Shown here: one piece after another, positions 1 through 64,000 of the stretch | How the letters are laid out: every line of letters starts with the position of its first letter | How positions within the stretch are numbered: the stretch's first letter is position 1 | Assembly (NCBI GenBank): GCA_965204345.1 | Contig: OZ241981.1 | Coordinates: 320,001-384,000 of the forward strand | DNA: 64,000 nucleotides | DNA from: Nitrosopumilus sp. | Lineage (GTDB): Archaea > Thermoproteota > Nitrososphaeria > Nitrososphaerales > Nitrosopumilaceae | Direction: 5' to 3' | Made by a program: the position numbers and the translations under genes | The notes under the pieces: generated by a model | Database searches by the model: none | What the model was told of the DNA's origin: nothing | What the model saw: the letters and a program-made list of their open reading frames with translations, nothing else

Positions 1-139
1 AAAACTGATGGGTGAGGAAATAATTAAAAAAGACGACATAGTTGTAGGCATTCTTACAGGAAGGCAAAAGGATGCCATGATACCTGTAGATTATCACAAG
101 AATCCTGAAAATAAATTTGCAAGGCCTCCAAAAAGTTAG
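1..139 (+). CDS. thrC: 3' end of threonine synthase (partial, runs off window)
   Basis: Frame 2 reads KLMGEEIIKKDDIVVGILTGRQKDAMIPVDYH...* ; the VVxILTG-x-x-KD motif is typical of the threonine synthase C-terminus. Confidence 0.65.
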   Translation, partial: KLMGEEIIKKDDIVVGILTGRQKDAMIPVDYHKNPENKFARPPKS

Positions 140-281
140 CCTTGTTTTTTAGCCCTAGAAAAACATCATATCTCAAGAGTTAAATTCATGCTTTACAAAA
201 CAAGTACAACCAAAAGATGGTGCAAAAAAGATAAATGAGTGATTGTTGCAATTGTTCTAAAAAATTTTCCAGGAGATTATT

Positions 282-1535
282 ATGGTAGACTTATGGGTAG
301 AAATTACGGCACTGGCTGTTCTTATAGGACTCTCAGGGTTCTTTAGCGGATTGGAGGTGGCACTGGTAGGAGTAAGAAAATCCAAAGTGGTTCAGCTGTT
401 CAATGAGGGAAGGAAGGGATCAAAGGCGCTTCATAAACTAAAAACAAACCCGAGCTGGATGATGTCAAGTGTAAATCTTGGCAATAACCTAGTAAACGTG
501 GGAGCATCTGCTTTGGCTACAAGTTTGGCAATCAGGCTGTTTGGAGACGAGGGTCTGGGAATTGCAGTGGGAGTAATGACGTTTTTAATTTTGGTATTTG
601 GAGAGATTACTCCAAAAACATACTGTAATGCAAACTCGACAAAAATTGCATTAAGATATGCGCCAGTATTGCTGGGATTCAGCTATGTGTTTTATCCGGT
701 TGTAAAGTTCTTTGAGATCATCACCAAGGGCGTTGTAAAAATGACCGGAAGCAGTCACACGCCGCCGCCAATTACAGAAGAGGAGATCAAGGGAGTCATT
801 GACCAGGGATTAGAGGAGAAGGCATTGGAAAAAGAGGAGATGGAACTAGTTCATGGCGCACTAAAATTTGACGATACCGTGATTCGTTCGGTAATGACGC
901 CAAGAACAAAGATGTTTTCATTAAATTCAAAGATGCTGTTATTTGAGGCATTGCCACAGATTAATCAGAGCGGGCATTCAAGGATTCCGATTTTTGGAGG
1001 CACGCGTGATGATATTGTCGGATTTATTCACGTTAGGGACGTGCTCAAGGAACTAGAAAAAGACAACAAGATGACTAGCCTTGAAAAGATTGCAAGAAAG
1101 CCGGTATTTGCATCCCAAGAAAAAATGGTCAGTGCGTTGCTAAAGGAGATGAAAGGAAGAAAAACACACATGGCAATGGTGGTAGACGAGCACGGAGGAG
1201 TAGAGGGCCTAGTCACGCTAGAGGACTTGCTCGAGGAGATTGTAGGTGAGATTGAGGATGAAACAGATTTGACAAGACAGGCAGAGTATGAAAAAATTGA
1301 TCAGGACTCTATCATTACAAACGGAGACATTGAAATTGACACCATAAACGGGATTTTTCAGACTAGGATTCCCGAAGGAGACGATTATGCGTCCCTGAGC
1401 GGGTTATTGCACGAAAAATTGCAAGACATACCACAAGAGGGGGACAAAATAGAGATTGAAGAGTTACGAATCATCGTAGAAAAGGTTTCCAAAAACATTC
1501 CTAAAAAAATCAGGATAGAACGAATTAGAAACTAG
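282..1535 (+). CDS. CNNM/DUF21-CBS-CorC (hemolysin family) membrane protein, putative Mg/Co transport
   Basis: N-terminal SGFFSGLEVAL, FGEITPK, CBS pair (VMTPR, HSRIP, VVDEHGG...TLEDLLEEIVGEIEDE), CorC C-terminus. Confidence 0.92.
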   Translation: MVDLWVEITALAVLIGLSGFFSGLEVALVGVRKSKVVQLFNEGRKGSKALHKLKTNPSWMMSSVNLGNNLVNVGASALATSLAIRLFGDEGLGIAVGVMTFLILVFGEITPKTYCNANSTKIALRYAPVLLGFSYVFYPVVKFFEIITKGVVKMTGSSHTPPPITEEEIKGVIDQGLEEKALEKEEMELVHGALKFDDTVIRSVMTPRTKMFSLNSKMLLFEALPQINQSGHSRIPIFGGTRDDIVGFIHVRDVLKELEKDNKMTSLEKIARKPVFASQEKMVSALLKEMKGRKTHMAMVVDEHGGVEGLVTLEDLLEEIVGEIEDETDLTRQAEYEKIDQDSIITNGDIEIDTINGIFQTRIPEGDDYASLSGLLHEKLQDIPQEGDKIEIEELRIIVEKVSKNIPKKIRIERIRN

Positions 1536-2584
1536 GTATTTTTTGCAAAGTGTTCTTGTAATTTTTGCTTCTTTTCTTTCATATGAAATATGGATTCGGT
1601 ATGGGAGAAGGCATCCTGATAAGATTTTTCAAAAAGCATTGCCTGCATCAGCATGTGATTTTCAGGAATTACGATTCCGGTCTGATCATCAGAGTACATC
1701 ATTTGAACCGTGTCCCCAATGGAGGCAGTCATGTTGGCATGGATGTGAATCATGTTTGTGTCTACAAAATTAAAGCCCATGCTTTTGGCATAGTCCCTAA
1801 CGTCTTTGGTTCCGCCTGCAGTCCACAATGTTGCAACGCCGAATTCGTTTGCAAACACGTCATGTAACTCAGATGGCTTTGGGGCAACGTCTCTAAACCT
1901 AATATCCATAATGTGCAGGTGCATCTGGCGGGTAGGAACCTTGATTGCACGCACATGCAGCGGCGCGTCTTTGCCAAAATAGAGTTTCACATCATCTCCA
2001 TGATGTGGTTTCTCAGTCATTTCAATGGTATCAGATACCTGTTTTTCTGCTTGCTCAATATCGGCCCAGCGTCGTACCAGTGTTACATCAAACCGGACTA
2101 GTCTGTCCCCAAATCGGTCTCGCAAGGGCTCTAGAATTTTTCCCATCCCCGTAACATTGCAGCTGCCCTGCATAACATGTTGTTTGCCTAATGCCTGATC
2201 ATAGTTTGCCCTAGAGTTAAACAGCAAGTCAGAGACAGATTCAGAACCGGTTGTTGATTCGCCTCCCTGATAGATGGCAGGTATATTTTTTGGCTCATAG
2301 AGCGTCTTTTTGTTTTTGTAGCCATGTCCGCCGGGCGCAGCATCAATAACCAGATCACAGTCATCTAACACAGATTCAATGGAACCTGAAATATTATAAC
2401 TTGAGAATGCGTCTAGCCTGCTTTTAGGAACATATACATCAAGACCCCTTGATATGGCATTCCCTACTTTGTCATCCGGGGAATGTTTGCCAATTCCAAT
2501 CACTGAAATTTCAGGATCGTCTTTTAGAAAGGAAGTAATTCTGCTGCCTATGGAGCCGTATCCATTGACAAAGATTTTTTTCAT
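1532..2584 (-). CDS. gap: Archaeal type II glyceraldehyde-3-phosphate dehydrogenase
   Basis: NGYGSIG Rossmann motif, catalytic SCN, HHGDDV; start placed at the ATG at 2584 (MKKIFV). Confidence 0.92.
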   Translation of the reverse strand: MKKIFVNGYGSIGSRITSFLKDDPEISVIGIGKHSPDDKVGNAISRGLDVYVPKSRLDAFSSYNISGSIESVLDDCDLVIDAAPGGHGYKNKKTLYEPKNIPAIYQGGESTTGSESVSDLLFNSRANYDQALGKQHVMQGSCNVTGMGKILEPLRDRFGDRLVRFDVTLVRRWADIEQAEKQVSDTIEMTEKPHHGDDVKLYFGKDAPLHVRAIKVPTRQMHLHIMDIRFRDVAPKPSELHDVFANEFGVATLWTAGGTKDVRDYAKSMGFNFVDTNMIHIHANMTASIGDTVQMMYSDDQTGIVIPENHMLMQAMLFEKSYQDAFSHTESIFHMKEKKQKLQEHFAKNT

Positions 2585-2658
2585 GAATAGCGTGTAATAG
2601 ACCCATTTATTTAGATTAGTCATGGATTGTTTAAATCCAATAATTTTAGATTTGAAAC

Positions 2659-2958
2659 ATGGGATTCTTTTCAAGTTTTAAAAGGGATTTGCAACTGGCA
2701 AAAAGAGAGAGGGCTGCCCAAATAAACGGCAAGCAGCTAAAGGGGCTGTTAAAAAAATTCAAGGAAGAACGAGATCAAATTGAAAGAGAGACTGGAGCAA
2801 GGCCACAAATTGATCAAAGTACGCAGATGTTTATGCAAAAAGTACTCAATGTGTGGATTAGCGAAGGCAGAATAATAGATGAAGAGAAATTCTGGCAGGA
2901 GGTTGATTACAATAGGCAGTTTACACATCCTGTGGAATATTATGAAGTCAAAAAATAG
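2659..2958 (+). CDS. Hypothetical protein (99 aa)
   Basis: Clean ORF divergent from gap with protein-like composition. Confidence 0.7.
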   Translation: MGFFSSFKRDLQLAKRERAAQINGKQLKGLLKKFKEERDQIERETGARPQIDQSTQMFMQKVLNVWISEGRIIDEEKFWQEVDYNRQFTHPVEYYEVKK

Positions 2959-3332
2959 TTTCAAACTACAAGGCACTGATTAAAAAACAAAAAAAAGTAG
3001 CCTAACGTATTGCACATAATCACAGATAACACAGATTCAGCAGGCATCTTTTGGATTTAAGCAAAGCATTTTTTTGGTCAAATTCCGGTTCCAGTAAATC
3101 TAGCAGACCAATCAATACGCCTATGTCAGTACTGCCACGGACATGTTTTGTTGCTGAAAACTCAAAAAGAGAGACACAGAGATGGCAATAATTACAGATG
3201 ATGAGGATTCAAAGGCATCAAAAATACCGCAGGTTGTTTGGCTTGGCTGCAATTCCTGGTGATTGAAGATCATCATCATCATCATCATCACAAGGTACAA
3301 AAGACTAAATGAGTTAAAAAATTAAAAACAGC

Positions 3333-4049
3333 ATGATACACGGACCGTCTCTTGCAATGGGTGCAGGAATTGCATCAGCTGCCTTTATTGTCTTTATCAT
3401 CGCATTTTTAGGATTGGAAAGCACAAGTGATGAACCAGAACTAGTCTTAGAACCGACTCCCAGAATTCAAGAAGCCAAACCAACAAGAGTCACAACTGAG
3501 ACATTTCTGGCAAACGGCTCGCCGATACTTGGAGAGACTGGTGCCAAAATCACACTGGTAGAATTTGGGGATTATCAGTGTCATTTTTGCAATGTGTTTT
3601 TCCATTCAACAGAAGACAAAATCTTCAAAGACTATGTTGAAACAGGAAAAGTGAGGATGATCTTCAAAGATTACAACATTATCGGTCCTGACTCTGTTAA
3701 TGCCTCTCACGGGGCACATTGTGCAGGGGACCAAGGACTGTTTTGGGAATATCACGACATACTGTATGTGAATTGGACTGGTGAAAATAACGGATGGGCA
3801 TCTTTAGAAAACTTGAGAGTATTTGCAGAGGAGATAGGATTGGACATGGCCACATGGACAGAATGTATGACAGATGGAAGGCATTCACAGAAAATTCTTG
3901 CCAGTAATGAGGATGCAAGATCATTGGAACTGACTGGAACGCCTGCATTTTTTGTAATTGGTCCTGATGGTAAGACCACAAGAGTCATTGGGGCACAGCC
4001 ATACGAGGCATTTGAAGATATTTTTGAAAAGGAGCTAAAAAAACAATAA
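3333..4049 (+). CDS. DsbA/thioredoxin-fold membrane-anchored oxidoreductase
   Basis: N-terminal TM helix, EFGDYQCHFC (CxxC), GTPAF cis-Pro, GAQPY. Confidence 0.9.
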   Translation: MIHGPSLAMGAGIASAAFIVFIIAFLGLESTSDEPELVLEPTPRIQEAKPTRVTTETFLANGSPILGETGAKITLVEFGDYQCHFCNVFFHSTEDKIFKDYVETGKVRMIFKDYNIIGPDSVNASHGAHCAGDQGLFWEYHDILYVNWTGENNGWASLENLRVFAEEIGLDMATWTECMTDGRHSQKILASNEDARSLELTGTPAFFVIGPDGKTTRVIGAQPYEAFEDIFEKELKKQ

Positions 4050-4158
4050 GACGCGATCGGCTTAGGAATAACTGCTGCAAGAAAACGGTTAAAACTTCCT
4101 TCCTAGTTACTTAGAATTTACCCAATATCCTTAAATGTATAAACCCGGAGGCAAGCTT

Positions 4159-5553
4159 ATGGCAGCAGGTATTGACGATATTGCAATATACATCCCCAGA
4201 CTGTACATTGATGCGGCCGATTTTGCAGATAACAGGGGACTAGACCCAGTCAAACTACAAAAAGGACTGGGAGTTTCCCAAATGGCAATAGTTGATGCCA
4301 ATCAAGACCCGGCATGTTTTGCAGCAAATGCATGCCTGAAAATCATGCAAAAAAACAAACTATCACCAGAAGATATCGGGAGATTGTACGTTTCAACAGA
4401 ATCAGCCTTTGATGAATCAAAAGCAATGAACTCCTACGTTATTGGAATGCTCGAACAGGTCTATGGCCAGGGTGCATTTGAGCACTGCGGGGGTGTTGAG
4501 ACAAAATTTGCCTGTGTAAGTGGCTCATATGCACTGTATGATAACACCAACTGGATTAGGGCAGGAGAGTCAGAGGGAAAATATGCACTTGTAGTCGTTT
4601 CAGACATTGCAAAATACGACATGGGTTCAAGCGGAGAGATGACCCAGGGTGCAGGAGCTGTGGTAATGCTCCTAAATGATGACCCAAGATTATTAGCATT
4701 TGATCCCAAAGTAACAGCCACGTCAATTAAGGACGAATATGATTTTTACAGGCCTTTTGGAAAAGAAACGCCCATAGTTCACGGCCAATACTCAAACTTG
4801 CTGTACATGATTCAGGTAAGAAAGGCATTGGAATCTTACAAGAAAAAAGTCCTCTCCTCAGGATTAATAAAACTGAAAGCAGATGAAACCATTTTGGATC
4901 ACATGGATTACATCAACATGCACTTGCCATACAGCAACATGGGAAAGAAGGCACTGGCATATCTAGTAAGACACGAATGGAGAGAACTTCCAAGATGGAA
5001 GAAGATACTGCAAGAGATCGGGACAGATGAGCCAGTACCAAAAGACCCGCGGGGAACAATAGAGTCAGTGCTAGGGGACGAAGAATTTATGGCAAAGGAT
5101 CACGAGTTTACAAAACTGTTTACTAGGACTCAGCAGTACCAGGAAGTGTATGAATCAAAACTTTCAAGCTCGCTTATTGCATCAAGCATGATTGGTAATC
5201 TGTATACAGCGTCACTATATCTGGGATTTAGAAGCAGTTTGGAATTTGAATATCAGAAGGGAATTGACTTGGAGGGGAAGAGGGTAGGATTTGGATCATA
5301 CGGTAGCGGAAGCAGTGCCATGGTGTTTAGCGGAGTCATCCAACCAGAATACAAAGAGATGGTAAAGAACATGAACTTGGAGGCAGAAATTGGCCAAAGA
5401 CGGCGATTGACATGGGAAGAGTACGAAGAATTGCACGAGAACAAGCTGACCCTCAAGGAATCAAAGGTTAATTCAAAGAAAGAGTTTGTTCTAGTAGACG
5501 TAAAGACAGACACAGAGTCAAGAGGCGAGAGACGCTACGTCTATAACGAATAA
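4159..5553 (+). CDS. Hydroxymethylglutaryl-CoA synthase
   Basis: GIDDIAIYIP, ETKFAC catalytic Cys, GAGAV, DFYRP, HLPY, GNLYTAS, SYGSG. Confidence 0.93.
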   Translation: MAAGIDDIAIYIPRLYIDAADFADNRGLDPVKLQKGLGVSQMAIVDANQDPACFAANACLKIMQKNKLSPEDIGRLYVSTESAFDESKAMNSYVIGMLEQVYGQGAFEHCGGVETKFACVSGSYALYDNTNWIRAGESEGKYALVVVSDIAKYDMGSSGEMTQGAGAVVMLLNDDPRLLAFDPKVTATSIKDEYDFYRPFGKETPIVHGQYSNLLYMIQVRKALESYKKKVLSSGLIKLKADETILDHMDYINMHLPYSNMGKKALAYLVRHEWRELPRWKKILQEIGTDEPVPKDPRGTIESVLGDEEFMAKDHEFTKLFTRTQQYQEVYESKLSSSLIASSMIGNLYTASLYLGFRSSLEFEYQKGIDLEGKRVGFGSYGSGSSAMVFSGVIQPEYKEMVKNMNLEAEIGQRRRLTWEEYEELHENKLTLKESKVNSKKEFVLVDVKTDTESRGERRYVYNE

Positions 5554-6101
5554 TGCAAGAAGAGTCAAATCCAATCAAGGATTATTTGTTTGAATATATC
5601 AAAAACTCAAAAACAATCCCAAAACTGGTTGCCGAGAAGAGATTTGATGCCATAATAGAGGATGTCACAAGGAACTGTTATGATCAGACAAGTTCCATGG
5701 GTCAAAAAGACGAGGCGGTGGGAATCTTGGCAACAGGATTGCTACACTACCTGCTGACAAGTGCGTTAATCAGCAGTCAGAGAAAGATCAAATACGGCAA
5801 TCAGGAGATAGACATTGTCATTCCGGACATTAAAACACTGCAAAAAGATCCAAAAAAATCATTAATAATATGCATTCCCAAATCCTCAGACAGGGTCATC
5901 ATTGAGAATAAGATTTCAGAGCTGGAAAAAATCCAGCCCCAAAAAGACAACATATGGGTGGTCCTATCAGAGAAACAAGACCTGGAGAGGAAGATGTTTG
6001 TATTAAAGAAACAAAACGGCACGTTCTCAAAGATAATTTTTGAGATTGCCAAGTTTAGCAACGTTGGCGGTACGAACAATCTTAAAATTTTACGCGTGTG
6101 A
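5553..6101 (+). CDS. Hypothetical protein, possibly PD-(D/E)xK-like fold
   Basis: 182 aa ORF overlapping the HMGS stop (TAATG); IDIVIPD motif. Confidence 0.65.
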   Translation: MQEESNPIKDYLFEYIKNSKTIPKLVAEKRFDAIIEDVTRNCYDQTSSMGQKDEAVGILATGLLHYLLTSALISSQRKIKYGNQEIDIVIPDIKTLQKDPKKSLIICIPKSSDRVIIENKISELEKIQPQKDNIWVVLSEKQDLERKMFVLKKQNGTFSKIIFEIAKFSNVGGTNNLKILRV

Positions 6102-6117
6102 GAATCTTATCAGATGC

Positions 6118-7392
6118 CTAATCCCGGACAACCCTGTCAAATACGCAGCAGGCTGTAAGGTCACCTGTAACATTTACCATGGTTCTGATCATATCCAAGA
6201 TTCGATCTACGGAGATTAACAGCAGGATTCCAACAGGGGGAATTCCGACTGTAATTAGTATCGTAGACAATACGACTACCCCAGCTCCGGGCACGGCAGG
6301 AGTTCCAATAGAGGCCAAAAGGGAGGTAACAATTATCACAAGTATGGAAAGCATGCTCAGTTCTATTGCAAAGAGCTGTGCCAAAAAAAAGACCGCAATA
6401 ACCTGATACAAGGCAGTGCCATCCATATTCACGGTGGTTCCAAGCGGAATTACAAATTTTGAAACGCGCGCATCAATTTTCAGATCCTCTTCTGCGGTCT
6501 TTAGTGTAACTGGCATTGTTGCCATCGAACTGGCCGTGGAGAAAGCCAAAGTTTGAGGATTGTGGAATTTTGAAAATGTAAAAGTGACGGATCTTTTTGC
6601 TACAAACTTTAAGATCAGCAGATAAACTAGCAGCATGACTCCAAGGCCAAGCATTACAGTACCCATGTATATCCCGAGTCCGCCCATTGTCTCTATGCCG
6701 ACTTTGGCAACTATGCCAGCTATCAAGCCAAAAACGGCAAAGGGTACAATCTTCATAGAGACAAGGAGGATGTATAATGTGACTTTTTGAATGGATTCTA
6801 GTAAATCCAGTAGCGGCTTGACTGATTCTTTTGGAAGAACGGCCATTGACAGTCCCACAATCACTGCCATAATCAGAATGCTAAACATCTGCCCTTCAAG
6901 ATAAGAGGAGATGGGGTTTCTTGGGATAATATTGGATATGGAGTTTGGAATGTCATCTAGTGAAAAACCGTCTGTGACTCTCAAGTCATCCTCAGAGAGA
7001 TCATGTGTCTGCTGCAATGCAGTAAGATCCAAAATACTTCCAGGAGCTATTACTGATGCAAGAGATACCGCTATGAGAATTGCAATGGTAGTGCTGATTA
7101 CAAAGTAAATGCCGATGCCAAATCCCAGGGTCTTTAGTTTTTCCTTTGCGCCCAGATTAGTAATAGCAACCACAATGGATGCAAAAATTAGCGGAACAAT
7201 AATCATCATAATTATGCTCAAAAATATGTTGGCAGGAATTTTAAGATACGAGGATAAAGAATCCAGTGCGTCATCATCTAGGCCAACCCCCATATCATCA
7301 CCACCTAGAATTAATCCCACACCCAGTCCAACAAGCAGTGATACTACAACCTGAAGCCACAAATTCTTGAAGAGGTAATCCTTGAACGCCAT
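6118..7392 (-). CDS. Dicarboxylate/amino acid:cation symporter (DAACS, GltP family)
   Basis: Multiple TM helices, AFSTASS HP1 motif, NMDGT, GVPGAG-like motif, DRILDMIRTMVNVTGD. Confidence 0.93.
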   Translation of the reverse strand: MAFKDYLFKNLWLQVVVSLLVGLGVGLILGGDDMGVGLDDDALDSLSSYLKIPANIFLSIIMMIIVPLIFASIVVAITNLGAKEKLKTLGFGIGIYFVISTTIAILIAVSLASVIAPGSILDLTALQQTHDLSEDDLRVTDGFSLDDIPNSISNIIPRNPISSYLEGQMFSILIMAVIVGLSMAVLPKESVKPLLDLLESIQKVTLYILLVSMKIVPFAVFGLIAGIVAKVGIETMGGLGIYMGTVMLGLGVMLLVYLLILKFVAKRSVTFTFSKFHNPQTLAFSTASSMATMPVTLKTAEEDLKIDARVSKFVIPLGTTVNMDGTALYQVIAVFFLAQLFAIELSMLSILVIIVTSLLASIGTPAVPGAGVVVLSTILITVGIPPVGILLLISVDRILDMIRTMVNVTGDLTACCVFDRVVRD

Positions 7393-7397
7393 TTTAT

Positions 7398-8111
7398 TTA
7401 CCTTAAAATTAGTTTCAAATCAAGGTTTTTCTTGAAAATTTTGTACATGGTTGAGTCACACATGTCTTTGATAAAAGGAATCGAGCCTAAAATAGGCACG
7501 CAGGTCAGATTCTTCAGATCACGAGAGAGTTCATCTGTTTTGTAGCCATCAGGGTCAAAATCATTAATTATAATTCCCTTAAGAGGAATTTTGTATTTTT
7601 GGCACATCCTCACAGTCATTACAGTATGATTTACTGTCCCGACCTTGGTTCTTGCAACTATTATGGCAGGAATTTTCATTTCCTTAATCAAGTCTGCCAC
7701 ATAATAGTCCTTGAGAATAGGAGTCAGGACTCCGCCCATGCCCTCAACAAGTAGCATAGAGTGCATCTTGGATAATTTTTCAAAAGAGGAAATTACTGGC
7801 TTTATCTTCGGTCTTCTCTTCAAGTTTTTCCATGCAGTGTATGGAGACGCAGAAATTGGGAAGAACTGGGGATTTAACAGGGTTTCAGGATCATTTACCT
7901 GTGCAGCAGCTGACAGAATTTTGACGTCTTTGGACTTGAATCCCTTTTTTTGGGCAGTTCCAGCAGCAGCAGCAAAGGGCTTCATAACACCAACATCAAT
8001 ACCCATCTTTCGAAAAGAGACTGCCAATCCTGCTGTAACATAGGTCTTTCCAACATCAGTGTCAGTTCCTGTGACAAATAATGACTTCAACAAGGAAACC
8101 TCCAAGGACAT
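7398..8111 (-). CDS. bioD: Dethiobiotin synthase
   Basis: TGTDTDVGKT P-loop, VEGMGG, GTVNHT. Confidence 0.95.
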   Translation of the reverse strand: MSLEVSLLKSLFVTGTDTDVGKTYVTAGLAVSFRKMGIDVGVMKPFAAAAGTAQKKGFKSKDVKILSAAAQVNDPETLLNPQFFPISASPYTAWKNLKRRPKIKPVISSFEKLSKMHSMLLVEGMGGVLTPILKDYYVADLIKEMKIPAIIVARTKVGTVNHTVMTVRMCQKYKIPLKGIIINDFDPDGYKTDELSRDLKNLTCVPILGSIPFIKDMCDSTMYKIFKKNLDLKLILR

Positions 8112-8165
8112 TACTGATTAATCTTATCGTTTAATTATTAAGAATGACAAAATTACAAATACTGC

Positions 8166-9491
8166 TTGAAAAATTCCAGCTTTGTATGGCATCCCAATAC
8201 ACAGATGAAGGAATGGGACTCTTTTGGCAAAATAAAAAGCGCCAAAGGGGTATGGCTGACAGATTCCAAAGGAGTCAAGATGATGGATGCTGTTGCATCC
8301 ATGTGGTGCAATGTATGGGGGCATTCAAATCCAGAACTGGTAAAAGCAATCACAAGCCAGGGCAAAAAACTGCAGCATTCCTCGATGTTTAATCTCACAA
8401 ATGAGCCTGCTGAAAACCTTGCAAAAAACCTGGTAAACATATCACCCGGGATGCACAGGGTGTTTTATTCAGATAACGGCTCATCTGCAATGGAGATTGC
8501 AATCAAAATTGCGCTACAATACTGGAAGAATGTTGGAGAGAGAAAGAAGACAGAGATTGCAACATTAGAAAACGGATATCATGGGGATACATTTGGCGCA
8601 ATGTCCGTAGGATATGTTCCAGAATTTTTTGGCAAGTTTAAAAAACAATTGTTTGCAACGCTGCAATTTCCGGTACCAAACAGATACAGAGTTCCAAGGG
8701 GATTTTCATTTTCAGATTATCAAAATCATTGTTTGGAAGAAATTGAAAAAACATTGTCAAAAAAAAATAATAACATGGCAGCATTTGTAATGGAAAGCGG
8801 CGCACAAGCAGCAGGAGGAGTAATAATTTATCCAAAGGGATTTCAGAAAAAGATCAGCAAGTTATGCAAAAAATATGATGTGTTGTTTGTACTAGATGAA
8901 ATTGCAACAGGTTTTGGAAGACTAGGATCCATGCTACAGTACGAAGAACAGAAAAGCATTCCAGACATTGTTGCATATGGAAAGATGCTGACAGGGGGAT
9001 ATCTGACAATGGCTGCAACCCTATCAAACAAAAAAGTCTATGATTCATTCTTGGGAGAATTTAATGATTGGAAGCACCTATTTCACGGACACACATACAC
9101 CGGAAATCCAATTGCAGCTGCTGTTGCAGAGAAAAATCTCAGGATGTATCAAAAGAACCAGCTAATTAAAAAAATTCAAAGGACATCCAAAGTTTTTGAA
9201 GAATTCTATCAGGAAATTTCAGATATTGACATAGTCGGAGACATCAGACACAAGGGCATGATGATGGGCATAGAACTAGTCACAGATAAGAAGAAGAAAA
9301 CCCCAATTCACCCTAAAAAATCAATCAACAAGATATTCTTTGAGGAGGGAAGAAAACAGGGAATCTATCTTAGAACACTAGGCAACATAGTCATGCTAGT
9401 TCCACCACTAGCAATCTCAGAAAACGAGCTAGACTTACTCTTGCAAAAAACAGTTAGGACTATAAAATCTGCAAGAGCAAGAGTTGTTTGA
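8166..9491 (+). CDS. bioA: Adenosylmethionine-8-amino-7-oxononanoate transaminase
   Basis: VWHPNTQ, YHGDTFGAMS, DEIATGFGR, GKMLTGG (PLP Lys), HGHTYTGNP. Confidence 0.95.
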   Translation: MKNSSFVWHPNTQMKEWDSFGKIKSAKGVWLTDSKGVKMMDAVASMWCNVWGHSNPELVKAITSQGKKLQHSSMFNLTNEPAENLAKNLVNISPGMHRVFYSDNGSSAMEIAIKIALQYWKNVGERKKTEIATLENGYHGDTFGAMSVGYVPEFFGKFKKQLFATLQFPVPNRYRVPRGFSFSDYQNHCLEEIEKTLSKKNNNMAAFVMESGAQAAGGVIIYPKGFQKKISKLCKKYDVLFVLDEIATGFGRLGSMLQYEEQKSIPDIVAYGKMLTGGYLTMAATLSNKKVYDSFLGEFNDWKHLFHGHTYTGNPIAAAVAEKNLRMYQKNQLIKKIQRTSKVFEEFYQEISDIDIVGDIRHKGMMMGIELVTDKKKKTPIHPKKSINKIFFEEGRKQGIYLRTLGNIVMLVPPLAISENELDLLLQKTVRTIKSARARVV

Positions 9492-9591
9492 CTGTTAACC
9501 CCCCCCCCTCCTCCACGCATCACAAGGTCACCATCAATAATGATAAATAACTACAGTTATGGCTGTCGCTGTTTGTGAATTTAAAAATAAC

Positions 9592-10328
9592 TATGCTGTT
9601 CAGTCTTAGAGGCTTTTTAACATGGGGTTAAATCAGGGATTTTTTGTGTAAATTTTTCATGATTATTCTCAAATTTACCATTTAAATCGAGTCACTTTTG
9701 TTTCTGAAGTAAAATCAGGGTAATTTCTGTATACATAACGCAGTGTACCATCAATTGTCCATTCATCCCAAATTTCTTTACTATCCTGTAATTTTTTTAA
9801 ATCAAGTTGTAAATCGGTAATTCTTTTTTTAATTTGAGATTAACCTTCATCCGTTATACGGTATAGAGATCCTTCACCTTTTCTTTTGATAACTTTAATC
9901 AGTTCCTCTTCTTGCAATATTTTCACAGTATCGGCAATTATTTTGCTATATGCATCATATCGATATAGAAAATATCCAAAGTCAATAGCTTGCTCAGAAA
10001 ATACTTCTTTTGATGTAAGAAATACTTGTTTTTGTAATACCGTAATACCCTTTATTGGAGCAATATGAAGAACCAACAAAACTATATCATTACCAAATAA
10101 CAGAATTTTACACCTTGCCCCGATTAATCATACAAGCATATTACTACACGGAAGACAAGGTGCATGCGTCATCATTTATAGTGGGCGTGATTATTATTTA
10201 TACCTCCTTCCAAGATTGAACAGTGTACTATTTTATTTGTCAAAATCATTATTTCATGCCTAAATTCCATCACTTCAATTCTCTTCTAGTTTAGTGGATT
10301 TGAAAGGCTCCTAAGGCTGAACAGTGCC
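9592..10328. mobile_element. Non-autonomous IS6-like element: end type A (+) facing end type B (-), carrying a pseudogene
   Basis: 9592 TATGCTGTTCAGTCTTAGAGGCTTTT and 10328 (reverse complement) GGCACTGTTCAGCCTTAGGAGCCTTT form terminal inverted repeats; an extra TIR copy lies at 10211-10228. Confidence 0.6.
9675..10100 (-). pseudogene. SocA/Panacea-like (DUF4065/YwgA-type) antitoxin-domain pseudogene
   Basis: PIKGITVLQKQVFL...YRYDAYS...YRITDEG*SQIKKR...LRYVYRNYPDFTS: in-frame TAA at 9840-9842, then the same frame continues to 9675. Confidence 0.6.
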
Positions 10329-10380
10329 AGATGGTCCTATCATCTTCTACAAATTGTAAGAGCCATGTCGGTTAAAAAAA

Positions 10381-10710
10381 CTATTTTTTAGATCTTGATT
10401 TGTTATTTGAATAGATTTTATACAAAATTATAATCAAGATGCCAGAATTTATCAAAAACAGTATCAAGATAACAAAAGTATTAGGGATACATTGGGGATG
10501 GTATGGTATGAATGCACCAAGTCCAAAGATTGCAACATCTTGAACTACTAAATGTCCAAAGAGTGTTGATGCTGCAGCAACAATAATAACACCAACATAG
10601 CCAAAAATTAAACCCAATATGCGCTCACACTATACATTCCCTTTCTCGCAGCAACAATAATAACACCAACATAGCCAAAAATTAATCTAAAAAAAGGGGT
10701 TAGGATGCAT
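10381..10710 (-). pseudogene. Small membrane protein gene disrupted by a 36-bp insertion with 38-bp duplication and a T7 slip
   Basis: MHPNPFF(RL)IFGYVGVIIVAA can be restored from the ATG at 10710 by removing one T and the insert plus one repeat copy; two TM segments. Confidence 0.6.
10574..10685. repeat. Exact 38-bp direct repeat flanking a unique 36-bp insert
   Basis: GCAGCAACAATAATAACACCAACATAGCCAAAAATTAA at 10574-10611 and 10648-10685. Confidence 0.95.
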
Positions 10711-10711
10711 A

Positions 10712-11464
10712 TTACCATGCACCGTATACGAAATCTACATCGACATCATACCAAGTTGTGCCACCCTGAATGTTGCTGAATGCATGAAAACCTCTTGCAT
10801 CATCTACTCCATTCAGATAATAATGATTCGTACCATATTGAACATCACCATGTATGAATTCATGTGGTACAAAACACCAGTAGCTATAGTACCAGTTGGC
10901 ATGCCAATTTACATCAATAACACTTGGAGTTACAGTTGCAGAAAATACAGCATAATTACTTCCAAAACAAGCTGAGTATCTATCGTACAGACTTAGATTA
11001 TTTGGAGTGCCTATCTCTCTATCATGCAAATCAATACGAGCACCATTAATGTCTGAATGACCTGAACCATCACCAACAGCTCCTGTAGAAACATCTGTGA
11101 ATGTTTCATGGATACCAAGGTTGTGGTTAATCAAAGTGTATGTATCATTATCATTGACAAGTATTCTGAAATTCTCTGCACTTTGTTTTTCTCCGTCTAT
11201 CTTGGTTACTGTCTTCACATGGTATTTTTGATCTGAAATCTGACGAGTTTTTGTGACAACAGATACAGTTTCACCATCAAAAGTCTTTTCTTGGATGTTC
11301 TTACCTGGTTGAGATATGAGATTTTCTATATATTCTACTACAACAGGATCGTAGATTGTTGTTTGTTCTTCAGCTGATGCATCGTTAATACTTAATGGCA
11401 ATATAATTGCAGCAATCAGGGATGTAAACAGAATTGTTTTTGTTTTATTTGTTATGTTTTTCAT
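10712..11464 (-). CDS. Secreted hypothetical protein
   Basis: Signal peptide KTKTILFTSLIAAIILPLS of a type common in Nitrosopumilaceae accessory proteins; beta-rich C-terminus with a Cys pair. Confidence 0.75.
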   Translation of the reverse strand: MKNITNKTKTILFTSLIAAIILPLSINDASAEEQTTIYDPVVVEYIENLISQPGKNIQEKTFDGETVSVVTKTRQISDQKYHVKTVTKIDGEKQSAENFRILVNDNDTYTLINHNLGIHETFTDVSTGAVGDGSGHSDINGARIDLHDREIGTPNNLSLYDRYSACFGSNYAVFSATVTPSVIDVNWHANWYYSYWCFVPHEFIHGDVQYGTNHYYLNGVDDARGFHAFSNIQGGTTWYDVDVDFVYGAW

Positions 11465-11851
11465 GTTATTACTAACCCCTATGTGCTTTCGTTATTTAAG
11501 CAGTTTTATTGAGTTACGGCATGCTTCTTTTTCAGCCAATTTACGGTGCATGCCAAATTTTTTTATTCTCCATAAACATTATTTCTGCAGTTTCAAACCC
11601 TTCAGGAAATTCCTAATGTTGGCAATCAGTAGCGTCAGTGCAAAGAATGTAATGATAAATTTGAGCCATAGTAAGAAAATGTTGTCTAAACAGGCCAAAA
11701 AAACGTCGAAGATAAATTAGATAATTTAAGAAAAACATCTCTTCGCAATACATCGGCAGACAAAGATGGAATTGACATCAAGGATGATAATCATTTTGAC
11801 AATTCAAAACGCAAAATTACAAATATATAAAAAAATAAATCAAAAATTGGG

Positions 11852-12013
11852 CTATCCTTCAGATATGCTTTTAGAACCACACACTTTGCATTTGCCGTCA
11901 AGTTTGGATGTCTTTGTGTTTACTGTGATCTTGTGGCTTGAAAACACATGACCACAGCCATACTTATCCTTTGATTTCACTAATTTGATTGTTGAAATCT
12001 TACTTTCTTCCAT
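11852..12013 (-). CDS. Small putative Zn-binding protein (53 aa; not in ORF track)
   Basis: MEESKISTIKLVKSKDKYGCGHVFSSHKITVNTKTSKLDGKCKVCGSKSISEG*; CGH...H...CxxC. Confidence 0.45.
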   Translation of the reverse strand: MEESKISTIKLVKSKDKYGCGHVFSSHKITVNTKTSKLDGKCKVCGSKSISEG

Positions 12014-12453
12014 CTATTAATTCATGATTTTAATCTACAATAAGTGCCTTTTTGAGTTAGCTCACGAAGGTGTTACAGAAACCTCTAACTAACACACCAA
12101 CCCTTGAATGTAAAAGTCAACGTATCTAAATTATGCTAGATTCCATGTCCCGAATTGAACACTAGGGGCAAATGTACACTGTTCAATCTTAGAGACTTTT
12201 CAACAGGGTGTTAAATTAGGGTCTTTTTGTGTTAAGTTAGGTGCTTTTCGTATTGAAAAAATAAATGGGATTTTTAATTACTGTTTTTGCAAATCTTGTA
12301 ATCTTCTTCAAGTAAATCCTCCAACATACCAATTAGTTAAGGCGGATTCCCCACAACGACTAGGATTCCACTATAAGAAATTCTATGGTTTCCTTTAGTC
12401 TTTTGACTATTTCTTGATTGGATACTTTGATGCCTGTCTTTAGGAAACTAGCT

Positions 12454-13800
12454 TTAGGAAACTAGTTTGAGCCAACAGCTATCCTTTCCGTTAGACAGCC
12501 AGCTAAACTCATGCAGCCTTAGAATATCATTAATCTCACGCCAGATGTGTTTGTCGATCCAGCGTTTTGGTGTTATTTTTATGGAATCGCCTTCATTAAC
12601 TATTGTCACTTTCTTGACTCTCTTTCCCAGATTGTTTACAAAGTTTGGCTTGTTTCCAGCCTGTTTTATCAAATCCAGATATTTGTCTTGACCTAGATTC
12701 AAGTCAATATTTGCAGCTTGAGCCGGTGTCTTGCCATCTAGTCCCTGATGGGGCTTTACAAAGTTATGATTGATTTTGAGTAGCTCTGCAAAGTTTTGTG
12801 CAGATTCATCATTGCCCAGCCCACGTCTGGCTTTTAGCCTCTCTCTAATCTCATTGTGGTATCTCTCTATTGGCCTGTTAACAAAGCCGTCCTTGAGTGA
12901 CCTTGTCCTGATGTGTGCAGCTCTGTTTTCAAATTCTTTTCTGATTGCTTCCTGATACGAGTTTAGCGAATCAGTCAGAACATAGTTTGGATTCCGTGAT
13001 GTGATTTTCTTGCCACTTGCAATAATCTTTCTTGCATCTGCAATCTCTCTTTTCTTTGAGACCTCAGTAGCTATCAGGAATCTGGTCTTTGGATCAATTA
13101 TGCTCCAAAGCCAGTCATGGAATCCCTTGCCTGTCTTCTTTGTATTTTTGACATTCAAATACATCTCATCCAAGCTCCACACATCAGATAATTCGGGATA
13201 AAATGATTCCACATATTCCTTGATTATGAGGGTGTATTTCTTTATCCAGTTTCTCACAGACACATGACTAATCTCAACCTCGTGTGCAGAGTAGACATGC
13301 CGTGCAATATTTCTGTATGAGACACCAGACGTGACCAGATTAAGACACTCGGAAATTATTTTTGGATCAGATGAAACTTTGGAGAATCCGTTCTCGCCCA
13401 GGATGAATTTACGATTACACTGCTTGCAGCCATATTTTTGCCTCTTTGTACCGTTCTTTAGTTTCCTAAATCCGCGTTTGACTATTGTAGTGGAGCTGCA
13501 TTTTGGACAGACTTGAGGCTGTTCTGTTCTCTCTACCCTGCTTTGGGTTTGAATGGCATCCTGTAATATGATGCAAGATTCAATATGCTTGCAGTGCTTG
13601 TCATCTAATTTTCTTAACCTGTAATGAAAGTCTCTGCACTCACAAGTCCACACATCTGCATCCTGTAATTTTTTGATGTTATATTTTTTATCTGAGTTTT
13701 GTGATTTTACAACATAGTGATTGCTTGTAATCTTTCTAATCGAGTTTGTCTTTGCGAAGATCTGTGCTGCCTTTTGTTTTCTTTTACTGTTTGTGTACAT
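12454..13800 (-). CDS. IS6-like DDE transposase with N-terminal SWIM and Zn-ribbon domains
   Basis: CECRDF...CKHI (SWIM), CPKC...CKQC, HTH, WSLDE / LTDS / IERYHNE catalytic triad, HQGLDGKTPA. Confidence 0.88.
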   Translation of the reverse strand: MYTNSKRKQKAAQIFAKTNSIRKITSNHYVVKSQNSDKKYNIKKLQDADVWTCECRDFHYRLRKLDDKHCKHIESCIILQDAIQTQSRVERTEQPQVCPKCSSTTIVKRGFRKLKNGTKRQKYGCKQCNRKFILGENGFSKVSSDPKIISECLNLVTSGVSYRNIARHVYSAHEVEISHVSVRNWIKKYTLIIKEYVESFYPELSDVWSLDEMYLNVKNTKKTGKGFHDWLWSIIDPKTRFLIATEVSKKREIADARKIIASGKKITSRNPNYVLTDSLNSYQEAIRKEFENRAAHIRTRSLKDGFVNRPIERYHNEIRERLKARRGLGNDESAQNFAELLKINHNFVKPHQGLDGKTPAQAANIDLNLGQDKYLDLIKQAGNKPNFVNNLGKRVKKVTIVNEGDSIKITPKRWIDKHIWREINDILRLHEFSWLSNGKDSCWLKLVS

Positions 13801-13896
13801 AACTATTAGTGAACCCTAACAGTGTATTTAAATTTTGATATTAGTGGTGATCACCTTTAGTGAATGTTTTTATATGAGTAGTAATCACCTTCGGTG

Positions 13897-14034
13897 ATGC
13901 CAACAGTTACACGCAGTGTATGGAAATGTTGCAGGTGCGGTCATGAGTGGCTCTCACGCGACGGTGAAAAGCCACTAAGATGTGCCAGGTGCAAGAATGT
14001 CTACTGGGATCGTGCTCCAAAAAAATCAAAGTGA
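13897..14034 (+). CDS. Small Zn-ribbon protein (45 aa; not in ORF track), divergent from the transposase
   Basis: MPTVTRSVWKCCRCGHEWLSRDGEKPLRCARCKNVYWDRAPKKSK*; CxRCGHEW...PxxCxxCKxxYW pattern. Confidence 0.75.
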   Translation: MPTVTRSVWKCCRCGHEWLSRDGEKPLRCARCKNVYWDRAPKKSK

Positions 14035-14462
14035 TGATTTATGGCAGTCAGTGGAAAAATCGATTATGAAAGATGGTGTAAACCAGAATTCTTAGGGAAA
14101 TTAAAAAATTAAACAGGAGAGAAAAAAAATGGCTTGGTTTGGGATGTGGAGAAAATTAGAGAGGTTTTTTCTGTTGTGTGTTGAAAAAAAATAAAGACCC
14201 TCTCTGTATTTCAAACCGGGAATTCATATGCAAATGTTAATTTTATAATCAGACTCTAGATTGTTAATCTTCATAACCAAGTCTAAAATATGCTTGGAGT
14301 GGCTTGGTCAATTGTATCACCAGATGAGCCAATTATGTGCATTTTTTGGTGCATTTTTCATATTTATTCTCAAAAATTGATTTGGCATCTCCTTTGGTTT
14401 TAGAAAACAACAAAGCATTTGATAGCACTCCTAATATAGTATGCCAAAAAACCAACAAACCG

Positions 14463-15737
14463 ATGCGGATTCTGCTTGCCATATCCATTGTATCACTTTT
14501 TGGAGTTGCCAGTGCATATGCTGAGATTGCCTCCCCCTATGAGCAGCTAAAATCCGGTGTGCCACTATATGAAATCCAGTGTGAGTATCAAAAGACTCTG
14601 TTGGAATCTCCTAGGAACAACAAGCCGGTATGTGTGAAAAGTGATACGGCAGACATACTGGTAGAGCGGGGCTGGTTCATGATAAAAATATTTGATGAGA
14701 TGCCAACTGCTGAGTTACCAGTTGATGAGCTGCATATAGCAACTACCATCAACCAGACAGAGGGCAGCTCATATGCTGTCTCTGATCCTGTACAGACAGA
14801 GACATACTATCCTCACCTGGGAGACCCGTATGTTATGTCATTCTATGGTACTGACGACCGCATAGATCTATCTGGAATCAAACCACTTCCTGAAGGTGTC
14901 CATCTTCCCACAACCATAGAAAACTATGAGCGTATCATGCAGAAAATACTTGATGGCATAGACGACAAACTGATACTTCCAAATCCTGAAGGTCCAAGAT
15001 ATGACTATGTTATTGACACCTTGTATGGAGGTTCAGTACTAGGAGACCGGCTGAACTATACATACTATACAGAACAAGGAAATATTATCAGGCCATATAG
15101 TATTGCTAGAATAGAGCTGATAATATTAGAACCTGATGAAATATTCAGATCAGATTATTTAGATAAAAAATGGCACGAATATGGCTCCCTTGACCAAAAG
15201 GATGAGCTTGCATTTGCCAAAAATCTAACGGCAGGTCCAGAAAAATTCATACAAACCTTTGTAGAAAAATCAGGATTGCCAAGGATAGTAAAGACACAAC
15301 ATGATTTTGACCGTTCATGGATAATTCTTGAACATGGTGAAATAAAAATGCGAATGGAATGGAATAACATGCACATGTATTTTAAATATAAGGAAAACCC
15401 TGACTTTTTCCCGTTGGGAACAAATAAGATGCGTCAACTAATGCATCAGTTTGCTATTGATAATGCACATGTAATAGATCGAGAAAGGTGTGACCTTGTC
15501 CTATACGATAGCAAGGATGATCTCAAAAAGGTTTCAGTTTCATCCCATCGAGCAGGAATTCCCATATGGAAAGCAGTTGTGGGAACATGTGATCCAATTT
15601 TGAATCATCCTACAGATGTCTTATATATTCGCATGGAAGGCATAACAGGGGAGATTGGTTGGTTTCCTAATGCTCCGAGAATAGATGACTGGATTAACAA
15701 GATAAACATTCCAGAACATGCCAAGGTAAGGGGATAA
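14463..15737 (+). CDS. Secreted hypothetical protein with an N-terminal thaumarchaeal two-Cys module
   Basis: Signal peptide MRILLAIS..., SPYEQLKSGV...IQC...PVCVK...LVERGW module, also present in 49001-49987. Confidence 0.75.
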   Translation: MRILLAISIVSLFGVASAYAEIASPYEQLKSGVPLYEIQCEYQKTLLESPRNNKPVCVKSDTADILVERGWFMIKIFDEMPTAELPVDELHIATTINQTEGSSYAVSDPVQTETYYPHLGDPYVMSFYGTDDRIDLSGIKPLPEGVHLPTTIENYERIMQKILDGIDDKLILPNPEGPRYDYVIDTLYGGSVLGDRLNYTYYTEQGNIIRPYSIARIELIILEPDEIFRSDYLDKKWHEYGSLDQKDELAFAKNLTAGPEKFIQTFVEKSGLPRIVKTQHDFDRSWIILEHGEIKMRMEWNNMHMYFKYKENPDFFPLGTNKMRQLMHQFAIDNAHVIDRERCDLVLYDSKDDLKKVSVSSHRAGIPIWKAVVGTCDPILNHPTDVLYIRMEGITGEIGWFPNAPRIDDWINKINIPEHAKVRG

Positions 15738-15826
15738 AACAGGCAGAATAACTGTACATTACACCTCAAAAAGCAAAGATTAACCATCCACATATGACCA
15801 AAAACTGATTCTCAGGATACAAATTT

Positions 15827-15946
15827 TGTACACTTCAATCTTAGAGGCTTTTCAAGTGGGAAAACTAGGAAAGAATCAAAGTATCAAAGTTTAAGCGTAA
15901 AATCACCAATTTTAATAAATAAGATAAATGGAAACAGACAATTAAT
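15827..15946 (+). repeat. IS6-like end type B copy
   Basis: TGTACACTTCAATCTTAGAGGCTTTTCAA...AAACTAGGAAAGAATCAAAGT...AAGCGTAAAAT. Confidence 0.75.
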
Positions 15947-16115
15947 GCTATTTTTTCACAATTTACTTGGATTATCTTGGAGATGCTAAAAAACATTTTT
16001 TTACCGTTAACTCCTAGTAATCTTGGAGGTTAACGCATTTCATGATAACAGTGACTGTAAAGGAAAGAGTCAGACCAGACTCATTGTTATAAATGGAATA
16101 ATCCCACAATTTGTC

Positions 16116-17093
16116 ATGAGCGCATCAGAATTCATCAAAGAGTCTCAGGAAAAGATATTTTCAGGAATTGGAATTTCTGCAGATGATGCAAGAAGATTAT
16201 TGAATGTTCCAGAAGAATATCTAGATGAATTGGCAAGATGTGCCAATGAGATAAGACTGGAATTTAACGGGAAAAAAGTAGACGTTGAACAGTTAAACAA
16301 CATTAAAAAAAATGCATGCAGTGAAGACTGTACCTTTTGTGGTCAATCTGCATTTTTTGATACAGGCATAGAGACATACCAACTACCAGTATCAGACGAA
16401 GTAGTAGGCAAAGCTCAAAAGGCAAAAGAGGACGGTGCAGAATCATATTGTCTGGTTGCAGCATGGCGAGAACCATCGCCAAAAGATTTTGAAAAGGTTT
16501 GTGCAATAATTAGTCAAATCAATGACAAGGTAGGAATAAGCGTAGAGTGCAGCTTGGGATTTCTTACCACAGGGCAAGCAAAAAAACTAAAAGAACTCAA
16601 GGTAAAAAGATATAATCATAACTTAGAAACTGCAAAATCAAAGTTTCCAGAAATATGTACAACCCACACATATGAGGACAGGCTAAAGACATTAGAGATT
16701 GCAAGAAAGGCTGGTTTGGAGTTATGCACCGGTGGAATTATAGGTTTGGGAGAGACTAGAGAGCAAAGGTTAGAGTTGGCAGTGGAGCTAGGAAGACTAT
16801 ACCCAGAAGAGGTTACAATCAACATTCTCGTTCCAATGCCTGGGACGCCACTAGAATTACAAGCAGACCTGCCAAACTCTGAAATAGTAAGAATATTTTC
16901 AGTTATAAGATTTCTATTACCAGAGTCTGTGATTAAGATTTCAGGGGGAAGAGAATCAAAATTGGATGATTCCGGAGAAGAACTGCTTCAAAGCGGGGCA
17001 AACGGAATAATTACCGAAGGATACTTGACCATGGGCGGAAACGAGGCCAAAGAAGATCGCAAACTAATAGAGAAGATTGGCCTCCAAGCATAA
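16116..17093 (+). CDS. bioB: Biotin synthase
   Basis: Radical SAM CSEDCTFCGQS, YNHNLET, CTGGIIGLGE, PMPGTPL; start at the ATG at 16116. Confidence 0.95.
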   Translation: MSASEFIKESQEKIFSGIGISADDARRLLNVPEEYLDELARCANEIRLEFNGKKVDVEQLNNIKKNACSEDCTFCGQSAFFDTGIETYQLPVSDEVVGKAQKAKEDGAESYCLVAAWREPSPKDFEKVCAIISQINDKVGISVECSLGFLTTGQAKKLKELKVKRYNHNLETAKSKFPEICTTHTYEDRLKTLEIARKAGLELCTGGIIGLGETREQRLELAVELGRLYPEEVTINILVPMPGTPLELQADLPNSEIVRIFSVIRFLLPESVIKISGGRESKLDDSGEELLQSGANGIITEGYLTMGGNEAKEDRKLIEKIGLQA

Positions 17094-18210
17094 ACTAAAT
17101 TTCGTAGATTTGGAATTACAAAGTCTAAAACAAAATAATCTCTACAGAAAGCTGCAGTATGGAACCCTGTCAAAATCCAGAATTCAAATGCATGGCAAAA
17201 GTTTATTGAATTTATGCTCTAATGACTATTTGGGAATACCTGCAACAAGAACACAAATCAAACAGTTACAATCAAGCTCCAGACTGGTATCAGGCAATGA
17301 CGAATCTTATAAAAAATTAGAAGAAAAGCTTTCAAAGCACAAGTCGCAGCAGGGCAGCCTGATTTATCCAACAGGATACATGGCAAACCTCGGGGTGATT
17401 TCAACCATAGCAGGCAAGGGAGATGTAATTTTCAGCGACGAGCTAAACCATGCAAGCATCATAGAATCGTGCAAGTTATCAAATGCAAAGACGGTAATTT
17501 ACAGACACAATGACATGGAAGATCTAAACAAGAAAATCAGGCAAAAAGGGAGCAAAAAGATCATCATAACTGAAGGGGTGTTTAGCATGGACGGTGATTT
17601 CTCACCACTAAAAGAAATTGTAAAAGTGGCAGAAAAATCAGAGGCAATTACAGTGGTAGATGATGCGCATGGTGATTTTGTTATTGGCAGCGATGGAAAG
17701 GGGACGCCAGATCATTTCAAGGTTGCAAAAAAAGTTGACATGTATATCAGTAGCCTAAGTAAGGGGCTAGGATCGTTTGGGGGATACGTATCTGCGCAAA
17801 ATAACGTAATTGACTTGTGCATAAACAAGTCAAAGTCATTTATCTATACCTCTGCACTGCCGTCTTTCTTGATTGAATATTCTAAAGCAAGATTTGAGTC
17901 AGACAGGCAAAGACAGATGAAAAAATTGGAAAAAAACAGAAAACAGATTACAGGAGGCCTAAAACAGATAGGATATCACACAAGGTCCCCAACACAGATT
18001 ATTCCAATAGTTGTAGGTAGTGAAAAAAAGGCATTAGAATTTGGAAGGTTTCTATCTGATAATGGGATATTTGCACAGCCAATCAGATACCCAACAGTTC
18101 CAAAAAATCAGGCAAGACTGCGCATTTCAGTCACAGCATGGCTGTCAAATACAGAGATTGAAAATGCACTAAGAATTTTTGAGAAAGGATACAAAAGATT
18201 CTATAACTGA
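17077..18210 (+). CDS. bioF: 8-amino-7-oxononanoate synthase
   Basis: SNDYLG, SSRLVSG, GYMANLG, NHASIIE, FSMDGD, DDAHG, SLSKGLG, PTVP..ARLR. Confidence 0.92.
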   Translation: MASKHKLNFVDLELQSLKQNNLYRKLQYGTLSKSRIQMHGKSLLNLCSNDYLGIPATRTQIKQLQSSSRLVSGNDESYKKLEEKLSKHKSQQGSLIYPTGYMANLGVISTIAGKGDVIFSDELNHASIIESCKLSNAKTVIYRHNDMEDLNKKIRQKGSKKIIITEGVFSMDGDFSPLKEIVKVAEKSEAITVVDDAHGDFVIGSDGKGTPDHFKVAKKVDMYISSLSKGLGSFGGYVSAQNNVIDLCINKSKSFIYTSALPSFLIEYSKARFESDRQRQMKKLEKNRKQITGGLKQIGYHTRSPTQIIPIVVGSEKKALEFGRFLSDNGIFAQPIRYPTVPKNQARLRISVTAWLSNTEIENALRIFEKGYKRFYN

Positions 18211-18311
18211 CGTATAGCATCAAAGCCTCCAATTGCAGGAGAGCCCATAATGACAGCAACTAGAATTGCAATTCCCAAAACAATTCCAACAATGATGAAT
18301 CGTTTATTCAT
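18201..18311 (-). CDS. Small single-TM protein (36 aa; not in ORF track)
   Basis: MNKRFIIVGIVLGIAILVAVIMGSPAIGGFDAIRQL*. Confidence 0.5.
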   Translation of the reverse strand: MNKRFIIVGIVLGIAILVAVIMGSPAIGGFDAIRQL

Positions 18312-18408
18312 ATCAAAAGGGAACCACAGCCTAGTTAAAAATGGATTGTATTAACATTGGGGAAAGATATGGAAGAAGGCTTTAAAGGAAAAATTGCAAA
18401 ATGAGTTC

Positions 18409-19140
18409 ATGGCAGACCCGACCATATTTGTGGCGCTACTTGCAGGACTAGGCTCGTTTGTTGCCCCCTGTATTTTGCCAATGATCCCAGCCTTTCTTGC
18501 GTATATATCAGGTACTACAGTTACAGAGATAGGCTCTAAAAACGGATCTGTCCTTGCAATAAACAGATTAAACATTGTGTTTAATACGGTGTTTTTTGTT
18601 TTAGGGTTTTCAGTAGTATTCTCTACGCTGGGAGTTTTAATCAACAGTGTCCTATCAAGTGCGGCAGGTGAGCTTGTAGAAAGCCTTAACTTCATAGGAG
18701 GAATTATCATTGTTTCGTTTGGAATCTTTTTGCTATTGTCTACAAAAATCCGTTCACTAAATGTAGAAAAGAAATTTTTCCCTAAAAATTCAAAGTCAAG
18801 CTATCCAATGTCATTTGTTTTTGGTTTGGCATTTGCAGCCGGATGGACGCCATGCGTAGGACCGATTCTTGGAACAATACTCACCCTGGCAGCTACAACT
18901 CCGTCCATTTCATTTAGTTTGCTACTTGCATATTCATTAGGATTGGGAATTCCATTTGTTTTGATGGGAGTGTTCTTCTCAAGGGCCACAAGAATCATCC
19001 GTTCAATGACAAAACACCTCAAGTACTACAATGTAATCTTAGGCGGATTTATCATAATTTTAGGGATTCTGGTATTTACAAACCAGCTTGCCTATATTGC
19101 AAATTTCCCACTACTCAACGAGTTGGTACTGTTAGGGTGA
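18409..19140 (+). CDS. ccdA: CcdA/DsbD-beta thiol-disulfide transporter
   Basis: SFVAPCILPMIP and WTPCVGPIL Cys-Pro motifs; about 6 TM helices. Confidence 0.92.
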   Translation: MADPTIFVALLAGLGSFVAPCILPMIPAFLAYISGTTVTEIGSKNGSVLAINRLNIVFNTVFFVLGFSVVFSTLGVLINSVLSSAAGELVESLNFIGGIIIVSFGIFLLLSTKIRSLNVEKKFFPKNSKSSYPMSFVFGLAFAAGWTPCVGPILGTILTLAATTPSISFSLLLAYSLGLGIPFVLMGVFFSRATRIIRSMTKHLKYYNVILGGFIIILGILVFTNQLAYIANFPLLNELVLLG

Positions 19141-19144
19141 TATT

Positions 19145-20254
19145 ATGAGGTCGGAGATAAAAACAGGGCTAATTCTTGGAATGGTAATTGTTACAGGACT
19201 AGGAATACTAGGAGTGGTTTTTAGCACGCTAGATCAACAGGTTCAGTCAGTAAACACAACAACTGATGCAGACGGACTTGTAAAAATCGACAAGTCGGGA
19301 TTCAAAAAGGCACCAAGCCTTAGAGGCATTGCAGATTATCTAAACACAACACCAGAAGAATTAAGCAAAGCGATGGAGGAGAAGGTCATTCTTTATGATA
19401 TCTGGACATATAGCTGCATCAACTGCATCAGAACGCTGCCATACATTACAGCATGGGATGACAAGTATTCAGACGAGGGATTGCTAATCATAGGAGTCCA
19501 TTCGCCTGAATTTGAGTTTGAAAAGGATCCTGAAAATGTGAAATTGGCAATTGAAAAACACGGAATAAACTATCCGGTCATCCTAGACAACGATATGGAA
19601 ACATGGAAAGCTTTTGAAAACAGGTACTGGCCAAGAAAATACATTGCAGATCACGAGGGCTATTTGAGATATGATCATATCGGGGAAGGAGGATACCAAG
19701 AAAGTGAAAAAGTCATCCAACAGCTGCTAAAAGAGAGGGCCGCATCATTGGGAATACAGATGGCAACGGCTGGGTCCCTAGTAGACATTGAGGAATTTGA
19801 GCATTCGGTGTTTAGAACGCCGGAGCTTTATTTTGGTTACAAGTTTGCACAAAATAGGAACCAATTGGGAAGCCAAGAGGGATTTCAGCCCGGAAGAACT
19901 GTAACATACTCAGAACCGTCAAGTAACGAGTTACACAAGTTCTACCCCATAGGAGATTGGAAAAACTATGACGACAGCATGGAACTAGTATCAGATAAAG
20001 GCACCATCAAGTTACGATACAATGCAAAAGAAGTCAACATTGTAACTGAAAACAAGGCAGAGATACAGGTATTGCTAGATGGCAGTCCAATACCGGCAGA
20101 ATATCGCGGCACTGATATCAATGAAGACAGCACACTGCAGGTCACAGATGCAGGGCTATACAACATAATCAATAGCGAGAACAGCTCAACCCACCTAATA
20201 GAGCTGAGGATAACAGGCGAAAAATTCCAGATATTTACATTTACCTTTGGATAG
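19145..20254 (+). CDS. Redoxin / DipZ C-terminal-like thioredoxin protein
   Basis: WTYSCINC, GVHSPEFEFE, NRYWP, TPELYFG, FTFG end. Confidence 0.9.
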   Translation: MRSEIKTGLILGMVIVTGLGILGVVFSTLDQQVQSVNTTTDADGLVKIDKSGFKKAPSLRGIADYLNTTPEELSKAMEEKVILYDIWTYSCINCIRTLPYITAWDDKYSDEGLLIIGVHSPEFEFEKDPENVKLAIEKHGINYPVILDNDMETWKAFENRYWPRKYIADHEGYLRYDHIGEGGYQESEKVIQQLLKERAASLGIQMATAGSLVDIEEFEHSVFRTPELYFGYKFAQNRNQLGSQEGFQPGRTVTYSEPSSNELHKFYPIGDWKNYDDSMELVSDKGTIKLRYNAKEVNIVTENKAEIQVLLDGSPIPAEYRGTDINEDSTLQVTDAGLYNIINSENSSTHLIELRITGEKFQIFTFTFG

Positions 20255-20345
20255 TGTAACTGCAGTAGCTGTAACTCTAGTTACACTACCCACAGTGACA
20301 AATCTGTTTAAAACAAAAAATTTAATGGAATTTAGGAAGTCAAGC

Positions 20346-20996
20346 ATGATCAGCAACTCTTGGAACAAGACAGAAGGTGAAACCATATCTCAGAAAATAA
20401 TGGGAAAAGTAAAGCCTGATGAACCGTTAAAAAACAGGATAGATTTTGCCCAAAAAAAACTACAGTTTCAAATTTCAAAATTGGAGGGAATCAATGAAAA
20501 ATTACGAAAAAAACACGATCTCATATTTGAAAAAATAGTCAATGCACAAAAAAACAACAAAAGAAGCTACGCACAGGCATATGCCGGAGAGCTTACTCAG
20601 GTCAGAAAGATGAAGAACATGGTAAGTGGCGCCAAGTTATCCATGGAGCAAGTCAAACTTAGACTGGATACTGTTTCAGAACTGGGAGATGTTGTCGTAA
20701 CGCTTAGTCCATGCATGTCAATAATCAAGGGACTGGCTCCGTCATTAAATGGAATGATGCCAGAGGCAAACGCGTCAATGCAGGACCTCTCACAAATACT
20801 AGGGGATGTCATGTCAGGATCATCAGTAGTCCCAGGAGACGGCATGAATGTCAGTGCAGAGACAAATGCCGACACCCTAGCAATTCTAGAAGAGGCTCAC
20901 AGTGTGATTGCAGGTCAGACCCAGTCATCAATACCAGACGTTCCAGACTCGCTCAAACAGCAAATAGTTGAAAAAAAGACAGACATCCTCATCTAG
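20346..20996 (+). CDS. cdvB: ESCRT-III/Snf7 family CdvB paralog
   Basis: PLKNRID...AYAGEL..VRK...LSMEQVKLRLDTVSELGDVVVTLSPCMS...ILEEA; start at the ATG at 20346. Confidence 0.88.
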   Translation: MISNSWNKTEGETISQKIMGKVKPDEPLKNRIDFAQKKLQFQISKLEGINEKLRKKHDLIFEKIVNAQKNNKRSYAQAYAGELTQVRKMKNMVSGAKLSMEQVKLRLDTVSELGDVVVTLSPCMSIIKGLAPSLNGMMPEANASMQDLSQILGDVMSGSSVVPGDGMNVSAETNADTLAILEEAHSVIAGQTQSSIPDVPDSLKQQIVEKKTDILI

Positions 20997-21161
20997 AGAG
21001 AGGCATTTTCTGCATTCAGTCAAAGATTCCAAAAAAGAATGTCAAGCAGCCTGTTTTGATTTTGCAGACTTGTAATGAAGGTAAAAAAAACTCTGTTCAC
21101 TCTTTTTGTTTTTATTTCCAAAAGTAGCAATATTAAATAGCAATCACAGCCAAGTAATTTT

Positions 21162-21527
21162 ATGCCAGCAAAGGGTCCTGTCAGCCTGACATGGCAGACA
21201 GTTTTCTGCTTTGTTCCATTAATGGATATCGTTGCATCATATCGCGTTAAAAGAATGAGGTGGTACCTTCTAATATTCATAGGATTTGGAGCAATATCAT
21301 CACTAGTCCAGTCATTTGTTTATCCATTAGATGAAGCATCCACATACGGCGAGAAAATTTACTCTGAGGTTAATGGCATTGATTGGAGTTATGCAGTATT
21401 GGGAGACAATCCAGAACTAGGCATACTGAGCATAATTATTCACAATGCAATAGCTTATCTCATTGCAGTTTATTTGATCAGAGGATGGTCAAAGAAATGG
21501 AACCAAAGGTTTAACCAGTCACTTTGA
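21162..21527 (+). CDS. Hypothetical membrane protein
   Basis: 121 aa with hydrophobic segments; ends WSKKWN. Confidence 0.7.
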   Translation: MPAKGPVSLTWQTVFCFVPLMDIVASYRVKRMRWYLLIFIGFGAISSLVQSFVYPLDEASTYGEKIYSEVNGIDWSYAVLGDNPELGILSIIIHNAIAYLIAVYLIRGWSKKWNQRFNQSL

Positions 21528-21860
21528 CTTTTTTTTACTTTTTTGAATCAGGATTTTCTTTATTCTAGATATTGTAGGATAGCTATACCCACGTCTGCGA
21601 TAGTTTGCAATCATCATTTTCCAATTTTTTAATCGCCATTGAGCCTGCTCAAGGGTAACTGAGTGCACTTCTTTCTGAATTATGCTTTTTCTGCCCACTT
21701 TGAGAGTTCCCGCATCTTTGGCAGACCACCTATTCTTTGCAAACTTTAAACCAGAAATGATTTCAGGCACTGGCATTTCCTTAAAGTAATCCCTGAGTTT
21801 CTTTAGTTCTGCATCGGTAGGTTTTTTGGAGATGGGCAATTCTACAGTGGGTTTTACCAT
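21519..21860 (-). CDS. Basic hypothetical protein
   Basis: 113 aa K/R-rich ORF, convergent with the upstream gene. Confidence 0.65.
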   Translation of the reverse strand: MVKPTVELPISKKPTDAELKKLRDYFKEMPVPEIISGLKFAKNRWSAKDAGTLKVGRKSIIQKEVHSVTLEQAQWRLKNWKMMIANYRRRGYSYPTISRIKKILIQKSKKKSK

Positions 21861-22733
21861 GAAAAACAGGCCACCGCATGCCTTAAGAGAGCCTTGCTAA
21901 AGTAGAATTAACAAAAACATGACCCATTGCTCATTTAGGCTGAACTCAAAATGATACGCACATGCCAAAAAAGCCCTCTACATCCCTTGCCTGATTTTAA
22001 TTTAATTGGGAATAAATTCGGCTCTTTTTTTAGACTCTGATTTTAGCCTTAAGGCTTATTTTTATTATAATCGTAAATAACTGTTATTTTTTGCTCTGAC
22101 TTTTGTGATTTTGATTTTAGCTTTAACTGTGATTTTTGATTTGGGCATGGCCACTGCTTGCGTTTGCACGTATTGAAAAAGAGAGAAGAGGCATACCAAA
22201 ACAAAAATCAAAGATGTGTAATGTGTTTGCAATGCCAGAACATCCAGGTATTGTTGCCAGGTAAAGTGAGTGACCAATGGCAGGATATGACAGCTGCACG
22301 CTATTCTATCTTTAGATCATGCCAGTGATAAAAACAACATCATCATGTATTGAGAAAGGAACATGCTATCGAGATTGTAGCGGAGAATATAAACAAATCT
22401 GGCAGTCCATCAGTAAAGTTGTGATGGCTTGCCATATGGATCCAAACTACCATTGTACAATGCAAGAGAGATGTAGGAACCGGAGAAACTGCTCAGATTT
22501 CATTGAAAATTCAAGAAGGAGACAGATTGCCGGACATAAATTATACCTTTAGAGCAGATGACAGATATTTTACGCAAACAAAATCAGACAGGGCAAGAGA
22601 ATCGTTCAGATGGGCTTACTTGAAATTCTCAGAATGCAAAATTTAATCAAAAAAGGATTCAGGAATCAATTCTTCAAATTAGAAAATTCTAAAAACTCAA
22701 GATGATACAAAAATTATTAAATCAAAATGATGA

Positions 22734-22842
22734 GTTCTGGGAAATTCTGATGAGCTGATCACCGGAATTTAACGGCAAATTCTCAGGGATTGTTTTCCTA
22801 AATTATCTAGCCATCAAAAAATCTCAAAGAAGTGCAGTTCAG
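22734..22842 (-). repeat. Dispersed repeat family C copy (matches 44611-44726 inverted)
   Basis: Reverse complement CTGAACTGCACTTCTTTGAGATTTTTTGATG...AAATTCCGGTGATCAGCTCATCAGAATTTCCCAGAAC aligns with 44611-44726. Confidence 0.75.
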
Positions 22843-22939
22843 TAATTATTAATTCATTATTTATGACATAGGACATCAGAGTTTGCCAGAACCGATTTTG
22901 ATCAAAAAATCTCAAGGGCATTGAGTTGATTTTAAACTT

Positions 22940-23107
22940 TTAATCTCCAGAACCGACAATTACTTTACCATTCTTTAGGCTAAACTTTAATTTCCCCGGC
23001 TCTCCCAACATATCATATATCGGCTTTGGAATGCGACATGATTGTGTGTGTCTGTCCGGCGTTACACTCACTGTGTATTCTGTCTCATCCTTCTTCTAGC
23101 GTGACAT
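22940..23107 (-). pseudogene. AbrB-like small regulator with an amber codon at position 4
   Basis: MSR*KKDETEYTVSV...CRIPKPIYDMLGEPGKLKF; paralog of the intact 54819-55007 (MTRWAKNTKEFNVSL...CRVPKPI), where Trp replaces the TAG. Confidence 0.75.
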
Positions 23108-23158
23108 CTCTTAGATTGAATTACTTTGTCATTTATGTGATCATATAACATTATGCAT

Positions 23159-23254
23159 GACAGGTTTATCTAGTAAGGTAAGATGTCGCCTTTAGGAGGC
23201 AATGGTTCCCGGAAGGAGGCGGGGGCATTGTGGGTTCAAATCCCACACCTGCCA
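23159..23254 (+). tRNA. Atypical or degenerate tRNA-Leu(TAG)-like gene
   Basis: Acceptor GACAGGT/ACCTGCC-A (one A-C mismatch), D stem ATCT/AGAT, anticodon arm TCGCC-TTTAGGA-GGCAA, T arm GTGGG-TTCAAAT-CCCAC, extra arm of about 27 nt. Confidence 0.55.
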
Positions 23255-23447
23255 CTTCTTTCCACTCTTTGTTAATTTTTGAGAGGTTTTATGCATGAAC
23301 ACAAGACGGCAAAGAGCCAAACAAGTCATGCAGATATCAGCTATTCCAAGTTCATAGAAACAAGAAAATAATATTTATGCCATTTAACCGGATTCACAAA
23401 ATACCATAAACTTGAATCAATTGATCCCATTTTAAATATTGAAAATG

Positions 23448-23535
23448 CTAAACTAGGAAAGAATTAAAGTGGCAAAGTTTAGGCGTAAAATTATTAATTT
23501 TAATAAATAAAATAGAGTAAAAATTAGCAATTAAA
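23448..23535 (+). repeat. IS6-like end type B copy lacking the terminal repeat
   Basis: CTAAACTAGGAAAGAATTAAAGTGGCAAAGTTTAGGCGTAAAATTATTAATTTTAATAAATAAAAT. Confidence 0.75.
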
Positions 23536-23683
23536 ACTGAACTTAAAAAAGCAGTTGAATTTTTTTTTTGCATGCATTGTGCCAACAAATAGTCAGCTAG
23601 ATCGTAATTATTATGACTAGAGTATGTTTTAGGGTAAAATTTCAATGCAACAAACATTAATGTAAAATCATACAATTATAACA

Positions 23684-24943
23684 ATGAAGGAACTCGTGTT
23701 GGGTCTGATATTTTTATCACTAATTCCCATCGCATTTGCCCAGGAATATCCGGAACTTCAAGTCCGAGTAGAAGTCATAGCAGACAGCCTAGCCATTCCG
23801 TGGAGTATGGACTGGCTGCCTGATGGAACCATTTTATTTACAGAAAGAAACGGGAATCTAAGGGTTATCAATCAGGGAATACTGTTAGAAGAGCCTCTTT
23901 TATCATTAAGCGTTGTGGGTGTTGAAGGAGGAATGTTGGGAGTTGCAGTTGATCCAAAGTATGCTGAAAATAATTTTGTCTATGTGTATTATACTTATAA
24001 TGAATTTCTAACAACGAAAAACAAACTGGTTCGTTATCAGTTTGCCGATGGGGCATTAACTGAGGATAAGATACTAATTGACGGAATTCCAGGCGGGCCT
24101 ATCCACGACGGGGGAAGAATTCAGTTTGGTCCTGATGAAAAACTCTACGTCACAACAGGAGAGGCAGGATTGCCAGAGTTATCACAGGATTTGAATTCGT
24201 TAGGGGGTAAAATTCTAAGAATAAACTCAGATGGTTCAGTGCCAGAAGACAATCCATGGGCAAACTCTCCAATCTATTCTGTGGGACATAGAAACCCACA
24301 AGGGATAGACTGGGATGATTCAGGGAATCTGTTTGCAACGGACCATGGACCGTCAGGTGAGAGAGGCGTGGCTCATGACGAGGTTAACAAAATAATTGCA
24401 GGTGGAAATTACGGGTGGCCAGAGATTGTCGGAGATGAAAAGGAAGAGGATTTACTAAGCCCAATTCTGCATTCGGGAGATGACACATGGGCACCGTCAG
24501 GAGCCGAATTCTATGAGAGAGACGAAATTCCCCAATGGAAGGGAAAGTACTTTGTTGCAGCGTTGCGTGGAAGCCATTTGGGCATGTTTGAGTTTGATTC
24601 TGAAAATAATACAGTCATCTCACATGAAAAACTATTCCAGGACGAATTTGGACGATTAAGGGATGTGCAGACGGGTCCGGACGGATTTTTGTATATACTC
24701 ACAAGTAATCAAGACGGCAGGGGAATTCCCAGAGAAAATGATGATAAAATCCTAAGGATTCTCCCAATGGATTACAAAATACCCCCAAAAGACCACATAT
24801 CAGGTGAGCCAAATCCAATAGAGATTAGGGAATCCAATGATTATGCAAGTGAGTCTTATGTATTTGCGGGATTGGGCCTGGTGGCAGGAATCATAATTGG
24901 ATTTATTATAATTAAAAAACAAAGGAAGAGGAATAAGGAATAA
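23684..24943 (+). CDS. PQQ-dependent glucose/sorbosone dehydrogenase family protein, C-terminally anchored
   Basis: Signal peptide, EGGMLG, HDGGRI.FGPD, GHRNPQG, GGNYGWP, GRLRDV, C-terminal TM plus basic tail. Confidence 0.9.
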   Translation: MKELVLGLIFLSLIPIAFAQEYPELQVRVEVIADSLAIPWSMDWLPDGTILFTERNGNLRVINQGILLEEPLLSLSVVGVEGGMLGVAVDPKYAENNFVYVYYTYNEFLTTKNKLVRYQFADGALTEDKILIDGIPGGPIHDGGRIQFGPDEKLYVTTGEAGLPELSQDLNSLGGKILRINSDGSVPEDNPWANSPIYSVGHRNPQGIDWDDSGNLFATDHGPSGERGVAHDEVNKIIAGGNYGWPEIVGDEKEEDLLSPILHSGDDTWAPSGAEFYERDEIPQWKGKYFVAALRGSHLGMFEFDSENNTVISHEKLFQDEFGRLRDVQTGPDGFLYILTSNQDGRGIPRENDDKILRILPMDYKIPPKDHISGEPNPIEIRESNDYASESYVFAGLGLVAGIIIGFIIIKKQRKRNKE

Positions 24944-24960
24944 ACCCATCAAAAATATTT

Positions 24961-25080
24961 TTAGCAGCTAATCGGAACGTTGGAGTTTTTACATATGGTG
25001 TTATACATTCCAAATCCGATAATAATTGCAGCAAAAGTTGCCAAAGGTACCAAAATGAAAAAATTTGCCTTTCTACCCAT
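24961..25080 (-). CDS. Small single-TM protein (39 aa; not in ORF track)
   Basis: MGRKANFFILVPLATFAAIIIGFGMYNTICKNSNVPISC*. Confidence 0.45.
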   Translation of the reverse strand: MGRKANFFILVPLATFAAIIIGFGMYNTICKNSNVPISC

Positions 25081-25120
25081 GGGATATAATCAAAATGTTG
25101 CCTATAAAATTGTCACAGTA

Positions 25121-25537
25121 TTATTCCACTGCAATAGTAAACATGCCCACAGCATCCGGGTCTTGTAATTGCCTTACCATGCTCCTAGGGAGCAGATCAG
25201 AGGCCTTGTCGCATTTTATTGCCAAAGTTCGAGGACAGATAAAATCACTCTTTCGAATTACAATATCCGCATCATGAGTTAAAATCAGATCAGGATGCCC
25301 GTTGCCGACAATGGTAAATTCCTCATCCCCTACACGAATCGACATTGTAACTTTGGAATTGGGATTTTTAAGTTGATTTTTTAACTCCAAAGGCAGATCA
25401 GCGCAGCTAGATTTTGCACTTACGCCAATTATGCAGTCGCCCCGAGGAGTCAGATGGGATTCTTTTGTAATTTCTATAGTTTTTTGATGGTTAGAACGAA
25501 TGTTTTGATGGCCTGAAAACTCAATTTCAAATTTCAT
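25121..25537 (-). CDS. DUF371 domain protein
   Basis: GHQNI.S.H..TIEITKE.HLTPRGDCIIGV, IVIRKSDF..RTL. Confidence 0.88.
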   Translation of the reverse strand: MKFEIEFSGHQNIRSNHQKTIEITKESHLTPRGDCIIGVSAKSSCADLPLELKNQLKNPNSKVTMSIRVGDEEFTIVGNGHPDLILTHDADIVIRKSDFICPRTLAIKCDKASDLLPRSMVRQLQDPDAVGMFTIAVE

Positions 25538-25574
25538 AAACCTAAAGCAAATTCGGTTTCAAATTAAGGTTTAA

Positions 25575-25652
25575 TTCCATGTTTTTCTTTATTATATTTA
25601 GTATTACTAGTTTTACGCCTAAATTCAGCCACTTTAATTCTTGCCTAGTTTA
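25575..25652 (-). repeat. IS6-like end type B copy lacking the terminal repeat
   Basis: Reverse complement TAAACTAGGCAAGAATTAAAGTGGCTGAATTTAGGCGTAAAA. Confidence 0.7.
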
Positions 25653-25975
25653 TACACTAATCCAAACTCGGAATATTTCAGAATCTTTCATTTCAGATTC
25701 CTAAAGATGTAACAATATATCTTGTAATATGCAGTATTTATCTGACAGTGTCTGTGCATATCTCGGGTCTATTTTGGAATGCAAGACAGAATCAAATTTG
25801 GATGAGGTATCTTTTATGACAGTTATCTTGTTTTGGTCAATGATCATGCATCTGCCTGGTGCAAACTTTTCAGCCATGTCAGATCAACTGCCACAAATAC
25901 AATTTAATGGATTTGGTATATTTCGGTTATCTGATCACTGGAATTTGGCAATTTATTGCCAAATACAACTACGGT

Positions 25976-27361
25976 TTACGGATCAGATATCCTTCCCATA
26001 AACAAAATCGTACCGCTCTCATCATCCTGAATTATAAACAAAAACGGATGATCTGCAATAAATCGTGGAGGTGGGGGTGGTACACTTATGGTACCCGTAA
26101 TGATACTTGTTACAGCAGCAGCTTCGGTTCCTTCTTCATTTACGTCTATAAACGTGTCCTGTGTTGCAGTACTCACGAATAGATTTCTTTGAGAAATATC
26201 TACAATTCCTCCAAGATCGGCCTTTTGTGAACTAAATGCATCTGGCATTCCAAGATTCTTTAGTGCTCCGTTAAGAACATATTTTTCAGTTATTTGGAAC
26301 TTTGGCATTGATACTAGAACTTGTTGTTTATGCAAGTTCTGCGTCCATTGTTTAATCTGTTCATGGGACATAGAGTCCTCAATCTGTTTTAGGCCATCTA
26401 TATCATCTGGCAAAATTACCAACATAGATATCCTGTCGCCTTCGTATGACATTTTTAGTATCTGAGCATCATCTGATTTTGTATAGTTGAATACGCCTAG
26501 CATTCTCATAAAATCTGTATCTACAGAATCCTCGCTATTCTTCCAAAAGGTGGACTCTGCTGTGTTCTCCTCAGGGAACTGTGTTGCCCATGTACCCTTA
26601 AAGTATATGGCATTATTAATTATCATTGCAGTAAGGGCGTTTACACTCGCTGGGGTGATTACTTTGTCAATCTTGCCGTTTGTGTTATCTGAGGCCCACT
26701 GGTTTATCTTTTTTACACCGTCATCCTCATCCAAAAAGTCTACCTTTTCTGAGGTGGAATGATATGTCTCTCGTGCTACAGAGGTATAGGAATCATAGGG
26801 TTCAAACCAATTTGCAATCCAAAGTGCGTTTGCCGTACTCAGTTCTATGTGCGGATCATCTCGGTTTATCGAGGATATAAAATGTGACGTAGAGTTGTGG
26901 CGTGCATCTCTGTCTGGTTCAAATCCAAAGACATCCTGCATTTCTTGTGCAGTGTTTTCTTTGGCACCCTCATACAATATTGAAAATGCCAGATACATGC
27001 TGACAGGTGAAAAGAATATGTTTTTAGGAGTGCCTGATATCTGCCTGTAAAAATCAATTGCAAATTTGTTGTTTGTAGCTGCAATACTGGTATCATCAGT
27101 TGCCGGCATCATTGTGGTACCAGTACCAGTATCATCAGTTGCCGGCATCATTGTGGTACCAATACCAGTATCATCAGTTGCCGGCATCATTGTGGTACCA
27201 GTACCAGTATCATCAGTTGCCGGCATCATTGTGGTACCAGTATCATCAGCTGGCTTCATTATTGTGGCAGAGTCATTAGATGACGATAATCCAAAGGTTG
27301 CAATGGCAGTTGCAGTCATGGCCACCACTATTGCAGCGATGAGTATTGTTGATTTATTCAT
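25976..27361 (-). CDS. Secreted or anchored serpin with an N-terminal repeat stalk
   Basis: NIFFSPVS, NAIYFKGTW, hinge DVNEEGTEAAA, FIADHPFLF, FMGRI.DP. Confidence 0.95.
   Translation of the reverse strand: MNKSTILIAAIVVAMTATAIATFGLSSSNDSATIMKPADDTGTTMMPATDDTGTGTTMMPATDDTGIGTTMMPATDDTGTGTTMMPATDDTSIAATNNKFAIDFYRQISGTPKNIFFSPVSMYLAFSILYEGAKENTAQEMQDVFGFEPDRDARHNSTSHFISSINRDDPHIELSTANALWIANWFEPYDSYTSVARETYHSTSEKVDFLDEDDGVKKINQWASDNTNGKIDKVITPASVNALTAMIINNAIYFKGTWATQFPEENTAESTFWKNSEDSVDTDFMRMLGVFNYTKSDDAQILKMSYEGDRISMLVILPDDIDGLKQIEDSMSHEQIKQWTQNLHKQQVLVSMPKFQITEKYVLNGALKNLGMPDAFSSQKADLGGIVDISQRNLFVSTATQDTFIDVNEEGTEAAAVTSIITGTISVPPPPPRFIADHPFLFIIQDDESGTILFMGRISDP
27090..27249 (-). repeat. 39-bp coding tandem repeat (TTMMPATDDTGTG) x4 in the serpin
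   Basis: GTATCATCAGTTGCCGGCATCATTGTGGTACCAGTACCA units at 27090, 27129, 27168, 27207. Confidence 0.95.
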
Positions 27362-28240
27362 GTATTCTCACCGCATAGGGTTCCCTGTCATAATTATCCA
27401 CATCAGACGCTGTAACCCAAAAGACGTGAGTTCCGATAGGCATGTTTTCAGGATTGATTGATATTGCAGCAGTGCCGTCTCCGTTGTCAGTTACAGATAT
27501 TGCATCCTCTGGAATTCCATCAGGTATGATGCCGATGGTTATTGCATCTCCCTCAGAGTCAGTTGCCTGCACCTCAAATGTGACTTTTGATGATATGGAT
27601 ACTGGCTCGTATACTGTTGTACCGTTGTAAATCAGTCGAATCTCAGGCGAGTCATTTGATTCCTGCTGCTGCTGGGTATCTCCACCTCCTTCTGCCAAGC
27701 CGCCCGCAGAGCCTCTTGCACCTGCACTGTACTCTGGTCCGACAGTGACATCATGGGGATCATCGAATCCTGATGCAAATACAGAGACTGCCCCGTTTGA
27801 GGAGATCTTTAGCACGTTATCATCATCCGTGTTTGCTACATATAGGTTTCCGGCACCGTCCATATCCATGCCATATGGCTTATCTACTGATGTGGTGATT
27901 TCTCTAACCAGAGAGTGTGTAGAGAGGCTTATCTCGTTGATGCGTCCTCTGTCATCGCCGCCCACAAACAGGCTTTCCCCAGAGCCATATATGGCAGGTC
28001 CGCATGTTATTCCTCCTACACGGTATAAGTTTAGAGAAGAACCTGTGTTGGATATCTCGCCAAGATAAGAGCCGTCTGTTGCCCTGTAGTAAAATATCTT
28101 GTTTGCAGCTCTGTCTGCAACATACATGTGTCCTCCAGACAGTCAGGCCATCTCACATTTGACAGGTTTGTTAGCTCTGAACTTGTTGCTGGTGAGTATC
28201 TCAAAGTCGAGCTGTATGATGGCAGCACATGGAATACCAT
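27354..28240 (-). pseudogene. NHL/beta-propeller plus Ig-like surface protein, 5'-truncated and frameshifted
   Basis: NHL repeats (PYGMDMDGAGNLYVAN, FDDPHDV) and NDSPEI...ATDSEGD Ig-like domain; the upstream frame LRYSPATSSELTNLSNVRWPD joins GGHMYVAD out of frame near 28135; no signal peptide left. Confidence 0.6.
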
Positions 28241-28550
28241 ATTTGACTGGCAGGCATCTGAAAACTAGTTGCTGTCATCATTCATAACCAAACAGTTTTT
28301 GCATTCTTGAAAAAAGAGGTCAAAAACCCATCTTCAAAGAGTTAGAATTATAGTTTTTAGGACTTTGTGATCTTACTTCTAAATCACTTGGATCCTAACC
28401 AACTCTTTCAAAACTAACTGATTCTAATTGACAACCATCAAACTTGGGTTTGGCTCATCAGATATTGTAAAAAATAGGCTCCGATCAAGACAACGCTTGC
28501 TCTGAATTATTGGCATGGTTTAAATTGCATAGTCAAAGCATTGCAATCAA

Positions 28551-29288
28551 ATGCTTCCTGCACAACAGGGTTATGATAGAGCCATCACAGTATTTTCGCC
28601 AGATGGCAGGTTATACCAGGTCGAATATGCCATTGAAACAGTAAGAAGAGGAACAATTGCCGTGGGCGTAAAATGTAAGGAAGGAATTGTTATTGCAGTA
28701 GAGGAAAAGCCAAGAAAGCTACAAATTTCAGAAACGGCACAAAAGATTTTTCAGATTGATGATCATGTTGGTGTTGCAGCCGCCGGATATATTCCAGATG
28801 CACGAAGCCAGGTCGATAATGCCAGATTCTTTTCACAAAGTAACAAAATGATTTACGATGAGCCAGTTGAGGTAGAGACAATTGCCAAACACTTGGCTGA
28901 TCAATGCCAGCAATATACACAGTATGCAGGAGTTAGACCATACGGGGTTGCGCTAATTTTAGGAGGAGTTGTAAACAATAGGCCAGAACTGTACCTGACT
29001 GATCCCAGCGGAACATACATTTCTTATGATGCAATTGCAATAGGTTCCGGCTCTGATCAAGTTACAGACTTTTTAGAAAAGACATACAGGGAGGATCTTT
29101 CATTGGATGATGCAGCAACGCTGTCTGCTGCGGGAATCTATCTTTCAAGCGAAGACAAGAAAGGAACAAACCACATCAGAATGTCGTACATCAAAAAGGA
29201 GACAGGATTGTATGAGCTAGTTTCAGATGAGCAGGTTGCAACATATGCCAATGCTGCCAAAGAAAAATATCCGCATGAGCAAAAATAA
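28551..29288 (+). CDS. psmA: Proteasome alpha subunit
   Basis: YDRAITVFSPDGRLYQVEYA signature, GVRPYG, TDPSG. Confidence 0.97.
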   Translation: MLPAQQGYDRAITVFSPDGRLYQVEYAIETVRRGTIAVGVKCKEGIVIAVEEKPRKLQISETAQKIFQIDDHVGVAAAGYIPDARSQVDNARFFSQSNKMIYDEPVEVETIAKHLADQCQQYTQYAGVRPYGVALILGGVVNNRPELYLTDPSGTYISYDAIAIGSGSDQVTDFLEKTYREDLSLDDAATLSAAGIYLSSEDKKGTNHIRMSYIKKETGLYELVSDEQVATYANAAKEKYPHEQK

Positions 29289-29319
29289 CCATTCCAAGTA
29301 CTTGTGAGATCAAATTACA

Positions 29320-30132
29320 TTGAAGCTATCCGTTGCAATTCCCCAGTCGGCGTTATCAGACGAATCATTAAAAATAGACAAGACAAGAAAAATTTCAGTC
29401 CTGGCAAGGGCATGCGCAATTTTTAAAATCGATACAATCTATGTGTACCAGGAAGGAAACAGCAAGTCAGAAGGGGCATTAATGGTGATGATACTAAAAT
29501 ATTTAGAGACGCCGCAATTTTTGAGAAGAAGATTGTTTCCAAAAATCAACGACCTGAAATTTGCAGGAGTGCTCCAGCCATTAAAAATTCCAAGCCACGT
29601 AACACCAGTAAATGCCAAAAAAATTAAGAGTAGAGACATCAGAGAGGGGCTAGTAGTAAGTGTAAGGGGCAAAAAATTTGCAGATGTTGGAATCAATCAG
29701 CTACTCAGATATTATGGAGATGCACCGACTGGAAAAAGAATTACAGTCCAATTCAAAGAGGGCTATCCAAGACTGTCAATTAAAGAGATAGGGAGGGAAG
29801 AAATTCCACAGTATTGGGGATATTCAGTCAAAGAAAGGGCAAACTTGTTTTCATTGTTATCAGAATGGAAAGGAAATATAATTCTGACGTCAAGAAAAGG
29901 CAAGACAGTAACAAATGAACAGCTCTCAAAATATACAAAATCCAAAGAACCGACTCTTGTGGTATTTGGGTCCCCTGAAAAAGGAATTCATGAGATAATT
30001 GGAGGCAGAATGAACAGAGTTCAAAATGCAAAATCATTAAACTTTTTTCCAAACCAAGCAACCCAAACAGTACGGCTAGAAGAAGCCCTCATGGGTACCC
30101 TGGCAATAATTAATGCGCAGTGTTCAACGTGA
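29320..30132 (+). CDS. SPOUT RNA methyltransferase (DUF171 / C9orf114-like)
   Basis: ARACAIF, YLETPQFLR, YWGY, FGSP, TVRLEEA; position upstream of rpl3 is typical. Confidence 0.88.
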   Translation: MKLSVAIPQSALSDESLKIDKTRKISVLARACAIFKIDTIYVYQEGNSKSEGALMVMILKYLETPQFLRRRLFPKINDLKFAGVLQPLKIPSHVTPVNAKKIKSRDIREGLVVSVRGKKFADVGINQLLRYYGDAPTGKRITVQFKEGYPRLSIKEIGREEIPQYWGYSVKERANLFSLLSEWKGNIILTSRKGKTVTNEQLSKYTKSKEPTLVVFGSPEKGIHEIIGGRMNRVQNAKSLNFFPNQATQTVRLEEALMGTLAIINAQCST

Positions 30133-30134
30133 CA

Positions 30135-30245
30135 ATGGCTGAAAGAAAAAACTTCTTGATTATGGCAATGGGTTTGGGAGCAGCAGGGATCATAATTGGA
30201 GGATATACGATTTGGAACCATGTCTCAGAGTTATTCTCACCTTGA
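30135..30245 (+). CDS. Possible small single-TM protein (36 aa; not in ORF track)
   Basis: MAERKNFLIMAMGLGAAGIIIGGYTIWNHVSELFSP*. Confidence 0.35.
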   Translation: MAERKNFLIMAMGLGAAGIIIGGYTIWNHVSELFSP

Positions 30246-30341
30246 TAGTTAGTTAGACATAGTTGGTTAACCAAGAAATAATTTATGGTTAACGATATCT
30301 CACATGGTTTAATAGAGGGAGATCAGTGATGCGACTTAAGC

Positions 30342-31337
30342 ATGGGAGCTCGAAAACGACATTCGCCGCGCAGAGGAAGTCTTGCATATTCGCCAAGAGT
30401 GCGTGCAAAAAGCATGGAAGCAAGAATTAGAGCATGGCCAAAACGAACAGCAGGTGAAGAGCCAAAAATTTTATCACATTGCGGGTTCAAAGCAGGATGT
30501 GTACAGATTGTAAGTATTGATGATCGTGACAAGGTTCCAAATGCAGGAAAGCAGCTGGTAAGTCTAGGAACAGTCCTAGTAACACCACCGGTTCTGATTT
30601 TAGGAATCAGGGGATATTCAAAAGATCACGACGGCAAGCATGCAGAATTTGACGTGTATGCAGAGGATATTCCAAAAAATATTGCAAAAGAGATTACAAT
30701 TAAAAATATTGCAGGTTCGATTGAAGATGCAGAATCGCGACTAAGGAAAATAAAAGAGATATATGCAATTGTTGCAGTTTCCCCAAAGGCGGCAGGCCTA
30801 GAACAAAAAAAGCCATATATCTTTGAGGCAATGGTGAGCGGAGGAGACATTCAAAAACAGTTTGCTCACGTTAAAGAATTGCTGGGAAAGGAAATCAAGA
30901 TTGATCAAATTTTTGAAACAGGTGCAACTGTGGATGTTGCAGCAATTACAAAGGGTCATGGCTGGCAGGGAGTGCTAAAAAGATGGAATGTCAAGAAGAA
31001 ACAGCACAAATCCAGAAAAACAGTCAGAGAAGTAGGATCACTTGGCCCAATTTCGCCACAAAGTGTAATGTATACAGTACCTAGGGCAGGACAGTTTGGA
31101 TTCCACCAGAGAATAGAATACGACAAGAGAATAATGATAATTGGAAACGCAGAATCAGACGAAATTAAAATAAATCCAGATGGAGGATACAAGCATTTTG
31201 GATTGGTTAAAGGGGATTTCATAATTCTAAAGGGTTCAGTGCCAGGCACGTACAAGAGGCTGATCAAATTAAGAAGTCAAATTAGAAATGCGCCAGACAA
31301 GGTTACCAAGCCAAACATTTTGGAGGTGGTAGTATAA
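30342..31337 (+). CDS. rpl3: 50S ribosomal protein L3
   Basis: PRRGSLAYSPR, GFKAG, TKGHGWQG, GSVPG. Confidence 0.97.
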   Translation: MGARKRHSPRRGSLAYSPRVRAKSMEARIRAWPKRTAGEEPKILSHCGFKAGCVQIVSIDDRDKVPNAGKQLVSLGTVLVTPPVLILGIRGYSKDHDGKHAEFDVYAEDIPKNIAKEITIKNIAGSIEDAESRLRKIKEIYAIVAVSPKAAGLEQKKPYIFEAMVSGGDIQKQFAHVKELLGKEIKIDQIFETGATVDVAAITKGHGWQGVLKRWNVKKKQHKSRKTVREVGSLGPISPQSVMYTVPRAGQFGFHQRIEYDKRIMIIGNAESDEIKINPDGGYKHFGLVKGDFIILKGSVPGTYKRLIKLRSQIRNAPDKVTKPNILEVVV

Positions 31338-32149
31338 TGAAGACAGCATCATACACAACCACCGGAACAAAAGATGCAGAAGTGGAACTTCCAATAATTT
31401 TTTCAACTCCGTTTAGAAGAGAACTGATTCACAAGGCATTTACCAATTTAACGTCTCACAAGTTCCAAAGACAGGGAAGAAAGCCAAATGCAGGCATGGA
31501 CGTAGTGGCAGATTCTAATGATCCGCCAACTGGTCAGGGCGTATCTCGTGTTGCAAGAATGCAGGGAGGAGGAGGAGGAAGGCAGGGCCAGGGGGCAGAA
31601 GTTGCATCCACAAGGGGCGGAAGACAGGCACATCCTCCAATAGTAGAAAAAATAATTTACAAAAAATTAAACAAAAAAGAAAACAAGCTTGCATTATGCT
31701 CAGCAATTGCAGCAACAGCATCAAGAGACCTTGTAGAGTCAAGAGGACATAAAATTGAGGGTATAGAGTCATTTCCAATCATAGTATCAGACGATATAGA
31801 GGCAATTTCAAAAACAAGTGAGATTATCAGGGTACTAGACTCCTTAAAGCTATCACAGGATGTAAAAAGACTAAATGCAAGAAAGGCGCGTTCTGGACAG
31901 TCAAGATTAAGGGGAAGAAGCAAGAAAACTGGAAAAAGCGTCTTATTTGTAACAGCAGATTCCTCAAACCTTTCAAAGGCAGTAGGCGCATTGCCAGGAG
32001 TGGAGGTAAGAAGCGTCAGGGAACTAAGCGTGCTGGATTTAGCTCCAGGGTCAGATCCAATTAGACTAGCAGTTTATTCCAAAGCAGCAATAAAGGAAGT
32101 TGGAGAAATCAAATCAACGCATCTAGAGGTAATGGTGAAAACACAGTGA
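31337..32149 (+). CDS. rpl4: 50S ribosomal protein L4
   Basis: RGGRQAHPP, SAIAATA, LDLAPG. Confidence 0.97.
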   Translation: MKTASYTTTGTKDAEVELPIIFSTPFRRELIHKAFTNLTSHKFQRQGRKPNAGMDVVADSNDPPTGQGVSRVARMQGGGGGRQGQGAEVASTRGGRQAHPPIVEKIIYKKLNKKENKLALCSAIAATASRDLVESRGHKIEGIESFPIIVSDDIEAISKTSEIIRVLDSLKLSQDVKRLNARKARSGQSRLRGRSKKTGKSVLFVTADSSNLSKAVGALPGVEVRSVRELSVLDLAPGSDPIRLAVYSKAAIKEVGEIKSTHLEVMVKTQ

Positions 32150-32412
32150 ATGTAGATCAGGCAATGAAGGTAATTATCAAGCCATACATTACAGAGAAGA
32201 CCTTTGCAATGATTGAAAATGAGAGTAAAATATGCTTCATAGTAGACAAGTCTGCAAATAAATCAGAGATTTCAGAGGCAGTAAGAACGCTATACAAAGA
32301 AAAAGTCAAAAAAGTCAATACTGCAAGGACAATTTACGGCAAAAAGGCATTTGTTGAGTTTGAAAACACCGAAAAAGCCAGAGACTTGGCAACAAAGATA
32401 GGAATGCTATAA
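32146..32412 (+). CDS. rpl23: 50S ribosomal protein L23
   Basis: PYITEK, KVNT, KKAFV. Confidence 0.96.
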   Translation: MNVDQAMKVIIKPYITEKTFAMIENESKICFIVDKSANKSEISEAVRTLYKEKVKKVNTARTIYGKKAFVEFENTEKARDLATKIGML

Positions 32413-32456
32413 TATGGACCATAAAACTCGAAGTACACTAACAGAGGAACAAAGAG

Positions 32457-32852
32457 ATGGTTAAAGAATTTCTATACAGGGGCATTCCAAAGGAGGAATT
32501 AGATAATCTGTCATTAGAAAAATTATTCTTGCTGTTTAATGCAAGACAGAGGCGATCACTTAGGAGAGGAATTACCGATGGAAAAAGAAAACTAATCGAG
32601 GAGATAAAATCTGCAAAAGCAGGCAAATTAAAAAACCCTATCAAAACACATCTGAGGGATTTGATCATATTGCCATACATGGTAGGAGTTACGGTAAACA
32701 CATTCTCAGGAAAAGAATTCCAGCCAGTTGCAATAACAACTGAGATGATTGGACACTATTTGGGAGAGTATGTAATAACAAACAAGAGAGTTTCGCATGG
32801 TGCGCCTGGTGTAGGTGCATCAAGATCTAGTCTCTACGTGCCATTAAAGTGA
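32457..32852 (+). CDS. rps19: 30S ribosomal protein S19
   Basis: KTHLRD, MIGHYLGE, HGAPGVGASRSS. Confidence 0.97.
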   Translation: MVKEFLYRGIPKEELDNLSLEKLFLLFNARQRRSLRRGITDGKRKLIEEIKSAKAGKLKNPIKTHLRDLIILPYMVGVTVNTFSGKEFQPVAITTEMIGHYLGEYVITNKRVSHGAPGVGASRSSLYVPLK

Positions 32853-32857
32853 TTGTC

Positions 32858-33316
32858 ATGGGTAGATACAATTACGCTTTCCAAAATTATGACCCAACAA
32901 GACACGTACGTTCTTCGCTGAGGGAAAAAGACATTTCACACAAGCATGCACGTGAAGTTGCAGTATCAATAAAAGGACTGTCAATTGAAAAAGCAAGAGA
33001 TTACATGCTCACAATAATAGAAAGAAAGCGAGCTGTTCCATTTAGAAGATACAAAAACCAGGTAGGACACAGGCCCGACCCGGGAGTAATGTCTGGACGC
33101 TATCCACAAAAAACAGCAAAAGAGTTCATCAAGGTTTTGGATAATTTGGAATCAAACGCAGAATACAAAGGAATGGATTTGGACAGGTTGAGAATTGTCA
33201 ATGCAACAGTTCACAAGGGAGTAATTGTAAAAAGGTTCATTCCAAGAGCAATGGGAAGGGCAACTCCAAAGAACAACGTATTAACACATGTAGAATTGGT
33301 GGCAAAGGAGATTTAG
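32858..33316 (+). CDS. rpl22: 50S ribosomal protein L22
   Basis: GRYPQK, NAEYKG, PRAMGRA. Confidence 0.97.
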
Positions 33317-33318
33317 AA

Positions 33319-34107
33319 ATGTCAGCAGTCAAAAACGTAATCAAAGACAACTACAACATGATGTTACTCAAGGATTATCTCAGAGAAGCAATCAAAGATG
33401 CGGGATTCTCACATGCAGAAATTTCAAAAACACCTGTAGGTACAAAGGTTGCATTGCATGTAACAAGACCGGGAATTGTGATTGGTAGAAAAGGTTCAGG
33501 CATCAGATCACTGACAGAAAAGCTTGCAGAGGACTTTGGATTGAAAAACCCGCAAATTTCAGTAGTAGAAATTGAAAAACCAGAATTGGCACCAAGCGTA
33601 ATGTGTAACAGAATGGCATCGCACTTGGAGAGGGGAACTGCATTTAGAAGGGCAACAATGTGGACTCTGAAGCAGATTATAGAGGGAGGAGCAATGGGAG
33701 TTCAGATTACAATTTCAGGCAAGCTAAGAGGCGATCGTTCAGCATTTGAAAAACACACACAGGGAATTCTGCCAAGGGCAGGTCATCATGCAGAAATCAT
33801 AGTGGATGAGGATATTGCACATGTGCAAACTCCGATGGGATTAATCGGAATTAGGATAAGAATTGCAAGAAAAGAAAAGTTGGTTCCAGAATTTGAAATG
33901 AGAACCCAAAAGGCAATAAAGTCCAAAGAATCGCAGCAAGATAAAGTCAAGGTAGAAGAGATTGAAGTTGCAGGTGCCAAAGTCGAAGTGGTTAAAGTAG
34001 AGGGCAAAGAAGATACTGCCAAATCAGAGTCAGAAAGAATAGCACAGGAAGCAAAGAAGATGGAAAAAATTGAAACGCTTGAAGAAGAGGAGGCCAAGAT
34101 GAAATGA
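33319..34107 (+). CDS. rps3: 30S ribosomal protein S3 with acidic C-terminal tail
   Basis: KH motif [16 protein letters not shown]. Confidence 0.97.
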
Positions 34108-34310
34108 CTCGAATCAGCATGAAGACAATCAAGCAGCTAAATGAAAAGGATCTTAAGAGTAAAATTCAAGAGGCACGCAGCGAACTTGGCAAGCTTAGAG
34201 TTGATGCATCAAAAGGAACCCTGAGAAAGGAAAGTGGAAAATTAAGACCTTTACGGCACGACATTGCAAGAATGCTGACAAGATTAAGCGAGATGAGAAA
34301 CGAAAAATGA
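34104..34310 (+). CDS. rpl29: 50S ribosomal protein L29
   Basis: [10 protein letters not shown]; operon position. Confidence 0.93.
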
Positions 34311-34573
34311 TCACAGCAGAGAACATCACTTCACATGAATTTGTCGGACTAGACACAGAGATCATCAGGTCAACAAACCCGCAGGTAGTAGGATTAAATG
34401 GAAGAATTGTCAATGAAACAAAATCCATGTTTGCAATAAAGACACAAAAAGGCACAAAATCCATTGCAAAACGTAATAACAGTTGGAAATTTTCAATTAT
34501 GGGCAGAGAGATAGTCCTTGATGGCAAAAAAATTGCAAAGAGGCCATTTGACAGAATAGGAGGAAAGGCATGA
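34307..34573 (+). CDS. rnp1: RNase P protein component 1 (Rpp29/POP4)
   Basis: HEFVGL, GRIVNETK, RPFDRI; operon position. Confidence 0.92.
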   Translation: MITAENITSHEFVGLDTEIIRSTNPQVVGLNGRIVNETKSMFAIKTQKGTKSIAKRNNSWKFSIMGREIVLDGKKIAKRPFDRIGGKA

Positions 34574-34893
34574 CCCAAAACATAGGATTAAAGGTCAAAG
34601 AGCCGACAAGAGAATGCACAGATAAAAACTGTCCATTTCACGCTGGGTTATCCATCAGGGGAAAACTCTTTGAGGGCAAAGTAACAGGAAACAAAGCAAA
34701 ACAAACCATAACATTACAAAAAGATTCACCGGTGTACTTTAACAAATTCAAGAGATATGCAAGAGGCAAAAGCACCATTCATGCACATGTTCCAGGGTGT
34801 ATTGACATAGAATTGGGCGATCAGGTGCTAACAGCAGAATGCAGACCCATAGCAAAATCCGTATCATATGTTGTTGTGGAGGTTAAGACATAA
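34570..34893 (+). CDS. rps17: 30S ribosomal protein S17
   Basis: CTDKNCPFH, ECRPIAK. Confidence 0.96.
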   Translation: MTQNIGLKVKEPTRECTDKNCPFHAGLSIRGKLFEGKVTGNKAKQTITLQKDSPVYFNKFKRYARGKSTIHAHVPGCIDIELGDQVLTAECRPIAKSVSYVVVEVKT

Positions 34894-35315
34894 TGGCAAA
34901 ACAAGCAGGTAAGGGAGTAGAAGAATTCCGCCCATATGTGACTAAGGTAATTCCCGTAGGTGCAAACATTGTGTGTGCAGATAATTCAGGTGCCAAGATT
35001 TTAGAAGTAATTAACGTTCCAAGACACAAAACAAGAGCATCAAGACTGCCATCAGCATCCGTAGGAGACTTTTGCAATGTTGTAGTAAAGAAGGGACCGG
35101 CAGAATTAAGAAAGCAGGTTTATGGCGCTGTAATTGTCAGACAAAAATATGCAGTTCGTAGGTTAAATGGCGTAAGAGTCTGTTTTGAAGACAATGCAGC
35201 AGTTTTGATCACCCCAGAGGGAGAAACAAAGGGAACAGACATCAAGGGGCCAGTGGCAGCCGAAGCTTCAGAAAAATGGCCAAGAGTAGCTAATTTGGCA
35301 TCAATGGTGGTATGA
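34893..35315 (+). CDS. rpl14: 50S ribosomal protein L14
   Basis: [21 protein letters not shown]. Confidence 0.97.
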
Positions 35316-35319
35316 TAAA

Positions 35320-35856
35320 ATGAAACCAACTAAAATGCGTAACCAAATGATATATCAGGCGACTCACAAGACAAGAAGTAAGCAGTTGGGCAGTGCGTTA
35401 TCTAAGGATCTTCATAAAAAATACGGCAAAAGAAGCGTAAGAGTTGTCGAGGGAGACAGCGTTACAATACTAAGAGGGGAATTCAAAGGAGTAGATGGCA
35501 AAATTGCAAAAGTAGATACGCAAAAAAACAGTGTTGCAATAGAAGGCATAAAGAAAGAGGCAACCAAAGGTGAAAAGTATGATGTATACATTCACACATC
35601 CAATCTAATAGTCACTTCACTTAACGGAGACGACAAATGGAGAATTGCAAAACTAGAAGGCAAGGATCCAAGAAAGCAGCCAAAGACTCAAACCAACCCC
35701 GCAGCATCAGCAGTAGCAAAAGAAGAATCACCCAAGGAAGCAAAGGTAGAATCACCCAAGGAAGCAAAGGTAGAATCACCCAAGGAAGCAAAAGAAGAAT
35801 CGCCTAAAGAAACAAAAGTAGCAGATAGCCCCGAAAAAGAGGAGGATAAAAAATAA
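35320..35856 (+). CDS. rpl24: 50S ribosomal protein L24 with repetitive C-terminal extension
   Basis: [21 protein letters not shown]; tail (ESPKEAKV)n. Confidence 0.95.
35716..35811 (+). repeat. 24-bp coding tandem repeat x4 in the rpl24 tail
   Basis: GCAAAGGTAGAATCACCCAAGGAA units. Confidence 0.9.
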
Positions 35857-36572
35857 TGGTAAGTATCTCTGGCAGCAAAAAACTCAAACGTCAAATGGCC
35901 CCACAGTTTTGGGGAATTACTAGAAAAGACAAGAGATTTGTTATTACAGTAAAACCAGGTCCACACAAAAAGAGCTATGCAATACCAACTGCCGTATTTC
36001 TCAGAGATACAATAAAGATTGTAACTAGCCTAAGAGAAGCCAAGGCATCAATCTATTCAGGCAAAGTAAAAGTTGACGGGGTTGTAAGAAAATCACTTCA
36101 TCATGCAATAGGGTTAATGGACATTGTTGAACTAGAGAATGTTTCAGACATTTATCGTCTAGTCCCAACAGAAGAAAAAATCCTAAAGCCAATAAGGATT
36201 AACGAATCAGAAAAATCAAAAAAGCTTGTCAGAGTTGTAAACAAGACCACAATCAACAAAGGCAAATTACAGATAGGATTTCATGACGGGCGTTCAATAA
36301 TTTCAGATGCTAAAGTCAGTGTGGGAGATACGTGTCTGATACAGGTCCCAGAACAAAAGATTCTAGACATAATAAAATTAGAAGCAGGCTGCCAAGGATT
36401 GGTAACACGTGGAAATAACGCAGGACAAATTGGTAAAATTGAAAACATAGAGGAAGGCACATTCATCCTTCCAAAAAGAGTCATACTTAGATTAGGAGAT
36501 AGAAAAATCGAAATTCCTGCAGATATCATTATGCCGGTTGGAAAAGAGGAGCCAATAATCCAATTAAAGTGA
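35856..36572 (+). CDS. rps4e: 30S ribosomal protein S4e
   Basis: LKRQMAP, PGPH, IGLMD, HDGR. Confidence 0.96.
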   Translation: MVSISGSKKLKRQMAPQFWGITRKDKRFVITVKPGPHKKSYAIPTAVFLRDTIKIVTSLREAKASIYSGKVKVDGVVRKSLHHAIGLMDIVELENVSDIYRLVPTEEKILKPIRINESEKSKKLVRVVNKTTINKGKLQIGFHDGRSIISDAKVSVGDTCLIQVPEQKILDIIKLEAGCQGLVTRGNNAGQIGKIENIEEGTFILPKRVILRLGDRKIEIPADIIMPVGKEEPIIQLK

Positions 36573-36576
36573 TCGT

Positions 36577-37098
36577 ATGTCTCAGATAACAGAATCCCCA
36601 ATGAAAAAGATCTCATTAGAGAAAGTCGTGTTAAACATGGGGCTAGGCAAGTCAGGGGACATAATCAATATTGCACAAAAAGCATTGGAACAAATTTCCG
36701 GAAAAAAACCATCTACGCGTAACGCCAAAGCCGCATACAGGGACTGGGGGGTTCGAAAAGGAGAACCAATAGGAGTAGCAGTTACGGTTAGAGGAAAAGA
36801 CGGAATAGAGTTACTAAAAAGATTACTTGAGGCAAAGGGCAACACAGTTAGCGGCAAATCATTTGACAACTTTGGAAATTTTTCATTTGGAATCAGTGAA
36901 CACATAGACATTCCAGGCGTAAAATATGATCCACAAATCGGAATTTTAGGTCTAGGCATTTCAATTACATTAACCAGGCCCGGATACGGAATACGAACCA
37001 GAAGTAAACACAAGGCAAGAGTTGGAAAAAGCCACATTATCAAAAGCCAAGAGGCAAAAGATTATCTAGCAAAAGAATTTGGAGTCACTGTAACATAA
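36577..37098 (+). CDS. rpl5: 50S ribosomal protein L5
   Basis: KVVLNMG, GNFSFGISEHIDIPG. Confidence 0.97.
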   Translation: MSQITESPMKKISLEKVVLNMGLGKSGDIINIAQKALEQISGKKPSTRNAKAAYRDWGVRKGEPIGVAVTVRGKDGIELLKRLLEAKGNTVSGKSFDNFGNFSFGISEHIDIPGVKYDPQIGILGLGISITLTRPGYGIRTRSKHKARVGKSHIIKSQEAKDYLAKEFGVTVT

Positions 37099-37277
37099 TG
37101 GTAAAAGACAGATCCTATGAGGCAACCGGAAGAAAAAAGCATGATTTTGGCAGGGGTTCAAGATGGTGTAAAAGATGTGGAGATTATACAGCAGTTATCC
37201 AAAAATATGACTTGATGCTATGCAGGCGATGCTTTAGAGAAGTAGCAACATCTTTAGGGTTCAGGAAAAACAAGTGA
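37098..37277 (+). CDS. rps14: 30S ribosomal protein S14, Zn-binding type (not in ORF track)
   Basis: MVKDRSYEATGRKKHDFGRGSRWCKRCG...LCRRCFREVATSLGFRKNK*. Confidence 0.95.
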   Translation: MVKDRSYEATGRKKHDFGRGSRWCKRCGDYTAVIQKYDLMLCRRCFREVATSLGFRKNK

Positions 37278-37283
37278 GATATA

Positions 37284-37676
37284 ATGCCGGCAACCAACAT
37301 TTTAGCAAACCTATTTGTTACATTATACAACAATGAAACTAGGAGAAAGGGGGACTGTATAATACTTCCAACATCAAAACTAGGAATTGAGGTTCTAAAG
37401 ACACTTCAGAAGGACGGATACATTGGAGAATTTGAGCATATTGATGACAAAAGGGGAGGAAAATTCAAGATTAAACTATTGGCAAAAATAACAAAATGCG
37501 GAGCAATATCCCCAAGATTCAAAGTAAAAAATGACGAATACAATAATTGGGAGCAACAGTACTTGCCAGCATACGATAGAGGAATGCTTCTTGTTACAAC
37601 AAACCAAGGCGTAATGTCCCATCACGAGGCATCACAAAAAGGAATCGGGGGATTTTTGATAGGCTATGTCTACTAA
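37284..37676 (+). CDS. rps8: 30S ribosomal protein S8
   Basis: GYIGEFE, CGAISPR, TTNQGVMSH. Confidence 0.97.
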   Translation: MPATNILANLFVTLYNNETRRKGDCIILPTSKLGIEVLKTLQKDGYIGEFEHIDDKRGGKFKIKLLAKITKCGAISPRFKVKNDEYNNWEQQYLPAYDRGMLLVTTNQGVMSHHEASQKGIGGFLIGYVY

Positions 37677-38223
37677 ACAAATCGAAGAGTTCAAAGACGA
37701 GGTAGAGATTCCTCAGGACGTCACTGTGTCATTAAACAAACACATGATGTCATTTGTAGGACCGCTGGGAAAAACACACAAAAGCTTTAGAAAAATTCCA
37801 ATAAATTGTGAAATTGTTGGAAATAAGATATTGCTTACTACAATTGGATCTAAAAAAAGAGATTATGCAATTTTGCATACGGCAAGATCAATTATTAGGA
37901 ATATTTGCGAGGGTCTAATCACAGGCTATACCATTAAAATGAAAATTGTATTCTCACACTTTCCAATTACAGTCAAAGTGGAAGGAAGAAAAATTCTAAT
38001 TGAAAACTTTCAAGGAGAAAGGGCCCCAAGAACTACTCACATTGTGGGAAACACAAAGGTAATTCCAAAGGGTGAGGATGTAATTCTCACAGGAGAAGTG
38101 TGGACTGACATCACCCAAACTGCTGCAAATATTGAACTAAGATCCAAAGTAAAAAACAAGGATCACAGGGTGTTCTTAGATGGCATCTATGCCTTTGAAA
38201 AGAAGAAAGGCATAGACAAGTAA
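37666..38223 (+). CDS. rpl6: 50S ribosomal protein L6
   Basis: SHFPI, NFQGE, DHRVFLDGIY. Confidence 0.97.
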   Translation: MSTKQIEEFKDEVEIPQDVTVSLNKHMMSFVGPLGKTHKSFRKIPINCEIVGNKILLTTIGSKKRDYAILHTARSIIRNICEGLITGYTIKMKIVFSHFPITVKVEGRKILIENFQGERAPRTTHIVGNTKVIPKGEDVILTGEVWTDITQTAANIELRSKVKNKDHRVFLDGIYAFEKKKGIDK

Positions 38224-38234
38224 AAAAAACAAGT

Positions 38235-38528
38235 TTGCCAATGACTCTTGATCCTGAATTTTCAAAACAGACAACAGACCTAATCAAACAGACACTAGAA
38301 CTATACAAGTCTGCAGGAGCATCTCCCAGAATTGGGGAAACATGGAATTGTGAAAACATTGGAGACTTTCTATGCGGGTTTTTTGTAGGAGAAATGGTAG
38401 GTTCGGCACTCAGTGCATTTCAGATTGTTCATCAGAGGGAACCAACAGCAGATGAGCATCTAGAAATTATTGAGTTAGTTGAAGGCCATGCAAAAGAAAT
38501 CAAAGAATTTTTTGCAAAATTTAACTAA
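38235..38528 (+). CDS. Hypothetical protein
   Basis: 97 aa ORF directly following rpl6. Confidence 0.7.
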   Translation: MPMTLDPEFSKQTTDLIKQTLELYKSAGASPRIGETWNCENIGDFLCGFFVGEMVGSALSAFQIVHQREPTADEHLEIIELVEGHAKEIKEFFAKFN

Positions 38529-38598
38529 ACTTGTGGGACTTTGGTCTAATTTTGATAGTAGCAAAGATTAAATCACTTTTGCCAAGGTCTAAATTTGT

Positions 38599-38672
38599 GC
38601 CTCCCTAGCTCAGCGTGGTAGAGCAACCGGCTGTTAACCGGTTGGTCACCAGTTCAAGTCTGGTGGGAGGCG
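38599..38672 (+). tRNA. tRNA-Asn(GTT)
   Basis: GCCTCCC/GGGAGGC acceptor, ACCGG-CTGTTAA-CCGGT anticodon arm, ACCAG-TTCAAGT-CTGGT T arm. Confidence 0.96.
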
Positions 38673-38856
38673 CTTTATTTCTAAACTCGGGTTTAGAAAT
38701 GAAGATGACCTGGCACTAATTTGCACGTGTGAAAAAAATAATATTTCAAAACTCGAATTTAGAAATATTGATCGATTGTTAGCAATTAGTTTACTCCATT
38801 AGACAACATAGATCTAATAGATGATCGCACATTAAGAATAATGCAGGAGGTTTACA

Positions 38857-39111
38857 TTGGTCAGAACTAGGAGGGCCAATAGGTATTGTGTGGACTGCGG
38901 AGCAAGACTTGTGTATTATCCAAGATTGTCAAATCCAAAGGCGCCAAATGAGCACAGGGTACTAGTATATGCATGCCCGGACTGTACTGAGGATTTTGAA
39001 AAACCAAAAATGTTCTCAATTAAGCGCAATCAGGTAGAGGATCCTCTAGAAACAGTGGAGATTGAAATTACGCAATCACAGAAAAAAACAATAATCGCAA
39101 AAAAAGTTTGA
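38857..39111 (+). CDS. Small Zn-finger protein
   Basis: CVDCG...CPDC. Confidence 0.7.
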   Translation: MVRTRRANRYCVDCGARLVYYPRLSNPKAPNEHRVLVYACPDCTEDFEKPKMFSIKRNQVEDPLETVEIEITQSQKKTIIAKKV

Positions 39112-39117
39112 AAAATA

Positions 39118-39345
39118 ATGTCATATCCAGAAAAACCCAGAAGCAATACGTGGTTCTTGTTGCCAATTTTTTTCGGAGTAATTGGGGGAATAATAGCGTT
39201 TTTTGTCTTACGACGAGATGATCCTCGTAAAGCAAGGAATTGTTTGTATGTAGGACTTGCGTTTATGTTTGTTGGAATACTATTAAACGGATTTGTTGCA
39301 TATCAGATACCTGAATTGTCCCAGGACTTTAGTGTAAACACATAA
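39118..39345 (+). CDS. Small two-TM membrane protein
   Basis: WFLLPIFFGVIGGIIAFFVLRRDDPRKA..CL. Confidence 0.75.
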   Translation: MSYPEKPRSNTWFLLPIFFGVIGGIIAFFVLRRDDPRKARNCLYVGLAFMFVGILLNGFVAYQIPELSQDFSVNT

Positions 39346-39464
39346 TGCAAATTTGATTGAATTACACTAACAATAACATATGTTTCTAAATTCAAATTTA
39401 GAAACATTATAAATCAAATAGGGGAAACTTTAGAATCATATAGAACCATCTGAGAAGAAACAAC

Positions 39465-39914
39465 ATGAGTGTGTCTAGGATGCGAGACAATGTAGAACGA
39501 TGGATAATTCATGAAGGACTTTCTTTTGAGGAAGTAAAGAACCCAGAAAACATATTCCAAATTCTTGTAAAACATGCAGGTCAATCAGGCATACCAGTAG
39601 ACGTGTTTGAGCCAAAAGGACAGCCCGGAATTCTAGTAGTAGGAGCCAAAGTAGTAATGAAAAACAATCAGATTGCGAGATATTTAGGGTTTAGTGAAGA
39701 AGAAAAGGAGAGATTTAAAAAAAAAGTGTCTGATTTTTGCTATTCCATACAGGCAATCAACAAAATTATCACAGAGGATGGAAAAACAAAGCTTGGGGTC
39801 TATGTGGTCCTAGACGACAGGGAAAACATCAATCAGCAAACAATGCTTGGTGCAATAGACAGTGTTTCTGAAAAATATGATAAGACATCCAGATTTTTGT
39901 TAAAGACATTCTAA
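39465..39914 (+). CDS. DUF2299-like hypothetical protein
   Basis: MRDNVERWIIHEG N-terminus; 149 aa. Confidence 0.6.
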   Translation: MSVSRMRDNVERWIIHEGLSFEEVKNPENIFQILVKHAGQSGIPVDVFEPKGQPGILVVGAKVVMKNNQIARYLGFSEEEKERFKKKVSDFCYSIQAINKIITEDGKTKLGVYVVLDDRENINQQTMLGAIDSVSEKYDKTSRFLLKTF

Positions 39915-41083
39915 AAAAACAATGATTCACAAGCAGCCCTACGCGGATATTATATCAAATATTTGCCATATCAGATAGAGAGGCATGAAAACAACCATTC
40001 TTGCAAAACAAATCACAAAAAAACACACTTTAAAGATAAATTTTTTAAAAACCCAAATTTTGAGATTCAAGTCTTCTTCTTCTTCTTGCTCAAAAACAAG
40101 GTCTTTGAGGGTGGTTAACTGTAACAGTAATGATGTTTGTAAAATGAACGTTTTCAGCAGGATATTCAAACACACTGCAAAAAATTTTGAGACAGGTGTT
40201 AGCGTTAATGCTAACAAACTCAGAGTTGAAAATGCAGCTTCAGGATGGGAGGCAATTTAAAATTAAATATTTTCAAAATAACAGTGGAGATTTTGGTTGC
40301 ATATGGCAAAACAGAGGCTCAGTTCCCTCCTTCCTCCCCCCTTCCCCTATTGATAAAATGTAGTACAGTTAGAATTATGTAATTTATGCACAAAGTTATG
40401 AACTTGAAATTCTAAAAAATATTTGTTATTCTACTTTGATTGGATTTCCTTGCAAAGCACTGAATCGAATTCTTTTGTTTTTTGGACTATTGTTTTTGGA
40501 CCATTTTTTCAATCATTTTCTTTATTTTTTGTCAAAAAATAGGGGGTTGAGCTTTTAGGCACAGCAATAATAGTTTGGACATGTTTAGCTAGGAGAGCTT
40601 GGTGGAATTATGATTGCATCTTGTATCTAGGCACAAGTGTTCAACCCCCCATCAAAATGCCTGTTTTTGAAAATTTCACATTGTGCCTAAACCGGATATT
40701 TTTTAGGGGGGGTTTAACGTCTAGGCATAGTTTTACAAAAAGCGGTTTATTCTAAAAATTTTTCAAAAAAATTGGCGGGTCTGTCAGACTAGCCAAACTG
40801 ATCAGTGACTTTGGTATTTTTTTTTTTCTGTGCTCTGCCAAAAAGCCTGAAATTACACCATTTCCACATCTTTGAACCCTAGTTCTTGTGCAGTTTCAAA
40901 TGCCATGCCCCAGTGTTTCCATAAAATCCACAACTATACCCCTAGGGGATCTGTTTGAATAATAGGCCTAATCCATGATTTTTTTGCGTTATTTTTTGCA
41001 TTAATCCCCAGGGAGGGTTTCTGAGGAGAAATTTGGCATATTATTGCCGTTTCAACTATATACCAAAATAATCCCGTAAATTC

Positions 41084-41569
41084 ATGGCAAGCATGGGAGT
41101 AATAATTGTAGTTGGAGCAATTGTAGCTTCAATGGTTGTTGCAAATTTTATGTATACACAGTATACCACAAATTTTATCGAGACCACAGTGGGTCAAAAA
41201 GTCAAGGTAGGCCCTGTAGAATACGTTGTGACGTTTGAAGGAACACATGAGGGCAGCAAGGAGGTTGTTCCAGAGAACATATTTGTAAAGATTGGAATCG
41301 AGGCCAAAAATATAGGAGATGAAAGAACGCTCTTTTCAGGAGGGCAGCTATACATTGTCGATGAAAAAGAGCAGAAACACGAGGCGACATACGGAGAATT
41401 CTCATCCAAAGACTTGCTTTTAGAATGGATTGAACCAGACAGAGCAGTTGAGAGAACTACACAATTTGACATTCCGTTTGATGATGAAAAACAGTACAAA
41501 GTAATCATCAGACCGCAAAAAGATCAATCAACGACAGATACTGCACTGGTTTGCATTACAAATTGCTGA
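41084..41569 (+). CDS. DUF4352-like membrane-anchored Ig-fold protein
   Basis: N-terminal TM, FVKIGIEAKNIG, FDIP. Confidence 0.7.
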   Translation: MASMGVIIVVGAIVASMVVANFMYTQYTTNFIETTVGQKVKVGPVEYVVTFEGTHEGSKEVVPENIFVKIGIEAKNIGDERTLFSGGQLYIVDEKEQKHEATYGEFSSKDLLLEWIEPDRAVERTTQFDIPFDDEKQYKVIIRPQKDQSTTDTALVCITNC

Positions 41570-41671
41570 TCGGAAAAATTACAAAATGAAAAAAAGTGTC
41601 AAATTTTTCCATAGTTTGCGTAGTATTGTATGACTTTTACCATATAACACAGATGATTTTTGCAAATAGTC

Positions 41672-42022
41672 ATGGCAATATCCAAAGCCAAAAGAGCAGA
41701 GGCAGCTAAAAAGGCAGCAAGAACTCGAAAGAGAAATGCAGCTAAAAAGGCAGCTGAAGCACTAAAAGCAGCAGCAGCACGCAAGAGAAAGGCAGCGGCA
41801 ACTCGAAGGAAGAATGCAGGCAAAAAAGCATCCGCTCCAAAGAGAAAGGCAGCAGCACCAAAACGCAAGGCCGCTCCAAAGAGAAAGGCAGCAGCACCAA
41901 AACGCAAGGCCGCTCCAAAGAGAAAAACTGCAGCTAAGAAAAAAACAGCTCCAAAGAGAAAGGCAGCAGCACCAAAACGCAAGGCCGCTCCAAAGAGAAA
42001 GGCAGCTAAACGTCGACGTTAA
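41672..42022 (+). CDS. Histone H1-like Lys/Ala-rich basic protein
   Basis: AAKKAARTRKRN followed by (KRKAAAP/KRKAAP)n repeats. Confidence 0.75.
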   Translation: MAISKAKRAEAAKKAARTRKRNAAKKAAEALKAAAARKRKAAATRRKNAGKKASAPKRKAAAPKRKAAPKRKAAAPKRKAAPKRKTAAKKKTAPKRKAAAPKRKAAPKRKAAKRRR

Positions 42023-42103
42023 GCTGCCTATGCCATATTTTTTCTAAATTACCCCTAGAATATGCTATATTTCTAAATTCGAATTTAGAAATATTCTGAA
42101 TTG

Positions 42104-42520
42104 TTATTCTGACATTCTTAATTCAGGCAGAACAAAAACCTTCTCTGGTTTTATCTTTAAAATAACCCTTTTTTCACCATCACGTCTGAAAGGATAACGC
42201 TGGCGGTCCATGTATTGCTGGGTCAGTTTGTCTGTATGAGCGTAATCATAATCGGGAATTAATTCTTTGACGGTTCCACGAATGGTAGTCATATCAAGAG
42301 GATTCTGTTCTGATACGACAGAGACTGCAACCCTGGGATCACGTAAAACATTTTTGTGTTTGACTCTTCCTTCAGCAGTATTTACCAAAATATGACCGTC
42401 CTCAAAATTGGCCCAAACAGGGGAGACTTGTGGAGAACCATCCTTCATTACAGTTGCAATAAAGACCAGATTTTTTTCAGAAAATAATTTTATAGCTTTT
42501 TCATCCATATCTTTCATCAC
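42104..42520 (-). CDS. PPOX-class F420-dependent oxidoreductase
   Basis: ATVMKDGSPQVSPVW, K.KNVLRDPRV. Confidence 0.9.
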   Translation of the reverse strand: MMKDMDEKAIKLFSEKNLVFIATVMKDGSPQVSPVWANFEDGHILVNTAEGRVKHKNVLRDPRVAVSVVSEQNPLDMTTIRGTVKELIPDYDYAHTDKLTQQYMDRQRYPFRRDGEKRVILKIKPEKVFVLPELRMSE

Positions 42521-42745
42521 ATCAAACTGCAGAGTTGCTCAATCATTATAATAGTTTTAACTGCTTTTTTATTATCTTTTTCTTGCATTGCAGCAGAAAA
42601 ACCATATTCCATTTTGATCGCCTCCTAAGAGAGATCTTTTATTGGTTTAAGATCTTTTTCCTCTAGCTTAACACACGGATCAACTGCGCATGTTTTCCCA
42701 TTATCATGCAAGAACTGTCTTAGATCAAACACGGGAGTTTGACCA

Positions 42746-43249
42746 TTATTTTTTGCCCGAATTTTCAAATACATTTGTCATGGCACGGTTCATTATTTCC
42801 ATGACCAAATACTGGGAATACTCTGGTGATTTTTTCCCCTTGGTCCTTGAAGTTTTTGGTGTCAATCCTTTGAGGATTTTTTCAATTTTGTTTGAGGTGC
42901 TGTCTATAATTTTTGAATACTGGGATTCAAAATTGGCAGGGGTTTGAAAATCAAGCAGTTTTGTGGATGTCCCATAGAATTTTGTAATAGAGCCTCGGGA
43001 TTCCTCTATTCTCACAATTTCAATCAGGCCGGATTCTTTGAGAATCTCCAGGTGATGTCGGACAGTTGTCAGTGCTTTTTTGTGTCCTGTCTTTTTGAGT
43101 GCAGTAGTGATTTGGTCTGCAGACATTGCTTGTCGGTACAAAATTTCCATGACCTTTGCTCGCGCAGGGTCCTCTATTGCGCGTGCATGTTCAGTGCTTG
43201 TCGTAACAATACGGCTTACTTTGATTTGTTTTTCTAGCAGGGTAGACAT
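42746..43249 (-). CDS. ArsR-type winged-helix transcriptional regulator
   Basis: DPARAKVMEIL...TTVRHHLEILKESGLI...ITKFY; start placed at MSTLL. Confidence 0.88.
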   Translation of the reverse strand: MSTLLEKQIKVSRIVTTSTEHARAIEDPARAKVMEILYRQAMSADQITTALKKTGHKKALTTVRHHLEILKESGLIEIVRIEESRGSITKFYGTSTKLLDFQTPANFESQYSKIIDSTSNKIEKILKGLTPKTSRTKGKKSPEYSQYLVMEIMNRAMTNVFENSGKK

Positions 43250-43616
43250 ACAAAGACACATTTCAGTATGATCTAAAAGATCCGAGTATCAGATTTTTTT
43301 GTCTAACCGCATTAATTTTTTTTCGTTTTTAAAAATTTCATAGCGCTGTGAAATTAATCGTTGCCACTACTAAAAAAATGATAATGTATTCAATATCATT
43401 AATACCACTATGATATTATTAGTATCACTATAATGAACATGGTACAGATAGCAATCATTTCGTAATGGTATAAGAAATGTCGTAAGATATCAAAAAAAGC
43501 ATGATGTCAAACAAATTCTCGGCAAAACAGCAGGGATAAGGCCATTTTGATAAATGATTAAAAATGAAATTCGAGTCAGACGCTAACTGCCAGTCAGCAA
43601 GGAATTAACAATACGC

Positions 43617-44441
43617 TCAAAGGGAATTTCCTGTAAGTTTCTCATAGGCAGCAACATAGCGTTGCGTCATCTTTGAAATAATTTCCTCAGGAATCAGCGG
43701 GGCAACAGGTTCCTTTCCTGCATCTCTAGCATCATCAAATTGTTTTTGATAGCCATTTGCAGTTAGCCAGTCACGCAGTAGCTGCTTATCGTAGGCCTCT
43801 TGTATTTTTCCAGCCTCAAAGGAATCCTTTGACCACAAACGATACTCGTCCGGACCAATAGAATCACCCAGAGTAATTTGCCCATCCAATAAACCAAACT
43901 CTAATTTTAAATCAGCCAAAATGAATCCGACATTATCAGCAATCCTAGCCATTTTTTGATAAATTTCAAGGGATGTTTTTTCCAGCCAACAGTATTGTTC
44001 TTCGGTAACTAAATTCATCTCCAAGGATTTTGTTTTGTTTATTGGAACATCATGTTCAGATTTAGTAGTGGGATCAAAGATGGGCATGGGTAGTTTTGCA
44101 GCCAAAGTAGTATCGGTTCCATCAGGAATTGTGACTGTGCCTTTTTTCCATCTGCTAACTAAACTTCCGTAAAAGTAGCCCCGAACTATACATTCTATTG
44201 GAAGCATTTTCATTTTTTTTACAACAATTTCAGTATCAGATTCCCGTCTGAGAAAATGATTTGGTACAGATAATTTGCTGAACCAAAATTCTGCAAACTT
44301 GCAAAGAATTTCACCCTTTCTAGGAATATCCTGCTTGAATTTTACATCATAAGCTGATACCCTGTCTGAGAATTTGAATAAAATTGTAGAATCACCCACA
44401 TCATAAAGATCCTTTACTTTACCGGAGGCAAGGAATTTCAA
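43617..44441 (-). CDS. purC: SAICAR synthetase
   Basis: SGKVKDLY, DRVSAYD, ECIVRGY, LADLKLEFG, YDKQLLRDW. Confidence 0.96.
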   Translation of the reverse strand: MKFLASGKVKDLYDVGDSTILFKFSDRVSAYDVKFKQDIPRKGEILCKFAEFWFSKLSVPNHFLRRESDTEIVVKKMKMLPIECIVRGYFYGSLVSRWKKGTVTIPDGTDTTLAAKLPMPIFDPTTKSEHDVPINKTKSLEMNLVTEEQYCWLEKTSLEIYQKMARIADNVGFILADLKLEFGLLDGQITLGDSIGPDEYRLWSKDSFEAGKIQEAYDKQLLRDWLTANGYQKQFDDARDAGKEPVAPLIPEEIISKMTQRYVAAYEKLTGNSL

Positions 44442-44610
44442 GCAATTATGCCTATTTTTAATAGAATTTAACTGCTAGGAGGTTTGTCTATCAAGACAAG
44501 AGTCCGGGCATTTTTAAAAAAACAACTTCAAATTGGGAACTACCAGGACATGTTTTATTGAAAAAAGATCAAACTAGCCGGTTTTATGATAAATTGATTT
44601 GGGGATATCT

Positions 44611-44726
44611 CTGAATTGTACTTCTTCTTTGGGATTTTTTGATGATTGGATAATTTTTAAGAAAAATATCTCTCTTGTAGTTTGTTGGTAAATTCCAGCG
44701 ATCAGATCATCAGAATTTACCAGAAC
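44611..44726 (+). repeat. Dispersed repeat family C copy upstream of the RM gene
   Basis: Inverted match to 22734-22842; partial copies at 11719-11750 and 51675-51725. Confidence 0.7.
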
Positions 44727-44848
44727 CTATTTCATGCGAGATATCTACAAAAGATCTAGTGTGAAAGAATTCAAGGCAAACAGTTTTTGATAATTCTGCC
44801 TTGCAATCTGAAAAACATTAAACATGACAACCACAAAATAAGATTAAA

Positions 44849-47323
44849 ATGAGTTCCATAATAGAGAATATCTCAAATTATACAGACATTGTGAGGCTAC
44901 ACATCAGCAAAAAGATAGATACAAACAAATCTGAATTAGAGCAATATTTCTCTAGTGCTCATCTATCCAAACTAATGGCATCCATGATGAACTATGATAG
45001 CAAAGAGATCAGTATTTTGGATCCTGGTGCAGGCATAGGATCCTTGTTTGTCGCATGCATTGAGGAGATAATTCATCAAGGATTACGACCAGAAAAAATC
45101 TCCGTAACGGCGTATGAAATCGACAAATCCTTGTTGGTTCATCTTAAAGAATCTCTAGAGCAGTGCAAAACGCTGTGTGAAAAAAATGATATTCAATTCT
45201 CAGCAAAACTAGTGAAAAAAGACTTTATCGCAGATACAACATTTAACTTGACAAACAGCACTGAAGAAAAATTCAGCCACATAATCATAAATCCGCCATA
45301 CAAAAAAATCAACACTTTTTCCAAGACGCATAAGATTCTAAGTGAATCTAATTTGACATCTACAAATTTGTATACTGCATTTGTTACATTATCAGAAAAA
45401 GTTTTGCACAAAAATGGAGAGATGGTTTTTATTTCCCCCAGAAGCTTTTGCAATGGCCCATATTTTCAATCGTTTAGAAAAAAATTTCTAGCATCAATGC
45501 ATCTGAAAAGAATTCACATATTCAATTCTAGATCATCGTCATTTAGAGACGATGACGTACTGCAAGAAAACGTCATAGTTCATGCAGTAAAAAACAAGAC
45601 AGTCAGCAACGTACTTGTCTCATCAAGTTCAGGTCCTGATGACAGAAATACCACTGTTAAAAGAATGAAAAAGGAATGTGTTGTACATCCTGATGATCCA
45701 CAGCATTTCATACACATAGTATCTGATGAAATTGGCACTCAAATTTCTAACAAAATGAGACAGTTAAAGTCCACATTAAGGGAATTGAACATGGATGTGT
45801 CCACAGGCAAGATCGTTGATTTTAGGATCAAAGATGCACTAAGGTACAATCAGGACCGCAGTACAGTTCCACTAGTCCGCCCTTTTAACCTTGTAAACGG
45901 TTCGATAACATTCCCGGTACAAAACAAAAAAGAAAACCATGTTGAAAAGACAAAAAAATCACGGGGTCTTTTAGTCAAAAATGGCAACTATGTTCTTGTA
46001 AAGCGATTTACTACAAAAGAAGAAAAAAAAAGAATAGTTGCATCCGTATGGCATGGTGCTGATTTTAATTTTGCAGAGGTAGGATTTGAAAATAGAACCA
46101 ATTATTTTCATAGGGATGGAAGTGGATTGGACAGAGACATTGCAAAGGGGTTGTCACTGTTTCTTAATTCAACTATTGTGGATATGTATTTTCGACAGTT
46201 TAATGGGCACACACAGGTCAATGCAACTGACCTGAGATATATCAGATATCCGACAAAAAGACAGTTAAAGACATTAGGCAGTAGTGTTACCAAGAAATAC
46301 CCCGAACAAAAGGAGATTGATTATTTAGTTGAAAGAGTTGTGTTTGAGATAAGTGAAAAATCAGGCAGAATTGATCCCATACCTGCAAAACAAAAGATTG
46401 ATGAGGCAATTAGTATTTTGAAACAACTGGGTTTTCCAAGGCAGCAACAAAATGATAGATCAGCTTTAACCTTACTGGCACTTTTGGATCTCAAACCGGA
46501 TGATTCATGGGAAAAATCCAAGGCACATTTAATTGGCATTACTCCAATGATGGGATTTTTTGAAAGAAGCTATGGCAAAAAATATGCCCCAAATAGCAGA
46601 GAGACAGTTAGGAGACAGTCTGTTCATCAGTTTTTGCAAGCTTCACTAGCTGTTGAAAATCCAGACAGACCAGACAGACCTCCAAATAGCGGCAAAACGG
46701 TGTATATGATTAATGAAAAATCTTTAAAGTTGATTCAAAGTTACGGTTCCAAAAAATGGAGAAAGAACTTGGCAAATTATAAAAAAATTATTCCCTCATT
46801 GAAGACTCAATATGCACAAGAACGTAAAAGGCAATTAATTCCACTTTGTCTGTCTGATGGAAAGCTGTTAGAATTGTCTGCGGGAGGACAAAACATTCTA
46901 GTCAAAAAGATATGCGATGACTTTGGTCCGTATTTTACTCCGGGTGGAACACTTCTTTATGTTGGGGATGCCAGAAAAAAATTCAGGTATTATGATAAGA
47001 AACGGCTAAAGGATTTTAACATAGTCATTGAACCCCATGGAAAGATACCTGATATAATGATCTTTTATCCTAAAAAAAATCATTTGGTTTTAATTGAGGC
47101 TGTAACTACTCACGGACCCATAGATCCTAAACGAAGACAAGAACTGGCCAGATTATTTTCAAAATCAAAGGCAGGATTGGTGTATGTTACAGCATTTTTA
47201 GACTTTCGTACGTTTAAAAAATATTTTGAACAGATTGCTTGGGAATCTGAGGTTTGGATTGCAGAGCATCCATCACACATGATTCATTTTAACGGTTCAA
47301 GGTTTTTAGAGTCAAATAATTAA
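44849..47323 (+). CDS. Fused N6-adenine methyltransferase plus BsuBI/PstI-family restriction endonuclease
   Basis: LDPGAGIG, INPPY, ISPRSFCNGPYF (MTase); from about aa 515 KIDEAISIL...QQQNDRSAL, YAPNSRETVRRQ, HGKIPD, IEAVTTHGP, IAWESEVW, HMIHFNG (REase). Confidence 0.9.
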   Translation: MSSIIENISNYTDIVRLHISKKIDTNKSELEQYFSSAHLSKLMASMMNYDSKEISILDPGAGIGSLFVACIEEIIHQGLRPEKISVTAYEIDKSLLVHLKESLEQCKTLCEKNDIQFSAKLVKKDFIADTTFNLTNSTEEKFSHIIINPPYKKINTFSKTHKILSESNLTSTNLYTAFVTLSEKVLHKNGEMVFISPRSFCNGPYFQSFRKKFLASMHLKRIHIFNSRSSSFRDDDVLQENVIVHAVKNKTVSNVLVSSSSGPDDRNTTVKRMKKECVVHPDDPQHFIHIVSDEIGTQISNKMRQLKSTLRELNMDVSTGKIVDFRIKDALRYNQDRSTVPLVRPFNLVNGSITFPVQNKKENHVEKTKKSRGLLVKNGNYVLVKRFTTKEEKKRIVASVWHGADFNFAEVGFENRTNYFHRDGSGLDRDIAKGLSLFLNSTIVDMYFRQFNGHTQVNATDLRYIRYPTKRQLKTLGSSVTKKYPEQKEIDYLVERVVFEISEKSGRIDPIPAKQKIDEAISILKQLGFPRQQQNDRSALTLLALLDLKPDDSWEKSKAHLIGITPMMGFFERSYGKKYAPNSRETVRRQSVHQFLQASLAVENPDRPDRPPNSGKTVYMINEKSLKLIQSYGSKKWRKNLANYKKIIPSLKTQYAQERKRQLIPLCLSDGKLLELSAGGQNILVKKICDDFGPYFTPGGTLLYVGDARKKFRYYDKKRLKDFNIVIEPHGKIPDIMIFYPKKNHLVLIEAVTTHGPIDPKRRQELARLFSKSKAGLVYVTAFLDFRTFKKYFEQIAWESEVWIAEHPSHMIHFNGSRFLESNN

Positions 47324-47580
47324 AATTTCCAAATATGCCAATAGTTTGTAAAATGTTTCTTGATTGATTCATGTGTGTTCTCAACTTTGTCATTTTGTAG
47401 CACATTGCCGTCATTATCCATTGTTGCCACCTAAAGAAACTTCTTGTGCAGGACAATGTCCACAAGCATGCCTCTTCTTTGACCTGCTCTTAATCTGTTT
47501 CTTTGCAATATTCTTCTTTGGAGATGATGATGATGCTAATTTGACTGGCGATAAATGCCATTTTTCATATGAACTAACAG

Positions 47581-47701
47581 ATTCATTGCCTATTTCCATT
47601 TATTTTATTTATTGAAATTAATGATTTTACGCCTAAATTTTGGTACTCTGATTCTTTCCTAGTTTAGTGCACGTGAAAAGATCTTAGGATTGAACAGTGT
47701 A
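47581..47701 (-). repeat. IS6-like end type B copy with terminal repeat, facing the RM gene
   Basis: Reverse complement TACACTGTTCAATCCTAAGATCTTTTCACGTGCACTAAACTAGGAAAGAATCAGAGT...TTTAGGCGTAAAAT. Confidence 0.8.
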
Positions 47702-47809
47702 AAAGTTTTGGACTGATTAACACAAATGTGGATTGCCCCACTCTAATGGATTTATAGTGCAAAGAAGATAAGTTGAGAGAATAAAATAAGTTGCGAAAAC
47801 ACCAATCCC

Positions 47810-48067
47810 AATTCCTACGATTTTTAATTTCTTCATGATAAAAAAAGAAGTGGAACTAATTAAGTTCATGCCATGCAACTACATGTGGACCCCACCACCA
47901 CCAACTAGGCCAAATATAAGAATTAGTTTCAGGATTGGTTCTGGGACATAAGTGTCACATGTATCTGATGAGCGAATTATTGCTTGTTCTCTGAATACAT
48001 CATTATCGCATCCATAGGCACTTACATCAAAGGCATAATCAATTGATGGGTTAGCAGACCATGTCAC
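47810..48067 (-). pseudogene. Remnant of a C-terminally anchored protein
   Basis: CDTYVPEPILKLILIFGLVGGGG...*...FFIMKKLKNRRN: TM plus basic tail broken by a stop. Confidence 0.35.
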
Positions 48068-48273
48068 GTATTCTTAACAGTGTCCTCTGAGGAAGAAAAA
48101 GAAATGACAACTGGCAGGGATGAGTTATTTTTCAGACAGGTGTATTGCATCACCTGTATCAATGAAATTATCCCATGCTTGCTGATAAGGCAACGTATCA
48201 CATGATACGCAAATTGTATGTTAAATAATTTACAGGTAGCTGTATTTTGGAAGGAAAAAACATTGCCGCACAT

Positions 48274-48720
48274 TTATTCTCTGCTAAAAGAATACGAGGA
48301 TTGTACAAATCCCAAATGCCTGTAGAATTCATGCGCGTCCTTTCGCTGATTTCCAGATTCCAATCTGATTCTATGGCAGTTTTTTTCTTTTGCAAGAACA
48401 ATGCAAGAATTGACTAGTTTCTTGCCGATGCCGTGATTTTGATACTTTTCATCAACAACTAGCTCGGGAATATACATCTCCAAGGTATGTTGGTTTAATC
48501 TTGTCAAAAACATCACACTTGCCATGCCAACAATTTTTACATCGTCAAGTTCTGCAACAAAAACTGCCTTGTCTGAGTCCTTGAGATACTTTGTAACCAG
48601 CTTTCGAAACATCTCAACATCAGAGTCTTTTTGAGGAGCGGGTCGTCCAAGATCATATAACAGTCCAAGAAGAACAGGAATATCCCTCTGAGATGCTTTT
48701 CTGACTAGTACATTATCCAT
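48274..48720 (-). CDS. GNAT family N-acetyltransferase
   Basis: LVVDEKYQNHGIGKKL acetyl-CoA motif, AHEFYRHLGF. Confidence 0.92.
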   Translation of the reverse strand: MDNVLVRKASQRDIPVLLGLLYDLGRPAPQKDSDVEMFRKLVTKYLKDSDKAVFVAELDDVKIVGMASVMFLTRLNQHTLEMYIPELVVDEKYQNHGIGKKLVNSCIVLAKEKNCHRIRLESGNQRKDAHEFYRHLGFVQSSYSFSRE

Positions 48721-48742
48721 GATGAAACAAAAACATGGTGAC

Positions 48743-48847
48743 TTAAGAATTAGATTCTCACAAACATGGCATTTGAGATGGATGTAGAGGTTGATCTAGT
48801 AGGGTATGACTTTTAAGAATTAGATTCTCACAAACATGGCATTTGAG
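48743..48847. repeat. Exact 35-bp direct repeat flanking a unique 35-bp insert
   Basis: TTAAGAATTAGATTCTCACAAACATGGCATTTGAG at 48743-48777 and 48813-48847. Confidence 0.95.
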
Positions 48848-49000
48848 GGCATAAAAAATACCAAATTTGGAAATTAGGCTTTATTGTACAGGCAGTAATG
48901 TCATTTCAGGTACGGACATGGCCCGTCATAAGGCAAGAAACGAACAAAAATAACAGTAAAAAAAGTTATTCCTTATATCTTGCAAGGATTTTCCAAGATT

Positions 49001-49987
49001 ATGAGAATGCATGTTCTTACAGGCTTTTTGATCTTGTGTATGGCAACAGTATCTCAGGCAGATAATTTTGCAGATGCCATTGAATATCCATCATCACCAT
49101 CACCACCACCGCTAAAGCAGGTTCAGCAGGGGGCAATTCCTACAAATGTCATCTGCGCTGAGGGCCTCAAGATGGTATTAAAAGTATCAACTGGAGATCC
49201 TGCATGCGTAAAACCGTCAAGTGTGGAGCAGCTAATCAAGCGCGGTTGGGCAGAACACGTTTTGCCAGACGTTGATTCAAGTGCAACTCAAAATTCCGAA
49301 TTAATCACCGAGGGAAATTTTCAAGTCAGTACAAAGGATGTAATCTATGACGGAAATGCAGGATTTCTAGCAAATCCAATATCTAATGAGTCTCATCCGG
49401 GTGTGATACTGATTCACGAATGGTGGGGATTAAATGACAACATAAAACAGACTGCTGAAAAGCTAGCTTCCCAGGGATATGTCGTATTAGCAGTTGATCT
49501 TTTTGAAGGCAAGGTTGCAACAGATGCCCAAGCTGCAATGGACCTTACTAGAGCATTTGTACAGGAGGATGCAATCCTAAACATGAATAGTGCGGTAGAT
49601 TACTTGCAAACAACGCACAACGTGGATTCGGTTGGTTCTATTGGATGGTGCTTTGGGGGAAAACAATCCCTTGCCCTGGCACTAAACAATGACAACATGG
49701 ATGCTACAATAATTTACTATGGAAGAGTAGTTACAGAGCCAAAAGTATTATCATCAATAAGTTGGCCGGTACTAGGAATATTTGCAGAGCTAGATCAAGG
49801 AATTCCGCCTCAAACAGTCAATGAGTTTGAGGAGGCACTAAACGAGGCAGGAGTTACAAATGATATTTACATTTATTCTGGTGTGAATCACGCGTTTGCA
49901 AATCCAACAGGTGAGCGCTATGCACCACAAGAAGCAGACGATGCATGGAGCAAAACCCTGGAATTTTTAGAGGAAAATCTGAAATGA
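49001..49987 (+). CDS. Secreted dienelactone hydrolase family protein with an N-terminal two-Cys module
   Basis: IHEWWGLN, GWCFGG nucleophile, HAFAN; PPLKQ...C...PACVK...RGW N-domain. Confidence 0.9.
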   Translation: MRMHVLTGFLILCMATVSQADNFADAIEYPSSPSPPPLKQVQQGAIPTNVICAEGLKMVLKVSTGDPACVKPSSVEQLIKRGWAEHVLPDVDSSATQNSELITEGNFQVSTKDVIYDGNAGFLANPISNESHPGVILIHEWWGLNDNIKQTAEKLASQGYVVLAVDLFEGKVATDAQAAMDLTRAFVQEDAILNMNSAVDYLQTTHNVDSVGSIGWCFGGKQSLALALNNDNMDATIIYYGRVVTEPKVLSSISWPVLGIFAELDQGIPPQTVNEFEEALNEAGVTNDIYIYSGVNHAFANPTGERYAPQEADDAWSKTLEFLEENLK

Positions 49988-50109
49988 CAGCATGGATTCA
50001 GTTTCTTAGAAATCTGAGCCATTTTTGAGGAGCAAACTAGAACATCCAAACGATCCGGATTGACTTTCATCAGCCCATACATCTTCTCTGTCCAGGCAAG
50101 GTAGCAAAG

Positions 50110-51287
50110 CTAGATTGTTTGTTCTTGGAGTACTAGTGAACTTTGGATGTTTCTGAGTGTTGATATAAGAATAGGTCTTGACAATGAATGCCCATATTTT
50201 GAAATAATGTTGTAAATTCCAAGTGGTGAAACTAATCGTTCTAAAATATTTTTTTAGTTATTTTATGTCCTTCTGAATTATTTTCTTTATATTTTCTTTT
50301 TAATTCCATTTCTCTAATAAAAAATTCTCCCGATGTTTCATATCGTAAATAAAAATCAAAATTTTCTCTTAAATTTCTATATACATCCATTACGTTTTCT
50401 AATGATAATTCGGGTTCTATTCCTTGTTCTATTTTCCATTCATCATATATTTTATAATTTATAGAATTCCTTTCATAGTTAGACCATTTTGTTTTATTTC
50501 CGAATTTAACTTTGGTTACATCTGTTTCAATTAAAGATACCCAAGATAGATCACTATCAAAGTAGACTTCAAAGGGCTTATCAAAAATAATATTTCTGAA
50601 ATCAAATTTTTTTTGAAAAGAGACTTCTGTAAAATATGTGGTAGATTTAAACCTCGAATCTGAAAAATCTGCACCTTCTTCAAATAGGGTATTCTTAAAA
50701 ATGGTTTTTTCATTAAAATGTACCGATATGAAACTCACAAATTTATTAAATATTGTATCCGTAAAATCAACATAAAAAAAATTTGCATCTAAAAATGATG
50801 CACTTTGTATTTTTGAATTTTCAAAAAATGTATCTTTTTTAAAACTCACGTTATAAAATGCTGCATTATTTTCAATCATCACGTTTGAAAAATTTGCTTT
50901 TTTATGAAAAATGGCATTTATAAAACTAGCATCTTCACCAAAAACGGTATTAGAAAAATCTACTTCTTTCAAAAAAATACAGTTATCAAAAATTACATTG
51001 TTAAGAAATTTAGTATTAGAAAAATCAACTATGGTTGAAATTTCTTTATTTTTAAATTCTATGTCTGGGATTTTGTACCCTATACACAAAATTGGTATCT
51101 CATGTTCTATCGATTCTTCAATTTTCTGTTTGATTAGTTCAGTAATTTCTGTTTTATGATTATGAACATATTCTTCATCGTGAAATTTACATTTGCCGGA
51201 CTCTAATGCAGTTTCATCACAACTGAATATTTCAGGTGATTCTTTAACGTAATCTTGATATTTATGCCTATAATCACATGTTGTCAT
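50110..51287 (-). pseudogene. Pentapeptide-repeat protein, frameshifted and truncated before its membrane domain
   Basis: CKFH N-terminus, many xDFSxxxF repeats, YRNLRENF...FFIREME; adding one base to the T7 run at 50249-50255 gives NILERLVSPLGIYNIISKYGHSLSRPIL. Confidence 0.7.
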
Positions 51288-51873
51288 TTGACTCGTTATT
51301 TTTATTAGATTGTCTATTATACGGATTGTTTAAAATTGGATATTATGCAATAGTAAAATTATAAGAGAAATTTCCACATAGCAAAAACTAGTTCTTTCGA
51401 ATCTTGCATTATTATTCTAGCACTTGTTCCAAATAATTCTGTGTATTGGCTTCGTAACAACCCCCCCCCCCTTCCTCTTAAGAGATTTAATGTTCAAATC
51501 TTGGCAATTTGGGTTTCTTTGTTATTTACAATACAGTGATAAGTACAGTTCACGTTGATTCATCCTGATTATTCTTTGATCAGCATCATGCCTTCTTGAG
51601 AAACAGTTTCAAGTAATTTTGACAATACATACCATAAATCACAGATTTAGGAAATCTCTGGTTACACTTTGAAATTTTCTGATGATTAAAACTATGTAAT
51701 TTTTAAGAAAACCATCTCTTGCAATCTAGATGATATTCTGCTTGAAAAATATCGGTAAATGAGACTTGCTAAGTTCTAGTTCCTTTAACTATGGAGCTTC
51801 GGGATTATATTATCACTTTACACCATAACCCATTCACTTCATGTTAAGAGTGGAGATCTAGAATATTAATGAG

Positions 51874-52131
51874 TCACAATTCAGGTATTTTTGCATTTGA
51901 CTTGATTTTATAATATCCATTCCCGGCATTCTCAATAAATGATGAACGAATAAGAATTGAACGAATTGTTGCATCAGGAGTTTTAGAAGTAATTTTCTTA
52001 ACCTTACGGATTTTAGTTAAAAGTTGAATAGCAGTCATAGGCTTCATTTCTCTTTTTAGAATTCGAAGAATATGATAATGATAGGTGTTTTTTCCAACTA
52101 CTTGATCAGAAATTATAGATTTTTTTTGCAT
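51874..52131 (-). CDS. HARE-HTH (HB1/ASXL/restriction endonuclease) winged-helix protein
   Basis: KPMT..QL...SKTPDATIRSIL...G.Y motif. Confidence 0.65.
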   Translation of the reverse strand: MQKKSIISDQVVGKNTYHYHILRILKREMKPMTAIQLLTKIRKVKKITSKTPDATIRSILIRSSFIENAGNGYYKIKSNAKIPEL

Positions 52132-52176
52132 AATAATACTCGTGTTTAATATTATTAAATAGTTTTTTTAGATGAA

Positions 52177-52971
52177 TTATTGGGTTATCATTGGCACAGA
52201 CATTTTTAATCTGTTTCGTGCAATCTCAACAAATTCTTTCTCTTTTTCTATTGCGATAAAATTTCTTTTGTGTTTTTTTGCGACAAAAGGTATTGTTCCA
52301 CTACCTGTAAATGGATCTATTATCACATCGCCCTCATTAGTCAATCCTAAAATTAATTTTTCAACTACGGCTATAGGTTTCTGGTTTGGGTGTTTTCCAA
52401 ATTGTTTTTCAGATAATGGCGTCATTGGTATATCCCACATATTACGCATCTGTTTACCTCCATTCATCTTTTTGAGAACATCATAGTTAAATGTCCAATT
52501 TTTGGCATTTTTTATGTCATTGTTTACCGCCCATATCAGATATTCAGTACTCTCACAAAACATCCTTCTAGTGATGTTTGGAAATGCATTTCGTTTATAC
52601 CATGTAACTGAACCTATAATCTTTCTTTTGTTTTTCTTTAATATATAACCTGTATCAAAAATATTGTGAAACGTTCCAAATACCACAATATTTCCATTTG
52701 GCTTAACTATTCTAAAGATCTCCGATAACCACTCTTGAAGAAATAGGTCATATTCTGAATCTGTAAAGGAATCCCATTTTTCATCCATTTTGTTAAATTT
52801 TTTCTCATCAGTCCAAAAACCATTTGACTGTAACCATCCTATTGCTTTTTTTCCATCATAGCCTGAAATATTGTAAGGTGGATCAGTAATACAATGATCT
52901 ACACTATCAGTCGATACTTTGCGCAGCTTTTCAATGGCATCGCCCAACCAAATTTTATTACGATATGCCAT
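52177..52971 (-). CDS. Beta-class N4-C/N6-A DNA methyltransferase (M1)
   Basis: TDPPY before HPNQKP and DPFTGSGT. Confidence 0.93.
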   Translation of the reverse strand: MAYRNKIWLGDAIEKLRKVSTDSVDHCITDPPYNISGYDGKKAIGWLQSNGFWTDEKKFNKMDEKWDSFTDSEYDLFLQEWLSEIFRIVKPNGNIVVFGTFHNIFDTGYILKKNKRKIIGSVTWYKRNAFPNITRRMFCESTEYLIWAVNNDIKNAKNWTFNYDVLKKMNGGKQMRNMWDIPMTPLSEKQFGKHPNQKPIAVVEKLILGLTNEGDVIIDPFTGSGTIPFVAKKHKRNFIAIEKEKEFVEIARNRLKMSVPMITQ

Positions 52972-53083
52972 TATACCAAAATTTGTTCATCTCCCATATT
53001 TATTGAATTAATTCGATAACTACACACATAGTAAATTTAATTTCACTTTAATTATGTTTAAGAAATTATTGAAATTATGAGTA

Positions 53084-54085
53084 TTGTCTGATAATTCTGA
53101 ATTAAATGATCTAATTTTACAACTACAACAAATACAAAACGGTCTCGAAGAACAATTTGGAATTTCAGATATATACTCCAACAGTAAATTCTATGAGATT
53201 ATGATATCTAATGAGTTGGAACATACACCAATTGCAGGACATTCAGGAACACGTGATGGTAAAACATCAAATGGTGAATTTGAGTACAAGCATTTCAAAG
53301 AATCAAGTTCAAATCATTCTTGGACATTTAATGACTATTCAGATGAAACAATCGAAAAATTAAAAGGAGCTCATTCAGTAATTTTTGCACATATTGATGA
53401 TATGAATAAAAATCATCCTATTTTTGATTGGTATCTTCAAGTTGATGGAAATACATGTTCAAAATATCTAAAACGTAGAACAGAAACACTTCTCAAAAAA
53501 CAACCAAAAGGAAAACCTAATGCAAGACGAATGATTAATTTTTCTGCAAATCAATTAGAAAATGATTTACAGATATCTAAAATATACATAAATCCCATAA
53601 AAGAAAAAGGCAGATTCACAGAAGGACTAAACAAAATAATTGAACTAACTAACAAAATAGAAAGAATCACATGTATCGATCAAATACTTACAAGCAATAA
53701 ATTTTGGGAAATGCTTGTCGCAAAAGAAATAGGGCATGATGTATTATCTGAACAGTCTGGACACGATGCAATAGATAAAGATGGAAAATTTTATGAGTAC
53801 AAGGTAGCTGTAGATTCAAAGTGGAATTTTCAAGATATATCTGATTCTGTATTAACAAAATACATAACTGATGAAAAAATAATCTTGGCCATTGTTAACA
53901 AACATGAAATTAGTGTAAAAAAAATATACATTGCGGATTCTGAAATAACTGTAGCACGTTTGAAAGAAAAACTTACAGAAAGGGCACAAAAATATAAAAA
54001 ACAAAACAAAGAAATTAGAAGAAATAGTATATCTTTTTCTAAAGGAGATCTAAAAAAAATTAAGGCTCAAAAAATATTTCCTTAG
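53084..54085 (+). CDS. Putative type II restriction endonuclease with two tandem PvuII-like PD-(D/E)xK domains
   Basis: Internal duplication: GHSGTRDGKTSNGEFEYK and EQSGHDAIDKDGKFYEYK; lies between two MTases. Confidence 0.75.
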   Translation: MSDNSELNDLILQLQQIQNGLEEQFGISDIYSNSKFYEIMISNELEHTPIAGHSGTRDGKTSNGEFEYKHFKESSSNHSWTFNDYSDETIEKLKGAHSVIFAHIDDMNKNHPIFDWYLQVDGNTCSKYLKRRTETLLKKQPKGKPNARRMINFSANQLENDLQISKIYINPIKEKGRFTEGLNKIIELTNKIERITCIDQILTSNKFWEMLVAKEIGHDVLSEQSGHDAIDKDGKFYEYKVAVDSKWNFQDISDSVLTKYITDEKIILAIVNKHEISVKKIYIADSEITVARLKEKLTERAQKYKKQNKEIRRNSISFSKGDLKKIKAQKIFP

Positions 54086-54822
54086 AATTTTTTGTTGATT
54101 TTTTCTTGTAACACTATAACATCTTGTTTCATAAACGTCTCAAGTCTCTTTTTTGCCATCTTGCAATATTCTGCATTATTATCAAATCCTATGAATTGAC
54201 GATTCAATTTTTTACATGCAAGAGCTGTAGTGCCACTGCCCATGAAAGGATCAAGTACAATGTCATTTTTTCTAGTAGTTAATTCAACTAGCTTTACAAT
54301 AAGATCCAGTGGTTTTTGTGTTGGGTGTATCCTTGTTTTTCCTTTTGGTGCCTGATATTTGAATATGTTATGAGTGCAATACCCGCCAAAGTATGCACTG
54401 TCTCTTTTACCAATTACAGCAGATTCCCAAGCATTAAGAAGTTTTGATTTTCCATTTAGAGGTACCGGATCAGGTTTTTGCCACACAATAGAATCAATGG
54501 CTTTGAAACGTAATTTTTCCATGTAATCCCAATACTTTCCAATGTCTTTTTTAGCACAAAATATGATTGCCCATCCCGATGTCTTTTTTAATCCTTCCTT
54601 GCACCATGAGGTAAAATTTTGTCCATTATCTGCATCCCAATTACCAAAATCAAAATCTAGTTTTGCCGTGCTGCCAAGTTTTTGACCCTTACAATTCAAA
54701 GTTTTGCTTATTCCATAAGGGGGATCTGCAATTAAGAGTTGTATACTGCCATCTGGAATTTTTTTCAATCCTTTCATACAGTCAATATTATGAATTTTAT
54801 TAAGTAATGAATCTGAAATCAT
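54082..54822 (-). CDS. Beta-class N4-C/N6-A DNA methyltransferase (M2)
   Basis: ADPPY, HPTQKP, DPFMGSGTT. Confidence 0.93.
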   Translation of the reverse strand: MISDSLLNKIHNIDCMKGLKKIPDGSIQLLIADPPYGISKTLNCKGQKLGSTAKLDFDFGNWDADNGQNFTSWCKEGLKKTSGWAIIFCAKKDIGKYWDYMEKLRFKAIDSIVWQKPDPVPLNGKSKLLNAWESAVIGKRDSAYFGGYCTHNIFKYQAPKGKTRIHPTQKPLDLIVKLVELTTRKNDIVLDPFMGSGTTALACKKLNRQFIGFDNNAEYCKMAKKRLETFMKQDVIVLQEKINKKF

Positions 54823-55007
54823 TTGTTATCTCCCTCACTTACAACGATATATTTCCTTTTGATTATGAACTTCAGTTTATCTGGATCTCCTAAAAAATCT
54901 ACAATAGGTTTTGGAACTCTACAAATCAAACTCTTTGAACCGTCAGCATTAGTGCTTTTACTCAGACTTACATTGAACTCTTTGGTGTTTTTTGCCCATC
55001 TTGTCAT
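54819..55007 (-). CDS. AbrB-like small regulator translationally coupled to M2
   Basis: MTRWAKNTKEFNVSL...CRVPKPIVDFLGDPDKLKF; ATGA overlap with the MTase. Confidence 0.75.
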   Translation of the reverse strand: MTRWAKNTKEFNVSLSKSTNADGSKSLICRVPKPIVDFLGDPDKLKFIIKRKYIVVSEGDNK

Positions 55008-55499
55008 AAAAAAACATTCTTGTGAAACTATATAAAATAACCGATCTGTTAATAACAGTACAATTATTATACTGCATGGATATAAGAAAATCAAAAAGTA
55101 AAGAGATCGCATAAAAACAAGATCAAATCACAAGAATTAATTAATGCTATTAATTGCTTGATGCAAAATAATCTTATTCAAATATTTTCAAAATGTCTGA
55201 AAATACTTTTTCATTTTAGAATTTTTTTAGGTAGGATACAATACTGTTTCCTTGTGTATTTCTTAAGAAGTGATGCTCATGTTTAGATGACTGAAAAACT
55301 AATTAAACTATGCATTAGGTCATGCTTTTGGATTGAATATTGCACTACAGATCATTCCTAAATTATTAGAGTTATGGAAACACGGTATGGAAATCCCCTC
55401 AATGATGATAGAAGATTCCTTCAATTCACGTGTTAACCAATTACTGAATTAAATTAGAAAAGATGGTTTCAAGTTATGAATCTGACGGTTTAACATTAT

Positions 55500-55632
55500 T
55501 CTCCCTGAAGAAAATTTACTTCCATCTTGGATTCAAAAAATATTCAAAGGGTAGGGTAACGGAACAATTCAAGATCTAGAATTATTTAATGTTCTTCAAC
55601 ATCTTATTCAAAATAAAATCATTACAGCATAG
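55500..55632 (+). pseudogene. Remnant of a thaumarchaeal surface-protein C-terminal module
   Basis: LLPSWIQKIFKG*GNGTIQDLELFNVLQHLIQNKII* resembles the IPxWIK...WW..G.I.D..F...QYLI...II module, with an internal TAG. Confidence 0.5.
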
Positions 55633-55701
55633 ATCTAAATCATCAAAAGTGTTTAAATAGAAAAACCATTACATTAATTTTAAATTCAGCATAACAATGG
55701 C

Positions 55702-56088
55702 ATGATGAATATCAAAAACCAGTCGCCGATTGTGGTTTATGACAACGCGTGTCATCTTTGTATTAAATTTGCAAATTCGGTGAGCTTTCTTGCCAGGGGA
55801 AGAATAGCACTGATAGGACACTATACAGAAATGGGAGAAAAGCTAAGAAAGGAATACCTGGGCGCAAATGCTACGGAAATGTTTTGGTTCATTGATGGAA
55901 AAAATGCTCATGGAGGACGCTCTGCATTGCTGCCACTGTTGCAAGAGATAATCTTTTCAAGAAAAACCGCACGGCCGCCACAAGCCAATGCGGAAGAAAG
56001 ATGCAAGATAGGCTGCAAAGCTCCCAAGGCTGTGTTTGCAAGATCATTTAGCCTGATAACCCACAGTAGAAAAATCAGGATTAGCTAG
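55702..56088 (+). CDS. DCC1-like (DUF393) thiol-disulfide oxidoreductase
   Basis: VVYDNACHLC DxxCxxC motif. Confidence 0.8.
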   Translation: MMNIKNQSPIVVYDNACHLCIKFANSVSFLARGRIALIGHYTEMGEKLRKEYLGANATEMFWFIDGKNAHGGRSALLPLLQEIIFSRKTARPPQANAEERCKIGCKAPKAVFARSFSLITHSRKIRIS

Positions 56089-56318
56089 GCTCATCCAAAC
56101 GGCAACATCCAAGACTGGATGGTTGTTGCTGTTGTATGAATTCTTTTGAAAGTTCAGCATAAAATCAACAGATTGCCATTCCTCCTTATCATCATCATCT
56201 TCTTCTTCTCCTCCTCTTCAGCCAACTACTCTGCAGATGGCAAATGACACAAAGAGAGACATCTGCTTGAAACATTAGAAAAGTTAGAAATAAAGGCACT
56301 GCAAAAAATAATGAAAGG

Positions 56319-56723
56319 TCATGAGCCCATCATGCCGACCATTTTAGGCAGCTCTCGATATGCCTTGCTTACAAAGATATCATTGTCTGCACTGACCATA
56401 ACAAACTGCATCGAGTTCTCAGGAGGGGGAGACACAATAATTTTTTGTCTTGTTTGCATGGTTCCCAAATCCATGGTATCACCATCGCCAAAATTAATGC
56501 GGACATTAGTCAGGGGTTCAGAGCCGGTATTCTGAATTGTTACCCTGCCCATTACAAACAGACTCTGTCTGTCCAAAATAGGATCCACAAAAATATCATG
56601 CTCCTGAGTGCTAACAGACAATTTCAAGACATCCATGCCAAAGATTACCGCCATGATGACAATGGCGCCAACACCTGCACCAACAATCATAGTGTACTGA
56701 TTCAACAACTCTAAACCACACAT
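56319..56723 (-). CDS. Membrane-anchored hypothetical protein
   Basis: N-terminal TM, VTIQNTG Ig-like strand. Confidence 0.7.
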   Translation of the reverse strand: MCGLELLNQYTMIVGAGVGAIVIMAVIFGMDVLKLSVSTQEHDIFVDPILDRQSLFVMGRVTIQNTGSEPLTNVRINFGDGDTMDLGTMQTRQKIIVSPPPENSMQFVMVSADNDIFVSKAYRELPKMVGMMGS

Positions 56724-56740
56724 CTAATAATTAAGATTGG

Positions 56741-57022
56741 CTACCTTACTTTGACACCGTTCCAAAATGCCACCATGCCTTTGATTTTCATGGCAGCATC
56801 GTTGGGCTCTGCATAGTACCATGCACAGTCCCTGTTGGTTTTGCCATTTACATCCACAGAATAATAATTTGCCATTCCCTTCCAGCCACAGAAAGTTGTC
56901 AGTTCCGTTTTTGTAAAATATTCTTGCTTTATAGAATCAAACGGAAAGTAGTGATTTCCTTCAACTTTGATAGTAGCATCACTTTCGGCAATTACCACGT
57001 CATTCCATATTGCCTGCATCAA
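56741..57022 (-). CDS. DUF427 domain protein
   Basis: VIAESD, VEGNHYFP, CGWKG.A.YY, AWYY. Confidence 0.9.
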   Translation of the reverse strand: MMQAIWNDVVIAESDATIKVEGNHYFPFDSIKQEYFTKTELTTFCGWKGMANYYSVDVNGKTNRDCAWYYAEPNDAAMKIKGMVAFWNGVKVR

Positions 57023-57065
57023 TACAAAACAGATTCAGGTAATATTTAATTAAATCTCAAGCAGC

Positions 57066-58529
57066 TTATTGGGTTGCCCTAACTTGCTCACGTTTTGTAA
57101 AATCAGGCTTTATTCCCAATGAGTCATAGTTTCCAGAAGAGCAGGCAAAGCACATGGAATCCTTTGAGATTCCTACGGCGTTGGCAAGGTTCTCAGCATC
57201 ATTATACCCCAAGAAATCAACGCCGATGCTTTGTCTAACCATCTCAGTAATCTCATCTCCGGTCATGGCTTTTCCATCAGTAAAGGTGGCAAGTTCCTCC
57301 TGAGAAGGAAAGTCAATTCCGGCATAGCAGGGATAGTTGATTTGAGGATAGGTAATCAGCATGCTGATTCTCCTTGCACCTGCACGGCGAAGAGCTTTGA
57401 TGATGGCCTTTGAGCTGGTGCCCCGGACCAGGCTGTCATCGATTACCACCACATGTTTGTCTCTAATGATTTCACTGATTGGAATAATCCAGCGATTAAT
57501 GTCAACCCTATCGCTTTGATGGGGTTCAATGAAACTACGCAGTGGTCCCTTCTTGCTATAGCGGTCTTTTAGCAGCCCCTCATCAAAGGATATTCCCAAT
57601 TCCTGGGCATATCCTAATGCCGCAGGTCTTGCAGAATCAGGCACCGGTATTACCAGATCAGCATCAGTGAGAGGGAATTTTTTTGCCATAAGCCTGCCAA
57701 TATTTTTTCGGGAGATGTAGATGTTGTGTCCCTCCATGTTACTTGAGGGGTGTGCAAAGTAGGTAAACTCAAAGGAGCAGTGTGCGCGAGACGAGTCAGT
57801 CGAAAATTTTTCAGTCTCTAGGCCAGACTTGCTTAGTTTGATTAATTCGCCTGGGGTTATATCTCGCTGTAATGCTGCACCGACTGCAGTGACTGCAGCG
57901 GACTCAGAGGTTACAATGTAGGTATCATCAGATTCCTTGTGTCCTAAAACCATAGGGCGAAATCCCTTGGGATCCCGTGCAGCATATACGGAATTGTCAT
58001 CGGAGATAAAAGTAAAACAGTACGAGCCGACCATCTCGTTCTTTAAGACAGAAAGCGCCTTTCCCATCTGGCCATTTTCTGAGATTAGGGATACCAGGCG
58101 CTTAGCTGCAACTAGCGTATCATTTGCATTCTGGGGAGTAAAAGAGCAGCCGCCAACCATGTTGGATAGTTCTTGGGCATTGGCAATGGTTCCATTATGG
58201 GCAATGCAGAGATCCTTTACTTTGAGTGGCTGGGCATTATCTAGGGTGCTGGTTCCCATAGTAGAGTATCTCACATGGCCAATCACACATGGAGAGGCAT
58301 ACTCTTGCGCAAGTCTTTTAAAATCAGACGAGGAGTGAGAGACCAATCCCACTCTCTTAAAAGGTGCCTTGTTTGGAACTGCAAATCCCCAGGCCTCTTG
58401 GCCCCTGTGCTGCAAAGCCCGTAAGGCATCAAAGACCATTGGAATGACATTTTTTCCAGTCAGGCTGTAAATGCCCACAACGCCGCAATTTTCTTTGACT
58501 TTAGGCAAGGCAGCCTGCCTCCAAGGCAT
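57066..58529 (-). CDS. purF: Amidophosphoribosyltransferase
   Basis: ENCGVVG, LQHRGQE, GHVRYST, DDSLVRG, CYAGID; exact start uncertain. Confidence 0.96.
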   Translation of the reverse strand: MPWRQAALPKVKENCGVVGIYSLTGKNVIPMVFDALRALQHRGQEAWGFAVPNKAPFKRVGLVSHSSSDFKRLAQEYASPCVIGHVRYSTMGTSTLDNAQPLKVKDLCIAHNGTIANAQELSNMVGGCSFTPQNANDTLVAAKRLVSLISENGQMGKALSVLKNEMVGSYCFTFISDDNSVYAARDPKGFRPMVLGHKESDDTYIVTSESAAVTAVGAALQRDITPGELIKLSKSGLETEKFSTDSSRAHCSFEFTYFAHPSSNMEGHNIYISRKNIGRLMAKKFPLTDADLVIPVPDSARPAALGYAQELGISFDEGLLKDRYSKKGPLRSFIEPHQSDRVDINRWIIPISEIIRDKHVVVIDDSLVRGTSSKAIIKALRRAGARRISMLITYPQINYPCYAGIDFPSQEELATFTDGKAMTGDEITEMVRQSIGVDFLGYNDAENLANAVGISKDSMCFACSSGNYDSLGIKPDFTKREQVRATQ

Positions 58530-58655
58530 CAGATAAATTATTAGAAAAAGTACAAGACCCTGTTAAATCACCAAGTGACGACTCCATTCCCTGATCCATA
58601 ATCTAACTTTGAATAATAAAAATGATGAACACTTTTTGCGATCAAAAACGCTTTA

Positions 58656-60839
58656 TCAATCAGGTTTCTTGCCCTCAAGAACCAAATCAGAAAGAGCAGT
58701 AAGCCAAGATTGGCGGGTTTTATCCACATCTAACTCTACGACAGATTCGGATTTGGATGTAAACTGAATTTTTTTGCCAACAAAGCGTCCAATCTGTTTG
58801 AATGAAACATTGTTCTCCTTTAGAATTTCCCCTATCCTCAGATAGTGCCGTTTATCAAAGGCAAGTAAGTAGCGAGAGTGGCTTTCAGAGAACAAAATTC
58901 GGTCAGTATCAAGTTTATCATCATCTACAGGAATTTCATCTAAGAGCACGCTGCAGCCAACTTGATTGGTCATGCAGATTTCAGATATTGCTACTGCCAG
59001 GCCGCCTTTGGAGCAGTCATGTACTGATTTGAGAAGGCTGTTTTGAATTAAATTTAGGACAGAATCCATGTTTTTCTTCGAGTCCTCAAAGCTGACTGCA
59101 GGACATTTTCCGCCAATGAACCTGTGAACATACTCAAAATATTCAGAACCGCCCATTTCGTTTTTGGTATCACCGACAACTATCAAGCAGTCATCCTGGG
59201 TGACCTTCTGAGGAACAGACGGCCTCTGATCAATTAGTCCTATGACGCCAATGACAGGAGTCGGCTTGATTGGGCCTGCAGGAGTTTCATTGTAGAGGCT
59301 GACCTTTCCGCCAACACACGGAATTTCAAAATATTTGGCAAAATCAGTCAGTCCCCTCAGGGATTCTAGAAAAGTCCAAAAGATTTCAGGATCTTTTGGG
59401 TTTCCAAACTGCAGATGATCAAGCATTCCAATTGGCCGAGCTCCGGTACAGACGACATTTCTGCATGCTTCCTCAAAGCAGCCAATCGCACCCTCGCGCG
59501 GATTAAGGTAGCAGTGTTTTGGATTTCCGTCAATCTTTGCAGAAAGGTATCTTCCGTTATCTAATCGCAAAACAGAGGCATCAGATCCCGGTTTTACCAC
59601 TGTACGGATTCCAACTTCATGATCATACTGGCCATAGACCCAAATCTTACTTGCAATATTTGGCGAGGTCAGTAATCTTAGTAGCACGTCAGAATAGTCC
59701 CTGATGTGCTCAAATGACTTTTCAGTTTCAATTCTTTGTAAATAAGATGGCTTTTTTGAGGGCAAGTCAAGCAGGGTCGCATTAGCTACCACGTCAGTAG
59801 GCAGATTGGCAAGCGTTTTCCCGCCCTCCCTAACATGCATTTGCCTATCAGACCTTACAGAGCCAATCACAGAGCAGCCGATACGGAATTTTTCACATAT
59901 TTCCCTTAATTTTTGTAGTTTTTCCCGACTAGTAACAATCAGCATTCTTTCTTGCGATTCAGATACCATGATTTCATCAGGATGCATGTCAGGCTCGCGG
60001 GTGTGAACCATCTTAACATCCATCTCAATCCCAATTTCCAGCGCATCAGCAGTTTCAGAAACAGCGCAGGACAGGCCGCCGCCACCAAGGTCTTTGAGTG
60101 CATGAATCAGCCCGGCAGTCCTAGCCTCCAAAACAGCTTCAATGATTAGTTTTTCAATGAATGGATCAGGGATTTGAACGGCGGAGCGATCCTCAGACTC
60201 TAAGGAATCAGATGCAAACTGAGAGCCGCCGATTCCATCCCTGCCAGTAGGGCCTCCCATCAGTACGACAACATCGCCTTTCTTGGCATGATTTTTAATC
60301 AAGTTTTCTTTCTTGCCAAACCCCAGTGCGGCCACGTCAACTAGCGCATAGTTTTCATAGCATTCGTCAAATTCGGCCTCCCCGCCAATGGTTGGAATAC
60401 CAAGGCAGTTGCCGTAATCAGCAATGCCTGCAACTGCATTTTTAAAAAGCCATCTTGCTTGCAAATCTTTTTTGATATTTCCGAATCGCAGTCCATCAAA
60501 AATTGCAATAGGCCTAGTTCCAGCAGACAGAATGTCTCGTATTACACCACCAACGCCTGTTGCGGCCCCGCCATAAGGCTCCACGGCAGAAGGATGATTG
60601 TGGCTTTCAATGTGGGCCGTGACAACATATCCGCCTCCAACATCCAAAACTCCAGAGTCGTATCCTTTCTCACTAATTACCAAGGGGCCGTCCATGGGCA
60701 GCATTTTGAGGTGTCTTTTTGATGACTTGTAAGAGCAGTGCTCTGACCATTCAGCAGCCACAATTTGCAATTCAGTAGGCGTAGGATCTCTGCCAATCTT
60801 GGACTTTAGCTCGTCTAGTTCTTGCTCTTCAAGACTCAT
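58656..60839 (-). CDS. purL: FGAM synthase subunit PurL
   Basis: WSEHCSYKSS, ESHNHPS, DLGGGG, SESQERM, GGKVSLYN. Confidence 0.97.
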   Translation of the reverse strand: MSLEEQELDELKSKIGRDPTPTELQIVAAEWSEHCSYKSSKRHLKMLPMDGPLVISEKGYDSGVLDVGGGYVVTAHIESHNHPSAVEPYGGAATGVGGVIRDILSAGTRPIAIFDGLRFGNIKKDLQARWLFKNAVAGIADYGNCLGIPTIGGEAEFDECYENYALVDVAALGFGKKENLIKNHAKKGDVVVLMGGPTGRDGIGGSQFASDSLESEDRSAVQIPDPFIEKLIIEAVLEARTAGLIHALKDLGGGGLSCAVSETADALEIGIEMDVKMVHTREPDMHPDEIMVSESQERMLIVTSREKLQKLREICEKFRIGCSVIGSVRSDRQMHVREGGKTLANLPTDVVANATLLDLPSKKPSYLQRIETEKSFEHIRDYSDVLLRLLTSPNIASKIWVYGQYDHEVGIRTVVKPGSDASVLRLDNGRYLSAKIDGNPKHCYLNPREGAIGCFEEACRNVVCTGARPIGMLDHLQFGNPKDPEIFWTFLESLRGLTDFAKYFEIPCVGGKVSLYNETPAGPIKPTPVIGVIGLIDQRPSVPQKVTQDDCLIVVGDTKNEMGGSEYFEYVHRFIGGKCPAVSFEDSKKNMDSVLNLIQNSLLKSVHDCSKGGLAVAISEICMTNQVGCSVLLDEIPVDDDKLDTDRILFSESHSRYLLAFDKRHYLRIGEILKENNVSFKQIGRFVGKKIQFTSKSESVVELDVDKTRQSWLTALSDLVLEGKKPD

Positions 60840-64000: not shown

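Follow-up and report, generated by a model that had tools for sequence, protein, structure and literature searches.

Spacer-sized inserts within target duplications in a Nitrosopumilus genome, beginning with a broken small membrane-protein gene

RESULTS

A 74-bp addition in a small membrane-protein gene

The window, meaning the whole stretch of 64,000 nucleotides that was analyzed, corresponds to C1:320001-384000 of a 2.12-Mb Nitrosopumilus assembly with 99.7% completeness. It contains a perfect 38-bp direct repeat (copy 1 at 10574 to 10611, copy 2 at 10648 to 10685; 38/38 matches, 74 bp from start to start) around a 36-nt insert at 10612 to 10647 that is unlike the repeat and unique within the window. 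In 100 shuffles, neither the repeat nor the insert had a chance match. Read on the minus strand, the repeat of this locus (site 1) encodes L-I-F-G-Y-V-G-V-I-I-V-A-A, a peptide found in both open reading frames (ORFs) listed there. One is the 5′ fragment of a small membrane-protein gene (10608 to 10718, minus strand), a 36-aa ORF with its ATG at 10718, which continues through copy 2 and stops inside the insert. The other is the 3′ remainder of the same gene (10381 to 10617, minus strand), a 78-aa ORF whose TTG “start” lies within the insert and is an artefact. The small gene forms an operon-like pair with an intact upstream gene of 250 aa (10712 to 11464, minus strand), homologs of which occur in the congeners G119 and G009 at 48 to 56% identity; no Pfam family was found for either gene. 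The small membrane-protein gene is truncated by the 74-bp addition, which shifts its frame. An earlier note, made from the letters of the window, had described a 36-bp insert within a 38-bp duplication in coding sequence and a disrupted gene; both descriptions are confirmed, with repeat and insert as quoted.

Deletion of 10612 to 10685 in silico yields an 87-codon ORF from the ATG at 10718, which overlaps the stop codon of the upstream gene (ATGGTAA), and no further change is needed. The same note had proposed that the gene is restored by removing the insert, one repeat copy and one T of the T7 run at 10689 to 10695 (minus strand; A7 on the plus strand), giving an ORF from the ATG at 10710 after the upstream stop. 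Restoration by removal of insert and repeat holds, but the loss of a T is dispensable for the frame from 10718; the ATG at 10710 lies in a different frame and requires that T7 become T6. The run sets which start codon is in frame, and the contigs of four public runs contained no length variant of it. The homologs in G119 and G009 start M-x-P-x-S/P-F-F right after the upstream stop, and their N termini resemble the version read from 10710 with T6. The small gene may thus start at either the ATG at 10718 or that at 10710 with T6.

Homologs and wild populations

With the 78-aa ORF as a query, matches with an E value of ≤0.01 were obtained in 12 of 121 same-genus genomes, this genome included, the best being those in G123 (2.6e-11) and G018 (1.1e-5). 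The restored ORF gave tblastn matches in six of seven same-genus loci at 30 to 40% identity, in alignments that cross the junction, and homologs of the small gene were found in G123, G018, G136, G002, G007, and G119. At the protein level, these homologs contain neither the duplication nor the insert at the junction, and the small-gene homolog of G119 is immediately preceded by a homolog of the 250-aa gene (48% identity). Since the homologs read uninterrupted across the junction, the 38-bp repeat is duplicated coding target rather than a CRISPR repeat. This had been proposed from the sequence of the locus, together with a search for uninterrupted homologs in related genomes as its check, and that search bore it out.

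The site 1 stretch was found in sponge metagenomes and one organism-labelled data set, which belong to four studies (2010-2024). In the contigs of four runs from these four studies, the 96-bp piece spanning repeat, insert, and repeat (10582 to 10677) was present at the depth of its two flanks (7.3 versus 9.3 and 8.3, 200 versus 187 and 201, 258 versus 254 and 267, and 9.9 versus 5.6 and 9.9). Thus, the scar is common to closely related populations. One single nucleotide polymorphism, at 10882, separates three of the four runs from the window. No joint skipping the 74 bp was present in the contigs of the four runs, which are 31-mer contigs and as such cannot show an empty allele of a 38-bp repeat. 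An exact search of metagenome contigs for the empty allele, with repeat copy 2 plus the right flank, returned 0 matches.

The site 1 insert derives from a chromosomal gene

Together with the preceding A, the insert is identical at 35 of 37 positions to a segment of the same chromosome (G000:C1:1275228-1275264), ∼945 kb away from site 1 and within a 638-aa gene with NFACT_N and NFACT-R_1 domains. This protospacer alignment suggests that the last A of repeat copy 1 may be part of the spacer, in which case the duplication would measure 37 bp. The relatives G004, G014, and G012 match the insert at 31 to 32 of the 37 positions (84 to 89% in the BLAST rows). Both differences between insert and source are C-to-T on the plus strand, and both are nonsynonymous, at residues E and G that are invariant in 4/4 genomes. 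Changes at invariant residues make a functional homolog from a related strain improbable as the donor. The exact donor had 0 matches in metagenome contigs and 0 in viral contigs; a virome match, which the earlier note had suggested, did not materialize, the source being the chromosomal NFACT gene instead.

Similar scars in the window and the genome

When the whole window was scanned for close direct repeats, two more scars emerged, with sequences unrelated to site 1. At site 2 (48743 to 48847), a 35-bp duplication surrounds a 35-bp insert; the scar lies upstream of a GNAT acetyltransferase gene (48274 to 48720, minus strand), 23 bp from its start. This insert had no source elsewhere in the genome, 0 matches in viral contigs, and none in 150 other genomes of the genus at up to 3 mismatches. 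Site 3 (62764 to 62868) is intergenic and likewise consists of a 35-bp duplication around a 35-bp insert. The latter (62799 to 62833) had no source in its own genome and 0 matches in viral contigs; it matches a chromosomal place in a congener (G119:C1:1276333-1276367) with 3 mismatches, and its donor would be either a lost gene or the DNA of a relative.

The genome was scanned for isolated two-copy repeats (at least 28 of 32 positions matching, spacing of 40 to 130), and 37 of the 63 that were found had a spacing of 69 to 75, with a sparse background at other spacings. After curation, 28 of 44 inspected rows represented 24 independent clean events on unrelated targets, with repeats of 31 to 42 bp (21 perfect and 3 with 1 to 2 mismatches), inserts of 30 to 38 bp, and repeat-plus-insert sums of 66 to 75 bp. 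The remaining 16 of 44 rows were dropped before this count. Seven had repeats under 31 nt (110352, 284502, 905180, C8:746, 1400070, 2017394, and 1974847), and some of these may be old events; one had a 41-nt insert and a sum of 76 (193702); four belonged to a longer repeat family (250568, C6:30990, 253451, and C6:33874); and four were tandem or collagen-like coding repeats (519476, 1474537, 1682090, and C5:7931).

For none of the 21 inserts used as queries was there a match other than the insert itself, its copies in later segmental duplications, or a protospacer. Near-full-length chromosomal matches were found for 5 of the 21 (36/36, 36/36, 34/35, 35/37, and 31/33). In these self-derived events, 5 of 177 positions differ between inserts and sources, all of them transitions, while the repeat pairs show 0 differences in 193 positions, a pattern not easily put down to simple drift after insertion. 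No flank common to the five self protospacers, the orientation of which is not known, was recognizable by eye as a protospacer-adjacent motif (PAM). The self-protospacer alignments place the true spacer at 34 to 39 nt and the true duplication at 33 to 37 nt, and the trade-off between repeat and insert length arises because the boundaries are ambiguous, chance identity shifting bases from insert to repeat. Taking this genome and the congener G086 (see below) together, 3 of the 14 spacer-target junction ends with known protospacers share an identity of at least 3 nt. Hairpin-forming inserts were rejected (mean of −1.25 versus −1.50 kcal/mol for random segments), as was a transposon or MITE with target-site duplication, since the inserts share no sequence and have no hairpin tendency.

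All six events located in frames of at least 250 codons add a multiple of three. The frame stays open in five of them (e.g., 1076 to 1101 codons), and the sixth is cas1. Additions of 22 to 25 codons in frame were seen at C1:162808, 167191, 499885, 754439, and 1546947, in ORFs of 290 to 1869 codons; site 1 and several other scars break their frames. Three events are present in two or three copies inside segmental duplications, which must be later than the respective integrations since the same scar is repeated in the copies. One such scar occurs three times with a 3,598-bp spacing (C1:1406775, 1410373, and 1413971), and two others occur twice each in inverted orientation (1419699/1424895 and 1765720/1848731). 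A further scar, at C1:486377-486486, overlaps the 3′ end of tRNA-Ser(CGA), and its duplication keeps one tRNA copy whole, as with elements integrating into tRNA genes.

Scars in the CRISPR array and in cas1

A single Cas1-family gene was found (Cas1 match of 230.5 bits), in a cas1-cas2-cas4 row that adjoins a small array. The array comprises four canonical spacers of 34 to 38 nt plus an off-register unit; its units measure 72, 68, 70, and 72 bp, its conserved repeat is 34 nt, and the reverse complement of the canonical repeat ends in ATTGAAAC. The off-register scar is located in the leader-proximal (first) repeat (C1:1886549-1886660), where ∼26 nt of the repeat, together with the end of a spacer, have been duplicated; the insert reproduces C1:1209415-1209450 perfectly over 36 nt. 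Another scar lies in cas1 itself (C1:1888134-1888243), as a 38-bp duplication around a 34-bp insert that brought in two stop codons. When this 72-bp unit is taken out in silico, the frame spans 337 codons, and its product can be aligned over the whole length to the intact G086 Cas1 (62% identity, one 1-aa gap). Because the removal restores the full-length frame, the scar is the sole lesion of cas1. Judged by its reading frame, cas1 is now broken, and present integrase activity would not be claimable.

The effector profiles RAMP, Cas6_C, DevR, and Cas5d had 0 matches in the genome, and tblastn with the Cas8b-like protein, Cas7, Cas5, and a putative Cas3 HD piece of G086 found none there. Searched with the Cas proteins of G086, the genome yielded only Cas1, Cas2, Cas4, a C-terminal fragment of Cas6b, and one weak helicase-like match to Cas3 (24% identity) elsewhere on the chromosome. 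The Cas6b fragment (C1:1884292-1884660) has 63% identity to residues 92 to 214 of the G086 protein and lies on the strand opposite cas1-cas2-cas4, an arrangement that shows the apparent loss of the effector module by rearrangement. With cas1-cas2-cas4 kept and effector genes not found, the locus is thus a decayed type I-B locus, an adaptation module without interference. Absent interference would lift the autoimmune cost of self-derived spacers.

Congeners with and without Cas1

Searched as a whole genome, the congener G086 has a complete type I-B locus with an array of 67 repeats of exactly 36 nt, in which 63 of the 66 intervals are units of 70 to 72 bp (range, 70 to 75 bp). It carries seven isolated events, with perfect repeats of 35 to 37 nt and sums of 69 to 73, and two of the seven inserts have perfect self protospacers. 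Three of the events (61661, 879346, and 1174536) leave no open frame across ORFs of 263 to 879 codons. At another G086 scar (43914-44022; L041-L125), the “repeat” ends in GATTGAAAC like a CRISPR repeat; this scar could represent what is left of an array or the beginning of a second one. The Cas1-less congener G010 had 0 clean events in the 960 kb examined of 1,360 kb (71%), with one borderline unit (31-nt repeat, 1 mismatch, sum of 70) and one plain tandem repeat, and the comparison with and without Cas1 consists of one genome of each kind (G086 and G010). Across the family, Cas1-family matches occur in 104 of 301 genomes, a tally that includes casposase-like genes and five unpublished genomes.

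Target choice

A GT start at one end was seen in 9 of 23 duplications, versus 2.22 expected, and 2 of 5,000 controls reached 9 in this post hoc test. Read inward, the end dinucleotides of 46 ends include GT nine times and CT nine times, the same as in the canonical repeat (GT...AG), a comparison that was also post hoc. The duplication at site 1 ends in GC... and ...TTAA (inward GC and TT), unlike the termini of the canonical repeat, and the 38-mer as a whole has no significant likeness to that repeat. Overall likeness of the targets to the canonical repeat was not significantly elevated (14.43 versus 14.10 ± 0.37 for random windows; 193 of 1,000 controls equaled or exceeded it). With trimming, a less strict GTT...CAG score gave only a marginal difference (3.87 versus 3.52 ± 0.18; equaled or exceeded by 80 of 2,000 controls).

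DISCUSSION

Off-target spacer integration as the probable origin of site 1

We attribute site 1, with a probability of about 0.88, to off-target spacer integration by Cas1-Cas2(-Cas4), with a target duplication of ∼36 bp set by the ruler of the complex. In such an event, a type I-B adaptation complex of Cas1-Cas2, probably with Cas4, would capture a 36- to 37-bp prespacer matching the NFACT gene and join its two 3′ ends to opposite strands of the small membrane-protein gene, ∼37 to 38 bp apart, and not at the leader-repeat junction. This stagger would equal the span over which the complex normally measures a CRISPR repeat. Gap repair would then duplicate the 37 to 38 bp between the two cuts, and the 74 added bases would shift the frame and truncate the gene. 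What the data show directly are the repeat-insert geometry, where the insert came from, the intact homologs, the parallel scars, and the cas genes; catalysis by Cas1-Cas2 and the order of the chemical steps at site 1 are what we infer from the analysis, the order being that of established knowledge of Cas1-Cas2 integration.

Off-target integration is favored because the 74-bp addition matches the array unit (68 to 72 bp; 70 to 72 bp in G086), because the same geometry recurs on unrelated targets (24 in this genome and 7 in G086), and because the inserts behave like spacers, with self matches for 5 of 21 here and 2 of 7 in G086. It is also favored by the presence of one event in the first repeat of the array and one in cas1, by GT/CT termini that mimic the canonical repeat (post hoc), and by the contrast between seven events in G086 with its complete type I-B locus and 0 clean events in 960 kb of the Cas1-less G010. 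At site 1 itself, the homologs are uninterrupted and the filled form stands at flank depth in four runs. The points counted against it are the noncanonical ends of site 1, the targets that are not repeat-like overall, the PAM that was not seen, and the mutations in the inserts. Further points are that an empty allele of this species did not turn up, that the contrast by Cas1 compares one genome with another, 71% of the Cas1-less one having been covered and one borderline candidate seen there, and that cas1 is at present broken.

The scars might instead come from a Cas-independent process, by repair or template switching, that adds ∼72 nt as a short genomic copy with a compensating duplication of the target. 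In keeping with this, the sum of repeat and insert (66 to 75) is far steadier than its parts (31 to 42 and 30 to 38), several inserts copy the genome’s own DNA, 3 of the 14 junction ends share at least 3 nt, and one borderline unit occurs in G010, which lacks Cas1. The constant sum, however, is explained by boundary ambiguity alone. The scar unit equals the canonical array unit in both this genome and G086, one event struck the array and one cas1, the GT/CT termini are like those of the canonical repeat, and the inserts are not hairpins by folding energy; the lack of clean events in 960 kb of the Cas1-less congener, a small sample, points the same way. We judge a Cas-independent process improbable.

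Still smaller is the probability that site 1 has nothing to do with the other sites and came from replication slippage or from a single duplication event that picked up filler DNA. Repair accidents can give direct repeats around filler, and the ends of site 1 are not like the canonical ones, but 24 events of one narrow geometry stand out from a sparse background of spacings, the source of the insert is ∼945 kb distant, and G086 has scars of this geometry too. Equally little credence is due to the idea that site 1 is a working mini CRISPR array within a gene, with the 38-mer as a genuine repeat. Its layout is indeed repeat-spacer-repeat, and two sources consider that off-target integration may create arrays de novo (bioRxiv 10.1101/148544 and PMC13142298), yet the 38-mer is single-copy coding sequence in the homologs and unrelated to the canonical repeat, there is a single spacer only, and the Cas6, Cas7, Cas5, and Cas3 needed for processing or use were not found in the genome apart from the Cas6b fragment.

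Off-target integration by the adaptation complex may also reflect something broader, for which we see about even odds: the type I-B adaptation module could be intrinsically promiscuous in vivo, accepting nearly any target with a ∼36-bp ruler and a preference for GT/CT only. It would then act as a standing mutagen that knocks out genes, adds in-frame loops of 22 to 25 codons to large proteins whose frames stay open, and seeds potential new repeats, and it would have run in an effector-less sponge symbiont until it struck and inactivated cas1. If this is true, such genomes are natural, datable records of integrase error and of array birth.

Relation to known systems

Noncanonical spacer integration and neo-CRISPR loci in Escherichia coli were reportedly described by Nivala, Shipman and Church (2018, Nat Microbiol 3:310). 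In the type I-E system of E. coli, overexpressed Cas1-Cas2 is described as integrating off target and yielding “neo-CRISPR” loci (PMC7054753, bioRxiv 10.1101/148544, PMC6698737, and PMC11788318), and the available text of one of these sources mentions “circumstantial evidence” in two other species (bioRxiv 10.1101/148544). As far as these texts extend, the neo-CRISPR loci resemble the scars reported here in having a spacer-length insert, a repeat-length duplication of a non-CRISPR target, and an adaptation integrase acting outside the array. They are products of laboratory overexpression, whereas the scars are natural, fixed in wild populations, and number 24 in one genome. The present system also differs from type I-E in being type I-B with Cas4, in its ∼36-bp ruler, and in its targets, which lie in genes, a tRNA 3′ end, and cas1 and are not repeat-like overall. 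For the Cas1-Cas2 of Pyrococcus furiosus in vitro, off-target sites are said to share features of repeat borders (PMC6698737). The enrichment of GT and CT at the two ends is a likeness to those sites. On the part of that work available to us, the P. furiosus targets are on plasmids in vitro with several determinants over ∼30 bp, in contrast to terminal dinucleotides only, absent at site 1, in this genome.

Isolated CRISPR arrays reportedly can arise by off-target acquisition at targets that resemble repeats (Shmakov et al., 2020, CRISPR J 3:535). Off-target acquisition is given as one origin of isolated arrays in an excerpted source (PMC13142298), which has in common with our reading a natural origin for repeat-spacer-repeat units far from cas genes. 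The repeats of isolated arrays, to the extent that the source covers them, match those of cas-adjacent arrays, whereas the units here each have a “repeat” unrelated to the others, carry only one spacer, and are often located within coding sequence. A Cas1-family integrase that makes target-site duplications in the same archaeal group is also known from casposons. Their target-site duplications are ∼14 to 15 bp long. Casposon integration is carried out by Cas1-like casposases, with family 1 in Nitrosopumilus, according to the sections consulted of two papers (PMC8464041 and PMC4046053). As described there, casposons are kilobase-scale elements with terminal inverted repeats and short duplications, in contrast to the unrelated inserts of 30 to 38 bp and duplications of ∼36 bp in this genome, which has only one Cas1-family gene.

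Neither single-spacer scars across a genome nor a self-hit in cas1 came up for Nitrosopumilus in literature searches or in the available text of a survey of thaumarchaeal mobile elements (PMC6563490), a negative on which the full texts and supplements of two key papers could bear. What seems new is not the kind of mechanism, which has precedents, but the scale on which it operates in nature and what follows from it. Off-target integration has been shown mainly by overexpression of Cas1-Cas2 or in vitro, and its natural frequency and cost are an open point. This genome offers a countable natural record, with 24 events and their targets, donors for 5 of 21 inserts, survivorship by frame, and an integration in cas1, and G086, with its full system, has the same process at a lower count. 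The two records allow direct estimates of the fidelity of the integrase, of its ruler, and of the minimal target determinants. They also point to a concrete way in which repeats could arise de novo and proteins could gain insertions of 24 codons. For annotation, they account for odd “mini-CRISPR” calls and broken genes in ammonia-oxidizing archaea.

Other observations near site 1

In all four public runs, the depth over 11386 to 11600 of the window rose to as much as ∼20 times that of the flanks, an excess that marks this segment as a multicopy repeat. It adjoins an IS240-type DDE transposase gene (12454 to 13800, minus strand). In two of the runs, contigs connect 10251 with 11460 across opposite strands, a joint suggestive of an inversion variant.
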